NCBI GenBank assembly: GCA_002104905.1
Contig: MCFE01000070.1
Span: 1 to 64,000 of the forward strand
Direction of reading: 5' to 3'
Length of the DNA: 64,000 bases
Source: Basidiobolus meristosporus CBS 931.73
Taxonomy: Eukaryota > Fungi > Basidiobolomycota
Made by a program: the position numbers and the translations under genes. The notes under the pieces were generated by a model. The model was not told the DNA's origin. It made no database searches and was given only the letters and a program-made list of their open reading frames with translations. Every line of letters begins with the position of its first letter. Positions within the stretch are counted from its first letter, which is position 1. Shown here piece by piece: positions 1-64,000 of this stretch.

Positions 1-44
1 CAGTAGTAGACATTGCAGAGAGTGACAGCTTGGGGCTCATAATC

Positions 45-394
45 TGTTGTAAGAGTCTTGGAGATATTGGAAGTGATTTGGAGAACAAGTAGATTATGTG
101 GTTTTCACGTAAAGATTTTTTAAATGTAAAAGTAGTATTTATACTTTTACATGGTTGTGGCATTAGAAACATGTAGAATAGGTTAAGGAAGGTTCCAAGA
201 GCATGTGTGCAAAGTTTGAGGCTGCTTGGACAACTTTGAAAATTTTCATGCTCAGGGTACCTGGTATTTTGGTGAGAATATTTCAAGTAAATCCCAACAA
301 GGAATTTTGGTCAGTATTCTCTAGGATTTGAAGGTGATGCTATAAGTGACCAAGTTAGGTGAATATTTAGGTGGAAATACAAGTTTTTACAACA
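45..394 (-). mobile_element. Ty1/copia family A LTR; 5' LTR of a minus-strand element running off the left edge
   Basis: Termini TGTTGTAA...TTACAACA; same sequence as LTRs at 1132, 1570, 2064 and 38703; adjacent 31-44 reads GATTATGAGCCCCA on the minus strand (primer-binding-site-like). Confidence 0.85.
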
Positions 395-603
395 CAAGGA
401 AGGTCCCAAGAACATGTGTGCAAAGTTTGGGGCTGTTTGGACAACTTTGAGAATTTCATGTTCTGGGTACCTGGTATTTTGGTGAGAATATTTCAAGTAA
501 ATCCCAACAAGGAATTTGGTCAGTATTCTCTAGGATTTGAGGGTAATGATCTAAGTGACTAAGTTAGGTGAGTATTTAGGTGGAATTGCCAATTTTTACA
601 ACA
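395..603 (-). repeat. Tandem partial duplicate of LTR A (repeats ~185-394)
   Basis: aaggaaggtcccaagaacatgtgtgc...ttttacaaca directly re-copies the second half of the preceding LTR. Confidence 0.8.
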
Positions 604-1569
604 GAGTTGTCAGCCATCATACTCAGAACTATAGATCTGATCATATTGTGGCAGTCAAGTGGATATTTAGATGCCTGAACAAAACTGCTGATATCTGCTT
701 AAGATACACTTATCAGTATTCAGAACAGCGCTTGTGGGATACTCTGATGCTGATTGGGGATACAGTATGGAAGACAAAATATCCACCACAGAATACACCT
801 TTCTTTACTGCAAAGGAGCAGTTTAATGGAATCCAAGAAAGCAACCAACCATAGCACTTTCCACTACAGAGGCTGAGTATATGGCAGCCTGTGAAGCTAC
901 AAAAGAAGCAGTGTGGTTAAGAAAGCTTTTTACAGACTTAGGCCTATGTCAAAAAACATCTATTACTTTATTTCAAGATATTCAAGGATGTAAGTAATTA
1001 GTTGGAAATCCAACTTTTGATGCTTGAACTAAGCATATAGATATTAGACATCATTTCATACATGAAGCTATCAAGATTAACTTAGTTATCTTAATTTACT
1101 CTCCTTCTGAAGAAATGACTGCAGACATATTTGTTGTAAGCGTCTTGGAGATATTAGAAGTGATTTGGAGGACAAGTAGATTATGTGGTTTCACTTAATG
1201 ATTTATTGAGTGTAGAAGTAGTATTTATACTTTTACATGGTCTTGGCATACAAAACATGTAGAATTGATTAAGGCAGGTCCCAAAAACATGTGTGCAAAG
1301 TCTGTGGCTGTTTGGACAACTTATCTAATTTTCATGTTCTGGATACCTGGTATTTTGATGAAAATATTATAAGTGAATCCCAACAAGAATTTTGGTCATT
1401 GTTCTCTAGGATTTGAAGGTAACAATCTAAGTGACTAAGTTGGGTGTATATTTAGGTGGAAATTACAAATCCTAACAACAATATTTACCAAACCATCAGC
1501 TAGAGACATGATTGAATATCCTAGGTCAAAATCACAACCAGTCAGTATGAATATTTAGTTCAGTGGGAG
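604..1569 (+). mobile_element. Degenerate Ty1/copia RT-end/RNase H remnant with polypurine tract
   Basis: Encodes KQPTIALSTTEAEYMAACEATKEAVWLRK, KHIDIRHHF and ADIF|TKP with stops and frameshifts; purine tract agtgggag immediately precedes the LTR at 1570. Confidence 0.85.
1132..1480 (-). mobile_element. Solo LTR (family A) inserted antisense into the copia RNase H
   Basis: TG...CA termini; 5-bp target duplication ATATT (1127-1131 and 1481-1485) splits the ADIFTKP motif. Confidence 0.9.
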
Positions 1570-1918
1570 TGTTGTAAAGATCTGTAATTCCACCTAAATA
1601 TTCACCTCACTTAGTCACTTAGATCATTACCCTCAAATCCTAGAGAATACTGACCAAGATCCTTGTTGGGATTTACTTATAATATTTTCATCAAAATACC
1701 AGGTGCCCAGAACATGAAAATTTTGAAAGTTGTCCAAACAGCCCTAAGCTTTGTACACATGCTTTTGGGACCTTTCTGACTCTATTCTACATAAAATTTA
1801 TGCTGAGACCATGTAAAAGTATAAATACTACTCTTACATTCAATAGATCATTAAGTGAAAACCACATAAGCTACTTGTCCTCCTAATCACTTCCAATATC
1901 TCCAAGACTCTTACAACA
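1570..1918 (+). mobile_element. 3' LTR (family A)
   Basis: TGTTGTAAAG...TTACAACA directly after the polypurine tract. Confidence 0.88.
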
Positions 1919-2063
1919 CAATAATGGCTATTGTAAGATCTATGATTCATGATCAAATTTATCTTAGGATGTTTAGGTGATATCAATTGCTATAGCTGTA
2001 TCTTTAAAAATAGGAGTTACAGTAGAATAATTTGGGATTTTACTCCATCTAAGACATGGTTTG

Positions 2064-2410
2064 TGTTGTAAACTTCGTAATTCCACCTAAATATTGACCT
2101 AACTTAGTCACTTAGATCATTACCCTCAAATCCTAGAGAATACTGACCAAATTCCTTGTTGGGATTTACTTAGAATATTTTCACCAAAATACTATGTACC
2201 CAGAACATGAGAATTCTCAAAGTTGTCCAAACAGCCCCAAACTTTGCGCACATGTTCTTGGGACCTTCCTTAACCTATTTTACATGTTTGTAATGCCAAG
2301 ACCAGGTAAAAGTATAAATACTACTTTACATTCAATAAATGATTAAGTGAAAACCACATAATCTACTTGTTCTTCCAATCACTTCCAATATCTCCAAGAC
2401 TCTTACAACA
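2064..2410 (+). mobile_element. Solo LTR (family A)
   Basis: TG...CA termini; 5-bp target duplication GTTTG (2059-2063 and 2411-2415). Confidence 0.9.
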
Positions 2411-3115
2411 GTTTGGGTATAGACAGAGTGCAGAGCACCTACAAATATTTGGTTGCACAGAATATGCCAAGACATTGCCAGGAAATCAGTCAAAATTTGA
2501 ATAAAAAAGCGTGAATTATATATTCTTGAGCCTTCTTGTTTACCAAGAGTATCCTCATTCTGTTTCTCCACCACCTCTTTGCACACTTCCATATTGCCTG
2601 CTTATGGGCTATACCCATTGTTTTGAATGATTCTACTGTTATTTCTTAGCTTATAGTAGACTCAGGGTAATAGTTAGTAACCCTACCAACACTGTTGCTG
2701 TTAAGTACATCTGGGTCTGAACACAAGCAATGCTCACTACTTGCTCTGATGCAGGCAAGCTTTTCACAATTTTAGCTACTAATCCCTCAGTGGAATGGTG
2801 GAGACTAGCAGCAATCTGGGCTTGAAGTCTGGCAATATCACAATAAAGCATTACCATACCACCCCTCCTCACTTTTTTATCTCCTGGCACAGGCATTTTG
2901 ATCACTCATGCATCACTGTAATCGCCAAAAAATCATCAATCACAGCAAAAACAGATCTAACTTTATTTAATATCATAAGGATTTCACCAGATGGTTTGAT
3001 CAATATAGCACTAGAAACCGCCCATCCTATGCATTGGGTCAGTTGGAAAGTTCAAGATCCAACATTGGCTTGCCCATACTATCAACTGCTGCTGGACCCA
3101 TTGATACCATGCGCC

Positions 3116-3391
3116 TTAGCACCAAGTGGTTTTATAGCAAAAGGTGTTTGCGCCAATAAGGTCGTGACAGCAATTGGACATGCATTTGGAGTTGGACTCG
3201 TCAATGGTCCAGTATTTCTTGCTAGAATTGTACCCGGAGTTGTAGCACTTTTTCCCGCAATCGTAGGTCGGGTATTGGCCTGGCAAACCGCAGTCGGATT
3301 TCTTCGAGCACCAGACCATCATGGGACACCCGGCGTCCACAAGAGCGGTGAAGATCCCCATGGTGGCAAGCAGGGCGAGAACAGACTTCAT
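3116..3391 (-). CDS. Small secreted cysteine-rich protein (91 aa, 10 Cys)
   Basis: Hydrophobic signal peptide MKSVLALLATMGIFTALVDA; even Cys count; a decayed paralog next door shows it is a real gene family. Confidence 0.75.
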   Translation of the reverse strand: MKSVLALLATMGIFTALVDAGCPMMVWCSKKSDCGLPGQYPTYDCGKKCYNSGYNSSKKYWTIDESNSKCMSNCCHDLIGANTFCYKTTWC

Positions 3392-3488
3392 CTTGAATGG
3401 TGGGGGCTAGCCGGAAGTGAGGTTCCCTTTTATCAATGAATTATCTGTGCACGATGACCCAATGATTCACACGAATTTGGCCGGAGGG

Positions 3489-3676
3489 TTACGAGCGCTT
3501 CATTATGTGTAAGGCATCACTAATTCGGGAACAAGGGGTGTCCTTGTCGATCTTTTCATGGTGGTATCTGGGCCTACACTCAGCGTAGTCGCCACGTATA
3601 CTCCAGAGCATGTTTTTAGAATTGTAGTCAGAGATGTAGTAGTGGCCCCCTTTTCTTTGGTGCACCACACCATCAC
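3489..3676 (-). pseudogene. Frameshifted paralog of the 3116-3391 secreted protein
   Basis: VMVWCTK matches MMVWCSK; after a frameshift YYISDYNSKNMLWSIRGDYAEC..HEKIDKDTPC aligns to CYNSGYNSSKKYWTIDESNSKC..HDLIGANTFC; no signal peptide visible and several Cys lost. Confidence 0.6.
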
Positions 3677-4371
3677 TGCTTCAGGGTCACCGAAATGGGG
3701 GGCAGTGTCAAGGTAGATCATTGCCAAATGAATTCGGCCTGAACCAATGCTTGGCTTTCCTTATTTCCCTCGGTAACCAAATGCGTCGGTTACTCGGGCG
3801 ACGTCTTTGGTGATCAGGGAAATCTGGAAATGGCCGGTTGATCAGCAGCGATTGGGCCTTCCCAGTACGATGAATGCTGTGCAACTGATAATCAATCCGT
3901 CGACCGTGGTCAGGGAGATCGCGAACGAATGTATGTGGGGTCAGCTCATGTGTGCATAGATCCGGGGAGAATTCAGACCTGAGCTTCCGATTCTACGACA
4001 TGACAAGAAACGAAGCCAGCAATCCATTGAATAGATCAGCCGAGAAGAATCCTACAGATGTCATGATTGAATGCGGGTAATGGAGCACCATTCGGAACTT
4101 TAATGAAACGGTGGGCAGATCTCTGGTGATTATCGCATGTGGCCTATCAGGGCGTTGTGAAGCAGTAAACTCTAATATAACCATACCAACGGTTCCTCTC
4201 ATCCATTGACTAATAGGAACTGTGTGTGACATCCCCACTTGTTTCACTGTGAATGATATTGCGCAGTTCAGTAGGATATCTGGTCGGAAAACTGGCCACT
4301 CTACCGCAGTATTGACTCGTGTAATCCTCCGACCACCACAAAGCTGTCTCCCGGCCAAGGAGGAGGGCTTC

Positions 4372-4378
4372 TATAAAT
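4372..4378 (+). promoter_or_regulatory. TATA box (TATAAAT)
   Basis: About 60 nt upstream of the ATG at 4437; AATAAA at 4777-4782 follows the stop. Confidence 0.5.
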
Positions 4379-4436
4379 ACGTCAGGTGCGTGTTGCCTTT
4401 GGTCACACGTCTTTCAGGTCCGACTTCCGAAACCCC

Positions 4437-4754
4437 ATGCGCCCATTCGCCCTCGTCGCCGTAGCTTTCCTGGCCATTGCCTCTACCACCGTCCAGGCTG
4501 GATCCTTTTATGCCTGCGTGAATTCCGACGGTGGAAACTGCACTGAGCGTCAATGCAGCAAGGGCAACTGTTGCAACTTCCAGGCTGATATGAAGAATAA
4601 CATGGCCAGCGGATGCGCGGCCAACCGCGTCGGATGTACCATCTACTACAACTCAAACTGCCAAGGGCAATCCTTCCTGTTGGACAACCAGTGCTTCCAG
4701 AACCTACCTGCCTTCATCAAGAACAACAATGCCTCTGTGAGATGTCATTTCTAA
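4437..4754 (+). CDS. Small secreted Cys-rich protein (105 aa, 10 Cys), beta/gamma-crystallin-like
   Basis: Signal peptide MRPFALVAVAFLAIASTTVQA; Greek-key-like CTIYYNSNCQG...ASVRC; flanking TATA and AATAAA. Confidence 0.8.
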   Translation: MRPFALVAVAFLAIASTTVQAGSFYACVNSDGGNCTERQCSKGNCCNFQADMKNNMASGCAANRVGCTIYYNSNCQGQSFLLDNQCFQNLPAFIKNNNASVRCHF

Positions 4755-5933
4755 GTAATCAACCTGGTGTCTCCTGAATAAAGTTTCAATGGCCACCAAT
4801 GTTCGGTTTCAGCATACCAGTTATCTCTACAAATCGCTGAACCATCCTGCGGCACGTTTCCAATCCCAATCACTCAACTGAATGAATCGTGCAGTGCAGG
4901 CCTCTAAAGGCCACTATACGCATTCATGCATCTCTTTTATATTCGATGCCAGAGCCAATCACCGTGTTGCCGAAAGTGCATTTGCCCTTCCACACAATGA
5001 GGTGTTCCATATACGCGTAACTGATGGCTCCTCCATCGAATCAGACGAGTTAGGGTCTTACAGCACTTTGTCTTCTGACGCATATCCTTGTGCCCTCATC
5101 CTAGCCCAAGTGAGATTGATCACCTTAGGCACCAGATTCCGGTTCCTATATTGACATTTAGACTTGCTGATCGTAAGAATCATTTGTGTTGCGGGATCCG
5201 TGTTGCGGGATCCACCAAAAACGGGTCCGTCTCATTGTGATCGTGGATTCATCACCATCCCCAGAGCCACGAGGCAAGTTTCGACCCCCGAATAGATGGG
5301 CAGGATCAAGTCTACTCCGCACGTATGTTTACTACGTCGCGACCAGAACACCCTACGTATGCGTGAACTCGGACGGGTGTAGCTTATTATTAGTTAGCCT
5401 ACAGATGGGAACGTTCCATACGAAGCATGCGTGGCTGATGTGACACCTACCGATCAAAATAGCAACCCATTAACCATATTCCAACCATTCCAACCTAGAG
5501 TGGACGAGACTCTCACGCGATCGAAACCAACGTGGTGTTCTTCCCTTTCCTGTGGAGCTTCCAACGGACGACCAAATCCAGGCCGCCGAATACACTCCAG
5601 AGAACCCTCGGCCAAATCGATCAGCGGCCATGCCAACCCCATCCAGATTAACCAAATCTAACCGAGGAATCCCGCTCCCCATGTTTGGCATCATTCAGCC
5701 ACAACCACATTGGCATTGACATTTACTTCCACTTCCACAGTCGGCAACCACTTCCAAGCCGGATTTGGCAGCATTTCATACGTAGGATGATGTTTGCACA
5801 ATTTATTGACTAGAATCTCCTGTGATGTTTGCACACATTTATTTGTTGACTAGAATCTCCCGGAATCCGGGTTTCACTTTCTCTCGATTTCGGTCCCTGA
5901 CTGCCCCGTCATGCCCATTGGCCTCGGGATCGA

Positions 5934-8554
5934 CTAGAACTTGATCTCGAACCTGGTGTCCATGGAGAGCTCCAATTCGGTGATGGTCAAGAGCTCCTTG
6001 GCAGCATCGTAAGTCCAGCTTCCGTACTCGATACCGTAGATGGTGACTCTCTCGGGCTTCCTCTTGAGACCCATGACCACGACCGACTCGAGGTTGGCCC
6101 CGGTGTAGTAGTTGAATCTTCCTTCGTAGCGGATGCCCCGGGTGTCCGCGGTGTAGCGGACCTCGGAGAAGTAGCCCCTCACGTCGGTGCTCTCGCCGTC
6201 GTCGAAGTACATGCTACCGGTGGCCTCCTCACGCTCGTCCAGCGCGACCAACAGTTTGAATGGGTTGTGGGCCATGTCGGCGATCACCAGCTCCGGCTTC
6301 TGAATGGGCACCACGTGGCCACCACGGATGTGAAGCGGGATGTCCCCGTCCAATGGTGCGGGCAGCAAGTGGGTCTTTCCTCCCTCGACCTTCTCGTAGT
6401 TGTAGAAGTTGTACCAGACCCCCTTGGGGAAGGCGGCCTCGACCGCGTCGGCATTCTCGGTCAATACGGGGGAGACGAGGATGGCGGGACCGAGGAGGAT
6501 CTCCTCCTCGTTGCTGAGGAAGCTTGGGTCGTCCTGGAACTCGAAGGGGAGGGGTCTCCATACGGGCAAGCCGCTGGTGTGGGCGTATTGGAACTGGGTG
6601 TAGATGTATGGCAGAAGGGAGTACCGGGTGTTGAGCGCCTTGCGACTGGCCTCCGCCACTGACGGCCAACGGTAGGCCTCCTGGGAGATGGCCCCCTTGA
6701 CGTTGTGGTTACGGGAGAAGGGGTAGAAGGATCCCAGCTGCATCCAACGTAGACACAGCTCCTCCGTGGTGTTACCGTTGAAGCCGCAGATGTCGGAGCC
6801 GACCAGGGGGACGCCGAACATTTGGAAGCTCAGGATCCCTGGGATGGAGTATCTCAGATACTCCCATTTCGACGCGTTGTCCCCGGTCCAATGGGCCTCG
6901 TGGTGTCCGGAGCTGGGGAAGGTGGACCGTCCCAGGACGAAGGTACGCTTCTCGGGAGCGATGTCCAGCAGGGCCTTGCGTGTGGCGATGGCCTCCATAT
7001 GGCCGAAGAGGTTGTGCACCTGGAACTCGGTGAGGCCGTTGTAGTGGGTGGCTTCGGTGCTGACCGTGTGCACCGAGAGGTTCCCGTAGAAGTTGGAGAT
7101 GTTGTAGGCAGGGTTGGGGAAGGTCTGGGGCACGTTCAGGTCATAGTCGGGATCCAACCACGGGTATGGCGGGGTTCCGGTGCGGTTGGTGCCGCAGGAT
7201 CCGACGCAGAAGGAGGATGGCTCGTTCATGTCGATCCAGAGTCCATCGACCGGCACCTTGGAGTGGAAAGTGGAGATCTGCTTGCTCCACCACTTGGTGG
7301 TGTTGGGATTGAACCAATCCGGGAACCCGGTGTATCCGGGCCACACTTGACCAATGTAGATCGAACCATCCGGGTTCTTGATGAAGGTGTTCTGCTCCAC
7401 GCCCTCGGTCCAGGCCGGGTAGTTCTCGTCCCTCTCGATAGCAGGGTCGATGATCAGTACGTAGTGCTTGCCCTCGGAATGAAGCTTGTCAATGAAGGTG
7501 CGCATCACGTCCGTGGGATATCTCACCGGGTCGGTGGTGAAGTCTCTGTACTGATCCATGTAGTCGATATCCGTCCACATGGTTTCCAAAGGAATCTTGG
7601 CTTCGGCGTAGGAATTCACGACGCCCTCGACGATTTGGATGTCGTGGTAGCCGTAGCGACACTGGTTGAACCCAAGCGACCAGTAAGGCACCTGGAAAGG
7701 TCTACCAATGGTGGCAGTGTAGGCATCGATGACGTCGTACGAGTTCGGCCCCGCGAAGAACGAGAAATCGAGAACACCGCCGAGGGTTTTGTAGGCGACG
7801 GTGGCGTTTTCCAGGAGCACGTCCATCTAGAAAGGAGAGACATTAGCTTGGGAAGAAATCGGAATCTCCCGGACTGCCAGCTACTTACCCCGAAACTGTT
7901 GAGAAGGGAGACGCCGTGGGCCTTGCCGTCACGCAACTCGATGTAGAACGGATGGGTGCCGTAAATGTTCTGGTTGATGGGGTCGGCAGCGTCACGAGCC
8001 CACATCGGCTGAAGCGTGTACTCGGGATTTCTTCTGAAGTTGGAGACCACCTCGCCGATTCCGTAGATGTTGGCGTCATGGGGAAGGCGGGAAGTCAACT
8101 CGCGGTACTCCTTCTCGTAGATCAACGGGATCCCGGTGGTGTCGAAGATGGTTTCCCCGGTGTCCTTGCGTCGGATCCAGAAGGAGAAGGGCTCGCTCTC
8201 GTAGTGGAACTCCAGGAGACTTTCGGCGGAAACCTTGGGGTTGAAGGAGTGATCAGGTGCGAGGAGATCCTCCGGGACCTCGAATGCGTTCTCATTTGGA
8301 TCAAGGATCTTCACATGGATTCTCGCCCTTTCCATGGTCACTTGGACCTCGAGGTTTTCCGAATCCTGCCCGTATCTGTTGCACGGCGGCCCATCCAACG
8401 TGAGACCGATCACCATGGTGTTTTCGTTGACGCTGACGTCGGTGGTACGGTAACCGGGGCACACAAGCTCGGCTGTCCTCTCTATGGGACTGGCATCGGT
8501 AGATACGCCGAGAAGGGCCAAGGCGAGTGTAAATGGCTTTAACCACTTTGGCAT
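5934..8554 (-). CDS. Secreted GH31 alpha-glucosidase (~852 aa; exons 8554-7889 and 7826-5934)
   Basis: Signal peptide; catalytic WIDMNEP and HWTGDN motifs; 62-nt GTAAGT...GCTAAT...TAG intron (7888-7827) joins LLNSFG|MDV in frame. Confidence 0.95.
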
Positions 8555-9866
8555 TTTGGTGGGAAGGGGGAGGAGGGGGATTGTTTGTTGCCATGGCCTG
8601 TGTTTCGGACGAGGCATTTATACGTTTTGACCGACTCCGGTCAGCCCGAATCAACCTCGATGAACCAGATGGCCACCGTTTGGAACAGCCTACACCCGTC
8701 CATTCGGCCTAAAGAGAAAATCCTAACCGCGAACTGGGCCAAACGAGCAGACTGGGCAGGCTCCGCTATCGCATGGATGTCAATGTAGTGGACTTCGGCT
8801 GGATGAGTTAGGCTTGGTGACCAAGTCAACCTCGTCGGTTACGGAATTAATTTCACCTTATTCGTACACCGCACTCTCCAAACGGGACTCTCGGCTCCAG
8901 CAGGTGGTGGCTGAAATGTCTCACTTCATTCCAGGAATCGGGAAACTCAGCAAATCCCCAGGTGGTACGTTTCCTAGTATGGGGCCTTGGTGCGTAGTGT
9001 GGCTTGCTTCACTACGAAAGGTGGAATTTTAAGCCGAAACTATAGTTGTCCCAGCCTGGACATAATTGGCATGCGTCTTGGAAATGGCAGCTGTTTCATA
9101 TCCAGCGAGATGCCCCACCCTGATCTTGGACGCCCCTTCACAGCCAGTATTTCCCACCTCGCTAGTGTGTATGCGAGGAGTGCGGAAGGGGAGTGTGCTC
9201 TCCGCTGACAAGCAAATAAACGAATAAATCCAGATTCAAGGTTAAAGCTGATTTCATGACGATATCTAGATGGTGGCAATATCTAGATGATTTCGATCTT
9301 TGGATGATTACCGAGAACGAGATATAGCTGACATTTAGCCGATTCCAATTCCCTGGTGTTTTCGCGCACGATATCTGTCCCGGATAGGCAACCCGATGCC
9401 CGCATCCGGCTGGGGTGGCGCAGAACTCGATCAGCTGTGGCCAAACCCACTTAAGAAACTCGAGAAATTCAATACCCCACTTGACCACACCCGTCAATTA
9501 ACACTGGCCTGGGATACCGGCCGATGCCGGTAGATTGGATTTTGCAGAGTATGAAGCTTGCTCAAGCATAGTTAACAATTCACTAGAAATTTAGTCGAGA
9601 TTCATTTGCCTGCATCGAAGTGCTTGGTACGAAATATTCACAAACAGTTACACAACTCTATGTCTAAGACATGATTGAAGAAGGATGGCATTTTGCCTAA
9701 TCGGCACATAATTTAAATGCAATCATGGCTACCCAAATTATATTATGAACACTATAGATACGTTATAAAAAGAACTGGTGATTTATTTCCATTTTCAAGA
9801 GTTGTACCTGAAGAAAGAGATATGTAAGCAACTTGAAAGATGGAACAATAGTGGTACAGATAAGAA

Positions 9867-9945
9867 TCAGATAAGACGTAATTAGGTAGCTGTCTATTTT
9901 TCGTCAGTATCCCAAAGGATTACAGCCAAATGCCTTAATCATCAT
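9867..9945 (-). ncRNA. snR13: Box C/D snoRNA copy 1 (snR13-like)
   Basis: ATGATGA...CTGA; guide AGGCATTTGGCT antisense to LSU rRNA AGCCAAATGCCT; second element GCTACCT; terminal stem AGAA/TTCT. Confidence 0.85.
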
Positions 9946-10098
9946 TTTCTAGGGATTGATAGGTTCGATGCTTACTCTGAATGTTTGCTCGCCGGCATGT
10001 CTTCGATACGGATGTTTGAGCATTAACGATCCACCTGCAATACTGTGGAAAGAGTTTAGCAAATGGTGAAAGAATAAAGGGTTCGTTGTGGGATATGC

Positions 10099-10177
10099 TC
10101 AGATAAGACGTAATTAGGTAGCTGTCTATTTTTCGTCAGTATCCCGAAGGATTACAGCCAAATGCCTTAATCATCAT
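10099..10177 (-). ncRNA. snR13: Box C/D snoRNA copy 2 (snR13-like)
   Basis: Same core; cUUCGg internal hairpin; terminal stem TGC/GCA. Confidence 0.85.
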
Positions 10178-10313
10178 TGCAAGTCGGTGACGGAAATGCA
10201 ACCTACCTAGTGACATGAAAGCTAAGCGGGAAGTGGGGAATCGTACAATCACAACGGCGGCCTATCCAGATTGGAATTAGATTGGTGTTTGGTAAATTTA
10301 TGAGAGCGATTTA

Positions 10314-10392
10314 TCAGAGTAGACGTAATTAGGTAGCTGTCTATTTTTCGTCAGTATCCCGAGGGATTACAGCCAAATGCCTTAATCATCAT
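10314..10392 (-). ncRNA. snR13: Box C/D snoRNA copy 3 (snR13-like)
   Basis: Same core; 9-bp terminal stem AGCGATTTA/TAAATCGCT. Confidence 0.85.
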
Positions 10393-10543
10393 TTAAATCG
10401 CTTGAGTTCGAGATACTCTACCTTAATATGTACAGTATGTAAGGAGGTCATGTAGTTTGCTTTACAGTGTGGATCAACATATTGACAATCTATGGAAAGG
10501 AGTTGTTAGCATTGAAGTTTAGGTTGAAAGGGTCTACTGCAAA

Positions 10544-10623
10544 TCAGATATAGACGTAATTAGGTAGCTGTCTGTTTTTCGTCAGTATCCCAAGGGATTA
10601 CAGCCAAATGCCTTAATCATCAT
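10544..10623 (-). ncRNA. snR13: Box C/D snoRNA copy 4 (snR13-like)
   Basis: Same core; terminal stem CTGCAAA/TTTGCAG. Confidence 0.85.
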
Positions 10624-10773
10624 TTTGCAGATCACCAACTACTGAGGTTTACTTACTTTTTACAAGAGACGGCCACGACTTCCACGATTATATATACACC
10701 ATTGGAAATTATAGTACAAGTCACTAAGAAAGAATTAGGGGTTAGTTGTCGGTCAAGTGGAAATGATCACTGC

Positions 10774-10853
10774 TCAGATATAGACGTAATTAGGTAGCTG
10801 TCTGTTTTTCGTCAGTATCCCGAAGGATTACAGCCAAATGCCTTAATCATCAC
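10774..10853 (-). ncRNA. snR13: Box C/D snoRNA copy 5 (snR13-like)
   Basis: GTGATGA...CTGA; UUCG loop; terminal stem TGC/GCA. Confidence 0.85.
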
Positions 10854-11004
10854 TGCAAGCGGATCGCACATGTGAATTCGAGCACTTACGTTTTTTGTCG
10901 GAGAGATATCCGGGACGAGGAGAAGCATCCGCAAATGTGTGCTTTTGTGGAGAAGAAGGATTAGCAAAAACGATCGAATGATGTTCGGTTGCGTATGCGT
11001 GTTC

Positions 11005-11084
11005 TCAGATAAAGACGTAATTAGGTAGCTGTCTATTTTTCGTCAGTATCCCGGAGGATTACAGCCAAATGCCTTAATCATCAT
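11005..11084 (-). ncRNA. snR13: Box C/D snoRNA copy 6 (snR13-like)
   Basis: ATGATGA...CTGA; UCCG loop; terminal stem weak. Confidence 0.82.
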
Positions 11085-11514
11085 TGTGTACATACGTCTT
11101 ACAACAGCAAGAATTCATGATATTTACCTAGCAGACGGGATCACACATGGTAGAATCGGATATGGATGGTGAGTGAAGAAAGAATTTCATCACAAATCTA
11201 TTTATATTCCGAACTCGACTCTTCTTGGACGCGAAAAAAAACCATCTTCAACGCACCCCTGTCATCAAGCCTTATACGAGGGTGATGGATCCCTGGAAAT
11301 CAACCATCTGGATTTGGTGTGGATTTGGTGGAAAGCACGGCATTGATTTGAGGTTTGCATGTTTATTAACGTTGATAATATAAAGATAGCAAATCTAGAG
11401 ATACAGTAAAGTATTTTCAAAAAGCTTAAGAAATACAAAACAAAATATACAGCCAATAATATTTATCAACCTTCAAACAGCATTGAATAGATGCATCCCT
11501 TCATGTGGCTCAAA

Positions 11515-14500
11515 TCAGGATTTTTTTGGTCGTTTCAATCCGCTTTCAATGATGAATGTTGGCTCATTCTCTTCGAAAGTTCGCTTCTTGGGTTTGGGTG
11601 CGCTCATACGTACACCACTGGTCTTCTTGACTTGTTTGAGCTTACGTTGGTTAGCCTTCATGTTCGGGGAAGTGTCACTAGCAGTATCAAACTCAAGGCT
11701 ATCGTCAAAATCTGCGGATTCTGAATCATCTTGGTAGTCGGCAACTGAGCCACTTTCATTCATTAGCTCGAGGAACTACAAAATATCAAGCGATGCTTTG
11801 TTAAGATCAGGGTTCTCTGTACGAGCGTCCTACAGGTAATGCCACATTACCCTTTCACTTGTTTGTCTAAGATCCGCGTGATCATCCGAAACATTGCTCG
11901 GGAGCATCAGTTTGTCCCACGATATTGGCTGGATTGCGCGTGGTTGCCGGAAGGCTGGCTTATCCTTGTGACCAGAATCCGAGGGATTAAAGCTTTGGCA
12001 TTTCCTATATAAACAACCGGCAATTAGACCAATCATTCATGAATTTTAACAGGAGCATCATGGCTTGGCTCGCAACTTACGCTTCATTGAGTGAATATGC
12101 GACTTTTAAATACTCTTTCAGTGTGATCAAAAGCCCCATGCAGCCAGCTATTTTGCGATAAACCCGGATTTTGGGGGGCACAGCTAGTTGTAAGACTTAG
12201 TTTAGAGGGGTGACAATCAACAAAAATTGCTGGACAAATACCATCGATGCCGTGCGGTTGCGACTCTATCTGATGCATGACATTGGTTCCAGTCACAGAG
12301 AGTACTTGGTTGATAGTATAGATAAGGTAGAGCACTTCCTCGAATGTTTTGTAATTTAGCACCGAAAGATTCTCGCAGACAAATTTACAAAATCCAAGGT
12401 CAACCTAGTCGAAAAGTTGTCAGTGTATGGACGATGATCAAGTTCGGAGAATCATAAAATACCGCAGATTCAGCAGTTCTCTCCAGATCGAAATCAAATG
12501 TCTTGATCAGCGATTTTAAAAAGTCGTGCCTGCGCTGACGTTTCTCCTTCACAAGCGTATACATGGAGTTCAAAAGCGCCTCTGGTTTAGTATCGAGTTT
12601 AACGATGGCATAGCCTGTATCGACGATCACGACAACGGTAAGTATGCGATTGCAAGTATCATTGGGAGAATACGTGTACCTAAAATGGGCTTATCCTTAG
12701 TTATCTGTCTTTGATAGTCATACGCGGTGCGAACAGCGTCGACGTTCCGTGAATGGATAAACGAAGGGTATTTCTCATTCAAGTGGCAATGCATTTTGTA
12801 GGCTTTTTCCCGGAAGTTCTTTTCGTGACTAGTTTCAAGAGCTACAATTGCGGGAACACACTAAATACAACATTCAAGCTAGCGTTAGAAGTGGCGGCCC
12901 GCAAAACTCGGTATCATCGAAAAGGACCTTGAGAGGATGGACCAAGCCCTGCTGGATAATCTGACTGACAACATCAAGCGCCAATTGTCTTAGCGTATTC
13001 TGCTCAGAGAGCATACAATCAAGGATTTTGTCAAGATAACACTGCATGAGAGAGCTGCTTACACTGTATGGCCAACAAAAACATTAATATCGAAGGGGTG
13101 GTTGAAATTGCAGTACCACATACCCAGCTTCACCCAATTCTTCAGCATTTCCTACCAGCACCTTAATGTCAACCGGTGCGTCTTTGTCATGCTCTAATAT
13201 GATCACGTAAATGTCAGCTGGAGGCCTTATTACATGGGCTAATTTCATGCCATGTTACCTTTTTCAAGAAGCTCTGATTTCTTCTGCTCAGCCAAGAGGA
13301 AATCCAGGTATACTTTCAGCAGTTGAGTCTTGAGTTCAATCGAGTTGGAGGCAAAGATGTCTCCCATCAACTGTTGGCTCGACTCGGCAAGCATTAATTT
13401 AGGTTGTGCCATATAAATATAACCTGGGTTACGCATGAGTGTGATTCTGTATGGTCCTATAAATATCGGACACTAACCTAAGCTCTGAATTGCCACAATG
13501 AGAATATTGGTTTGAAGTTTCGCAGACGCAAAGGACATGATAAGCTCAAACATGAACGGAAGGATGGGGCCCTAGCGAAACAGTGGATCATAAATCAATG
13601 CACCATTCAAGCGTAGATTCAACAAGCAGAGCTATTTACCTTGTGGATGGCATCCAAGTCGGATTGCACCTCTGTTACAGCTAGAGTTAATGCCAGACAA
13701 AATGACGATACCAAAAGAAATATCACATTACCGGGTATTTCGCGTCTCTTCTTGTCATAATTGAAGTGTTTACACAACAACCCCAAGATCATTAGAAGTC
13801 TGACAACGTTTCTGGGCGAGCTCAGATCAAGTCCTTTTTTGATCCGCTCAATCTCGGCAGTAAGTTTCGCTTACATAATGTGTTAGCCAGGGCTCATTTC
13901 TATGGTTCCAGTTTAGGCATACCTGAGCATGAACGCAACAGTTTCGACAGACGTGTATAGTTATGGGTTAGTCGATCTACTATTGCGCATAGGCAAGGGA
14001 CAACTACCAACAAAACCTAAAAAAGTCCAACCTTTAGTACCACGACATGCATATCATTGATACATACATTCCACCGACCATCTGAGAGCTCTTGGACAAG
14101 AGTGTAAACAATTCCTGTTCAAGTCCCTGAAGGAACACAGGGTCCGGGTTCTTCAACAGAGGCACAGAGTTGGAGTATATCATCAGAATAAAGTAAAGAA
14201 TCTTTTGGTCTTCAGCCTATTGAATATAGGTTATAATTTGTCCCAGAAAAGAAAACTGTAGCGCATCATACCGATGTGGATGCCTTGGTGTACGGATGCA
14301 GGACGGTGACATGATCGATCAGTAGCTCCGGGGCAGCCTTGCTAAATAGGTACAATGCATTGATACAATGCACCACAGAACCCTAACAAGTTGTTAATCT
14401 ACAACAGTACTCTCATTTCCACGGGCACAAAATTACTTGCCTTGGAGCTGTCTTCTTCGACGGAGAGGAGGTGTTCCATTAAGCAATCAACCATGCACTG

Positions 14501-17500
14501 GCATATTACAACAACACCTCGATTAAGCTTCCCCTCATTTTTCTCGATAATCTGAAGATTTGTGTGGGTTAGTAGCTATTACAGTTGAAGCTTCAGGTGA
14601 AATGTATTTACTTTCTGGATTAGAACTCCAAGGCTTTCGCCTCCACTAGCGCTCAGCATCTTGACCACATCTACAATGATCAGGGTGCGAGCTAAAATCT
14701 CTTTCTTCCCCGTGACCGACATTTTGGAAAACATTAGGCTTTGATACTGGTCAGGCGTCAATTCCTCCAACTCAAAAAGTCCACTTGATTGGCACTTGAA
14801 CGGTCCAAACCAGATTTCTTGTAGAGTCTTTAGAGCCAGTTCCTACAAGGATTCGCTTCAATTAGAGCCTTCGTCTGGGGCATTCATTTTGCCAGCGAGA
14901 ACTTACTTTAACATTAGAGTCTTCATCATTCACCCGATTTAAGAATTTGAAAGAGATGTCCACCATCATGTCATGGTCTTCACTCTTAAGATATATCTCG
15001 CGTAGTAGCTTGATGACTCTTTTACGAACATTCAACCCGGTATCCTGATGATGGGCGAGTGTTAAGCGAAAGAGATAAAGTTCAGAGTTATGATGGGGAA
15101 TTACCAAGATTCTCTCACTGATGACTTTGTAGTACTGCTGAGTAATTTCGGGTTTTTGGGAAAGATATCTGCCCACCAGATCAATAGCAGCATCACGTAC
15201 TGCAGGTGATAGATCTTGCAAACGATTACCGATGGTGTGACGTACATTAACCTTTGAAACGTGTTAGTCTTGAATATTTGGTTTGGACCAAACATGGCGT
15301 ACCTGACTCAGAATCTCCGGATGAGAAACCACCACTTGGCCTAATGCTTTTAGCGCTTTGGTTCTAAAGGCTACGACGGACATTTCCAAAGCAGCAAGGA
15401 TCTTGGAGAGAAGTACGTCAAAGCTCTGGTAAAGTCCTTGGCGAGTGCCAAGCAATTCAGCAACAGATAGAATGGTGTGACGGTCAGAGAGTTTGCTTTT
15501 CAGTAAAACACAAGGTCAGGATGGGGATATAGGCGGATCTGAAACAAGGCTATATGCTTACTCTCGTCTTTTCTCTGGTTTATCGGTGCTATTCAAAGCG
15601 AATTCTCGTAACACCTCAGAGAACTCCTTAATGGCATCTGAGCTCCATGGGGCGTCGTCGTGTCTACCAGCTTTAGAGGCTTGAATAAAACCAGATGCTG
15701 TGGCACTTCCCCAGTCGCAGAGGTAAAATTGCTTGGCACACTGTAAACGCGAGTCGGTCAGTTGTGAAGGGATTTCCAGGAAAATGGAGGGGGGAGGATT
15801 CGTACCTCTATACCAGGATCTTCCGAAGCCAGCCCCTCCAAATAATCTAACAAGCATTTTTGATACTTGAATAGATTTTGGATAAGCGGCAAGGGGGTTT
15901 CGGCAGTAATCTACGTATGAGTTCGTGCCGATTATTAAAGTGGTCAGGGGTCGGAAAAACGACACGTTGTATTACCTCTCCAGTAGGGATTTCAAGTAGC
16001 CCTCGTGCTCTGTTCTCTTGAGGTTCACTGCCCAGGTCAAAGCTCTCTGTTTCTTCTTTCTTTGGAATGACCGAGTTCATCGATTTCTTGATTTTTGCTG
16101 CAATAATCCCCAAGTAATCAATTGCCATTGACTTGGTGTATGTTTCGGCTCTTTTATCGTCGATGTATCCAACCTATTGTCGTATATCAGAAAATCTATG
16201 ACATTGAAAGGTAGTCAACTGTGGCTGCGGTACCATGATTTTACTGAAAATTCGAACAACAAGCTCGGCACCAGGCCATTCGGGTAGGTTGAGTACAGTC
16301 AAAACATCTTCCATGAAGTTATCCAAAAGCGCCCGATATTCCGCCTCGTTGGAGGATTTGTTCTTGGTACATCTGTTCCACGGGAAATCATGAGAAAATA
16401 AGCGCACCCAAATGGAAATCTGGCGATACTACCTTGAGAGAAGATATTTGAAGATATAGGAGGCGTTGAAATTGGCAGCGTCAAGTCCACTCTTACACAG
16501 GCTGCCAAACTAACAATCAAGCAGTAAGGTTAAGATTCGAGTCCCTTAGACACCCATCGACACTGAAAATAGGGTTACTTTCTCTATCAGCGCTTTCTGC
16601 GATTTCTGTAAACTTGGGCCTTCCTCATCCGGCTCTTTTTGCGTTATTTTCTCCAACTCCTCACTGCTGAATCCGTTGCGAACGATGTGATCAGCACAGC
16701 ACTGAATCAACTGCAAAAGCAAAGCAGAGACCATTTGAATGGATTTGCCATCCACAAGTCTAAAAGAAGTTGTTAAGCAGAGCCCCGATTCAGTTCGGTA
16801 AAGACTACGTACTTGAATTGTCGAAGATTGCGCCGATTCGTGGGTAATTTGATGAGGGACGTTAGGATCTCCTCCAATATCCAAGTGCGCTGATTCGGAT
16901 AGCATGTGAATATAGACCGCAGAAGTCCAAGCGCAGCTAGCTTAATGCCTTCCAAACCAGCAGGAAGAATCGAGGAACTCTCAACGAAAAACGGCGCAAC
17001 AGCGAAGTACCCCACAGTGATCATAACACCATCCGACAGCTCTTGGATATGCATCAACGAGTAGAGCTTGTTGAAGAAAGTGGTTAATGGCAGGATCAGC
17101 GAGTTCAGTTGGCGCTTGATAGTGGTGCTCTTCAGTGCGCTCTGGACCAGCGATTGATCGGAAGCATCCGCCTCGGCCAATTCAAATATCGTAAATAAAG
17201 TCCCCTTCAGCTGGTTCTTGGCTAGATTGAGACTGGATATAATGATGTCTTCGGGATATAGTTGTCGAGTAAGGGTGCCTCCGGTCATCAGGGAGAATGC
17301 ACATATAGCAGCATCAAGGCCGTGCTGAATACTCAGAAGCTTTTCCTCGACTAGATTAAGTTGATGTTGCTCACTGCTTATTTCCTCATCGTCATCGTTG
17401 GGTTTATGAGTGAAAACATCAAGGTCTTCGGCTGCACGAATTGATCTCTCGAGTATTTTCAAGAATCGACTCAAATCTTCCACATTGACATCGCCGAGTT

Positions 17501-18777
17501 TGTTGTACTGGGCAGCCTTACTGATCAATAGCGTCACTCGAGAAATGGTTTCTCTTGTTAAAAGGGCATTCTCTGCAGAGCTGGATGAGGAGATAAAGAA
17601 CTTGAAAGCATCGGTGCTCGTAGTAGAGATGGATGTGTCTGGAGTTAATGAATCTTCTGCCGCAAACATGTCATCCAAAAAGTCGACGAGTCTTGTATAA
17701 GCAGCTAAATATGATTAAATTTGTAGGATGAGTCTCTATCTATTAGTAAAAATTCCTACAAGTATTGAACCTTCCGATGGGTTGCTAAGCGCTTTTTTGT
17801 TTTCGTTGTAATCGGCGTTTCTCTTCGGAGGAGCCTTGTTGCTTTTATTTTGCGGTGGCTGTTTGGCGTTGCTTTGGACCGTTTGTTGCTTGTGTGTCTC
17901 TTGCCGATAAGCTGGCTTTCCTTCTCTACCGGTTTCTGGCACTTGATTGTCAAGGATGTTAGTAACTGAGTTTTGTGATATAACATAAATACAATTGAAG
18001 CATAAACATACCATGATTTGGCTGGGGGACCGGCTGTGGAATTGATTGTAAGTTTGGTTGTGGAGGTAGCCGTTGAATTGGTTGTGGGATTGGTTGAGAA
18101 TTCTCTGCCAACTTGGAGTCCTTGAATTTGTGAATGAAACGGAAGGCATTGCTGTGACTCGGTATCTGCTGCTGGTAAAGTTCTATTATGTCGAGACTTA
18201 GAGACTGCTCAATAAAGTGCCGTATACATTGTATTGAATTACCAGGAGGTACTGGAGCGTCCCCATCGCGATGGCAATAACCCATTACGAGCTTTGCTAA
18301 TAACGGATGAGCCGGAGGCAAGGCTTGGGGGTTCTCAGGCTGGGATGTCGAAGGAGGAATGTGAGGAGTGCTGAATTTTCTGTAGAGGCATTGAAAAATA
18401 AAACTTAGAAATGCACGAGATAAACTGGTAGAAAAGGCACCTTTACAAATATGACGCGTCAACCTCGTTCAAGAGATTCGCGATTGTGGCCACGTAACTG
18501 TTGGCTTCGTTTAAGCTACAGTTCAAGACATTATCCATGTATTCGGTATCGCCAGGGGTGCATAGAGTGAATTCATCGTGTACTATCTTTAGTGAGGGTA
18601 TCTCCTTTATTACTGATGCAGGAAGAATGGTCAGTATAGCATATATAAGGACTCTTCAGAATTATACACACTTGAAAAAGAAGGAGTCAATGATGCCATA
18701 GGCCAGTATTTGAGTGCACCGCGTACATCAGTAGGAGGGAGAAGCCTTCTACTTGTGTCCTCGCTCTCTCCTTCCAT
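11515..18777 (-). CDS. SCC2: Cohesin loader Scc2/NIPBL/Mis4 (many introns; exon structure only partly resolved)
   Basis: Exonic motifs [91 protein letters not shown]; acidic/basic C-terminal tail ending at 11515. Confidence 0.92.
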
Positions 18778-18954
18778 CTTAATTTAACTATATCGACGGG
18801 ATAGGTGATCAGATATACTAGTGTAAGAAGCAGAGAGCTAGAGAAGTCTATCAAGGCTCAACTTGGGAATGCCAACACAAATTCTTAACAACGCATACAT
18901 CTAGTAAACACTAACCAAAATTAAGATCTATACAAAATCAAAACATGCCATTTC

Positions 18955-18982
18955 CCCTCAACCCTCAACCCTCAACCCTCAA
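18955..18982. repeat. (CCCTCAA)4 microsatellite in the divergent SCC2/SYG1 intergenic region
   Basis: Four perfect 7-mers. Confidence 0.8.
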
Positions 18983-19330
18983 CAACAAAACGTGGAGTCG
19001 CTGATCGATCATTGTAAGTCGCGATTAATCGGCTCAAGGAATCACAAAGAGAGGAATATATCGGAAGAATCATATGACTGCCATTCCACACAGCCGACAC
19101 AACCCACTCACGCACAGTGTGAGTAACATTTTGACATCAGCAAACGACGATCGACGTTTGAGACATGAGCTGATTGCTATCATTAAAAAATACCTGACCA
19201 TGCAACCAATATCACTAGATTACCGATTCAGGTAGCGTTTAACCAAATTTCAATTCGGTCATACATTGAAAAGTGTATCAAGTTTAGATCACTTATAAGG
19301 TTAATCATTGTTGCTTCTTTCCTTGGAACC

Positions 19331-22300
19331 ATGAAGTTTGCCAAGTACCTCGAAGCAGAGTCTGTTCCAGAATGGAAGCAGAAGTATATAGATTATAGAG
19401 CCTTGAAAAAAGCCCTTAAGAGAATTGAGGAGAAGCAAGGCCCCCTAAAGAGCAGACCTACTCTTCTGTTCTCGCCAGTCCTAAAGCCATCCGCGGAGGC
19501 TCACCATGCGTCGGGTAGTTCACTTGAACAGCGTCGTGCTAGCAGTGGTAATGTGGGGATTTTCTTCCGCTGCAACTCACAGGCAGATGGTATAAAGAAA
19601 GCCAAAGCCCCCGAACAAGTACCATTTCTTAGATCTCGGACGCTTGACGCACTCAGCATGCCTTCATATACTTTGAGCATGTCAGAAAACTCAGGTGATA
19701 GTTTGCTTCTAGTTGGTGTCTCCGCCACTCTTGTCTGACTGAAGTGTTATACAGAAACCTCTTCTCGGCTTCAAATTGAATTGGCCCGAAGGAGTCCTGA
19801 GGAACGGAGATTTTTTGATTTACTAGATAAGGAGTTGGAAAAAATATGCCAATTCTACGACGGTACGTTCCACAGCAATACCAACAGAAGTGCCATGTTA
19901 ACATGACATTTCTTACACAAAAGAGAAGGAGAAGGAAGCAGTGAAGCGACTCTACGCCTTAAGAGAACAGGTGCTTGTGCTGGAGGCAGCTACGGCTACA
20001 GTAGAGGCAGGCATCTCACTATCACATGCTGGTACATTTCCATTATCACTTACGCTTTAAGGCAGACCAGCTCAAATGAATCTGCAACACATCATCGGAT
20101 AGACCATTCCAAGAAAGACGATCACGATCATGATTGCGATGGCTGCGAGCTATTATACAATGACTCAGTTGATTTAGAGGAAGTGGAGAGGCGTCGGGAG
20201 GAGATAGCCAACAACGAAAAGGCACTTAAACATAAACTAGAGAAGGCGCTTCTCGAGTTCTATCGCAGCGTTGAGTTACTCAAAAATTACAAGGTAGCAG
20301 TGCATTCATAGCGCTTCAACTCAGTGCTTCCTTAACCCGCCATCTTAGATTCTCAATCACACGGGGTTCATGAAGATTTTGAAGAAATTTGAAAAGGTAT
20401 TTGGAGTGTAGGGGATGTATATACACCACCACCAGAGCCGTAAGCTGACTCTGTTGTAGACCACACACTGGAAATGCAGCCAGCTCTATATGGCCAAGGC
20501 GGAGAAACAAAACTTTGTGGCATCGACTATTTTGGATAAGATTATCACCCAGACCGAGGTAGGCAATGGGTTGGTGTGAGTTGGTCGATGGTGATCCGTT
20601 TCATGCTGACATAATCGAAGATTCTGTACACAGACGTTTTCGACGGGAAATCCCGAAAGGAGGCCATGGACAGTCTACGAATTCCCGATCTGAAGAAAAG
20701 GGTAAGCAGTGGTCAGTAGCCTCGGGACGGAACCCACCGCTCACTCTCACTTGTTATAGTCATTTTATTCGACCGCGCTGAGATCGGGGCTCTTTATTGG
20801 AATGTCGCTGCCAGTCTTCTTTAGATCGGTTTATCTAGGTATCTTCATGCTCGTTGTTTCGCGCCTGCCTTTACTCATTTCTTGTGTGTAGCCATGGACC
20901 CGGAGGTCAGGAAGACAATCCCGTATGCGAGTATCACCCTGCAGATATACGGCGGCTTGCTGATGCCTATCATCTTCACCGCTCTGTTTGGTATAAACAT
21001 ATACGTCTGGTCCAAGAACAATGTGAACTACCGGTTTATTTTCGAGTTTGACCCAAGAGACCACTTGCATCGCCATCAATTCCTAGAGGTACCCGTTCTT
21101 TGCGATACTCTCGGCCGCGAGATCCACACTAACTCTGACTCAACCATAAGCTCCCCGCCTTCTTTTTCATGATCTACTCGTACATCTCCAGCTTCACGTT
21201 CTCCAACCCCTTTCCTAACCACATAGCACCCAACACCTACCCTCTGATCTTGGTATGCGCCATACTGTTCTTCTTCTTGTGCCCATTTAGAGTGCTCTAC
21301 TACACGTCCAGGAGATGGCTGATGATTACCTTGTTCCGAATCGTCACGAGCCCTCTGTACTCGGTTTCCTTCCGGGATTTCTTCATTGCCGATGAGCTGA
21401 ACAGTCTTGGTTACTCGCTGATCAACCTACAGCTAATGGCCTGTGCCTATATTTGTAACTGGGCGGACCTTGAGTCCAACTGCAACATCCACGCCTATTG
21501 GATAACTATGTATATCCCCACTCTGCCTGCATGGTGGCGCTTCCTTCAGTGTCTCAGAAGATATTATGACAGTGGTGACACCTACCACCTGATCAACGCT
21601 GGAAAGTACATTTCTTCTATGATACTTCTGTGGGCTGCGGCCGGTGCACGTATCAAAGGTAGTGTCGGTTTGCGTATGTAGTAGCGACGATCACATGATA
21701 ATCCATAATACCATTGTAGGCTCGACTCAAGCCCACGCATTGTGGATTTTCTGCGCCATTGTTGCATCGTGCTACACTTATGCTTGGGATATCAAGATGG
21801 ATTGGGGATTTCTAGAGCCTAACCACAAGCATAGATTCCTGCGAAAAGACCTCGCCTATCCTTGGAAATGGGTAGGTTCCTCCGTTGGATCGCCATCACT
21901 TCCGAATACAACTAACTTCTGGCCTAGGCTTATTACTTCGCCATTGTTTCCAACCTTTTCCTTCGATTCTCTTGGGTTGTCACCGCCTCGAAATCCGTAC
22001 TTGGAACCGGATGGGACCCCAGGCTCGTAGCATTTTTCCTAGGCCTAGGTGAAGTATACAGGTAGGGGGCTGAAGCATAGACACCTTCTCGTCATGGTAT
22101 TCATCGTACTCCTTGTTCAAGACGTTTCCAGTGGAATTTCTTCCGAATGGAGAATGAGGTAAGGATTCATGTTTATATAAAGCCATATACACGGGAATGG
22201 TTCTGATCGATCCTTCTAGCACATTAACAATGTGGGCCGCTACCGTGCCATCAAAGAGATCCCATTGCCGTTTGCCATTAACACTACGGAAAAGGCGATT

Positions 22301-22378
22301 GCGCATGGATTGATTGGAACTGAATTGAAAGAGCACCACGAGTCAAGCCACCGTGGAATAATGCCGCATGAGGAATAA
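19331..22378 (+). CDS. SYG1: SPX-EXS protein Syg1/XPR1 (phosphate export/sensing), multi-exon
   Basis: SPX N-terminus MKFAKYLEAESVPEWKQKYIDYRALKK; EXS motifs FRDFFIADELNSL, WRFLQCLRRYYD, WDIKMDWG, RRFQWNFFRMENEH..N.G..RA.KEIPLPF. Confidence 0.93.
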
Positions 22379-22913
22379 ATATATCAGAGCCATATATATA
22401 TATATATTTCCTGGCGATTTTGTATGCGTACCTGAATAAAGACCACAAAGTACGTTGAACAAGAACCATGGCTTAGAGCACAATATATGTTTCTTGATTA
22501 GCTCATTGTAACTGATTACCCACATTGGCTATTAAACCGGAATTTTTTCAGAGTAATTAGAAGACTTTGTCCAATTCCCGCAAAATAACCAGGATCTGCA
22601 CGGGCATAGTGTCATTAAGTTAGTGCATGGCTGTCATACCAGACCCACTTTGTTCACTGGGATTGCTCAGTAATTGGGAAAGTTGTTCCGATCTACCGAA
22701 TCTGCTCACCTTGGTAAAAAAGTACCCATTGTATTGGATGGAAGGCTATGAATCTAGGAAGAGTAACAGGTTGTGTACATTGAGCTAAATTCAACAAAGG
22801 GCGGCCCATCCAAGGTCGATAAGAAAATCCGGTTTGCTGGGTTGTCTCTGAGACTGTTATTTAAGGCAAATGATTATTGAAAATCCACATATGAATCATA
22901 TCGTTGAACTACT

Positions 22914-23897
22914 ATGAACTATAACGAAGATATGACCTTTGACTCCACTCTTCACAAGCCAGAAGCCACGTTTTCTCCGGAGCAGATGAATCGGCTGATG
23001 AGCATTCTCAACGAGCACAATCGCCTCAATATGATGCTTCTTTCTGAAGGCTATCGCCCCATCCTGATGCCGCCTAATCCATCTCTCTCTCCTTCTCCAT
23101 CGGCTAGTGAATTTCACCTTCCTGAAAGTAGGTCCACCAAGAGAATCCCCCGCCCTAATAACTCATTTATGACATACCGTAAGGAGAAACAAAAGGCGAT
23201 TCTGGATGCCCATCCGGGGATCAATAACAAGGAGGTTTCAAAGATTGTTGGCGAGATGTGGAGGAATGAATCCGAAGCCGTTAAGGAATACTACAGGAAA
23301 AAAGCAGAACAGGGAAAGAAAGAACACGCGTTGAGATATCCTGGCTACAAGTACACTCCGCGTAAGCGTCAAAGAAGAGGGGCAGAGGAATACGCCGGCT
23401 CTCAACGGCAATCTTCCTTTGCGGAAAACTACTCTCCGCTCCCATTCCACTGTGGAAACCCTTCAGTCATTAGAAAGCCCAGCCGCCAGTTTCCTCTGGA
23501 GCTTGGACCATGGAGCAACCCCTCTGATTTCCAACTCTCCCCTTTCCCTCCTCCCGATAGCATGCGCTCTGTAGGCGACCTAAGCTGCTCACAAGACAGT
23601 TTGAGCGAGATGGAGCCTCGGGATGGGAACTTTGCGGAGCAATCCAATCTTTATGATTACCTGGAAAGTGGATTTCTACCACGTCCCACGACCATGAAAT
23701 ACCCCGTTTCATCAGACGTCCTCTCCAGCCTAATGCCAGCCGATCATTACTACGGAATCCCCGCTCAACCCTCCGACTCGCCAGGAGTCAGCGCCCAGCC
23801 ATTAGACTCACCAGGAACCGCCCTCTTCGAAGCAAATGTCCAGCAGTTTGAAGACTACCTCGATGAGATTTTGAACCCCCGTCATGCTAGACATTAG
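22914..23897 (+). CDS. Single HMG-box transcription factor (MATA_HMG/SOX-TCF class), intronless, 327 aa
   Basis: KRIPRPNNSFMTYRKEKQ...VSKIVGEMWRNE...YPGYKYTPRK; S/P-rich C-terminus. Confidence 0.9.
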   Translation: MNYNEDMTFDSTLHKPEATFSPEQMNRLMSILNEHNRLNMMLLSEGYRPILMPPNPSLSPSPSASEFHLPESRSTKRIPRPNNSFMTYRKEKQKAILDAHPGINNKEVSKIVGEMWRNESEAVKEYYRKKAEQGKKEHALRYPGYKYTPRKRQRRGAEEYAGSQRQSSFAENYSPLPFHCGNPSVIRKPSRQFPLELGPWSNPSDFQLSPFPPPDSMRSVGDLSCSQDSLSEMEPRDGNFAEQSNLYDYLESGFLPRPTTMKYPVSSDVLSSLMPADHYYGIPAQPSDSPGVSAQPLDSPGTALFEANVQQFEDYLDEILNPRHARH

Positions 23898-24004
23898 TAT
23901 TGTTTTGACGGCCTAATCATGCATTTTGATATAGAATGTAGAGTTCTCATGTATTTATACCTAATCTTAATAAAGTTTATTCCAAAATGGCAAAATCCTC
24001 TAAT

Positions 24005-25491
24005 CTATTGATAGTCACAATGGATTTCTCCGTTTGTGTAGGAGCATTGGGTTCCTGGTGCGCATCGCATGTTGTAGAGATGGCCGTGGACGCACAGTTG
24101 GAATTTCCCATCCTCCAGGCACTGGGTGGTGCATTTGCTGTCTTTACCTCCATTCTCGGGTTGCTCTTTGGCAGCATCTAGTATGGGCTCTGACTTGTAA
24201 CCAGGCTCTTGCTTGGGGTTGGCTCCCTTGTTTTTCTCCTCCAAGTCAGAGTCTGCTTTGTATCCGGGCTCTTGTTTGGGGTTGACTTCCTTGTTTTTCC
24301 CCTCCACGTCAGAGTCTGCTTTGTATTCGGGCTCTTGTTTGGGGTTAACTTTCTTGGTTTTCCCCTCCACGTCAGAGTCTGGTTTGGCAGCGGCACTCTT
24401 CTCATTTGGCGCTTTGTTTTCCGCTGGTTCTTGTTTGTCCGATTTAGCGATAGTCGTCTTTTCCTTGGTCTCTGATGCTGCCGACGCTTTGTTTTCAGGA
24501 ATGGTCTCCGGCTTGGTAGTGTCCGATTTTCCCTTTGTATCTATATTCGTGACTGACTCTTCTGGTGTGGACTTGTCTGATTTGGCATAGGAGGTTTGAT
24601 TCTTTCCGCCCAAGGGGGTTTCCGGCATCTTATTTTCTTTCGGCTTTTCTTGCTCGTACGCCTCAGGGTCAGCCTTTTTGGCCGGGGAATACTTGGCCTT
24701 GTTCTCTTTTTTTCCCTTGGACTTCTTCTTGTAGACCTCCTTCTTGGCCTCTGGTTCGGGCTCGGCCTCTGTGCCAGCTTCTCCCTCCGCAGCTGCCTCG
24801 CCAGACTCACCCGATCGGTAGGAAGTGACGATCGGTCGTTTGTTCATCAACTCGGATCCATCGTCACCTCCATTCGAAAATTCAGGGATGGTCGGGGTAT
24901 TCTCCATGTTGACAACCAGTAACTTGGGTCCGCTCAGAGAGTTGCCCTTGCCTCCTTTGACAGTGATGTCTGCACAGTTCATATAATACTCGCGGTTTCC
25001 AGTCTTGTTGATCCAAGTCCAGGCGAAGACCGCCTCCCCATTTGGGATCTCGGTTGGAATCGGGACCTGGTAATTGAGCCCATCCATTAAACAAGTGCCC
25101 ATGACAGTCTTTAGGACCACGAACGTTTTTCCACCGTCCACTGACAATGCAAACTGGCAATGACCGCCGTTGTGGACTGCCATGCCCCCAAGCGTGACGT
25201 TCAACGACTCACCTGCTGTGTATGTGCCCACACTGGGCCCAGCAGGGATGCCACGGCATGGAAAAGGAAACTAGATAGCTCAATGCTTAGATGGCAGTTC
25301 ACGGAACATGAAACATCAATCACACAAACCCTATGTCCGAGTGGGGTAGACATGTCGTAGTCTACATCCCCCTTTTGAGTGTATGTGGAGCTGAATCTCG
25401 ATCTTCTAGGCGCGGGGTTCACCAGCTCCATGTGAGCCAGAGAGAAGCCAACCAGGTTCCCAACTGTCAGAGCGATGATTTCAAAGCGCAT
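24005..25491 (-). CDS. Secreted AA11-like lytic polysaccharide monooxygenase with K/E-rich repeat linker and CBM19-like chitin-binding tail (exons 25491-25330 and 25270-24005)
   Basis: His directly after the signal peptide (…SLA|HMELVNPAP); HNGGHCQ; FAWTWINKTGNREYYMNCAD; C-terminal CLEDGKFQLCVHG…CAPGTQC…CDY; 59-nt intron is in frame. Confidence 0.8.
24190..24380 (-). repeat. Coding tandem repeat, 63-nt (21-aa) unit, ~3 copies
   Basis: gtcagagtct recurs at 24245, 24308 and 24371; unit ADSDVEGKxKxVNPKQEPxYK. Confidence 0.85.
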
Positions 25492-25963
25492 TCTATCTAG
25501 GATTAGGGTTTGGGTTTAGGTGAAGGTGAAGGTGAAGGTTAAGTGGGTTATGAGGTTAGAGGGTTAGAGTTAGATGGTTGGATGCTGTCAGGGAATCCAT
25601 GCGAGCCCAATTTATAGCTGGATGGCTAACCCAATGCAGCCAGGGAAGATTGTGAAATCATAATGCCCTATTGTTGGCTCCTTGGACAGTGGAAATCTAA
25701 TTGTTGCATATGCAATTGCAATGCAACTAGGGAGCTTTTTACTTTCCCCCTGAATGGCTCAAGATGCTGCCCACCATGGCCAAGGTTGGAGTGGACTTGG
25801 TCGCACAATCCCCTCCCCCAAATTAAATTAAACATGAACGCAGATTTAATCTAGTTGTTCTTTCTTAACCTTCTTCACTGGGTTACACGAGTAAGCATAA
25901 GTATTATTATACTGACTGTCCACACTTACCCTCGCTCACTGTTCAGTCTAGTTCAGTTTCAAG

Positions 25964-26811
<848 letters not shown>

Positions 26812-27126
26812 GCCAACCGAAGCAAGTGGCTCTTCTATGTAGTCCTGACCAGCTAGTTTGTGTGAAGGGACAGCCCCCACCTCCTCCCCCAACACACCCA
26901 CGTCCCAAACCAAAATCTGCGCTATTCTTATCACAAATGCCCCACTATGTATGAGAAACCCTCACTGAAATGACAACAAGGATGGATGTACAATATTCCA
27001 GAATCACGCCACTTGGATTTGAAGTATTTATTAACATGGTGGATAGGGGAAGGGGAAATAGAGTAGATTTGAATTGTTGGTTGTTGCATACTATACATTC
27101 TCTTTGATAACGTGCACAGCGGCAGT

Positions 27127-29184
27127 CTAGTAACGACGGCGAGCAAGCGACGGCTTCCAGTCTAAAGGATGGGTCTCCTCGGTCTGTGGGGGAAAATCCA
27201 TGTGAGTGCTCGATCGAATGAACCCGCATCCACTGCTCACTGCTTACCGCATTCTCATCCTCCTTCCAGATCTTGATCGTTTTGTCCGCCTCACCGGTGA
27301 TCAAACGAGCACCAGATCGATCGAAGGTGGAGGCGAAGATGCCAGACTCGCTGTCCAACGAACCGGGTTGAACGGTGGTTTCGGTTTTCTGGAAATTGTA
27401 GCCGGTCTTCCAATCCCAGAAGTACATGGATCCATTATCACCTACAAGGGATTAGTCACGCTGAGCTCCCGACCCTTGGTACAGTTCTGCGGGCACTTAC
27501 CTCCAGAGAACATGACGTTGTCGCTGTTGATGGCCAGGGTGTTGACGATGGATCTGTGCCCCTCGAAGTTCTGGATGAACGATCCTTCGGGGCACTTCCA
27601 CTGCTTGATGTTGTCGGAACTTCCACTGGCAAAAGTGAATTCGTCCGGATGGAGGGCCAACGCACGGACCGACTTCTTGTGGTGAGTCAGGACGGACATC
27701 GTCTTACCAGCAGCAAGATCCCACAGACGGACCATGGAGTCCATGGAGCCCGTGATCACTTGGGGATCTGCTTCTTGGCACTTCACGTCAGCCACCGTAG
27801 CGGAATGGCCGGAAAGCACGTGGATGCACTGCTTGGTACGCATATCCCAAACCTAAAGAACGTGGCTGATCAGTTGTCTCTTCCGTTGGTCTATGGGTAC
27901 GTCAATCCTTACCCTGGCTGTGGCGTCTCGACCTCCTGTTACAAGGACATCTAGCACGGGATGCAAGCTTAATGTATAAACACCACTTAGATGGCCGTGG
28001 TAGTGTCGGATCACTTTGTTGTATTCCAAATCCCAGCATTTGACCATCTTATCCTCACCACAAGAGAACAGGTATGGATGTCTGGGGGACACAGCAAGAC
28101 CACGCACCGTCGAGATGTGTCCAGTGAGTGTGAGCTTCAATGTACCGGATGCGAGATCCCAAATCTAAATTGGCCAAGGCGTTTAGTGTCTGCAAGCTCA
28201 ACCCAGTGCCATCCCGTTTGCAACTGACCTTGATGGTTCTGTCTCCAGCTCCTGTTGCAAACCACTTGTTTCCTGGTTCGACAGCAATCGAGCGCACCCA
28301 TCCCAAATGGCCGCTGATAACCTAATCCCAAATAGAGGTTAGCGTCACGCGTCGGTCGGCAAGCGCTGCGAATAAGCAATCACTACATACTCTCATAAGC
28401 TTCCAGGGTGCGTGCCACTCCGGACGTTGAGCCTGAAGTGTAGGCTTACGCACAAGTGAGGAGCTTGTGGGAGGTCCGGTTTGATAGCCGGCCTTCTGGC
28501 GGATCGCCACCACACCTTGGGCCGTTTTACGCGCCTCTTGCCTAGTAAAGTGAGTAAGAATTAATCGGGGGCTCATACACCAGAACTTGACGATTATACG
28601 CACTGTGCTTTGCTCTCTGGTAAATTCTCGATCATCTGCTGAATACTATCCTCGGAAATTTCGGGTACGACAGAGGTCTCTTCCGAAAGAGAAACACCTG
28701 GAAATCGCCATTGACAGGTTAATGAACGTGTTCGGGACAGGAGGGAATAAAGCGTAAACAAACCAGGGGCGGTAGGATAAGCATGTCCCGGTAGAACCTT
28801 CACGCCGGGCTCTGAAGCAGCCGCAGGAATAGCAGCAACTGGTGCTTTACTTCCTGGTCTTTCTGTAGCGGCCTTCTGCTGGGTAAGCAAGGCGTAGGGA
28901 AGTTCCTTCACGGATTCATATTCGTCCGAGATCTTCACGGAAAGCCTGACCTTTTGGCTGGGGGAATAGAGTCCAGTTAGCGAGGATCGAGCAGAGATCG
29001 TGTAACGGATTGCTTACCTTGCTGGAACGTTCTCCACAGGCAAAGCGTGGTTCATGACAAAGAGCTCCCTAGTACGTTTCGCGGATTTCTCAACCAGATC
29101 TGCGAGAGATGGAAGGGGTGGATTCAAGGAATCGCTCGAATCGGCCGCGAGCGGGGTGGTTTTCGTGGGCTCTACTGTTTCCAT
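27127..29184 (-). CDS. PRP46: Spliceosomal WD40 protein Prp46/PLRG1, multi-exon
   Basis: [94 protein letters not shown]. Confidence 0.95.
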
Positions 29185-29981
29185 GTCGCTTAATCTAAGA
29201 GTGTGAAGGTAGACAACCACCAAATCAATGTCCGTCTCAAGAGGGTGATCCGGTGCATCACCCAAAACGAGCAGGATAATTTTTGGGCATTTTTTTTTAC
29301 CAGAGCTAACCCAACTCCCCCGGAAGATGCTTAACTTCCTGTCTAACCTAACCATCATGGAGGCCATGACAGCATTTTAATTGCGTTTCACCATATCTCC
29401 GATTGCCTCCGAACTAAGTTCGATACGTGTCTTCCTAATACTCCACTGGAATGAAGTCATTCGATGGAGATCTAGCGATGTCACTCTCAGTGGACAAACA
29501 ATCATGATGATTGTTGGTAAACTAATCGAGGATGTATTGTCTTAGATGATTGCGACTCGGGCTGGCAATCGATCTTCGGATGGATTAGTAATACATGCTG
29601 TGAGAACTAACGATTCAATTAGGTACCATCCCTCTAGTTATCTGGATGATTTTCGGCTTGGGAATCGAGCAAACGTGCAGTAAGATAGGATTTCAGGGAG
29701 ACGCTTTAAGGGGAAATCGGCGACAAGGACGAAATCACTACCGTCTTACCAAAACGGGTCAGTCATGTTACAGATGGGAAAGAAATGCCAATTGTCATCC
29801 ACAGCATCACATCATCGGCCACGATTTTTTGCTCATACAAAAACCAGTCGAATTCGCTTCCCGATCTCATTAAATTCTTTCCCTCTCACCATCCTCTCCT
29901 CCACCGACAACCTTCTCGAACATCCACTCGAACTTCCTTCCAATTTCCTTTCCCATCGAGTCTCCCGAGGAATCAACTAGT

Positions 29982-30977
29982 ATGATGCTGACTGCTGACA
30001 TTGTTAACGGTGCTGTGCGTGTGCTCAAGGAAGAGGGGAGCGCCATTCTTGATTGTGCCGAGCGTATCAACCAGGACCCCGAGTCCTTCAGTAAAGTGAT
30101 CCTTCTCATGCAGAAGTGTCTCGACAAGGGCGGGAAAATCGTGGTCACCGGCGTGGGCAAGTCCGGAAAGATCGGTCAAAAGATTACCGCTACCCTACAG
30201 AGCACAGGAAGCCTCGCGGTGTTTCTACACCCAACCGAGGGGCTGCACGGTGACCTCGGGCTGGTACAGCCCAAGGATGTGGTCCTCGCGCTCAGCTATA
30301 CGGGCAACACGGAGGAATTGTTGCGGGTCGTCCCCTCCTTCAAAAAGCGGAATGTCATCCTTGTCGGCTTGGGCGGTAACAAGAACTCTTTGTTGGCCCA
30401 GGAATGTGACGCCTGGCTGGACGGATACGTGAAGTCCGAGGTTTGCACCCATGTCCCCGCCCCCACCTCCTCAACCACAGTAGCCCTGGCGCTCGGAGAT
30501 GCCATCGCTATATCACTTATGCAGCTGAGAGCTTTCAACGCACAACATTTCGCCTTGAACCATCCCGGCGGTTCGCTCGGTAGGAAGCTGACCCTCAAAG
30601 TGAAGGACGTGATGCACACGTTCGAAGAGGTCCCAATCGTCAGCCAGGATACCGCGGTAAACGAGGTACTCACCCTGTCGATGCGTAAGAAGTGTGGCAG
30701 TGTATTGGTCCTGGACGAAGCGGGAGAATCGGTTATCGGGGTGATCACTGACGGAGACATCCGACGCGCATTAGAGTTTCGAGAGCAGATCTTTCAATTG
30801 CAGGCAAAGCACATCATGACCCTTGATCCGGTGGTCTGCTCCACCGAGGACATGGCTAGCGAAGCGCTGAGGTTGATGAAGGAGCGAGAAACACCAATCA
30901 GTGTATTGCCAGTCCTCGACAAATTCAACAAGCTGCGAGGTCTGATCACCGCGAAGCAATTGGCGAAGACGTTCTAA
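29982..30977 (+). CDS. kdsD: KdsD/GutQ/KpsF-family sugar-phosphate isomerase (SIS + 2 CBS), intronless
   Basis: VTGVGKSGKIG..ITATLQSTG..AVFLHPTEGLHGDLG, APTSSTT, GDAIA, HPGGSLG; C-terminal CBS pair (GVITDGDIRR; LPVLD...GLIT). Confidence 0.9.
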   Translation: MMLTADIVNGAVRVLKEEGSAILDCAERINQDPESFSKVILLMQKCLDKGGKIVVTGVGKSGKIGQKITATLQSTGSLAVFLHPTEGLHGDLGLVQPKDVVLALSYTGNTEELLRVVPSFKKRNVILVGLGGNKNSLLAQECDAWLDGYVKSEVCTHVPAPTSSTTVALALGDAIAISLMQLRAFNAQHFALNHPGGSLGRKLTLKVKDVMHTFEEVPIVSQDTAVNEVLTLSMRKKCGSVLVLDEAGESVIGVITDGDIRRALEFREQIFQLQAKHIMTLDPVVCSTEDMASEALRLMKERETPISVLPVLDKFNKLRGLITAKQLAKTF

Positions 30978-31251
30978 GCGAATTCTGAGAATCGAATGTT
31001 CCCGTCCCCCACCTTCCCCTTCTCCCTCCCCCTCCCCCACTTGACCCTGTAACCTAGAAATAATGCACCCATACCTGCCCACACAAACCATGTACATATT
31101 AGTTGGACTGAAGGTTTCCATTTTCAAATACATTTACTTCGGTTTCCATATATAACACCACCACCCCAGCACACTCCCCATGATTGGATCTGACCGTGAG
31201 AGCGCCATATGCGGTTGAGCACAGCGCCAGATATGGATGGATAGACGGAGA

Positions 31252-31344
31252 TGATCCTAATTTCAAACTGACCGAGGTGATCCTAATTTCAAACTGACCG
31301 AGGTGATCCTAATTTCAAACTGACCGAGGTGATCCTAATTTCAA
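31252..31344. repeat. Perfect 26-nt tandem repeat (TGATCCTAATTTCAAACTGACCGAGG), ~3.6 copies
   Basis: Units start at 31252, 31278, 31304 and 31330. Confidence 0.95.
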
Positions 31345-32052
31345 TTTCTCCATAACTGCCCCTGAACATATCCGATTCCACTAGTGGCGACTTCTTGGAA
31401 TCTTCCTCCGAGATCCGATAAGCCCTGGCTGCGGCCTCGAGAATCCCATGAATACCTCGTTCATACCGATGATTTCCCGATACATGATTCCGTGATGCAT
31501 GATCGATTACTTGCCACTCATTCCCTCCAACTAGTTCCCTTGCAAGCGCCTCCTTTCATGGTCACTGCGCTTCAACGGATCAGTTCGTGTGCGGTGATTG
31601 TTCCATCCTGATACCGCCCCCAAGCCCTGCTCGCAACGTCATGTCGACCGAGAAGCATGTGTGTTACCAGGTCGTTGGTTTTCCAGCTTTAGCGTATGTC
31701 GCGTCGTCACACTGAGCCATGCTCCCTGAGATCCACTGGTACGCATTTCCGAGCGCATATATTGAGGTGCCACCATGCGGATTTTTGGTGAGGAGATTTT
31801 GATGGTAAATCGGACTCCGATCCTGACCCAACTGCCGCAGCGTCCCGCATTGGACCATGTCATTGTTTTCGGATGGCGCCTTTCTTTCACGGTATGACTG
31901 CATGTTCTAACTGCACCTTCATAGCAAATGAGTACTCCCTTGTGTGGCACCTGGTGGGCTCTTCGTCGTGATGTTCGGAAAATCCCCGTTCCCGGGATCC
32001 CCGTCCAGTATATTTGGCCAGTGGGTCTACATCCAACATCCCCTACGTTTTC

Positions 32053-32288
32053 TTGAGGTCCACCAGGGCACATGTTCACCCGACTTGAAACAGGAATTTT
32101 ATTCTTCGTTTGTGCTTCGCAGATTTTCCATGTCCCGGGTACTGGGCAGTTTGATGAAGATATTCCAAGCTGTCCGAAAGCCCTCGAACTTTGCCCACAT
32201 GCTTTACCAAGACCGTGGAAAAGTAAAAATACCACTTTTACATTCAATAAATCTTCAAGTGAAAGCCATGTCATCCACCTGTTCCTCT
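32053..32288 (+). mobile_element. LTR fragment (subfamily A2) retaining its CpGs
   Basis: Alignable to the LTR at 32833-33160. Confidence 0.8.
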
Positions 32289-34690
32289 TGTAAATTTTGT
32301 AATTACACCTAGATATTCATCTAACTTGGTCACTTAGATCATTGTCCACAAATCTTGGAGAACTCCAGCCAAATTCCTTGTTGGGATTTCCTTGGAATAA
32401 TCTGACCAAACCATCTGGTACCCAGAACTTGAAAAAAATCTAAAAAGCAGTTCAAACTGCCCCAAACTTTGCACACATGCTCTGGGGACCTTCCTAAATG
32501 TATCCTACAAGTCTTTTTTGCCAAGAATATGAAGAAGTAGACATATTGCATATACATTCAATAAATCATCAAGTGAAAACCACATGATCTACTTGTTCTC
32601 CCAGCCACTTCAAATATCTCCAATACCCCTACTACAGGTTAAGGGCCCCAGATCATCACTCTAGAATGCTTGCTACTGCTATGACTGGAACCTTTCCCTT
32701 TGCTGAAAAGTTGGATTGATCTAACTTCCAAGTCTGAAGGTCAAGATGGATATTGTGCTACAAGAACAAGGCCTTTGGCATGCTGTCATGGGAGAAGTAC
32801 ACCCTCCTAAATGTAAAGGAGAAGATACTTTATGCTGTAACAATTTGTATTTCCACCTAAGTATTCACCTAAGTTAGTCACTTAGATCATTGAGGTCCAC
32901 AAGGGCATATGTTGACCCAACTTGAAACAGGAACTTTATTCTTTGTTTGTATTTTGCAGATTCTCCATGTTTTTGGTACTGAGCAATTTGATAAAGATAT
33001 TCCAAGCTGTCTGGAAGCCCTCAAACTTTGCCTGCATGCTTTACCAAAACCACTTAAAAGTATAAATACTACTTTTACATTCAATAAATCACTCATTGAA
33101 AACCACATAATCTATTTGTCCTCCCATATCACTTTCAATAACTCCAAGACTCTTTCAACACTAAAAGCATGGGAGAGGAAGCCTTAAAGTACCAGAAGAA
33201 AGAACAAAGTGCCTTTAACTGCATTTGCCTTAATGTGAAAGACAAATTGCTAATTCAATGCTCAACAGCAAAAACAGAAAAGAATGCCTGGAAGGCATTA
33301 GAAGACACCTACCAGTCATGTTTGGCTGCTAACAAAATATATCTTAGATGAAAATTCTTCACTACAATGATGCTGCTAGGAGAAGAAATCTAAAATCTAA
33401 TTAACAGAATTACCCTGCTGGTGGATGAGATGGGATCTGTGGGTGTACCAACTACTGATGAGGATGCACTAGTAACCATCCTGAATAGCCTGACAGACAA
33501 GTTTCAGGGCCTTGTATCAGCCCTAGAGTACAGAACTGAAGATTTGACCTTAATTACATATATGGAAGGCTCCTGGATGAAGAATTAAGAATATCAAGAG
33601 CCAATAAGAAGGAAGAAGAAAATGCTTTAATAAGCAATGTTAACCAGCAAAGAAGGTACCCAAGACCCTGCAAAGGCAACAGCAACCTGTTTTGCAACTA
33701 CTGCAAAAGGAAAGGACACACATCAGACCAGTGTCTCAAAAACAGAGATAATCAGCAAAAGAAGCCTGAATATGGAAATTCTGCAATAACTGCAGATAGA
33801 CTATCCATATCTGCACTAAATACAACCACAAACAAGGATTCTCAGATGTTGTACATTAACTCTGGAGCATCTCAACACTTTACACACAAAAAGAACTTCT
33901 TACTCAACATCAAGAAATTTCAATTAAGAAGGTTTTCATGGGTGACAATAGAACACTTGATGCAGTGGGAGAAGGAACTATCCAAGTAAACCTTAGAAGC
34001 AGTGAAGGAAGCCATACACTGATCTTTAAAGAAATACTCTATGTACCTGAAATTGCCAAGAACCTACTATCTGTAAGCAAGGCCACAGCAGAAGGACTCA
34101 GCTTCAGCTTTGACAATTCCGGATGCAAGATCACTGATGAAAATGGTGCCCAAATTGGCTTGGTATCAGAGATCAGAATCTATACAAGTTGACCTATATT
34201 CCATCATATCTGGAGGCCAATATAGGTGACTTAAATGAAGAAACACCAATGCCCTGACACAGGAGATTTGGGCACATCAATTTTGATTATTTGCGCAAAA
34301 TGATCAATGATTGGCTAATTTCCAGTGTAAAAATTGAGCCCCCAGCAAGTTTGGAGTGCTGTGAGGCCTGCATATTTGGGAAACAAGCAGACAATCATTC
34401 CAGAGCTCTGGGTTGGTCAAAACTAAGAGAAAATTAGATCTAATTCACTCAGATCTGTGTGGACCTATGCAAGATTTATCCTTAGACAGGATGAAGTATT
34501 CAATCACTTGTACTGATAATTATACAAGATACATGTGAGTACATTCTCAAGGAGAGTGGAAGAAGCTCTGTCTAAGCTCAGGGAGTTTAAAGCCATGGCA
34601 GAGAGAGAAACTGGTGAAAAAGTCAAGAAAATACACCTTGATAATGGTGGAGAATATACCTCAAAACTCCTTATCCACCTCTGCAAAGTT
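32286..34690 (+). mobile_element. Decayed Ty1/copia family A element (5' LTR, PBS, gag, protease, integrase; truncated)
   Basis: LTR to 32636, then GGTTAAGGGCCC; zinc knuckle CNYCKRKGHTSDQC; NSGASQH protease; HSDLCGPM and DNGGEY integrase motifs; many stops. Confidence 0.88.
32833..33160 (+). mobile_element. Nested solo LTR (subfamily A2) in gag
   Basis: TG...CA termini; interrupts gag; no clean target duplication. Confidence 0.8.
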
Positions 34691-34699
34691 CTACTTAGA

Positions 34700-37674
34700 C
34701 TAGTCCAGAGTTGCAAAGCAATTTTTAGCTGCTGAATGATACCAAATAGTCCAATATTACAACACTCCCTCTCAATTGAATAATTTCTTATTCCCAGTTT
34801 CTCTCTGGAATTATCAAACTGTGGCATAGCAAGTAATTTTGTGAGTGAATCTGCCCCCATTCTATCAGTTAGGAAGTAAATTAACTCTACTAAGCTATTT
34901 GGTTCAGCTCCCCTTGCAAAGTTGTATTGTATATCTATGTTCTTAGTTCAGGAATTATTAGCAGCATTCCTAGCCAATGGAATAGAACTATGATTATTCT
35001 TGTAAAGCTAGTTGGCTCATCTCAACTAAAACCTAAGTCTTTAAATGAGTTATCTAACCATATAGCCTCCTTAGTAGCTTGATAAACAGCCACATATTCT
35101 GCCTCATCTATTGATAGTGTCACAGATGGTTGTTTGTTGCAACTCCCAGTAATAGCTGCACCAGCATACAGAAATAAATACCTAGTGTTAGAGCATCTGT
35201 CAAGCAGATCCCTACCCCAATTTGAATTACTTTAGCCATTAGATTTTTGCCAATCTGCTGCTCCAGAGTATTCCAGTGCCATATTCACAGTACCTTGCAG
35301 ATATCTGCAAATTTGATTAACTACTCTAACAGTACTAATACATAATTCTTCATGCATTGACTGCCTAATCCCTCTGTCACAGCAATACCAAGATGTATAC
35401 TCTTTGGTGTCTCAACAGTGGCCAAGAAAGATCCCTTTTCTGCTTTTTGGCTCTAACTGTCAGAGTTTTTTGAAAGGGATGAGATAGAAATGTCACTGTC
35501 AAAGATCATGAAGTGCAGGAGGACTGGCACAATCAGCTATTCCACTTTGTTGCAGAGTATGTGGAACAGTGGTATGTTGACGGATACCAGTAGATGAGCA
35601 GTACTGTGCAAACTCCTTAGAACAGTATTCCCCTCCATTGTTACTTTGAAGTACCCTTGATTTACACCAAGTTTGTGTTTCTGCCATGTTCTTGAAGTGC
35701 TCAAACATCTCCACAGCATCATCATTTGTCTGAAGAAGTATACCCATGTTTATCTTGTCTTGTCATTAATAAGCATTATAAACTATCTCCTTGCTCCAAA
35801 AGACAGTGCTCTCATGGGCCCACATTTGTAGAAGTGCACAATAGCCAATATTTTGGTGGTGTTAGTGCCACCAGAGCTCCTGAAATATTGTCTAGCTTGC
35901 TTGCCATATGAAGATCCCTTACAGATATGTAATTTGAATAGAATTGAGTGATTTAGGCCCTGAACAAGCTGGTTTCTGACCAGTTGGCCCATTTTCTATT
36001 CCCAATATGTCCTAGTCTCCTATGCCTTGACTCCCATACAGTTTCATTAGCTTCAACAGTGTTAGCTACTCAGGTACATGGATCTTGCATTGAAACTTGT
36101 ATATATTTTGACCTCTGATTCTCAAGCTAGTTTTTTTCCATTTTCACTCATTATTGCATAGCTTAGCTTAGTAAAAGCAAGTTTCAGTCCCTGAGTAGTT
36201 GGCTTACTCACTGAGAGTAGATTCTTAGATATCCCAAGCACTTAGAGTACATAAGTCTGTTTTGCTGTCCTTGCTGCTGAGATGCCACCCATACATAGCT
36301 GAAAAGACCCAGAGGAGGTAGCTTCCAGTGCAGAGTTGTCTCCCAGATAAACCTTTCTTGTGGGAATAGTCTTCAAGATGTTAATCCACTCCTGTACACC
36401 ACAAATATGCTGTGATGCTATGGAGTCAATATACTGCTCATTACTACAGTAACTTGCACTCTCATGTATTGTTACAAATAATAACTCATTTGTAGTTTTA
36501 TGGTTTGCTAGCTCTAGTTCCTGCTTTTTTCTGCTTGCTTCTTGCATTTGTTTGCCCAGTGTCCTCACTTCTCACAGTAGTTACAGCAACCAGGTTTTCA
36601 TTGGTTTTGTTGTTTCCCCTTCTTTTATGTGTGCCTTTCTGAGCTGAATAAAGCATTATCTTCAATTTTCTCTACTTGGTCATTGAATCTGAGTTCTTCA
36701 TGGAGGTGTCTACCATTGGCATAATATAATGTCACATTGTCTTCTCTGCTTGCAATAGAAAACATCAGTTGCTAATACTTGCTTGGTAAACTGCAAAGCA
36801 GACTAAGCATCTTTTCTTTATCAAATACATCAGTATTGATTCTGTAAAGTTCTTCTGCAAGTGTTTCCACTCTTGTAATGAGTTGTAGCATGTCATCCTC
36901 TGGCTTCTTCCTCATGATGAAGAGCTATCTTGTCAAATAAGGCTTGCTTGATACTGACTTTGCTCTAACAATCTTCTCTAAGGATTCCCATGCTGCTTTA
37001 GCTATATCAGGAGCATGAATTTGTCTAATGAAGGAATCTTGCACAGTCACATGTATGGCATTATAGGCTTTTCTCTCCCTCTCTTGAGACTTTTCAACTT
37101 CTTCTGCTGTTCCCTTGAGCTCAACTTCCTTTCCTGTCAATATATTCTAAGGCATTCTTTCCCCAAGGTGGATCTCCATCTTGATTCTCCAAAGTCTGTA
37201 GTTCTTCCCATCAAGCCCCTCCTTTACAGGGAAGATGGTTGTGTTGTTCTGTTTACTGATAGAATCCATCCTTAGAATAGATTAAGGGAACTGGGGCTCA
37301 TACACTGTAGCAATTTAAGAAATGTTTTGGATGTAAGGAGCTTATCAAGAAATAATGCTAATAGTTGAACTGTTGTTTGTTCATAAAGAGGCTCAGTATT
37401 TATACCTTTGTAGAAGCAGTACAACTGCAATACTAAGTAAGGGGAGTTTCTCAACACTTAGAAGCATTCTGCAACAATTACAAAGTTAGAACACAATGTT
37501 TAGTGAATGTGCTAATTTGATCTGGACTTTGGGGGAATAATATAGGATCATAGACCTGAAAGAAAGTGGCAGAGTAAGAGCTTTAAATTAGTCCTACAGT
37601 GACTATGACTAGTCCAGAACTGTTAAGTAAACATTCAGCTGCTAAAAGATACCAGGTAGTCCAATAGTTCAGCA
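34700..37674 (-). mobile_element. Decayed, internally deleted Ty1/copia family B element
   Basis: 5' LTR 37674-37306; PBS-like GTGTATGAGCCCC; gag, protease and integrase (SNNGGEY) remnants; RNase H; PPT GAGAGGGAG; start of the 3' LTR at 34764. Confidence 0.82.
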
Positions 37675-37699
37675 GTATTTCCATCTTCAGGCTATTTAT

Positions 37700-38060
37700 A
37701 CAGATTGTGTCTCATTTGAAGTACCAGTGTAATATATGTCCTTTCCTTTTGCTGTTATTGCAAAATAGGTTGCTTTTGAAGGGTCCCAGGTGCTTTTGTG
37801 GTTATTGTTACTTTATAAAGCATTGTCCAGGTCCTCCTTATTGGCATTTTAATTTCTTAATTCTTTCTCCAGAGGGCTTTCATATATGTAATTTGATGTT
37901 AAGGTTTCAACTCTGGATCTTAGGGCTGATGCAAGGGCCTGAGACCTATCTGTCAGGGTGCCAAAGAGGGAAACAAAAATATCTATATCAATGATTGATA
38001 TGCCCACCAACTCTATCACATCAACTAGCTGAGCAACTGACTTGATCTGATTATCCATTG
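37700..38060 (-). mobile_element. Copia gag fragment
   Basis: LASALRSRVETLT…LEKELRN plus a degenerate knuckle similar to family A gag. Confidence 0.55.
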
Positions 38061-38702
38061 TTCACCTGGCCACATCTCTGTAGGAGAGACTTTTCTCAAA
38101 GGTACAACTTCTTAGCCACTGCACATGATGGGTAGGTGTCTGCTAATGCCCCCATGCATTTTTTATCTTTCTTGCTTTTGAGCATTGAATTACCTATCTG
38201 TCTGTGACATCAAGGTAAATATAGTAAAGGCACTTTGTTCCTTCTTCTGGCGCTTGAACGCTTCTTGTCCTACACCTTTGGAAAGTTGTTCTTCTCCCAT
38301 AACAAAACACCAAGGCCTCTTTTCTGCAGTAGCATCTTCATCTTGACCTACCATACTTGATATTTGGATCTGTCCAACTTTTTGACAAAGGGAAAATTAC
38401 AATGGTAGGACAGTAAGCTAAGATTACTAAGTTATTTGCTCTAGCTTTGCATCTTAAACAATGTATGATATGTTTGTGCTTGAGTGTAGTGTAAAGTGGA
38501 ACTTCTAAACAGTTTTTTACATCCTTGATTATCATGAAATCATATTGTAGGAGCTTTTTTACATCAGTGTTGGTCTTTGAAAGGCACTCCTAACTACATT
38601 TCTTGTTTTGCAGTCTCAGAGACTGCCAAATAGTCCACCTTTGTGTTGAAAATTGCTATGGTTGTTTGCTGTTTTGGGTTCTATTATATTGATCCTCAAC
38701 AG

Positions 38703-41250
38703 TGTAGTAAAAATATGTAATTCCACCTAAATATCCACCTAACTTAGTCACTTAGACCATTACCTTCAAGGCCTAGAGAGTGCTAATCAAATTCCTTGTT
38801 GGGATTTACTTGAAATATTTTCATCAAAATACCAGGCACCCAGAACATGAAAATTCTATAAGTTGTCCTAACAACCCCAAACTTTGCAGACATGCTTGTG
38901 AGACCTTCCTTAACTTATTCCATGTGCTTGCTATGCCAAAACCATATAAAAGTAAAAATCCTAATCTTATATTCAATAAATCACTAAGTGAAATCCACAT
39001 AATCTAATTGTTCTCCCAATCACTTCCAATATCTCCAGGACTTCTACAACAGGCTATGACCCCCAAGCTGTGTCTCTTTGCAATATCTACTACTGCTATT
39101 ACTGGAATTCTTTACCTCTGCTGAACAGTTAAATGGATCTAACTATCAGGTGTGGAAGGTGAAGATGAAGATGAAGATGAAGATGCTGCTACAAGAAGAA
39201 TGCCTCTTAGATATTGTCATGGGAGAAGGATGCCCTCCTAAAAGTGTGGGAGAGGAAGCCTTAAGTACCAGAAAAAAGAACAAAGTGCCTTTAACAGCAT
39301 ATACTTTAAGGTTAAAGACAAATTGCTAATTCAATGCTCAAGAGCAAAACAGCAAAGAACGCCTAGAAGGCATTAGAAGACACCTACCAGTCATGCTCAG
39401 CTGCTAAGAAAATATATGCCAGATGCAAATTCTTTACTACAAAGATGCTGCCAGGAGAAGAAATGAAAAATTTAATTAACAGACTTACCCTGCTGGTGGA
39501 TGAGATGGAATCTGTGGGCCTACCAACTACCAATAAGGATGCACTAGTAACTATCCTGAATAGCCTGAAAGACAAGTTTCCGGGCCTGGTTTTAGCCCCA
39601 GAGCCCAGAGCTGAATATTTGACCTTAAATTATTAATATGGAAGGCTCCTGGATGAAGATTTAAGAAAATTAAGCACCACTAAGAAGGAACAAGAAAATG
39701 CTTTAATAAGCAATTATAACCAGCAAAGAAGGTACCCAAGACTCTGCAAAGGTAACAGCAACCTGTTTTGCAGCTACTGCAAAAGGAAAGGGCACATATC
39801 AGGCCAGTGTCTCAAAGAGAGAGATAATCAGCAAAAGAAACCTGAATATGGAAATACTGCAACAACCAAAGATAGAATATTCATATCTGCACTAAATATG
39901 ACCAAATAAGGATTCTCAGACGTTGTATATTGACTCTAGAGCATCTCAACACCTTACACACCAAACAAACTTTTACTCAACTTCAAGAAATCCTAACTAA
40001 GGTCTCCATGTGTGACAATAAAATATTTGATGTAGTGGGAGAAGGAACTATCCAAGTAAACCCTAGAAGCAGTGAAGGAAGCTATACTCTGACCTTTAAA
40101 GAGGTACTCTATGTACCAGAAATAGCCAAGAACCTACTATCTGTAAGCAAGGCCACAGCAGAAGGACTCAGTCTTGGCATTGACAATTCTGGATAAAGGA
40201 TCACTGATAAAAATGGTGCCCATATTACTTAAGGTATCAGAGATCAGAACCTATACAAGATGACTTATATTTCAGCATATCTGGAAGACAATTCAAGTAA
40301 CTTAAATGAAGAAACACCAATGCTTTGGCACAGGAGATTTAGGCAAATCAATAATGATTATGTGCACAAAATGATCAACAATCAGCTAATTTCTGGAGTC
40401 AAAATTGAACCCCCACCTAATTTGGAGCACTGTGAAGCCTGCATATATGGGAAACAAGCCAGACAACCGGTCAAGAGCTCTGGGTTAATCAAAATCAAGA
40501 AAAAATTAGATCCAATTCACTCAAATCTGTGTGGGCCTATGCAAAGTTTATCCTTGGGCAGGATGAAGTATTTAATCACCTTTATTGATGGTTATGCAAG
40601 ATACACATGGGTCTACTTCATGGAGAGAAAGGAAGAAGCTCTGCCTAAGCTCAGTGAGTTTAAAGCTATGGTGTAGAGTTAAACTGGTGAAAAAATCAAG
40701 AAAATATGCTCTGATAATGGTGGAGAATTTACCTCAAAACTCCTTATCTACCTGTGCAAAATTGATGGGATAAAGCAAGAGAATACTGTACCATACTCCA
40801 CACAGCAAAGTGGAGTAGCAGAATGAGCAAACAGATCAATAATTGATATGGTAAGATCTATGATCCCTGACCAGAAATTAATCTATGATCTTTGAGTGGA
40901 ATCAGTTGCCACAGCTGTATACCTTAAATAGGAGTTAAAACAGAATATTTTGTGATTCTACTCCACTTGAAGCTTGGTATAGATGCAGACCAAGTGCAGA
41001 ATATCTAAGAATATCTTGGTGTATAGCATATGCTGAGAAACTGTCCAGAAGGCAGTCAAAATTTGAGCCAAGAAGTGTAAAATGCATATTTTTGGGCTAC
41101 TGCAATAAGAGTGAAGTATACAATACCAAAGCAAAGAAGCTTATCAAGTCCAGGGATGAGTTGCAATATCAGATGATGACAAAATGTGATATCTAGTCCA
41201 CCAATAGTCAGGATTGAATAAGAGCAAAACAAGGAGAACTTTCTCATGCC
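38703..41250 (+). mobile_element. Decayed Ty1/copia family A element (LTR 38703-39051, PBS, gag-PR-IN; RT absent)
   Basis: GGCTATGACCCC after the LTR; LNGSNYQVWKVKM; CEACIYGKQ; HSNLCGPM; YTWVYFM; colinear with the 32.3-34.7 kb copy. Confidence 0.88.
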
Positions 41251-42524
41251 AGAGGTCTTTAGGTATGAAAAGATTCAAGATTTGGTGTTGGAGAAAAGGG
41301 AGGAGGATTTGTGTAAAAAGGCAGGGGTGGAAGGTTGTAAGTGTATTGCTATAATAAAATCTGGGGAGAGAAAGAGTTTAAGATGTGATTGCAAACCCAG
41401 AAGGGGATTGGAATATTGCGGTTATCATATTTCATCAAATGTGTATATTAGACTTGTTCTGTTGGATAGTGCCACATTGAGCCATGAGTGCCAAATGATG
41501 CCATAGTGTGCCAGAGAGGTAAAGTGAGCCTATACTTGGCCACAGAGTGTGAAACATAGCTCTGCATCTTCATGTAAAGCAGCCCTTGTGTTTCACCCAT
41601 TGCGCAGGAGAAAATCCATTTTTGAACTTTTTTTGTGGATCAATGTAACTCAGGATGTGTAAGAGCACAGGAGAACTGAAGATATGCATCTGGTACTCAA
41701 TACCCATGGCACTCTGTATCTAGCTCCTGTAGCTTGTATCATGTCACAAAAATGAATGGCACTATCTTGGTCCACTGGTACTATCTGGCACTATATTTAA
41801 ATATTAGACCTAAAGTAAGATCTATACAAAGCACTTATAGTGCCAGATAGTACCGGTGGACCAAGATAGTGCCATTCATTTTTGTGACATGATACAAGCT
41901 ACAGGAGCTAGATACAGAGTGCCATGGGTATTGAGTACCAGATGCATATCTTCAGTTCTCCTGTGCTCTTACACATCCTGAGTTACATTGATCCACAAAA
42001 AAAGGTCAAAAAATGGATTTTCTCCAACACAATGGGTGAAACACAGGGGCTACTTTGCATGAAAATGCAGAGCTATTTTTCACACTCTGTGGCCAGGTAG
42101 TGGCTCACTTGGCCTCTCTGGCACACTATGGCATCATTTGGCACTCATGGCTCAATGTGGCACTATCCAACGGAACAAGTCTAATATATTAGGGTTAATT
42201 AAGTTGGAACAGGTTTTGGACAATATGGGGTTGGATGATAATACAAAAGGTCAAACTTTACAGAAAGATTTACAGGGGGGAGAATTGTTGAATGATGGAT
42301 GTGAGGTTAAAGTAGATTTGCCAGTTGACAAACCTGTTATAAAGACGGAGGTATCTCTGCCAAAACATGTTAAGTTGGAAAATAAAGTTCCATCATTTAA
42401 ATTGGATGATTTGAAAGAGAATAATGTGCCAACAAATAAGATAGTTGCGGAGAAACAAAGCTTGGTATTTGAGAGGCCAGATTTGCAGAAGATTAGAAGC
42501 GGAAATGTTTTAAAGAGGCCCTGA
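41246..42524 (+). pseudogene. Foreign-looking ~179-codon ORF interrupted by a palindromic element
   Basis: Removing 41448-42186 fuses ORFs 41246.. and 42138..42524 in frame (…SNVYILGLIK…); contains CIAIIKSGERKSLRC-x9-CGYH. Confidence 0.55.
41448..42184. mobile_element. Fold-back/MITE-like palindromic element, copy 1 (737 bp)
   Basis: Arms of ~350 bp around a 40-nt loop (41796-41835); termini TTAGACTTGTTC…GAACAAGTCTAA; TA on both sides. Confidence 0.9.
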
Positions 42525-42824
42525 ATAGCCCTCAGAAGAAATTTTGGAGATCTGCAATGCCTGAGGGATATCAGGCCCTAATGGAAAATCAAACTTGGGA
42601 CTAAGTCAAATTACAGATCAACCAAAAAGCAATTGGATGCCAAGGGGTCTTCAAGACAAAATATAAGGCTGATGGCACAATTAAAAGATACAAAGCAAGA
42701 CTTGTGGTTGTTGTTCATCCAGGATTTGCTGCATAGCATTCTTCCATTTTTGATTTCATGACATCTTGAAGGGGGGGCTTCTTCTTTCTTCTGGGTGGGG
42801 GGTTCTGGCTATTGCTGCTACTAA

Positions 42825-43190
42825 TGTTAAAAGTCTTGATAAAAGAGTTATAGGGGAATAGGGAGTTTAGCTGGTATTGTATTCATTAAAACTTGAACTG
42901 AACTTTATCAAGGCTCCAGCAGCTCTTTATATACATTGTGCCAGATCAATTGATGACTCATTGCATTTCCTAATGTAGTTGTGACTGAAGACTCATTTGA
43001 CTGCATCATCATCACCCAATTATAGGATACCTGATATTTCTATGTCTGAATGATAAGGATCTGCTGATTCATCTGCTGACTAATACTACTCATCTGATAG
43101 ATAACACTGATAAACTGATAGGCTAAACCTAAAATTAATTGATTTGATTAAAGCTGCTCTAATTTAAACATTCAGGTGGTAGATCATCAT
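42825..43190 (-). mobile_element. LTR family C (probably Ty3/gypsy)
   Basis: Reverse complement of 55426-55793. Confidence 0.7.
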
Positions 43191-43199
43191 GGCCATCCA

Positions 43200-44400
43200 A
43201 AGCAACAATTCTCCATTTTCCTGCTGCAGTAGGATTGCTAGTTTACATTGAGTGTACCAGATAGTCCAAATAGAGCTTAGGTATCTACTATCTCCATTTG
43301 GACACCAGTAACTTATTGGCAGTGGGTTTATGTTCAATATCTGGCTCTGAAGATACCAGTAACTGCATTGCCCTTGTTGATCTAGATCTGATGCATGTTA
43401 GTTGCATATCCACAGCTTTCATATTTCCCAGAGTGTTCAGGAACCTAATATAATCATAACATCTCCATTCAGAGATGTTGTTTTCAAATCAGTCTTCTAT
43501 TTAGATCTTGCATAGCTTTTCACAGGTGTAATGATTAATTTATGCCAGCAAGCTCCCTTTAGAAGCCATTTGTCTCAGTATATTGGCAGCTGATAATATT
43601 ACTGCTGTGTGGCCCATAGCTGGGAGCTGCAAGGGATTTAATCTGATTATAATAGCAGGATAACAATTAATCCATGTTGAATTATGTTATCTTACATCAT
43701 TGAGTGCCTAGTAATATATGTGCTGGTGTATGGTAAGCAGAGTACCCCTCAATATATTTTCATATATGTATTCCATAGTATTTATAGAGACTATAGGAAT
43801 ACACTTTTGCAAGGATCTCTGGCATTACTTCTCCCAGTGGTAATAAAATTTCATCTTCTAGATATTGAGATATATTCTCACCACTGTTTCAGGGGCTTAA
43901 TCAAGACCTATGGCTTGTCTATACATAACTTATAGAGCTTCCTGATCATTGATGCTAACAATAGTATCACTGATATATCATATATATCACTCCAAATTTA
44001 ACATGTCTAGGATCACTGATATTTGGCTAATATATATATAGGCTTTATATATCCCTCTGATCCTCAGAGCTTTAACTAGCTAATCTGTGAATTGGTTTCC
44101 ATGTCCACCTATATACTAGGGTAGCTAGGAGCTTCAAAGCTCTTGCATATCATTTCATTTCAAGTGAAAATAGACTTAGGTATTTGCACTGCAGGAACTA
44201 TGGTATTTCATTGACTGAGATAGTATAAGCCAAATCTGGGTAAATGTAGTCTTGCAGGTGGATACAATCCAGATCAATGGTTGGGATCCTGCAACAAGGC
44301 TGCCATGATGCCAGCAGCTTGGAACCATTGACCCTCATTCCAATCTCATGACATAGTGGTGGCAGTATTTTGCTGAATCCACTGCTTAAAAGGTAAAGAA
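43200..44400 (-). mobile_element. Heavily decayed Ty3/gypsy pol remnant
   Basis: EPDIEHKP motif near 43330 resembles the gypsy RNase H-end IEHKPG; lies upstream of LTR C on the same strand. Confidence 0.45.
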
Positions 44401-44701
44401 ACTCAATAGTCCTACAACAGTCCTTTGATGGGATTTTGATGGCACTTTCTCAGATCTAAAGCAGCCCACACTTATTTGAGCATACCCCACTGCCAAAAAC
44501 ATCCCATTGTTATATATAGAAGAAAACCTGTCAGTATTTTGATGGCCTTGATGAGAACATATGTTGGCATATTAACAGCAGTATGGCAGCCTACATCTAG
44601 TACTCTACAGTGTAAGCATACCAGATTACCAAATGAAATTTCCTTTTTCTACCACCCCTTGCACCATTCACATATTTTACTATAGAATTGCCTCTCTTTA
44701 T

Positions 44702-45260
44702 TGTTGCAACTTAAGAAATGCTTTTGAAACAAGAAACTTATCAAGAAATAATGATGATATTTGAACTGACTTTTATTCTTAAAAAGCTCAGTATTTATAC
44801 CTTTGTAAAAGTGACACCACTGTGGAACTAAGTAAGGAGAGTTTCTCAACACTCAAGAGCAATCAGTAACTGTTTCAGGGTTGGTACATATTGTTTGGTA
44901 GATGTGCTAATTTGATCCTGACTATAGAGAAATAATGATACAGTGATAGAACTGAAGAAAGTAGCAAATCTATGGCTAAGCATTAGCCCTACAGTGACCA
45001 AAACTAATTTGGAGTTGTTAGGTATACTTTCATCTGCTGAATAGTATCAAATAGTCCAATATTTCAACTCTCCCCCTCAACTAAATAACCACTTGTTCCT
45101 AATTCCTCTTTAAGATTCTCAATTGTGGCATAGCTAGTGGATTTGTCAATATATCTGACACTATTTTGTCAGTTGGGCAGTAAACTAGCTTGACTAATAT
45201 ATTATCTACAGCTTCCCTCACTAAGTGGGGCTGTATATGTACATGCTTAGTTCTGGCATG
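44702..45260 (-). mobile_element. Copia family B 3' LTR (44702-45069) with PPT and RNase H end
   Basis: TTGAGGGGGAG precedes the LTR start; ADILTNPL motif. Confidence 0.75.
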
Positions 45261-45289
45261 AGTAGCAGGGTTCCTATCTAGTGAAATAC

Positions 45290-45950
45290 AACAAAATGGA
45301 TCAGATCAAATCACAGCAATTAAGCAGAATTCTGATAGCTACTAGGTACCATAACTACAGTACTGGAATACTCTGGGGCAGCTAATAAGCAATAATGTAA
45401 TAGTCATAGTGATTTGGATTGGGGTAGGGATCTGACTGACAGATGCTCTACCCCTGGATATGTATATCTTCATGCTGTTGCAGCTATTATTTGGAATTGC
45501 AAGAAGCAACCAACTGTGGCCCTATCTACAAGTGCAGCTGAGGATATTGCAGCTTGTCAAGCAAATAAGAATGCTATTGTTAAAATATTGGACTATTTGG
45601 TATCATTCAGCAGCTGAAAGCTTACTTAACAATTTGAGGCTGGTCATTGGTCACTGTAGGACTAATTTACAGCCCCAAATTTGCCAGTTTCTTCAGAACT
45701 ATGATTCTTTGATTATTCCCCTATATTAAAGATAAAATTTACATATTTACCAAAGCGTATGTACTAACCCTGAAACTGTTGCAGAATGCTCATGAATGTG
45801 AAGAAACCCTCCTTACTTGGTGTTACAGCTGTGTTATTTCTACAAAGGTAAAATTAATTACCCTCTTTTTGAATAAACAATATTTCACCTATTATCACTA
45901 TTTCTTGATAAGTTGCTGACATCCTAATTACCATTTAATTTGCATTACCT
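45290..45950 (+). mobile_element. Copia RT/RNase H fragment joined to LTR B (from 45578)
   Basis: DWGRDLTDRCST, WNCKKQPTVALSTS, followed by TGTTAAAATATTGGACTATTTGG. Confidence 0.75.
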
Positions 45951-46610
45951 AACCTGCTGCAATCAAGCAGGATGTGTTTGACCTGTTCCATGAGCACTAC
46001 ACTGGATTCAAACATGCAAACACATTCTAGGCTAACATTGGTATATTGAGAACATATCTTAAGAGCTGCAGAAACTACCAAAGGCACAAAAACAAGAGTG
46101 CTATGGCTAAAAACCAATGGCTACCTGATGAGCCTGTTACAAGCAGGACCAAAAGCTCTGAATAGATGCAAAATAATTGTCATGTAGCTGGAAGAGTGTC
46201 TATACAAAACAAGCAGGTGGACACAGATGCAACTGCACAATATTTATCAAGAAATTATGGTTACAATCAAATAGCACTCCATCAAAGTTACTGTAAAAGA
46301 CCTGGCAATGATAAAACCAGCAGATTCCTCAGCATCCTGTTTCTATTGGGGCTGAAAGCTCAAAGCAAGCAGCAAAGAAATATCATCTGGCCAGAAGAAT
46401 GCCAGTAGGGAACAACAAGGCAAAAGCATATGAGCAGGTGTTGCATTTATCAGCAAAAAAATGGCGTTCAATAAAGGAAGCACTCAGACAAGGTAGCAGT
46501 GAGTGACATGGCAGCAATAAAGGAAAAGGTGAGCAGAAAAAGTCTACCTCAGTTGGAAACTGGAAACATAGGAAAAAGCTGCAGCTCTTGCCAATTAACA
46601 CCTTAAGCCT
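45950..46610 (+). repeat. Unclassified decayed repeat family D, copy 1
   Basis: Alignable to ~52290-53160 (+) and ~59200-60150 (-). Confidence 0.6.
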
Positions 46611-47775
46611 GGAACAGGCTTGATTCCATCATAGCCAACAAAAATTACCAACACCCAACTAAAAATAAATATATGGTCCTATGGATTTATCTAATCCAGA
46701 TGAACCATCAGGATCCATGATGAAGCTGTCATAATGATGGCAGCTGGGAACCATTGGCCCTCTAAATAATCTTATGACAGGATTGTGATGGCAATTTGCC
46801 AAATATAATGCCAAATAGATTTAAGAACTTGATGGTGCTTGACAGTCCCTGGACAATAGTTGTATGGCATTTTTACAGTTTTAATGCCTTCTACGCTTAT
46901 TTGAACACACCTTACTGGTCAATATATCCAACTGTTTTATATGGCCAGCAACTTGACAATGTTCTGATGGCCTTATTGCAGACCTTTGCAGGCGTTATAA
47001 TGGCATTATAGCAGCCCAAAGCTAGTTTTGTGTAATACTACCATACTAATTTACCAAATAGTATTCCCTTTTTGTACCTCCCCTTGTGCCATTTGTATAT
47101 TTCACTGTATAATCACTCTTCTTTGTTGGCTTATCCACTACTACCTTGGGTTTTCTAGATATTGTCAGAATTGTAAGAAACTGTGGCCTTCTACTTACAA
47201 ACTCATTCATAAGTGCTCCCCCAAGGCTATAGACTTGTTCCATCATTCCAGCTGATCATAGTGCCCAATAGTGCCATGGCATGCCAGATGGTGCCTGAAT
47301 ATGCCACAGAGTGCCAGAGGGTGCCATACAATGCCAATTTGGGATCAAAATTGACATGCATATGAACCTAAAATATCAAATTAATAACAAAATATACAAC
47401 ACTTTCTGACACTATGATCAATGGCACAATGGAACAAGTCTAATGGACATATGTATACCACCTCAGCTGTATGGCTTTTTGGTGTGATACATCCAAAGTG
47501 GCCATTGACCGTATTTTACTGGTAGTTATAGATTGTCAAGCATCTGCTTGGTTGCTACCACTAATGCCATCAATACCTCCCAAATATCTGCCAAGAGCAT
47601 TTTGTATTAAGCCAATACGTCCTTCTTCCTGCTGAACTTTTGTCCCTGTTATAGGTCACCATTTGCTCTTGTTTGTGCGGGTTCTGTACTAAATGATGTA
47701 GACATTGGCTTGTAACAAAAGGAACATTGCATTCTTTGGTGAAGTAATCTTCATAGATTATTTGCTTGTTGTGTC

Positions 47776-48142
47776 TGTTGCAATTTAACAAGTGATTTGG
47801 ATATAAGGAACCTATCAAAAATAGTGATAATGGTTGAACTATTTTTATTCAAAAAGAAGCTCAGTATTCATACCTATGTGGAAGTAATACAACTGTAACA
47901 CTAAGTAAGGAGAGCTTCTCAACATTCAGGAGCACTCTGTAACAGTTTCAAGGTTGGCATATATTGTTCAGTAGAAGTGTTAATTTGATAATGACTATAG
48001 GGGAATAATCAAAAGATCTTAGATCTGAAGAAACTGGCAAAGTTAGAGCTTTAGGTGACCCCTACAGTGACCAAGACTAGTACAGAATTGTCAAGTAAGT
48101 TTTTAGCTGCTGAACAATACCAAATAGTTCAATATTTCAACA
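47776..48142 (-). mobile_element. LTR family B
   Basis: TG...CA termini; same RNase H junction as the 45578 copy. Confidence 0.8.
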
Positions 48143-51100
48143 ATAGCATTCTTATTTGCTTGACAACCTGCAATATACTCAGCTGCACTTGTAGATAGGG
48201 CCACAGTTGGTTGCTTCTTGCAAATCCAAGTATTAGCTGCACCAGCATAAAGATTATATAGCTGGTGGTTGAGCATCTGTCAATCAGATCCCTACCCCAA
48301 TCTGAAGCACTACAACTGTCAGATTCTTGCCCATTTGCTGCCCTTGAGTATAACAGAACTATATTTATAGTGCCTGGTAGATATCTGAAAGTATGCTTAA
48401 CTACTGTGATTTGATCTGATCCATAATTTCTCATAAGTTGACCAACTATTGCAACTATCACTGCAACATTTGGTCATGTAGACAACATCTAGTACATCAG
48501 GCTACCAACCATTGATTGATAGGGAAGGTTTTGGCTCACAGTTAAGCCTTTCTCACCTAAAACTGGTTGAGATTTGCACAGTGTCAGGTTATTATCCTTG
48601 GCGGTACCTTCAGGCTTGCAAATTTCTATTTAGCAGCAGCAAGAATATTTCTGAAGTACTTAGACTGATTTAGCACAATACCTGTGTTGGTATGTCAAGT
48701 TTGACTGCAATTTCAAGAGAATGGCTCAATTTTCTGAGATCTTTCATCTCATATATGCCAAGGAGATCTCATTTTGTCTGTTTGAGTGCCTTCCGGTCAC
48801 TTCCAGCTATTATTACGTCTATCACATAAAGAACCTAGATGATCATACCCATTTTAAGCTGTTTCACATAAATACTGTGATATATGGTGCTACAAATGAA
48901 CTCAATCTTCTCATGATCTATTTCAATCTTGTTAAACTTTCATTTAGGTGCCTGCTTAAGCCCATACAGCACTTTTCTAAGTCTGCACATCTTAGGGAGC
49001 CATTTGGATTGGTAAAACATCTGGTTTCTCAATATATATATAGTTTCTGGCAGATCCCTATTTAGAAAGGCCATATCATGTCCACTTGGTGTATATCTAC
49101 ACTGTCTAGAGCTGCAAGGGCTAGAACTGCCCAAATGGAGCTAAGCTTGGCAACCAAGGCAAATGTTTCCTCAAAGTCTATGCCCTGAATATGCAAATAG
49201 TCTTTAGCCACCAGCCAAGACTTGTGCTTATCAATGTTACCACTTGAGGTTGTTTTGATCTTGTAGAGCCATCTACATCTTGTTGGCTTTCTCCCATTTG
49301 GTAAATGTACCAGTACTCATGTTTTTACCCTGATTAGAGATTAGTACTCCTCCTGCATGGCTTGTAGTGGCATCTGGACTTTGCATTGCCTGTTCTGGAT
49401 TCTGAGATTTGGCACATAAGGCAAGATAAGCATCTTCATGAGCAATGCATGTCTGCCACCAGGATCCAGGAGTTTTTTCTATTCTGGTAGATCTCCCAGC
49501 TGGGAAAATATGCCCTGATCTGGAACTGGTAGAACTATCTTCTGCATCTGGCTGAATGAGGTATGTATCTTCTTCATTAGTGTTGGTTGTGTTGTCAGGC
49601 ATCTAGCCAATGCTTTCAGTGGCTTTCTGATCTAAATTCTTCTCAAATAGAATGTTGCAGCTGTTGGTCAGCCTCTGTATATTGCCATCAAACACTCTAG
49701 AGCCTTTAGTATCCTTGCAATACCCGAAAAAATTCCCTTTTCTACTCTGTAGTTTCAATTTGGTCATTTTTTGTCAGATATGTGATAAAAACTTTGCTGC
49801 CAAGGATCCTGAGATGCTGAAGGTGTGGTTTTTTTGTATATGCTTCAAAGGGTGTAGAGTCATTGAGTGCTGGTGTTAATTATCTATTCTTGATTTGTAC
49901 TGCATTAGCAACAGATTCAGCCCAAAACTTGTAGTCCTTTCCCTTATCATGTAGTATAGATTTTCCCTCTTGTACTACTGTTCTATTTGCATGTTCTGCT
50001 ACTCCATTTTGTTGTGGAGTATGTGGAACAATGGTCTGTTGAAGTATACCTGTAAATAAGCAATTCTTTGCCAACTTTTTTGAGGAATATTCCCTCCATT
50101 GCCACTTCAAAGTACCTTCCATTTACACCCAGATTGTGTTTCTACCATGTTTTTGAAGTGCTTAAACGTCTTCAAAGCCTCATCCTTTCTCTTGAGGAAG
50201 TACCCCCATACATATCTTGTCTTGTCATCAATAAACATCACAAAGTATCTCTTGGCTCCAAAGGACAGTGTTCCCATAGGCCCACATATGTCTGATTGCA
50301 CAATAGCAAATATTTAGGTTGTGTTAGCACCTCCTGAGCTCCAGAAACAATGCTTAGCTTGTTTGTCATGTGATAGACCCTTACAGACACTTAATCTAAT
50401 TGGAATTGAGTGATTTAGGCCCAAAACAAACTGATTAATTATCCATTGGCTCATTTTCTGTTCTTTACTGTGTCCTAGCCTCCTATGCCATGTATCCCAG
50501 TTAGTTTCAACAGTTTTGGAAATATTGACATACTCCAGTACAATAACTTTGCATTGTAACCTGTAATATGATGATCTCTGCTTTCTGAAGCTATTTTTTG
50601 CCAATTTCCACTCAGTATTGCACAGCTCAACTTAGTAAAAGCAAACTTCAGTCCCTGAGCAGTTGCTTGACTGACTCAGAGCAGGTTGTTAGCTATTCCC
50701 GGCCCACAGAGTCCCTCAGTCAGTTTAGCTGTTGTTGCCCCTAAGATATCACTAATATTTAGCTGTATCAACCCACTGGCAGTGGCATCCAGTGCAGAGT
50801 TGTCTCCAAGATAATCCTTTCCTATGGGAATAGTCTTGAAGTTGCTGAGCCACTCCTTTATACCTGAAATATGCTGTGATGCTACAGGGTCAATGTATCA
50901 TTTGTTACTTCAATCACTTGCATTCTCTTGGACTGTCTAAAAAACTGCCCATTTGTATTTACATAATATGCCTGTTCTAGTTTCTGGTTTTTGTCTGCTT
51001 GTTCCTTACTGCATTTCTTGTCCAGTGTCCTGGCTCTGTATAGTAGTTACAGCAATCAGGTTTCTTTGATTTTGCTGCTTTCCATTCCATTTTTTTGCAT

Positions 51101-51760
51101 TTTTGAGCTATACAAAGTGTTATCTTAAATTTTCTCTACTTGATCATATTGTCCAAGTTCTTCATGGAGGAGTTTTTCTTTGACATAGACTAAAGTCAAA
51201 TTGTTTTTTCTGCATTCAGAAGAAAGTATGAGTGGATCATACTTGTCTGGTAAGCTGTACGCATATAGAGTATCTTTTCTTCAGTTCTTCTGCAAGTGTC
51301 TCCATTCTGGTAATGAGTTGTAGCACATCATCATCTGGCATCTTCCTCATATTGAACAAATTTTGTTTCAAATCAAGCATGCTTGACACAGACTCTGCTC
51401 TAAGGATCTTCTACATGGATTCACATGCTGCTTTGGCAGTAGTTGAAGCATGAATTTGTCCAATGAAGGAATCTTGAACATTAATGCATATGGCATTAAA
51501 GGCATTTCCCTCCTTCTCTGGAAGCTTCTCCATTTATTATGCTGCTCCTTTGGGCTCAATTTCTTCTCCTGTTACTATATATCAAAGCCTTCTGTCCTGT
51601 AGGTGGATCTTCCTCTTGAATCTCCAAAGTCTGTGGCTGATCCTATCACACCTCTCCTGTACAAGGAAAGTGATTGTATTGTTCTATTTGCTAGTAAAAG
51701 TCATCATTGGGATTGACTAAGGCAATTGGGACTCATATCCTGCTTCAATTTCAAACTGAT
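48143..51760 (-). mobile_element. Most complete Ty1/copia family B remnant (PBS, gag, PR, IN, RT, partial RNase H)
   Basis: GGATATGAGTCCC PBS-like; QSDICGPM; HTPQQNGVAE; CRLRKVLYGLKQAPK; DWGRDLIDR. Confidence 0.88.
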
Positions 51761-52289
51761 TTGAGCACAAGGCTTTGATGCCATCACATGAGTCATCAGC
51801 CACAGCCTACATTAGGAAATACAATTAGTCAGCAACTAATCTGGCAAAATGTATATAAGGAGCTGCTGGAACCTCAATAAAAATCAGTTCAAGTTTTAGT
51901 GAATACAATACTAGCTAAGCTCCCTATTCCTCTACAACTCTTATACCAAGAGTTGTAAAAAATGAGGCAATTGGATGAGGTGGCTAATAGAATAGATGCA
52001 ATGGCTTAGAGAAATCAGGCAATAGTACAGAGGTGGGATGAGTTGACAGTATATTTAGAGCAGCCAATGTCCAAGGTCAGTGTGCAGTATCTCTGCATCA
52101 AAGAAGGAACACAAGTAGCCCAATCTTACTAACCAGAGTTGAGCCATTTGCTAATTTAACTGCCAAGGAAAACCATACAAGCTTTAAAGCACAATAGCAG
52201 AGCCCAAAGACAAAGATTACAAAAGAATCCATCTTTACATTAGGGGGAGATAATGTGATATTTATATCACGGTGTAAGATTAAAAGACA

Positions 52290-53160
52290 TTGACAATCTG
52301 CAAAGATTCTGAGTGCAATGATGAGGAGTATGCTAATATTGAAGTGGCCATAAGAGTCTAGCATTTCATCATCCCAATGCTGGCATACCATGAAGCCATC
52401 AGAGACACAAGGTCAAGCAGAATGCACTATATCTTTCAATGATCATTATCCTGCATTTAAACAAGCAAGTGAACTATAGACAAGCATTGGTATGCTCAGA
52501 AGGTACCTCAAGAGTGGCAGAAACTATCAAAGGCAGAAGAACAGGGGTGCCAGGGCTAAAAGCCAGTGACTTCCTCAGCAAACTGTCACAGGCTTGGCTG
52601 ACAGCTTGATATAAGCAGAAAAGAAACATCAGGCAGCCAGGATATTGCCAGTAAGAAACAAGCAGGCAGAAACAGGCTCTCCAGTGCAGCATTCATCAAG
52701 AAGAAAACATAGGCTCAGTACAGGAAGCACTCAGGCAAAGTAGCAATGAAGGACCTAGCTGTAATAAAACCATCAGCTCCCTCAGATGCCTGTTATTAAC
52801 TGGATTGAAAGATCAAAATGAATGCCAAAGAAATGTCTGGTGGCTGGAGGATTTTCTGTAGGAGACATGCAGACAGCAACAGATGCACCAGAGCAGCTTT
52901 TGTCAAGGAGAAGTAGGGTAGAATACAAGAAGCACTGTGTCAATATAGCAGTGAAAAACCTAGCAGTGACATAGTCAAAGTTGATGGGGCAAAAGTCTAC
53001 CAAAGCCAGAGACAGAGAAATCTGAGACAAAACTGCAGGTCTCAGCAAATAGTGCAATTGGCCCAGAGAATGCTGAGTCCCATCATAGTGGAGAGATATT
53101 ACCAACAAGACAACAGCTATTTTTGCAAGGGGTGGAAGTGCAGCCAGTTGAGCCACACTC
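52290..53160 (+). repeat. Repeat family D, copy 2
   Basis: Shared blocks such as agaaggtacctcaagagtggcagaaactatcaaaggc. Confidence 0.6.
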
Positions 53161-54599
53161 CAGTGAGTTAGATAAGTTTGCAGAGAAAATTAATTTGTCC
53201 ATCACTACCTCTGCATCCTGCAATACAGATGATGTGGAGATCTTACTGACAGACAAAGTAACAACATCAAGAGCTTATAATAAGCTCACAAAACTATCAT
53301 AAGGCCTACAATAAAATTTTGGAACGCCATTAAGGACACCAAGAGGTTACAGCACTTCTTTCAGTGCAGTACTCCAGATAATGCACTTGATTATTGTAAA
53401 AATCTATTGCAAAACTGGCAGATGTAGTGCGTGAGCCTGCAGTACTAGCTGAAGACAAAGAAGTATGGGAACCAGTGAATGAACAATGACATAAAGCCAT
53501 ATAGTTCCCTCAAAAGTTATGAAAAATGGGCTACAGCAGAAATACTTATTGAAAGGTGAACTATATGAAGTTACTTGTTGAGTGTGGGGTGGAACCTAAT
53601 ATTGGTGTATGGTAGAGGGACTTGCCAAAGTTAGAGAAATAGGCAATTAAGGTATGCTGAAGTTTCAATCAAAATAAACTAATTTATATATATGAAAAGT
53701 AAGAAAATCAGTTGAGTGAGATAGTAAGCAGTGTGAAAAAGCGGCAATAGCTAAGCAATGTACACACCCATAGAAGGTAATTGAGTGTTGGGGCTCTGAA
53801 ATTGAGAAAATGGGCTGAAAGTCAATTGAAAGCCACTTACATATTGTATTCATGAAAAATTTTTACCAAGTTGTTCATGAGATCTGAAGCAGAATGATTT
53901 TCTTTTGGTATTTGCATATTATTCTGCCAGGATCAATACCTTGTGGGCACAAAATTTTAATTTTGTATTGGTCTTTTGATGGGTTCCTCACAAGTACTTC
54001 TCTTAGGGGACATCAGATGATCATGAAAATCAAATCTCAAGCTTAACAATATTCAGGATTGAATCCTAGCAAAACAATGGTATTTACTTATTGTTGGATG
54101 CTTCTGTAATACCAGTCAAGCCTGAATTAGAGTCTGAGAATATCCCTGAAGTGGATATACAAGTAACACAAAGCTGGTATCCAATGGGGCTAAACATGGC
54201 TTGTATCACTACATCATCAATGAGAAAGTGTAGCCTATGCCTATTTAGTCCATATAAGTAAGTATAAGACTCTAAAGGAGACCCTAAATAGCCCTCAAAC
54301 AAGGTTTCAAAGATCTGCAAAGACTGAGTAACATCAAGCACTGATGGGAAATCAAGTTTAGGACTCAGTAAATATACTAATTGGTCACAAATAAATTTGA
54401 CACAGATAGTGCTGATAGTATAACTGAAAGATAAATGCCATACTTGTGGCTATACAATACTTGCAAAGAATGGGACTGTAATGCACTGAGCCTTTGTACC
54501 AGTAGCTAAGCTTAATTCCATCAGACCAACATAGGCTATGGTTGCCAGATATATATTTTCTATGCACCAATTGAATATTAAGACTGCATTGTGAATGAT

Positions 54600-54800
54600 T
54601 AACCTGATAAGACCATGTGTGAGCAAGCCTGATGGATTGACTGATCAAGATAGCACCCACATAGTCTGCAAGCTCAGAAAATCCCTGTATGTGGCCAAAA
54701 AATCATCAATGCCCTGGAATTGCAAAATAAATCCATACTTGCTAGCTTTAAGTTCCAAAAGAAGTTGCACTTATAGCAGTTTCTGCTATATGTCTGGTGG
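54600..54800 (+). mobile_element. Copia RT fragment
   Basis: KPDGLTDQDSTHIVCKLRKSLY. Confidence 0.7.
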
Positions 54801-55425
54801 AGCAGATCCAGCTATATGGCTATTGCTGGAATTTTCACTCTGCAGAATAGTAACAACAAAGGGCTTAGTACAGTCTAGGTAGGTTAAGGTGGGAGCTTGT
54901 GGATGCAGTTCTCAGCACAACTCCAAGGCTTGGCCATAATTCTTGTTCTAGGCTGAGGGAAGATTAGGACTATGGTACAATGCCTTGAAAGGGGCACTGA
55001 GTGAGAACATGAGTGGTATGTGCTCACTGAATTAGTTATATACTCCAACACAATCTTAAAGTTGCTTAGCACCAGTAGTTTTTGCCTATTTAGGAATATT
55101 AAACAGTATAAGAGGTTCTAGTTGGCAGCCAGCTGGTATGACTATAAATCAAAGTAGAGTAGTTTTGAGGCAAGCAAAACTGCAATTTTCAGCACTGCAA
55201 ATTGGTCCAGCAGTGTGGTGATGTAGCAGTAAGCCTAGGGGTAGCTACACCACCCAAAATGTGAGGGGTCTAATGGGTACAATAAAATCTGGGTCCAAAC
55301 TGCTGGCATCTTAATCATTATAGTAATATGGCAAAAGCTCCCACTTCTAGCTTCCTGAAAGCTCCAAGTGTTTCCAGCAGCCTCTGTGTGTTGTGTCCAC
55401 TACCCTGAAAGGCTTCTTGATGGCA

Positions 55426-55793
55426 TGTTATGATCTGCTGCTTGAATATGTAAGTTAGATCAGTTTTTAGTCAAATCAATTAGTATATGTTTAGGTTATC
55501 ACTATAACAGTATTATCTACAAAATCAGTAGCATTAGACAGCAAATGAATCAGCAGATCCTTATCAGACAGAAATAGATATATTAAGTAGGATCTTATTG
55601 GGTGATGAAGATGCAAGCAAATGAGTTATCAGCCACAACCTACATTAGGAAATACAATTAGTCAGCAATTGATTTGACAAAATGTATATAAGGAGCATCT
55701 GGAACCTCAATAAAGACCAGTTCAAGTTTTAGTGAATACAATACTAGCTAAACTCCCTATTCCTCTACAACTCTTATAACAAGACTTGTAACA
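55426..55793 (+). mobile_element. LTR family C (full copy; a partial copy lies at ~51785-51960)
   Basis: TGTTAT...TGTAACA termini; internal TATAA and AATAAA. Confidence 0.72.
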
Positions 55794-56757
55794 GAAGGTA
55801 TGAGGTGCAACTGCTGAAGGTAGGTACAATGATTAACTCCTCATCAATAAGGGGAAAGTGTTACTGATTGAAGGGATGATTTGTGGATGAGGGACTGACT
55901 TTCCACAAATACTTCTCCTGATTGGCAAGTGATTACTAATGACAAGGTTCTAGAAGATTCCAGCATCAGTAAATTACTTAATGACATCACTACAAGCTAA
56001 GAGTACTTTGAGAAAGTTTTGAAAAGTTTTAAAAGGCACAGCATATCCTTCCAGTAGGAGATCAGGAGTCTGAAACCTTTGTAACAATGAGACACCATTG
56101 ATGGCACAGACATAGTAGGGATGATAACACAACACTATGTCATTTGTCATAGATACTGTTGTGGGTACTTGCCTCATGTAGATACAACTGGTAAACACAA
56201 AGCTGAGTAATATGTGGGATACCTATGCTGATAACTCATTGGGCAAACACCACATGGATATTTTATTAATAACTTGGGCAAGAATTAATGGGATAATACT
56301 AATAAAATAAAATATGAATAAGTGCATATTTATAGCTATACAGAAATGCTTGTCTGTGGGAGATATGATTACCCTACCACAACAGCTGTCAGTATATTGA
56401 TTATATCAGATACATGAGTTGCCTAATCATCACAGTTTGTGGAAAGTATGTTGCCATCATTAACAAATATAAGGGCAAACAACTTATTCTTGAATATTGT
56501 TGTGCTGACTTGCTGCAACTTGCTGATAAGTGTCTTTAGGCTGAAGCAAGCTCTTGGATACATCCTCTGATTATTGTTCCACACAAAGGCAGTCTTTGGC
56601 TAATGATTGAGATGGATCCAGAGTCAGTGATATGCATGTAACAAGTCTAACTTAGAGTATACTCTTGCTCTGGCTAGTGAGGAGAAGATATCCTGAATTC
56701 TTGGAACTTGAAGTTAGTCATCTTGGAGAAGTTCCCTTAAAGGTTTGGGGTCCAGTC

Positions 56758-56919
56758 TGTTGTAAGAGTCTTGGAGATATTGGAAGAGACCTGATATTTT
56801 GCTGAAAAATTCTTAGAAATCCAATACAGATATTGTATGTATTCTCTAGGATTTGTAGGTATTGATCCAAGTGACTAAGTTTGGTGAATTTTCATATGGA
56901 ATTACAAGTTTATACAACA
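56758..56919 (-). mobile_element. Internally deleted solo LTR (family A)
   Basis: Both termini retained; imperfect target duplication CAGTC/CAGAC. Confidence 0.75.
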
Positions 56920-59199
56920 CAGACAGGGCCTCTTCAGAGTTAGATTTCCATCAGCATCCTTCTTAGGTGCAAGTATTAAAGTGCTGTTGAAAGGTGTATT
57001 GACAGTGGCTTGAGTGATATTCATGATTGGTCCATTTTTAGACTATCTGATCAACCAAGTGTTTACATGAATGTGCAATGGCTACAGCCTCCTCAATGCT
57101 GACTCACCAGGTGGGGTTTCTGGCGTAACAATTGATTCTGGAATAGTGCAGAAACTGTTCCTTGGAATGGCTTGGTTTCTCTCATTGGCCAAGTGAGTAT
57201 CCAGTTTAAAAAATTGATAATATGCCTGAAAGTTAGGGTTAACTTTTCTTCTTTGGGTAAGGATGAGATTTATTATGGATGGCTGAGATATAGTGATTTG
57301 AGGATAAGAAATTGGTAGTCTGCATATGTGTAACCATGGTTGGTCAGAGTATCTAAATTGATGACTACCTGAGGTCCATCTGGAATGTCGATAGTTTGCT
57401 TATCATGAAATATAGTTGTTGAGCAATAATGTAGGTTTATTGCACTAGTAATACTCACTCTTGGGGCTGTGAGAGGCCATAAGCTGTAAGGATGATTTTT
57501 CTTGGTTGTTTTCTATTCCAAGCTGAAATATTAGACTAAGTTAGGTAATACAATAGACTTGGATGATCCAGTATCTATTAGTGCTACCTATGACTGGCCA
57601 TGGAGGGCAAGCAGTACCTCTTTGGCTTTTAGCTCTGTGATTAGCTACTACTACACTTGAGCAGTTGCAACTCTAGCTGGAAATTCAAAGAAGTTGTGAT
57701 AATTCTGAGCCGCAAGTTCATCATATGCTTCCTCATATATTGTCATATTGTTGGTTGAAAGATCATCTAGAATCTGAGTAACTTTTGCCAATGGTGTAGA
57801 GTACCTCCCAGAACAAGCCAGTGATTTTTGTCCCATCTATGCACAGTTAAAGCATTTGTCATCAGTATATGGATTATCATTTTTAGTGCTATGCTGCTTC
57901 TCTGAGGTATTTCTTGACTTGTTTGACTGATTGTAGATTTTTGCATTGAATGATAGGATGATAGCACCTTGTATAAAGCTCACAGTACTTGGTAACAGCC
58001 AACTTTGTCGCGGTCACCTGATTGATATCTTCTCTGGTTGTTGCTGGAGATTGAGCGGCCTTACACAAAATATGGCTGACAGCTGCAGTCATAGCAATTG
58101 CAGGTGTACATATCTCCAAGATTTTGTCATAAATACATGTAGGGCTGTATGCTTTGACAATATTAATACTGCTCTGCAGCTAGTGTGAAAAGTATGAAAG
58201 AAAATGAAAAGTATGCAATTGATTATCATCACTAATTCCTGCTAATCTCATCTGTATCTGGAATCTTTCACAGAAGTGTTGAATAGACCACCTTTTTGCA
58301 CTTTAGTTTCCCATAAGTTGCAGCTCAGATGTGCTTTTTTGAGGGGATCTTGAATATGGCTGCAAAAGTGGCTCTGGGCAATTTCCCTATAAAAAATAAT
58401 TGTGGTCAGCCCATTAAGAGGTCCACACAGACCTAAGTCCCCTGAATAAGTGGCATGGATCCTGTCAGGACACCATGCAAAGACCATTAAAATGCTATTG
58501 CACTCCAGATTTCACAAAAAACTTAATCAAAATATCTCATCACAACAATGAACAAGTGGCCTTTGATTAGTACTCTATCAATTCTCTCACTTTGTGATCC
58601 TGAAACACAATCACATTCTATGTTTGTGTACATTTATTGGCTAATGCCTCTTTTTCACACCCCTTGCTTAAAGACTCAATCAACTCTCTTACTTTTCTTG
58701 CATACAAACTGATATATTACTACTGTAACCTGAGTTGTACCTCAACTGCAAATTGTAGTGACCTCTACAAGTCCCTATACTCAGCACTAATATTAAGCCA
58801 GTTCCACACCCAACATGCAACTTTATGAAAATCAGCTATTCAATAAGTATTTTTGCCATATTACTCTTTTTCCATGACTTTGGCTGGAACCTGGTGGCTT
58901 TCTGCCACTGTTCATTCACTGATTCCCATACATCCTGGGCTTCAGCTGGGACTGCAAGGATTAGCACCTCATCTACTAGTCTGTTTAGCAAATCCTTACA
59001 ATACTCACTTGTGCTCTATTGACCACTACTTTTGGAGGATTGCTGCAACCTCTTAGTGTGCTTATTTGTGTTCCAAAGCTCCACTGTAGGCATTGCAATA
59101 GTTGTTTGAGTTCTTGAAGTTGTGCTTAGTCTGTCAGTGAGGTCTCCACTCTGTCAATAATGAATTATATGGAGGCAGTGGTGGACAAATCACTTTTTG

Positions 59200-60150
59200 T
59201 GGCAAACTCATCTACCTCACAGGAGTGTAGCTCAATTGGCTGCACTTCCTACACTTGAGACAACATTAGATGTCTTGTTGGTAATTCTTTTTGGCAATGA
59301 TAGGATTCAGCCTGTTCTGAGCTGAGAGTACTAAATGGTGAGAACAGCAGCTTTTTTATCATGCATCCATGTCTCTGGCCATGGTAGACCTTTTTCTCAA
59401 TACCTTTAGCATGCTCACTCTTGAGTCTTTCACTTTAACATTAATGAGTGCATCTTGTTTTGTACTCTGCTTTCTCACTGAAGAATGCTGCACTGGTGTA
59501 TCCTGTTTGCCTGCTAGTTCCTTGCTGACACTCTAACAGCAACCTGACATTTCTTTGCTGCTTGTTTGGAACTTCCAGACCAACTTGAGACAGGCCCTTG
59601 AGACAGTCATGTAATTCTATCTCTGTCAAATCCCTCACATCTACTGTGACTGAGTGCATCTTTTATTGAACTATGCTTTCTCCTTGATAAATGCACTACT
59701 GAGGCACCTATTTCTTCCTCACTGTCCTTTACAAGCACTGATCTGGCTACATGACATTGCTTTTCTGCCTGTTTGGAGCGTTCAGTTCAGCTTGTCACAA
59801 GCTCTTGAGGAAGCCACAGGCCTTTGGCTGTGGCACCCATATTCTTGTGCCTTTGATAATTTCTGCTATTCTTGAGATACTTTCTTAGCATTCCAATGCT
59901 GGCTCAAAATCTATTTTCTGGCTCAAATCCAGGATAATGGTCATAGAACAGGTCAAGCACATTATGCTTAGCCTTGAGTCTTGATGGTTCCATAGGATGC
60001 TGGTCTTAGGGTTGTACTTTGGTAGACTTAGTAAGCATCTTGAATATTAGCTTGCTGCTCATCATTGCACTCAACAGCTTCATAGATCTTGAATGTTCTT
60101 TGATTATTAGGCATAGACATAAGTGCCACCATCTCTCCCCACCACCATGT
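59200..60150 (-). repeat. Repeat family D, copy 3 (inverted)
   Basis: Reverse complement aligns to 52290-53160. Confidence 0.6.
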
Positions 60151-60557
60151 GGTAGCTTTTATGTGAGTTTTATCTTTGGGCACCATTGATGAGCTTCAAG
60201 GACTGCATGGTGTATCTCTGCTGTTACATTGGGAAATGGCTCAATTCTTGGCTGCAACAATGGGCTACTTGAGTTCCTTGTTTGCAGCAAAGATACTGTT
60301 TTCTCTGCATGTGACTTGCGCTACCCATATTATTGGCTCATCCTGTTTCTGGACTACTCCCTGATTTCTCCAGGCCATTGCATCTATCCTATCAGCCACT
60401 GTACCTAACTTCCTCATTAATGCTCTGGCATGGGCTGACAGCATACTTTCTAATATGCATGTTGGTGATGGTGTAACAGCCACTTGCTGGTCTTCATTCA
60501 AGGGTTATTGCCTTTGCTATATTCTCATCTGGCTGAACATTATTGTCAGCTTGTATA

Positions 60558-61294
60558 TTAGACTTGTTCCGTTGGATAGTGCCACATTGAGCCATGAGTG
60601 CCAAATGATGCCATAATGTGCCAGAGAGGCTAATTGAGCCTCTACCTGGCCACAGGGTGTGAAACATAGCTCCGCATCTTCATGCAAAGCAGCCCCTGTG
60701 TTTAACCCATTGTGTTGGAGAAAATCCATTTTTTGACCTTTTTTTTGGATCAATGTTGTGCAGGATATGTTAGAGCACAAGCAGATTGAAGACATGCATC
60801 TGGTACTCATTACCCATGGCACTCTGAATCTAGCTCCTGTAGCTTGTATCATGTCACAAAAATGAATGGCACTATCTTGGTCCACTAGTACTATCTGGCA
60901 CTATATTTAAATATTTGCCCTAAAGTAAGATCTATACAAAGCACTTATAGTGCCAGATAGTACTAGTGGACCAAGATAGTGCCATTCATTTTTGTGACAT
61001 GATACAAGCTACAGGAGCTAGATTCAGAGTGCCATGGGTAATGAGTACCAGATGCATGTCTTCAGTTCTCCTGTGCTCTTACACATCCTGAGCTACATTG
61101 ATCCACAAAAAAAGGTCAAAAAAAAGATTTTCTCCTGCGCAATGGGTGAAACACAGGGGCTGCTTTACATGAAGATGCAAAGCTATGTTTCACACTCTGT
61201 GGCCAAGTGTAGGCTCACTTGACCTCTCTAGCACACTATGGCATCATTTGGCATGCATGGCTCAATGTGGCACTATCCAACAGAACAAGTCTAT
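60558..61294. mobile_element. Fold-back palindromic element, copy 2 (737 bp)
   Basis: Same length, termini and loop as copy 1; TA flanks. Confidence 0.9.
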
Positions 61295-62335
61295 TATGCA
61301 AGAAGTGTATGATTAAATTGGAACGGCTATATCACATGCGTAAAGCTGCATGTGTAGTTTCATATTGCTACTGTATCCATTCTCTACTCTAACTTGCTTA
61401 GTTTGTGGAAAATTTTGGGCCTTGCTTCACCTTTTAGGAGTTTCCTATGAGGCAAAGGTGTGGGGAGATTGGAAGACAAGTCAAGCTGCAGGTACCACAA
61501 TATCCCAAACTCATCAAGAATATTACCTTTAAGTGCATCATGCCATCATGGATGCAATAAGCTGGCAAATTGTAGACAGCCAGGAAGAGTTGGAAGATAC
61601 TAAGGACAGATGTGCATATGAGTTACTTATGCCTTTGGCATTAAGAAGCTAAGTGGCCCCAATGCATGCACAATCAGTGAGCTATGCAAAGTTGGGTTGG
61701 GTGCAACAAGTAACTAATTCTTATCAGGGCAACTTTACCATAGTATGCTAGGCTTCTCCTGGTCACATGCCAACTTCTACACAATCAATACAGAATCAAC
61801 ACAAACAAGAGCCAGAGCTTGCCTACAAAGTGGACAAGATTTCAGCAGGGAGAAGGAATATATTGGATAAATACCAAGAGGTTCTTTGTAGATACTCAGG
61901 GGTTACTGAGGGTAAAACTTGTGGCACCAAGTGTATGCTTGCAAGATGTATATGTTACCAGCAACACAATGTACATGGCAACCTTGCAAGTATCACACTA
62001 AAAAGCCACAGTGTTCCGGTGGTACCAGTGCATTAATTGCAGCATGTATGCATGTATGTAGAGGTTAGTATGCAGGAGCCCATGGTTTTCTTTGGATTTG
62101 ATTACTAATATCAAATATTTTGTGATCACTGGCTTGTATTGGCTTAATTTGGATTTCAAAAAGAATGTGTTGTTTGGATCATGGCAAGTGATAGCTATTC
62201 AATGCATTGCATCATCTTCTCCTAGGTCTTTTTCTTACAAGGATTACTACTGATGCATATGATAGCAATCTACTTTGCACACCTAAACTACTTCCTTGTT
62301 GACTATCATCTTAGGGGCTTGTGTGATTGTAGTCA

Positions 62336-63015
62336 GTACACTTGTTACGTGAGATAGTACCACATGGAGTCATGAGTACAAAAGTGTGTCAAGGAGGCCA
62401 TGTGGACCTGATTATGGCCACAGAGTGTGAAATGTAGATATTCAACTTCATGCAAAGCAGCTCCTGGTTTTTGCCCATTGAGCTGGAGAAAATTCAATTT
62501 TTGACCTTTTTTTGAGAACAATATTGTGCATGATATGTAAGAGCACAGAATGACTGAAAACATGCATTTAGTACTCAATACCAATGGTACTCTAATCTAG
62601 CTTCTGTGGCTTATAATATATCACAAAAGTACATGGTACTTACTGGTACTGTACTGTATTGGTTTTACTCTAGGCTGATATTTAAATATAGTGTCATAAA
62701 GTGCCATGAATTTTTGTGTCATGTCACATGCCACAGGAGCTAGATTCAGAGTGCCATGGGTATTGAGTACTGGATGCACTTTATCAATCCTTCTGTCCTC
62801 TTGCAAATTATGCACATCATTCAACCCAAAAAAAAAGTCAAAAAATGGATTTTCTGCCACAAAATTGGTGAATACAGGGGCTGCTTTGCATGAAGATGAA
62901 TAACTATTCTTCAAAATCAATGGCCAAGTATAAGTCCATTTGGTCTCCCTGGTGCACTGTGGTATTATTTGGCACTGATTAACTAATGTGGCAATATCCA
63001 ATAGAGTAAGTCTAG
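62336..63015. mobile_element. Fold-back palindromic element, copy 3 (older, diverged)
   Basis: Both arms recognisable; ends GTAAGTCTAG followed by TA. Confidence 0.75.
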
Positions 63016-63924
63016 TAGTTTACCACTTAGTTGATGAGTGCACTGCCAGAGCATGGTCAGGTGAAACAGCAAGTGCATATGCAGCTTCATGCATTGGCAT
63101 GACCCCTGGCTAAGTTTCATGCATTGCTACTTGTCAATGTAACTTGGGACACTCAAATGAACCTGTGTCTAATCAGACAATTTTGCAAATTCTTGTACCA
63201 TTGTTCTGAACCACACATGTTGACCTGAAGTGTAGTGCTCTTGCAAAGAGTGGTGAAGTAGACTAGACTGAAATGTGCAGCCATGCTGGCATTGTAGGGG
63301 ATAGTAAGGAATCCAATGGGGTGTACCAGTACAATATAGACACAGTTGCCTACAGTCTCTATTCTTCCTCTTGAAGCTCATCTTCTGATTCCGCAAGGTA
63401 TTCACCTACCCTCTGTCAGATACTTTGAAACTGGCACCTTGATGAGTCCTGTGTTTATTGCTCTTGGAAGTCACTTAACTCTACTAATATATCATGCAGT
63501 ACATTAGAAATCTCCTTGATCCCCAAAGTTGAGGCATACACAGATGCATCCAGTCTGTACTGTTCAAATTGAGCACAAAATTTCCTGTGCACAGCTTCCT
63601 CATTAATTCCCATCTCTCTCAGCACACTCTTGGTTGCAATACTTGTCTTGTTAAATATCTTCCCAAAAACATCTGCTAGCATCTTGATGTTGAACTCCAG
63701 CCACTGCTTGCTAATCTAGTTCTCCCATCTTTGTCAGATCTCTGAGGTATCCAGTTTGGCTAGATTACCAAGTATTGCCAAATATCTGTATGAAGGCTCA
63801 TTATAGACACTTGGTCTTTACTATCATCATTTGGCAAGAACTTGCATGGATCCAACATTGTTTTCTCCAGTTTGAACTGTGCTAGTGAGCTGCAGTATGG
63901 GTTTTGTCTATGTAGTACTGAAGA

Positions 63925-64000
63925 TGCTGAAATACTGGACTATTTGGTATCATTCTGCAGCTAAAAGTTAACTTAACAGTTCTGGACTAGTCTTGGTCAC
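63925..64000 (+). mobile_element. LTR family B start (runs off the window)
   Basis: TGCTGAAATACTGGACTATTTGGTATC. Confidence 0.75.

Follow-up and report, generated by a model that had tools for sequence, protein, structure and literature searches.

Non-coding host genes with one snoRNA per intron have been described in fungi and animals. Clusters I-V of Neurospora crassa are UHG-like non-coding snoRNA host genes, and the N. crassa homologue of snR13, CD1, is also intronic (Liu et al. 2009, PMC2780460). The Basidiobolus locus analysed here resembles these clusters in several respects (fungal origin, box C/D snoRNAs only, one snoRNA per predicted intron, short ORFs only, and similar distances between snoRNAs and splice sites) but differs in others: the Neurospora clusters mix snoRNA families, whereas Basidiobolus repeats a single family six times (nine times in Basidiobolus ranarum), and splicing of the Neurospora clusters was demonstrated by RT-PCR, whereas the Basidiobolus gene is known here from its sequence. 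Drosophila Uhg and the mammalian GAS5/UHG (SNHG) genes share with the predicted Basidiobolus gene a spliced non-coding host, one snoRNA per intron, conserved snoRNAs and poorly conserved exons, but belong to another kingdom, and the Basidiobolus array is much smaller. 5'TOP regulation is not known from B. meristosporus.

Tandem arrays of a single family, as in Basidiobolus, are represented by SNORD115/116 and by Drosophila isoforms. The SNORD115 and SNORD116 arrays sit in the SNURF-SNRPN host transcript; these snoRNAs are orphans, whereas the Basidiobolus snoRNA has a predicted canonical rRNA target.

The array between Scc2 and GH31

The window, that is, the whole stretch analysed, comprised 64,000 nucleotides of contig MCFE01000070.1 from Basidiobolus meristosporus CBS 931.73. 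An unannotated 3.1-kb gap between the genes for the cohesin loader Scc2 (stop codon at 11515) and GH31 (start at 8416) contained six copies, of about 80 nt each, of a box C/D snoRNA resembling snR13. Array and flanking genes all lie on the minus strand. Tandem Repeats Finder reported nothing in the window, because the spacers are too diverged. The sequence-only reading of this DNA had proposed a non-coding host of the UHG/GAS5 type with one snoRNA in each intron, and all of its sequence-level predictions were borne out in silico. Judged by these signatures, the locus is probably an unannotated, independent snoRNA host gene that encodes no protein and whose only useful products are six near-identical snR13-type copies; its predicted size is about 1.4 kb unspliced and 0.4 kb spliced. 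Such a gene is of a known kind (Neurospora UHG-like clusters, Drosophila Uhg, mammalian SNORD arrays) and reveals no new mechanism. It would fill a gap in the gene annotation of a fungus from an early-diverging lineage (Zoopagomycota), and would place non-coding hosts of this type, with a snoRNA in every intron and even a single family amplified in tandem, outside animals and Dikarya.

The C box (AUGAUGA, or GUGAUGA in copy 2) and the D box (CUGA) were constant in all six copies and spanned 79-80 nt, which fits a box C/D snoRNA, where some 70-120 nt separate a RUGAUGA close to the 5' end from a CUGA close to the 3' end. The C' box UGACGA was also constant, and D' was degenerate (CUGU/UGUA). 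In the hairpin between C' and D' only the loop varied here, and other stem sequences were present in metagenomic relatives. Contiguous complementarity of the flanks, which forms the terminal stem, reached 3-9 bp in copies 2-6 (9 bp in copy 4), each of which has a stem sequence of its own, and was virtually absent from copy 1; in B. ranarum the terminal stems were 2-11 bp long. Since the stem sequences differ while complementarity is kept (3-11 bp in most copies), each copy is arguably functional.

No Rfam family matched anywhere in the window at gathering thresholds. In a permissive search the top C/D family was snR13 (RF01223; 17.9 bits, E = 7.5, short of the gathering threshold of 47), whose Rfam consensus has the guide core GCAUUUGGCU and the AGCUACCU element in common with the Basidiobolus copies. 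The likeness to S. cerevisiae snR13 extends to the guide core adjoining D', the element downstream of it, the C and D boxes and the predicted target; the yeast RNA is 124 nt long, single-copy and independently transcribed, whereas the Basidiobolus RNA is about 80-88 nt long, multi-copy and, as predicted, intronic.

The 12-nt guide AGGCAUUUGGCU is perfectly complementary to AGCCAAATGCCT, a stretch of a 28S rDNA oligonucleotide given in PMC11601368 rather than of the rRNA of Basidiobolus itself. The guide is longer than the complementarity of at least 10 nt, adjoining D or D', that characterises rRNA guides. If D' is taken to be CUGU or UGUA, the fifth-nucleotide rule points to A residues two and three of CCAAAUG, presumably A2280 and A2281 in the yeast register. 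The numbering was checked against the positions named in PMC4174444, according to which snR13 guides A2280m and A2281m. The predicted function of the Basidiobolus snoRNA would thus be 2'-O-methylation of the two adenosines in LSU rRNA helix 70/71 that correspond to A2280/A2281 of yeast 25S. A canonical guide at the D box was also considered and was dismissed: the 4-5 nt adjoining this box vary in sequence and length between copies, so the conserved 20-nt element is more likely to serve accessory pairing, like AGCUACCU in snR13.

Splice signals around each snoRNA

All coordinates below are on the minus strand. The six intervals put forward as introns, from 11095-10942 to 9975-9808, all run exactly from a GT to an AG and measure 154, 166, 167, 160, 164 and 168 nt. 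The hexamers listed as their donors (GTATGT, GTAAGT, GTAAGT, GTAGAG, GTAGGT and GTAAGC) were all found, as were the branch motifs (GCTAAT, ACTAAC, GCTAAC, TCTAAT, GCTAAA and GCTTAC), which lie 13-19 nt ahead of the acceptor. The acceptor was the first AG beyond the branch motif in six of six introns. The distance from the D box to the branch A, given as 32-44 nt, amounts to 31-43 intervening nucleotides, which is equivalent. The placement of the snoRNA relative to the splice sites was uniform, and the donor preceded the C box by 29-36 nt (43 nt in intron 1).

The beginning of intron 1 had been left between 11095, 11102 and 11127, with 11095 preferred. That preference did not stand: the donor at 11127 scored 8.2 bits, the two others 4.0 and 4.1, and its context (TAG/GTAAWTATCAT, the slash marking the exon end) is shared with B. 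ranarum, whose intron 1 likewise measures 186 nt. The most likely start of intron 1 is 11127 rather than 11095, and the favoured model (11127-10942, 186 nt) encloses copy 1, with its C box starting at 11084 and its D box ending at 11005. The candidates at 11102 and 11095 are the other possible donors of this intron.

The predicted introns that follow are intron 2 (10889-10724, 166 nt, donor GTAAGT, branch ACTAAC, copy 2 at 10853-10774), intron 3 (10656-10490, 167 nt, donor GTAAGT, branch GCTAAC, copy 3 at 10623-10544), intron 4 (10421-10262, 160 nt, donor GTAGAG, branch TCTAAT, copy 4 at 10392-10314), intron 5 (10206-10043, 164 nt, donor GTAGGT, branch GCTAAA, copy 5 at 10177-10099) and intron 6 (9975-9808, 168 nt, donor GTAAGC, branch GCTTAC, copy 6 at 9945-9867). 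For intron 5, an AG at 10035 is a second possible acceptor with a slightly higher score; 10043 is the first AG past the branch.

Splice matrices were trained on 33 real introns from neighbouring genes in the same window. Donor, branch and acceptor scores of the predicted introns fell inside the range of these 33. The real introns were 51-122 nt long, so a host intron corresponds to a normal intron plus a snoRNA. Some signals were individually weak (donor GTAGAG, branches GCTAAA and GCTTAC, and the acceptor at 10043, 2.8 bits), and equally weak ones occurred among the real introns. An unbiased matrix scan returned the originally proposed sites as the best combination of acceptor, branch and donor in four of the five internal spacers; in the fifth, the donor was identical and the best acceptor lay 8 nt downstream. 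The summed spacer score was 95.3 bits; none of 1000 dinucleotide shuffles reached this value (39.9 +/- 16.3), and the reverse-complement control scored 66.0. Compared with 2936 random genomic segments of 150 nt, every internal spacer ranked within the top 0.1-3.9%. Because tandem duplication gave rise to the units, the six or nine occurrences are not independent events, and a product of per-spacer probabilities would overstate significance. In silico, each snoRNA lies in an interval of its own between predicted splice sites, whose signals are better than those of shuffles, the reverse complement and random genomic DNA.

These signals bear on the possibility that the snoRNAs come from an unspliced polycistronic precursor, cut in the spacers by an RNase III/Rnt1-type enzyme and trimmed by exonucleases, with the splice-like signals unused. 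This is the mode of budding-yeast and plant clusters, and polycistronic clusters are known from fungi (PMC5824354), but the 13 spacers of the two species were not unusually structured (MFE z -1.1 to +1.4) and held no AGNN tetraloop hairpins, while the splice signals stood far above chance and kept their positions across the 15 units of the two species, although the sequence around them has diverged beyond alignment. We regard such a precursor as improbable here. In the favoured model of a spliced host, the spliceosome would excise six introns of 160-186 nt, the lariats would be debranched, and exonucleases would trim them back as far as the snoRNP formed on the C/D boxes. In the six introns the D box precedes the 3' splice site by 50-63 nt.

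Putative promoter, ends and exons of the predicted host

The conserved part of the Scc2 3' UTR (about 150 nt) ends in both species at an AATAAA (11367-11362), beyond which the sequences diverge. Conservation resumes in a putative promoter (11262-11199), in which a conserved ACAGGGGTG block is accompanied by a T8 tract and a TATA box, TATAAATA (11206-11199). An alignment showed these blocks to be identical in B. ranarum within an otherwise diverged spacer, and the TATA box itself, which had been anticipated near 11200, was perfectly conserved, flanked by conserved blocks and located about 80 nt ahead of the first donor. Predicted exon 1 is pyrimidine-rich, and an AATAAA lies at the other end of the predicted gene. 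In the model, RNA polymerase II would start downstream of the TATA box.

This arrangement also argues against the introns being part of a long Scc2 3' UTR, in which case the host would be a protein-coding mRNA. The array does lie immediately downstream of Scc2 on the same strand in B. meristosporus and B. ranarum, but the end of the Scc2 3' UTR, the divergence that follows and then the conserved TATAAATA make this very unlikely. The array starts 388 nt past the Scc2 stop codon, on the same strand, in both species, so read-through or co-transcription could occur. On the other side of the array, the 5' UTR of GH31 was ruled out as the host, since a TATA belonging to GH31 lies at about 8620 and the host has an AATAAA at 9787-9782.

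A separate promoter for each copy, located in the preceding spacer, would make the snoRNAs mono-cistronic genes. A TATA-like run occurs inside exon 3 (about 10700), and putative promoters were reported upstream of each snoRNA in the Neurospora clusters (PMC2780460), but most of the Basidiobolus spacers have no such run, the positions are not conserved, and separate promoters leave the ordered succession of acceptor, exon and donor unexplained; we find this explanation scarcely credible.

In the single host gene that we favour, predicted exon 1 (11175-11128, the 5' end at about 11175 being a guess) contains a conserved CACTC and a short ATG ORF from 11148 whose TAG stop falls exactly at the exon end. 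Splice-site prediction gave exon 2 (10941-10890, 52 nt), exon 3 (10723-10657, 67 nt), exon 4 (10489-10422, 68 nt), exon 5 (10261-10207, 55 nt) and exon 6 (10042-9976, 67 nt), the lengths originally assigned to the internal exons. The putative last exon (9807-9755) carries its poly(A) signal 20 nt from the acceptor, and its 3' end is approximate.

Spliced models were built for an ORF scan and for comparison between the two species. Individual exons (52-68 nt) are not long enough for a protein search. No ATG ORF longer than 43 aa occurred in any spliced model (the longest had 34-43 aa), as expected from the proposed lack of a long ORF. The exons, described earlier as mutually unrelated, could not be aligned within or between species, and the spliced models of B. 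meristosporus and B. ranarum had no nucleotide or translated similarity. A permissive Rfam scan of 9500-11500, which covers the exons, returned nothing besides the snoRNA. With its very short ORFs and early stops, the spliced exon chain would presumably be discarded, probably by NMD.

Conservation and possible turnover of the array in Basidiobolus

The syntenic site of B. ranarum, directly downstream of the Scc2 orthologue, contained nine copies arranged in the same way, with introns of 159-186 nt and exons of 50-71 nt; an AATAAA follows shortly past the last acceptor. The donor matrix from the 33 introns penalises GTGAGT; spacer 3 of B. ranarum was mis-called and was settled by eye and by the first-AG rule. 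GH31 was dropped as a synteny anchor, the closest B. ranarum GH31 (63% identity) appearing to be orthologous to a paralogue.

Cross-species matches of the snoRNA scored 89-100 bits, whereas spacers scored no better than the null in local alignments, apart from the recent duplicates R4-R6 of B. ranarum. What the two species have in common is the snoRNA, the TATA box and the first 5' splice site; their exons cannot be aligned. With six units in one species and nine in the other, and conservation restricted to snoRNA, splice signals and promoter, the locus offers a clean illustration of what selection acts on.

Tentatively, the host may be an evolving scaffold of splice signals, in which a module of one snoRNA-bearing intron and one spacer exon duplicates and dies quickly. 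The numbers of units (six versus nine) are the basis for such turnover, together with three B. ranarum modules that are still alignable while the others have diverged beyond recognition. If this were true, exons and introns would arise de novo, as a side effect of selection for snoRNA dosage, and only the splice signals, the C/D-box spacing and the early stop of exon 1 (TAG/GT in both species) would be maintained. The array would then provide, in an early-diverging fungus, a natural, datable series for the birth of introns and exons and for the minimal needs of splicing-coupled snoRNP assembly.

No snoRNA copy was found at the loci of three distant Scc2 relatives (P0122-P0124, P0122 being Ambispora leptoticha). 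Versions with 2-3 copies were present in metagenomic fungi, in units of the form GTATGT...snoRNA...CTAAC...AG.

Splice signals of the putative snoRNA host gene

A 630-aa ORF beside the snoRNA array was 100% identical to a protein of Basidiobolus meristosporus CBS 931.73, from contig MCFE01000070.1, whose coordinates match those of the window. The array lay on the minus strand, inside a 3.1-kb unannotated gap between the genes annotated as the cohesin loader Scc2/Nipped-B (P0121, 1717 aa; minus strand, 11515-18777, stop codon at 11515) and a GH31 alpha-glucosidase (P0001, 806 aa; minus strand, 5934-8416). It consisted of six direct repeats spaced 215-232 bp apart (mean column identity of 89% when aligned), with a core, invariant across the six copies, that holds AUGAUGA, UGACGA and CUGA. 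The sequence and the comparison between species support the interpretation of the locus as a non-coding host gene with one snoRNA copy per predicted intron, once the first donor is moved to 11127.

The six-unit splice pattern described in the sequence-only reading was confirmed: all six proposed introns carry a GT at the 5' end and an AG at the 3' end, their lengths, donor hexamers and exon sizes were as it had described, and the branch motifs were present 13-19 nt before the acceptor, which was invariably the first AG past the motif. Between D box and branch A lay 31-43 nt (32-44 in that reading), between donor and C box 29-36 nt (introns 2-6), and between D box and 3' splice site 50-63 nt. 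The predicted host introns (160-186 nt) have the size of an ordinary B. meristosporus intron (~65-80 nt) plus a snoRNA of ~85 nt. For intron 1, three donors had been offered; the first choice, 11095, was not upheld, and the alternative 11127 scored best (8.2 bits vs. 4.1 and 4.0 for the other two). This donor has the first-donor context conserved in Basidiobolus ranarum and gives an intron 1 of 186 nt in both species, and intron 1 was therefore placed at 11127-10942.

Position matrices were built from 33 real introns (51-122 nt, median ~64, donors rather degenerate), obtained by exact mapping of P0121 and P0001 onto the window. Predicted donors, branch points and acceptors all had scores inside the spread seen for these introns. 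When the five internal spacers were searched blind for their highest-scoring acceptor, branch and donor, the proposed coordinates came back in four; in the fifth, the donor was unchanged and the acceptor moved 8 nt onward, to 10035. The summed score of the five spacers was 95.3 bits, against 39.9 ± 16.3 for dinucleotide shuffles (0 of 1000 reached 95.3) and 66.0 for the reverse complement, and no sum of five random window segments reached 95.3 either. Ranked against 2936 random 150-nt segments drawn from the window, every spacer came out in the top 0.1-3.9%, these per-spacer results being non-independent trials, since the units derive from duplications. The spacers can no longer be aligned and the splice signals persist, so that their persistence reflects maintenance. 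A separate promoter for each snoRNA copy would leave these ordered splice signals unexplained.

The absence of an evident long open reading frame was borne out: under any of the three first donors, ATG-initiated frames in the spliced model did not exceed 43 aa, nor stop-free stretches 57 codons.

Family and putative target of the snoRNA

The snoRNA gave no Rfam matches at gathering thresholds. In a permissive search the top score was for snR13 (RF01223; 17.9 bits vs. a gathering threshold of 47), with E-values for U8 and Afu_300 slightly lower than that of snR13. Both the snoRNA and snR13 contain the guide core GCAUUUGGCU and the element AGCUACCU, and the 12-nt AGGCAUUUGGCU was the exact complement of AGCCAAATGCCT, which lies within a conserved 28S rDNA stretch (PMC11601368). 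The fifth-nucleotide rule, with the degenerate D' box taken as CUGU or UGUA, points to A2280 and A2281 as the predicted targets. The rRNA numbering register used for these adenosines was checked against positions given in PMC4174444. In yeast, A2280m and A2281m lie in this rRNA region, and both are guided by snR13 (PMC4174444).

The nucleotides adjoining the D box differed among copies in sequence and length, which suggests that the 20-nt stretch conserved upstream of that box probably serves in accessory pairing rather than as a second methylation guide. The terminal stems differed in sequence from copy to copy and kept their complementarity, which argues for each snoRNA copy being functional.

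Comparison with B. ranarum

The B. ranarum Scc2 orthologue (P0271) was 84% identical and was followed on its contig by an unannotated 2.9-kb gap, in which a sequence model built from the six copies detected nine snoRNA copies on the Scc2 strand (89-100 bits). The B. ranarum spacers repeated the order of acceptor, exon (50-71 nt) and donor, with introns of 159-186 nt, 29-39 nt from donor to C box, and 50-68 nt from D box to 3' splice site. Local-alignment scores of spacers between the two species were at null level, and the spliced models of the two species showed no nucleotide or translated similarity; the exceptions, all within a species, were the three recently duplicated B. ranarum modules R4-R6, B. 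ranarum R2 with R8 over a shorter length, and a weak M2-M5 match in B. meristosporus. Processing of an unspliced precursor by an RNase III-type activity finds no support: the folding z-scores of the 13 spacers of the two species ranged from -1.1 to +1.4, and AGNN tetraloops were absent. Spacers 4-6 of B. ranarum (L005, the B. ranarum locus, 18636-19243) form three consecutive, mutually alignable modules, unlike the remaining ones, a pattern indicating that entire intron-exon modules were recently duplicated in tandem.

About 150 nt past the Scc2 stop, up to an AATAAA, were strongly conserved between the two species (window 11375-11515, minus strand; L005 17239-17385), far above adjacent intergenic DNA, which suggests a regulatory 3' UTR element. 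Amid diverged sequence upstream of exon 1, both species retain ACAGGGGTG, a T8 tract and the same ATATAAATA TATA box (window 11199-11262, minus strand; L005 17673-17740), which could represent a promoter signature of snoRNA or ribosome-biogenesis genes. The context of the intron 1 donor, TAG|GTAAWTATCAT, was conserved ~80 nt beyond ATATAAATA. The introns might instead belong to a long Scc2 3' UTR, a reading disfavoured by the AATAAA that follows the conserved UTR stretch and by the TATA box kept in both species. Hosting of the array in the GH31 5' UTR is unlikely: the putative host gene has its own AATAAA, ~20 nt into the last exon in both Basidiobolus species, and GH31 has its own upstream TATA box at ~8620.

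In both species the final three bases of exon 1 are a TAG (TAG|GTAA) that terminates a short ATG-initiated frame (window 11128-11148, minus strand; L005 17808-17819). The arrangement could be no more than a favourable donor context, or it could be an early stop that commits the spliced RNA to NMD.

Related arrays and neighbouring genes

Single-family snoRNA arrays are known from SNORD115/116, and Drosophila Uhg and the mammalian GAS5/SNHG genes are non-coding hosts with one snoRNA per intron. In Neurospora crassa, UHG-like non-coding hosts likewise carry one box C/D snoRNA per intron, with splicing experimentally confirmed, and the snR13 homologue is intronic (PMC2780460). Non-coding genes hosting one snoRNA per intron are thus already known, and this locus is a probable further one. 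It stands out only by its copy number (six, and nine in B. ranarum) and by how cleanly the two species set conserved signals against freely evolving exons.

A single motif-pattern scan for the family in metagenome contigs gave 50 loci, mostly single-copy; tandem snR13-like copies were detected on L041 (three, 10130-11100), L049 (two, 3440-3990) and L026 (two, 1885-2233). On L041 and L049, GTATGT stood ahead of each copy, and after it came a CTAAC-type motif, then a pyrimidine tract and an AG. From this framing, the snR13 family is apparently repeated once per intron in other fungi, and the array is not restricted to Basidiobolus. The multi-copy contigs come from soil and other metagenomes.

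The annotated GH31 start (ATG 8416) has an in-frame ATG 46 codons upstream, at 8554, with the frame open throughout (minus strand, 8416-8554); from there, the N-terminus is hydrophobic and signal-peptide-like and leads into a CPGY motif, which is characteristic of the N-termini of fungal alpha-glucosidases. The annotated model probably lacks part of its 5' end. The 32 introns of Scc2 are short (51-122 nt), and their donors are strikingly degenerate (e.g. GTTCAA, GTTTGG, GTCCTT); one is a GC-AG intron (14440-14383). Together they offer a useful local set on which to train splice-site models for the B. meristosporus genome.

Follow-up and report, generated by a model that had tools for sequence, protein, structure and literature searches.

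A probable non-coding host gene in Basidiobolus meristosporus carries one snR13-type box C/D guide in six introns

A six-unit array between two protein-coding genes

The window, a 64,000-nt stretch of the Basidiobolus meristosporus CBS 931.73 assembly (GCA_002104905.1), contains a regular repeat array at 9867-11084 on the minus strand, comprising six units of 79-80 nt. The array is flanked by a GH31 alpha-glucosidase gene (window 5934-8416) and an SCC2/Nipped-B-type gene (end at ~11515), both on the minus strand, and no gene is annotated between the two in GCA_002104905.1. The open reading frame at 5934-7826 (minus strand, 630 codons) is 100% identical to a B. meristosporus CBS 931.73 GH31 protein, whose contig (MCFE01000070.1) has at positions 1-18416 the reverse of window 1-18416. 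The protein of the SCC2-type neighbour is split by introns.

Re-measurement bore out the preliminary description of six near-identical units of 79-80 nt at a period of 215-232 nt with unrelated spacers. Copies 1 to 6 are 80, 80, 80, 79, 79 and 79 nt long, respectively, and the start-to-start steps between units are 232, 215, 231, 230 and 231 nt. The units are as follows.

11005-11084, minus strand: snoRNA copy 1, 80 nt; external stem of 7 bp (CGUAUGU/GCAUACG)
10774-10853, minus strand: snoRNA copy 2, 80 nt; C box GUGAUGA; terminal stem of 4 bp
10544-10623, minus strand: snoRNA copy 3, 80 nt; terminal stem of 7 bp (CUGCAAA/UUUGCAG); source of the Rfam snR13 alignment
10314-10392, minus strand: snoRNA copy 4, 79 nt; terminal stem of 9 bp (AGCGAUUUA/UAAAUCGCU)
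10099-10177, minus strand: snoRNA copy 5, 79 nt; terminal stem of 3 bp
9867-9945, minus strand: snoRNA copy 6, 79 nt; terminal stem of 4 bp

The six cores share a mean pairwise identity of 95.2%, with no variation in 72 of the 80 alignment columns. The other eight comprise the R of the C box, three hairpin loop positions, one base of an A-rich linker and the three nucleotides before the D box; the functional elements are otherwise spared by the variation in this alignment. Global alignment of the five inner spacers (136-153 nt) gives 60.8% identity, compared with 57.8 ± 0.6% for shuffled spacers, so that they are close to random in sequence. Selection is visible at this locus, with ~80 nt in every 230 fixed and the remainder randomised. 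A covariance model built from the six units returned exactly six matches in the 64-kb window, at 111-115 bits (copy 1, 114.1 bits). A weak match at 51474-51521 (17.6 bits) was dropped, as it lacks C/D boxes.

Box C/D anatomy of the units

Each unit reads, in order, RUGAUGA-UUA-AGGCAUUUGGCU-GUAA-hairpin-CUGACGA-...-GCUACCU-...-CUGA. The preliminary description had interpreted the units as box C/D snoRNAs, and indeed a C box, a D box, a terminal stem and an rRNA guide were found in all six. The C box is AUGAUGA in five copies and GUGAUGA in copy 2, and CUGA is present at the 3' end of every copy.

The terminal stems are formed by the own flanks of each unit and measure 7, 4, 7, 9, 3 and 4 bp in copies 1 to 6, summing to 34 bp. 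When the 5' and 3' flanks were re-partnered among units, the mean sum was 21.7 bp; a sum of 34 was reached by 6 of the 720 permutations and by none of 2000 shuffles. This covariation between paralogues argues that each copy has been kept as a foldable C/D unit.

Downstream of the guide, CUGUAA is followed by a hairpin of 4-5 bp (AUCC-loop-GGAU) and then by UGACGA, a C' candidate that matches the consensus at five of six positions and does not vary among the copies. The hairpin loop occurs as UCCG, UUCG, CUUG, CUCG or UUUG. The D' box is degenerate in that the guide is not followed by a GA dinucleotide and CUGU agrees with the consensus at three of four positions. Divergent yet active C'/D' motifs have been documented (PMC3116282). 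We considered and rejected a second guide ahead of the terminal D box, as no part of the unit varies more than the 3-4 nt at that position.

The repeats lie in observed or predicted introns of a probable host gene

What look like spacers are parts of a non-coding host gene that lacks an annotation, namely its exons and the arms of its introns, a point absent from the preliminary description. A GUAAGU-like 5' splice site lies 29-43 nt upstream of each unit, and a CURAY-like branch site with a YAG lies 50-63 nt downstream. The inner exons are ~50-70 nt long, the predicted end exons 46-47 nt and the introns 160-186 nt. The features of the host gene are as follows.

9762-11174, minus strand: predicted non-coding snoRNA host gene with seven exons and six introns, its ends placed only by the candidate TATA box and AATAAA
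11199-11206, minus strand: candidate TATA box TATAAATA, ~30 nt upstream of a pyrimidine-rich putative start
10942-11127, minus strand: intron 1, containing copy 1 (GUAAAU...UGCUAAU...AAG); predicted only
10724-10889, minus strand: intron 2, containing copy 2 (GUAAGU...CAACUAAC...UAG); joint 10723|10890 in run X3
10490-10656, minus strand: intron 3, containing copy 3 (GUAAGU...UGCUAAC...UAG); joint 10489|10657 in run X3
10262-10421, minus strand: intron 4, containing copy 4 (GUAGAG...UCUAAU...UAG); joint 10260|10421, the cut shifted by +1
10043-10206, minus strand: intron 5, containing copy 5 (GUAGGU...UGCUAAA...CAG); joint 10042|10207 in run X3
9808-9975, minus strand: intron 6, containing copy 6 (GUAAGC...UUCAG); predicted only
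9782-9787, minus strand: candidate polyadenylation signal AATAAA, at a position with no cDNA-like coverage

The candidate signals at the two ends of the gene were recognised from the sequence alone, as was a UUCUUUCUUC tract ~30 nt past the candidate TATA box, which may be compared with the 5'-terminal oligopyrimidine start of the animal host genes UHG and GAS5. The predicted spliced RNA of ~400 nt has stops in all three frames and thus no open reading frame.

Splicing was observed in the Logan contigs of a public run (X3) that is labelled 'DNA?' and was taken as cDNA from its behaviour only: its contigs have adapter ends, leave intergenic DNA uncovered and have two GT..AG introns of the SCC2-type neighbour removed. 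At the array, the X3 contigs cover exons 2-6, and their joints excise exactly the intervals that contain copies 2-5, each bounded by GT..AG, or CT..AC when read on the plus strand. Exon 5 (10207-10261) is skipped by one more joint, 10042|10422, which takes out a 379-nt piece containing copies 4 and 5. A run of free-standing snoRNA genes was accordingly rejected in favour of one snoRNA per intron of a non-coding host gene.

For introns 1 and 6, no spliced joint was present in the X3 contigs, and the predicted exons at 11128-11174 and 9762-9807 had zero depth; unspliced contigs extended from exon 2 up to copy 1 (10890-11033) and from exon 6 into copy 6 (9917-10044). Splicing of these two introns is thus predicted from their sites. 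The same pattern could arise if the locus made long RNAs ended by snoRNAs, of the sno-lncRNA/SLERT type, besides or instead of free snoRNAs. One candidate would be bounded by copies 1 and 6 with introns 2-5 spliced out, as suggested by the spliced exon 2-3-4 contig that is unspliced up to copy 1, by the exon 6 contig that runs into copy 6, and by the zero depth of predicted exons 1 and 7. A second would be the piece bounded by copies 4 and 5, set free when exon 5 is skipped; the joint 10042|10422 excises copies 4 and 5 with exon 5, which is the same route as for human SLERT (PMC11028025). However, Logan contigs break at 31-mers common to the six copies and assemblers clip short tips, so the absent end exons and the apparent retention may both be artefacts; a coverage hole in contigs proves nothing, and X3 is known as contigs only, under its 'DNA?' label. 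We consider such RNAs unlikely. That the array yields stable snoRNA-capped long RNAs in a fungus, beyond a six-fold guide dose, seems to us slightly less likely again; if true, it would put biogenesis of the sno-lncRNA/SLERT type outside mammals. The reading that we prefer remains a host gene from whose introns single snoRNAs would be released.

Near the 3' end of intron 1, X3 differs from the assembly by a GA inserted after 10949, a C>T change at 10965 and a missing base at 10966. These differences are absent from the DNA run X1, so X3 represents another strain or allele. The branch-site-like CUAAU is kept in X3 despite the changes at 10949-10966.

Copy number and cores are kept in a relative

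The locus was also recovered from two runs (X4 and X6) that carry another organism label and derive from a related strain or species. The flanks are syntenic in this relative, with an alignment of ~85-90%, and the interval 11057-11266, which includes the TATA region, aligns at ~84%. One long contig reaches into the array from the SCC2 flank and another from the GH31 flank. Four short contigs common to X4 and X6, and a fifth in X4 alone, fall between these two, and each short contig runs from the C-box end of one copy to the D-box end of the next; the ~130 nt in between are unalignable at 80%, and the snoRNA parts show 0-3 differences. The copy count in related genomes that had been proposed in the preliminary description therefore gives ~5-6 copies at the same place in this relative. 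Together with the unalignable spacers, this indicates that copy number and cores are kept across species and that the spacers turn over. Two loci reached via GH31 relatives, one in B. ranarum (L122) and one a B. meristosporus paralogue locus (L123), were not syntenic and had no match to the guide or to the unit model.

These data bear on whether one or a few copies are functional and the others are recent redundant duplicates drifting to pseudogenes, the copy number having no adaptive meaning. Families of snoRNAs are readily duplicated in place, and in other genomes many of their members are pseudogenes (PMC11028025); the stems of copies 5 and 2 are also short, at 3-4 bp. However, none of the six copies has lost a box, the guide, the accessory guide or the hairpin stem, whereas the intervening DNA is near-random, so the duplications must be old and every copy under constraint; the relative also retains ~5-6 copies at the same place. 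Drift to pseudogenes is, in our assessment, improbable. A prokaryote-style CRISPR array or functionless satellite, to which only the regular repeat-spacer look points (~80-nt repeats, unique spacers of 136-153 nt), has a negligible chance of being correct and is refuted by the fungal neighbour protein, the used splice sites and the terminal-stem test, as the genome is fungal, the neighbour genes have spliceosomal introns, the repeats carry C/D boxes and far exceed CRISPR length (23-50 nt, with similar-sized spacers), and the splice sites within the spacers are used.

The predicted target in the large subunit rRNA

Pairing was evaluated against a complete eukaryotic LSU rRNA on a ~10-kb metagenome rDNA contig (L036), which is not from B. 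meristosporus and matches RF02543 at full length (3119 bits, model positions 1-3401). The guide 12-mer AGGCAUUUGGCU forms 12 Watson-Crick pairs with positions 2271-2282 (AGCCAAAUGCCU) of this rRNA, with a duplex energy of -21.9 kcal/mol, and is the longest complementarity of the snoRNA across the 10-kb contig. The guide had been described as antisense to a conserved LSU rRNA segment, and this proved exact over 12 nt in the LSU rRNA of the metagenome contig. A 50-nt LSU rRNA segment was found exactly in at least 120 metagenome contigs, among them L036, and a scan of viral contigs for the rRNA segment gave no match. GCUACCU, invariant in the six copies, pairs with LSU positions 2267-2273 (AGGUAGC) of L036, so that its target overlaps that of the guide by 3 nt.

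Directly after the guide target, the rRNA reads UCGUCA, which is complementary to the C'-like UGACGA (unit positions 40-45, e.g., window 10133-10138, minus strand). We read UGACGA as the C' box because the order of the elements on the snoRNA forbids a continuous helix with the rRNA. Pairing of UAAUUACGUC with a nearby rRNA hairpin was rejected; it is not colinear and reaches only -5.3 kcal/mol.

In yeast rRNA, positions 2283 and 2288 are guanines and C2278 is methylated (PMC4174444). From these anchors and the rDNA sequence, we infer that CCAAAUG corresponds to C2277, C2278, A2279, A2280, A2281, U2282 and G2283. The D' guide is thus directed at the AAA of AGCCAAAUGCC, which includes yeast A2280 and A2281 (PMC4174444, PMC5389607). 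By the fifth-nucleotide rule, CUGU as the D' box would direct methylation to the third A (the equivalent of yeast A2281), and UGUA would direct it to the second A (the equivalent of yeast A2280). CUGU is the stronger D' by consensus (three of four positions), so the A2281 equivalent is favoured. Overlapping D' boxes (CUGU/UGUA) for a double methylation would mirror the published yeast model of UCGA/CUCGA. The sequence precondition for adjacent double methylation is present in the form of a C at -1 and overlapping D' candidates of 4 and 5 nt.

Relationship to snR13 and U15

At Rfam gathering thresholds, there was no match in the whole window. At permissive E-values, three sub-threshold matches were obtained (snR13, U8 and Afu_300), and functional elements were matched by snR13 alone. 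The preliminary description had proposed an Infernal search against the Rfam snR13 model; this model reached at most 17.9 bits, on one copy (copy 3; E = 7.5), well short of its gathering score of 47. The snR13 consensus nevertheless aligned to copy 3 at the C box, GCAUUUGGCU, GAAAAAC, AGCUACCU and the D box, so the earlier designation of the units as snR13-like stands in that both guide elements are aligned. Given the sub-threshold score, the family assignment rests on guide architecture and not on the covariance model; the functional architecture supports an snR13-type guide, and the covariance-model score stays below the cut-off for the family.

Yeast snR13 is a single, independently transcribed gene, whereas the Basidiobolus units are six intronic copies. 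The units share with S. cerevisiae snR13 (RF01223) the guide core GCAUUUGGCU, placed upstream of an internal non-consensus D' with C as the last guide base, and the accessory guide (A)GCUACCU, whose rRNA target overlaps that of the guide. The A-rich GAAAAAC before the accessory guide is common to both, and neither RNA has a conserved guide next to the terminal D box. On the other hand, the Basidiobolus units are 79-80 nt long, compared with ~124 nt for yeast snR13, and their D'-C' stem is a hairpin of 4-5 bp with a variable tetraloop, whereas the yeast stem is long and mostly without a counterpart. The D' box occupies the same position in both RNAs, but the internal boxes differ in sequence, with D' as CUGU/UGUA (UGUA/CUGUA) and C' as UGACGA in Basidiobolus, and D' as UCGA/CUCGA in yeast.

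Yeast snR13 guides Am2280 and Am2281 (PMC4174444). Its D' has been read as overlapping UCGA/CUCGA with C as the last base of the guide, and the double modification depends on the accessory guide (PMC5389607); guide and accessory guide have overlapping targets (PMC3116282). In yeast, this design is what permits two adjacent methylations. Its presence in Basidiobolus, where a short guide and an overlapping accessory guide are likewise combined with a C ahead of a degenerate D', shows that the design predates the split between Zoopagomycota and Dikarya.

In vertebrates, the same A of the helix 70/71 region is targeted by a GGCAUUUG-type guide in U15/SNORD15, which combines this guide with that of snR75. 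Compared with U15/SNORD15, the Basidiobolus RNA has the snR13-type guide only, and has it at D' instead of D. U15 has been listed as a homologue of snR75 (Gm2288 equivalent) (PMC2780460).

A probable host gene for six copies of one guide

We conclude, with a probability of roughly 0.85, that the minus strand of this locus carries a non-coding host gene, unannotated and transcribed by RNA polymerase II, with six introns that each contain one box C/D snoRNA predicted to guide modification of the LSU rRNA. After splicing and debranching, exonucleases would trim each intron back to a snoRNP core assembled on the C/D kink-turn and closed by the copy-specific terminal stem, and the mature product of each unit would be a snoRNA of ~80 nt. 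With trimming intron by intron, one transcript would yield up to six identical guides. In the assembled particle, AGGCAUUUGGCU would pair with AGCCAAAUGCCU, an LSU segment that is universally conserved and lies where helices 70 and 71 meet, and the degenerate D' (CUGU, or UGUA one base on) would place fibrillarin on the equivalent of yeast A2281, possibly on that of A2280 too. GCUACCU would serve as an accessory guide in the manner of snR13, acting on the adjoining AGGUAGC. The array may have originated by tandem duplication of an intron-plus-exon module, and since then selection would have maintained the snoRNA, the splice signals and the spacing, and nothing else. Dosage amplification by six copies of one guide would be a plausible benefit.

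This is an ordinary kind of snoRNA gene, unusual only in that one guide is repeated six times. It provides an annotation (host gene, six snoRNAs and a predicted rRNA target) for a previously unannotated locus in an early-diverging fungus. The literature searched contained no mention of Basidiobolus snoRNAs.

Comparison with other snoRNA host genes and arrays

The array is a UHG-like host gene of a layout known from animals and Neurospora, except that a single guide recurs six times in it. Drosophila and plants also have clusters in which one C/D snoRNA is repeated in tandem introns. In N. crassa, the fungal snR13 homologue CD1 is an intron-encoded singleton of 125 nt with a D' guide (PMC2780460). 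Host genes of the N. crassa clusters are non-coding, contain no more than short ORFs, are alternatively spliced and have a single snoRNA in each intron; the clusters combine different snoRNAs, and snoRNA genes in that species are mostly single-copy (PMC2780460). The non-coding layout with one snoRNA per intron and the alternative splicing are thus common to both fungi, but the Basidiobolus host gene repeats one guide six times, whereas the N. crassa clusters mix snoRNAs. Repeat-induced point mutation, which is held responsible for the single-copy snoRNA genes in Neurospora, is absent from Basidiobolus.

The mammalian SNORD113/114/115/116 and rat Bsr are tandem intronic C/D repeats that are orphan and imprinted (PMC11028025). 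As in those arrays, the same snoRNA occupies successive introns of a non-coding transcript here, with the cores conserved and the DNA between them divergent. Mammalian arrays can also give snoRNA-ended long RNAs (PMC11028025). In contrast, they comprise tens to hundreds of copies with no rRNA target, whereas the guide that occurs six times in Basidiobolus is a canonical one for rRNA and of ancient conservation. The array is a counter-example, from a fungus and with a canonical rRNA guide, to the notion that tandem intronic arrays of one snoRNA are a mammalian feature tied to orphan snoRNAs and imprinting.

Neighbouring sequence

Upstream of the annotated GH31 start (8416), the interval 8800-9300 has cDNA-like contigs at 8800-8959 and, in a three-frame read, no obvious ORF; 8802-9038 and 9225-9299 align in a contig of the relative. 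It could represent a 5' UTR, an exon missed by the annotation or a further small transcript. The G+C content of the window is very uneven, at 35% in 1-2000, 59% in 6001-8000, ~50% between 24 and 32 kb and 37-40% from there to ~58 kb.
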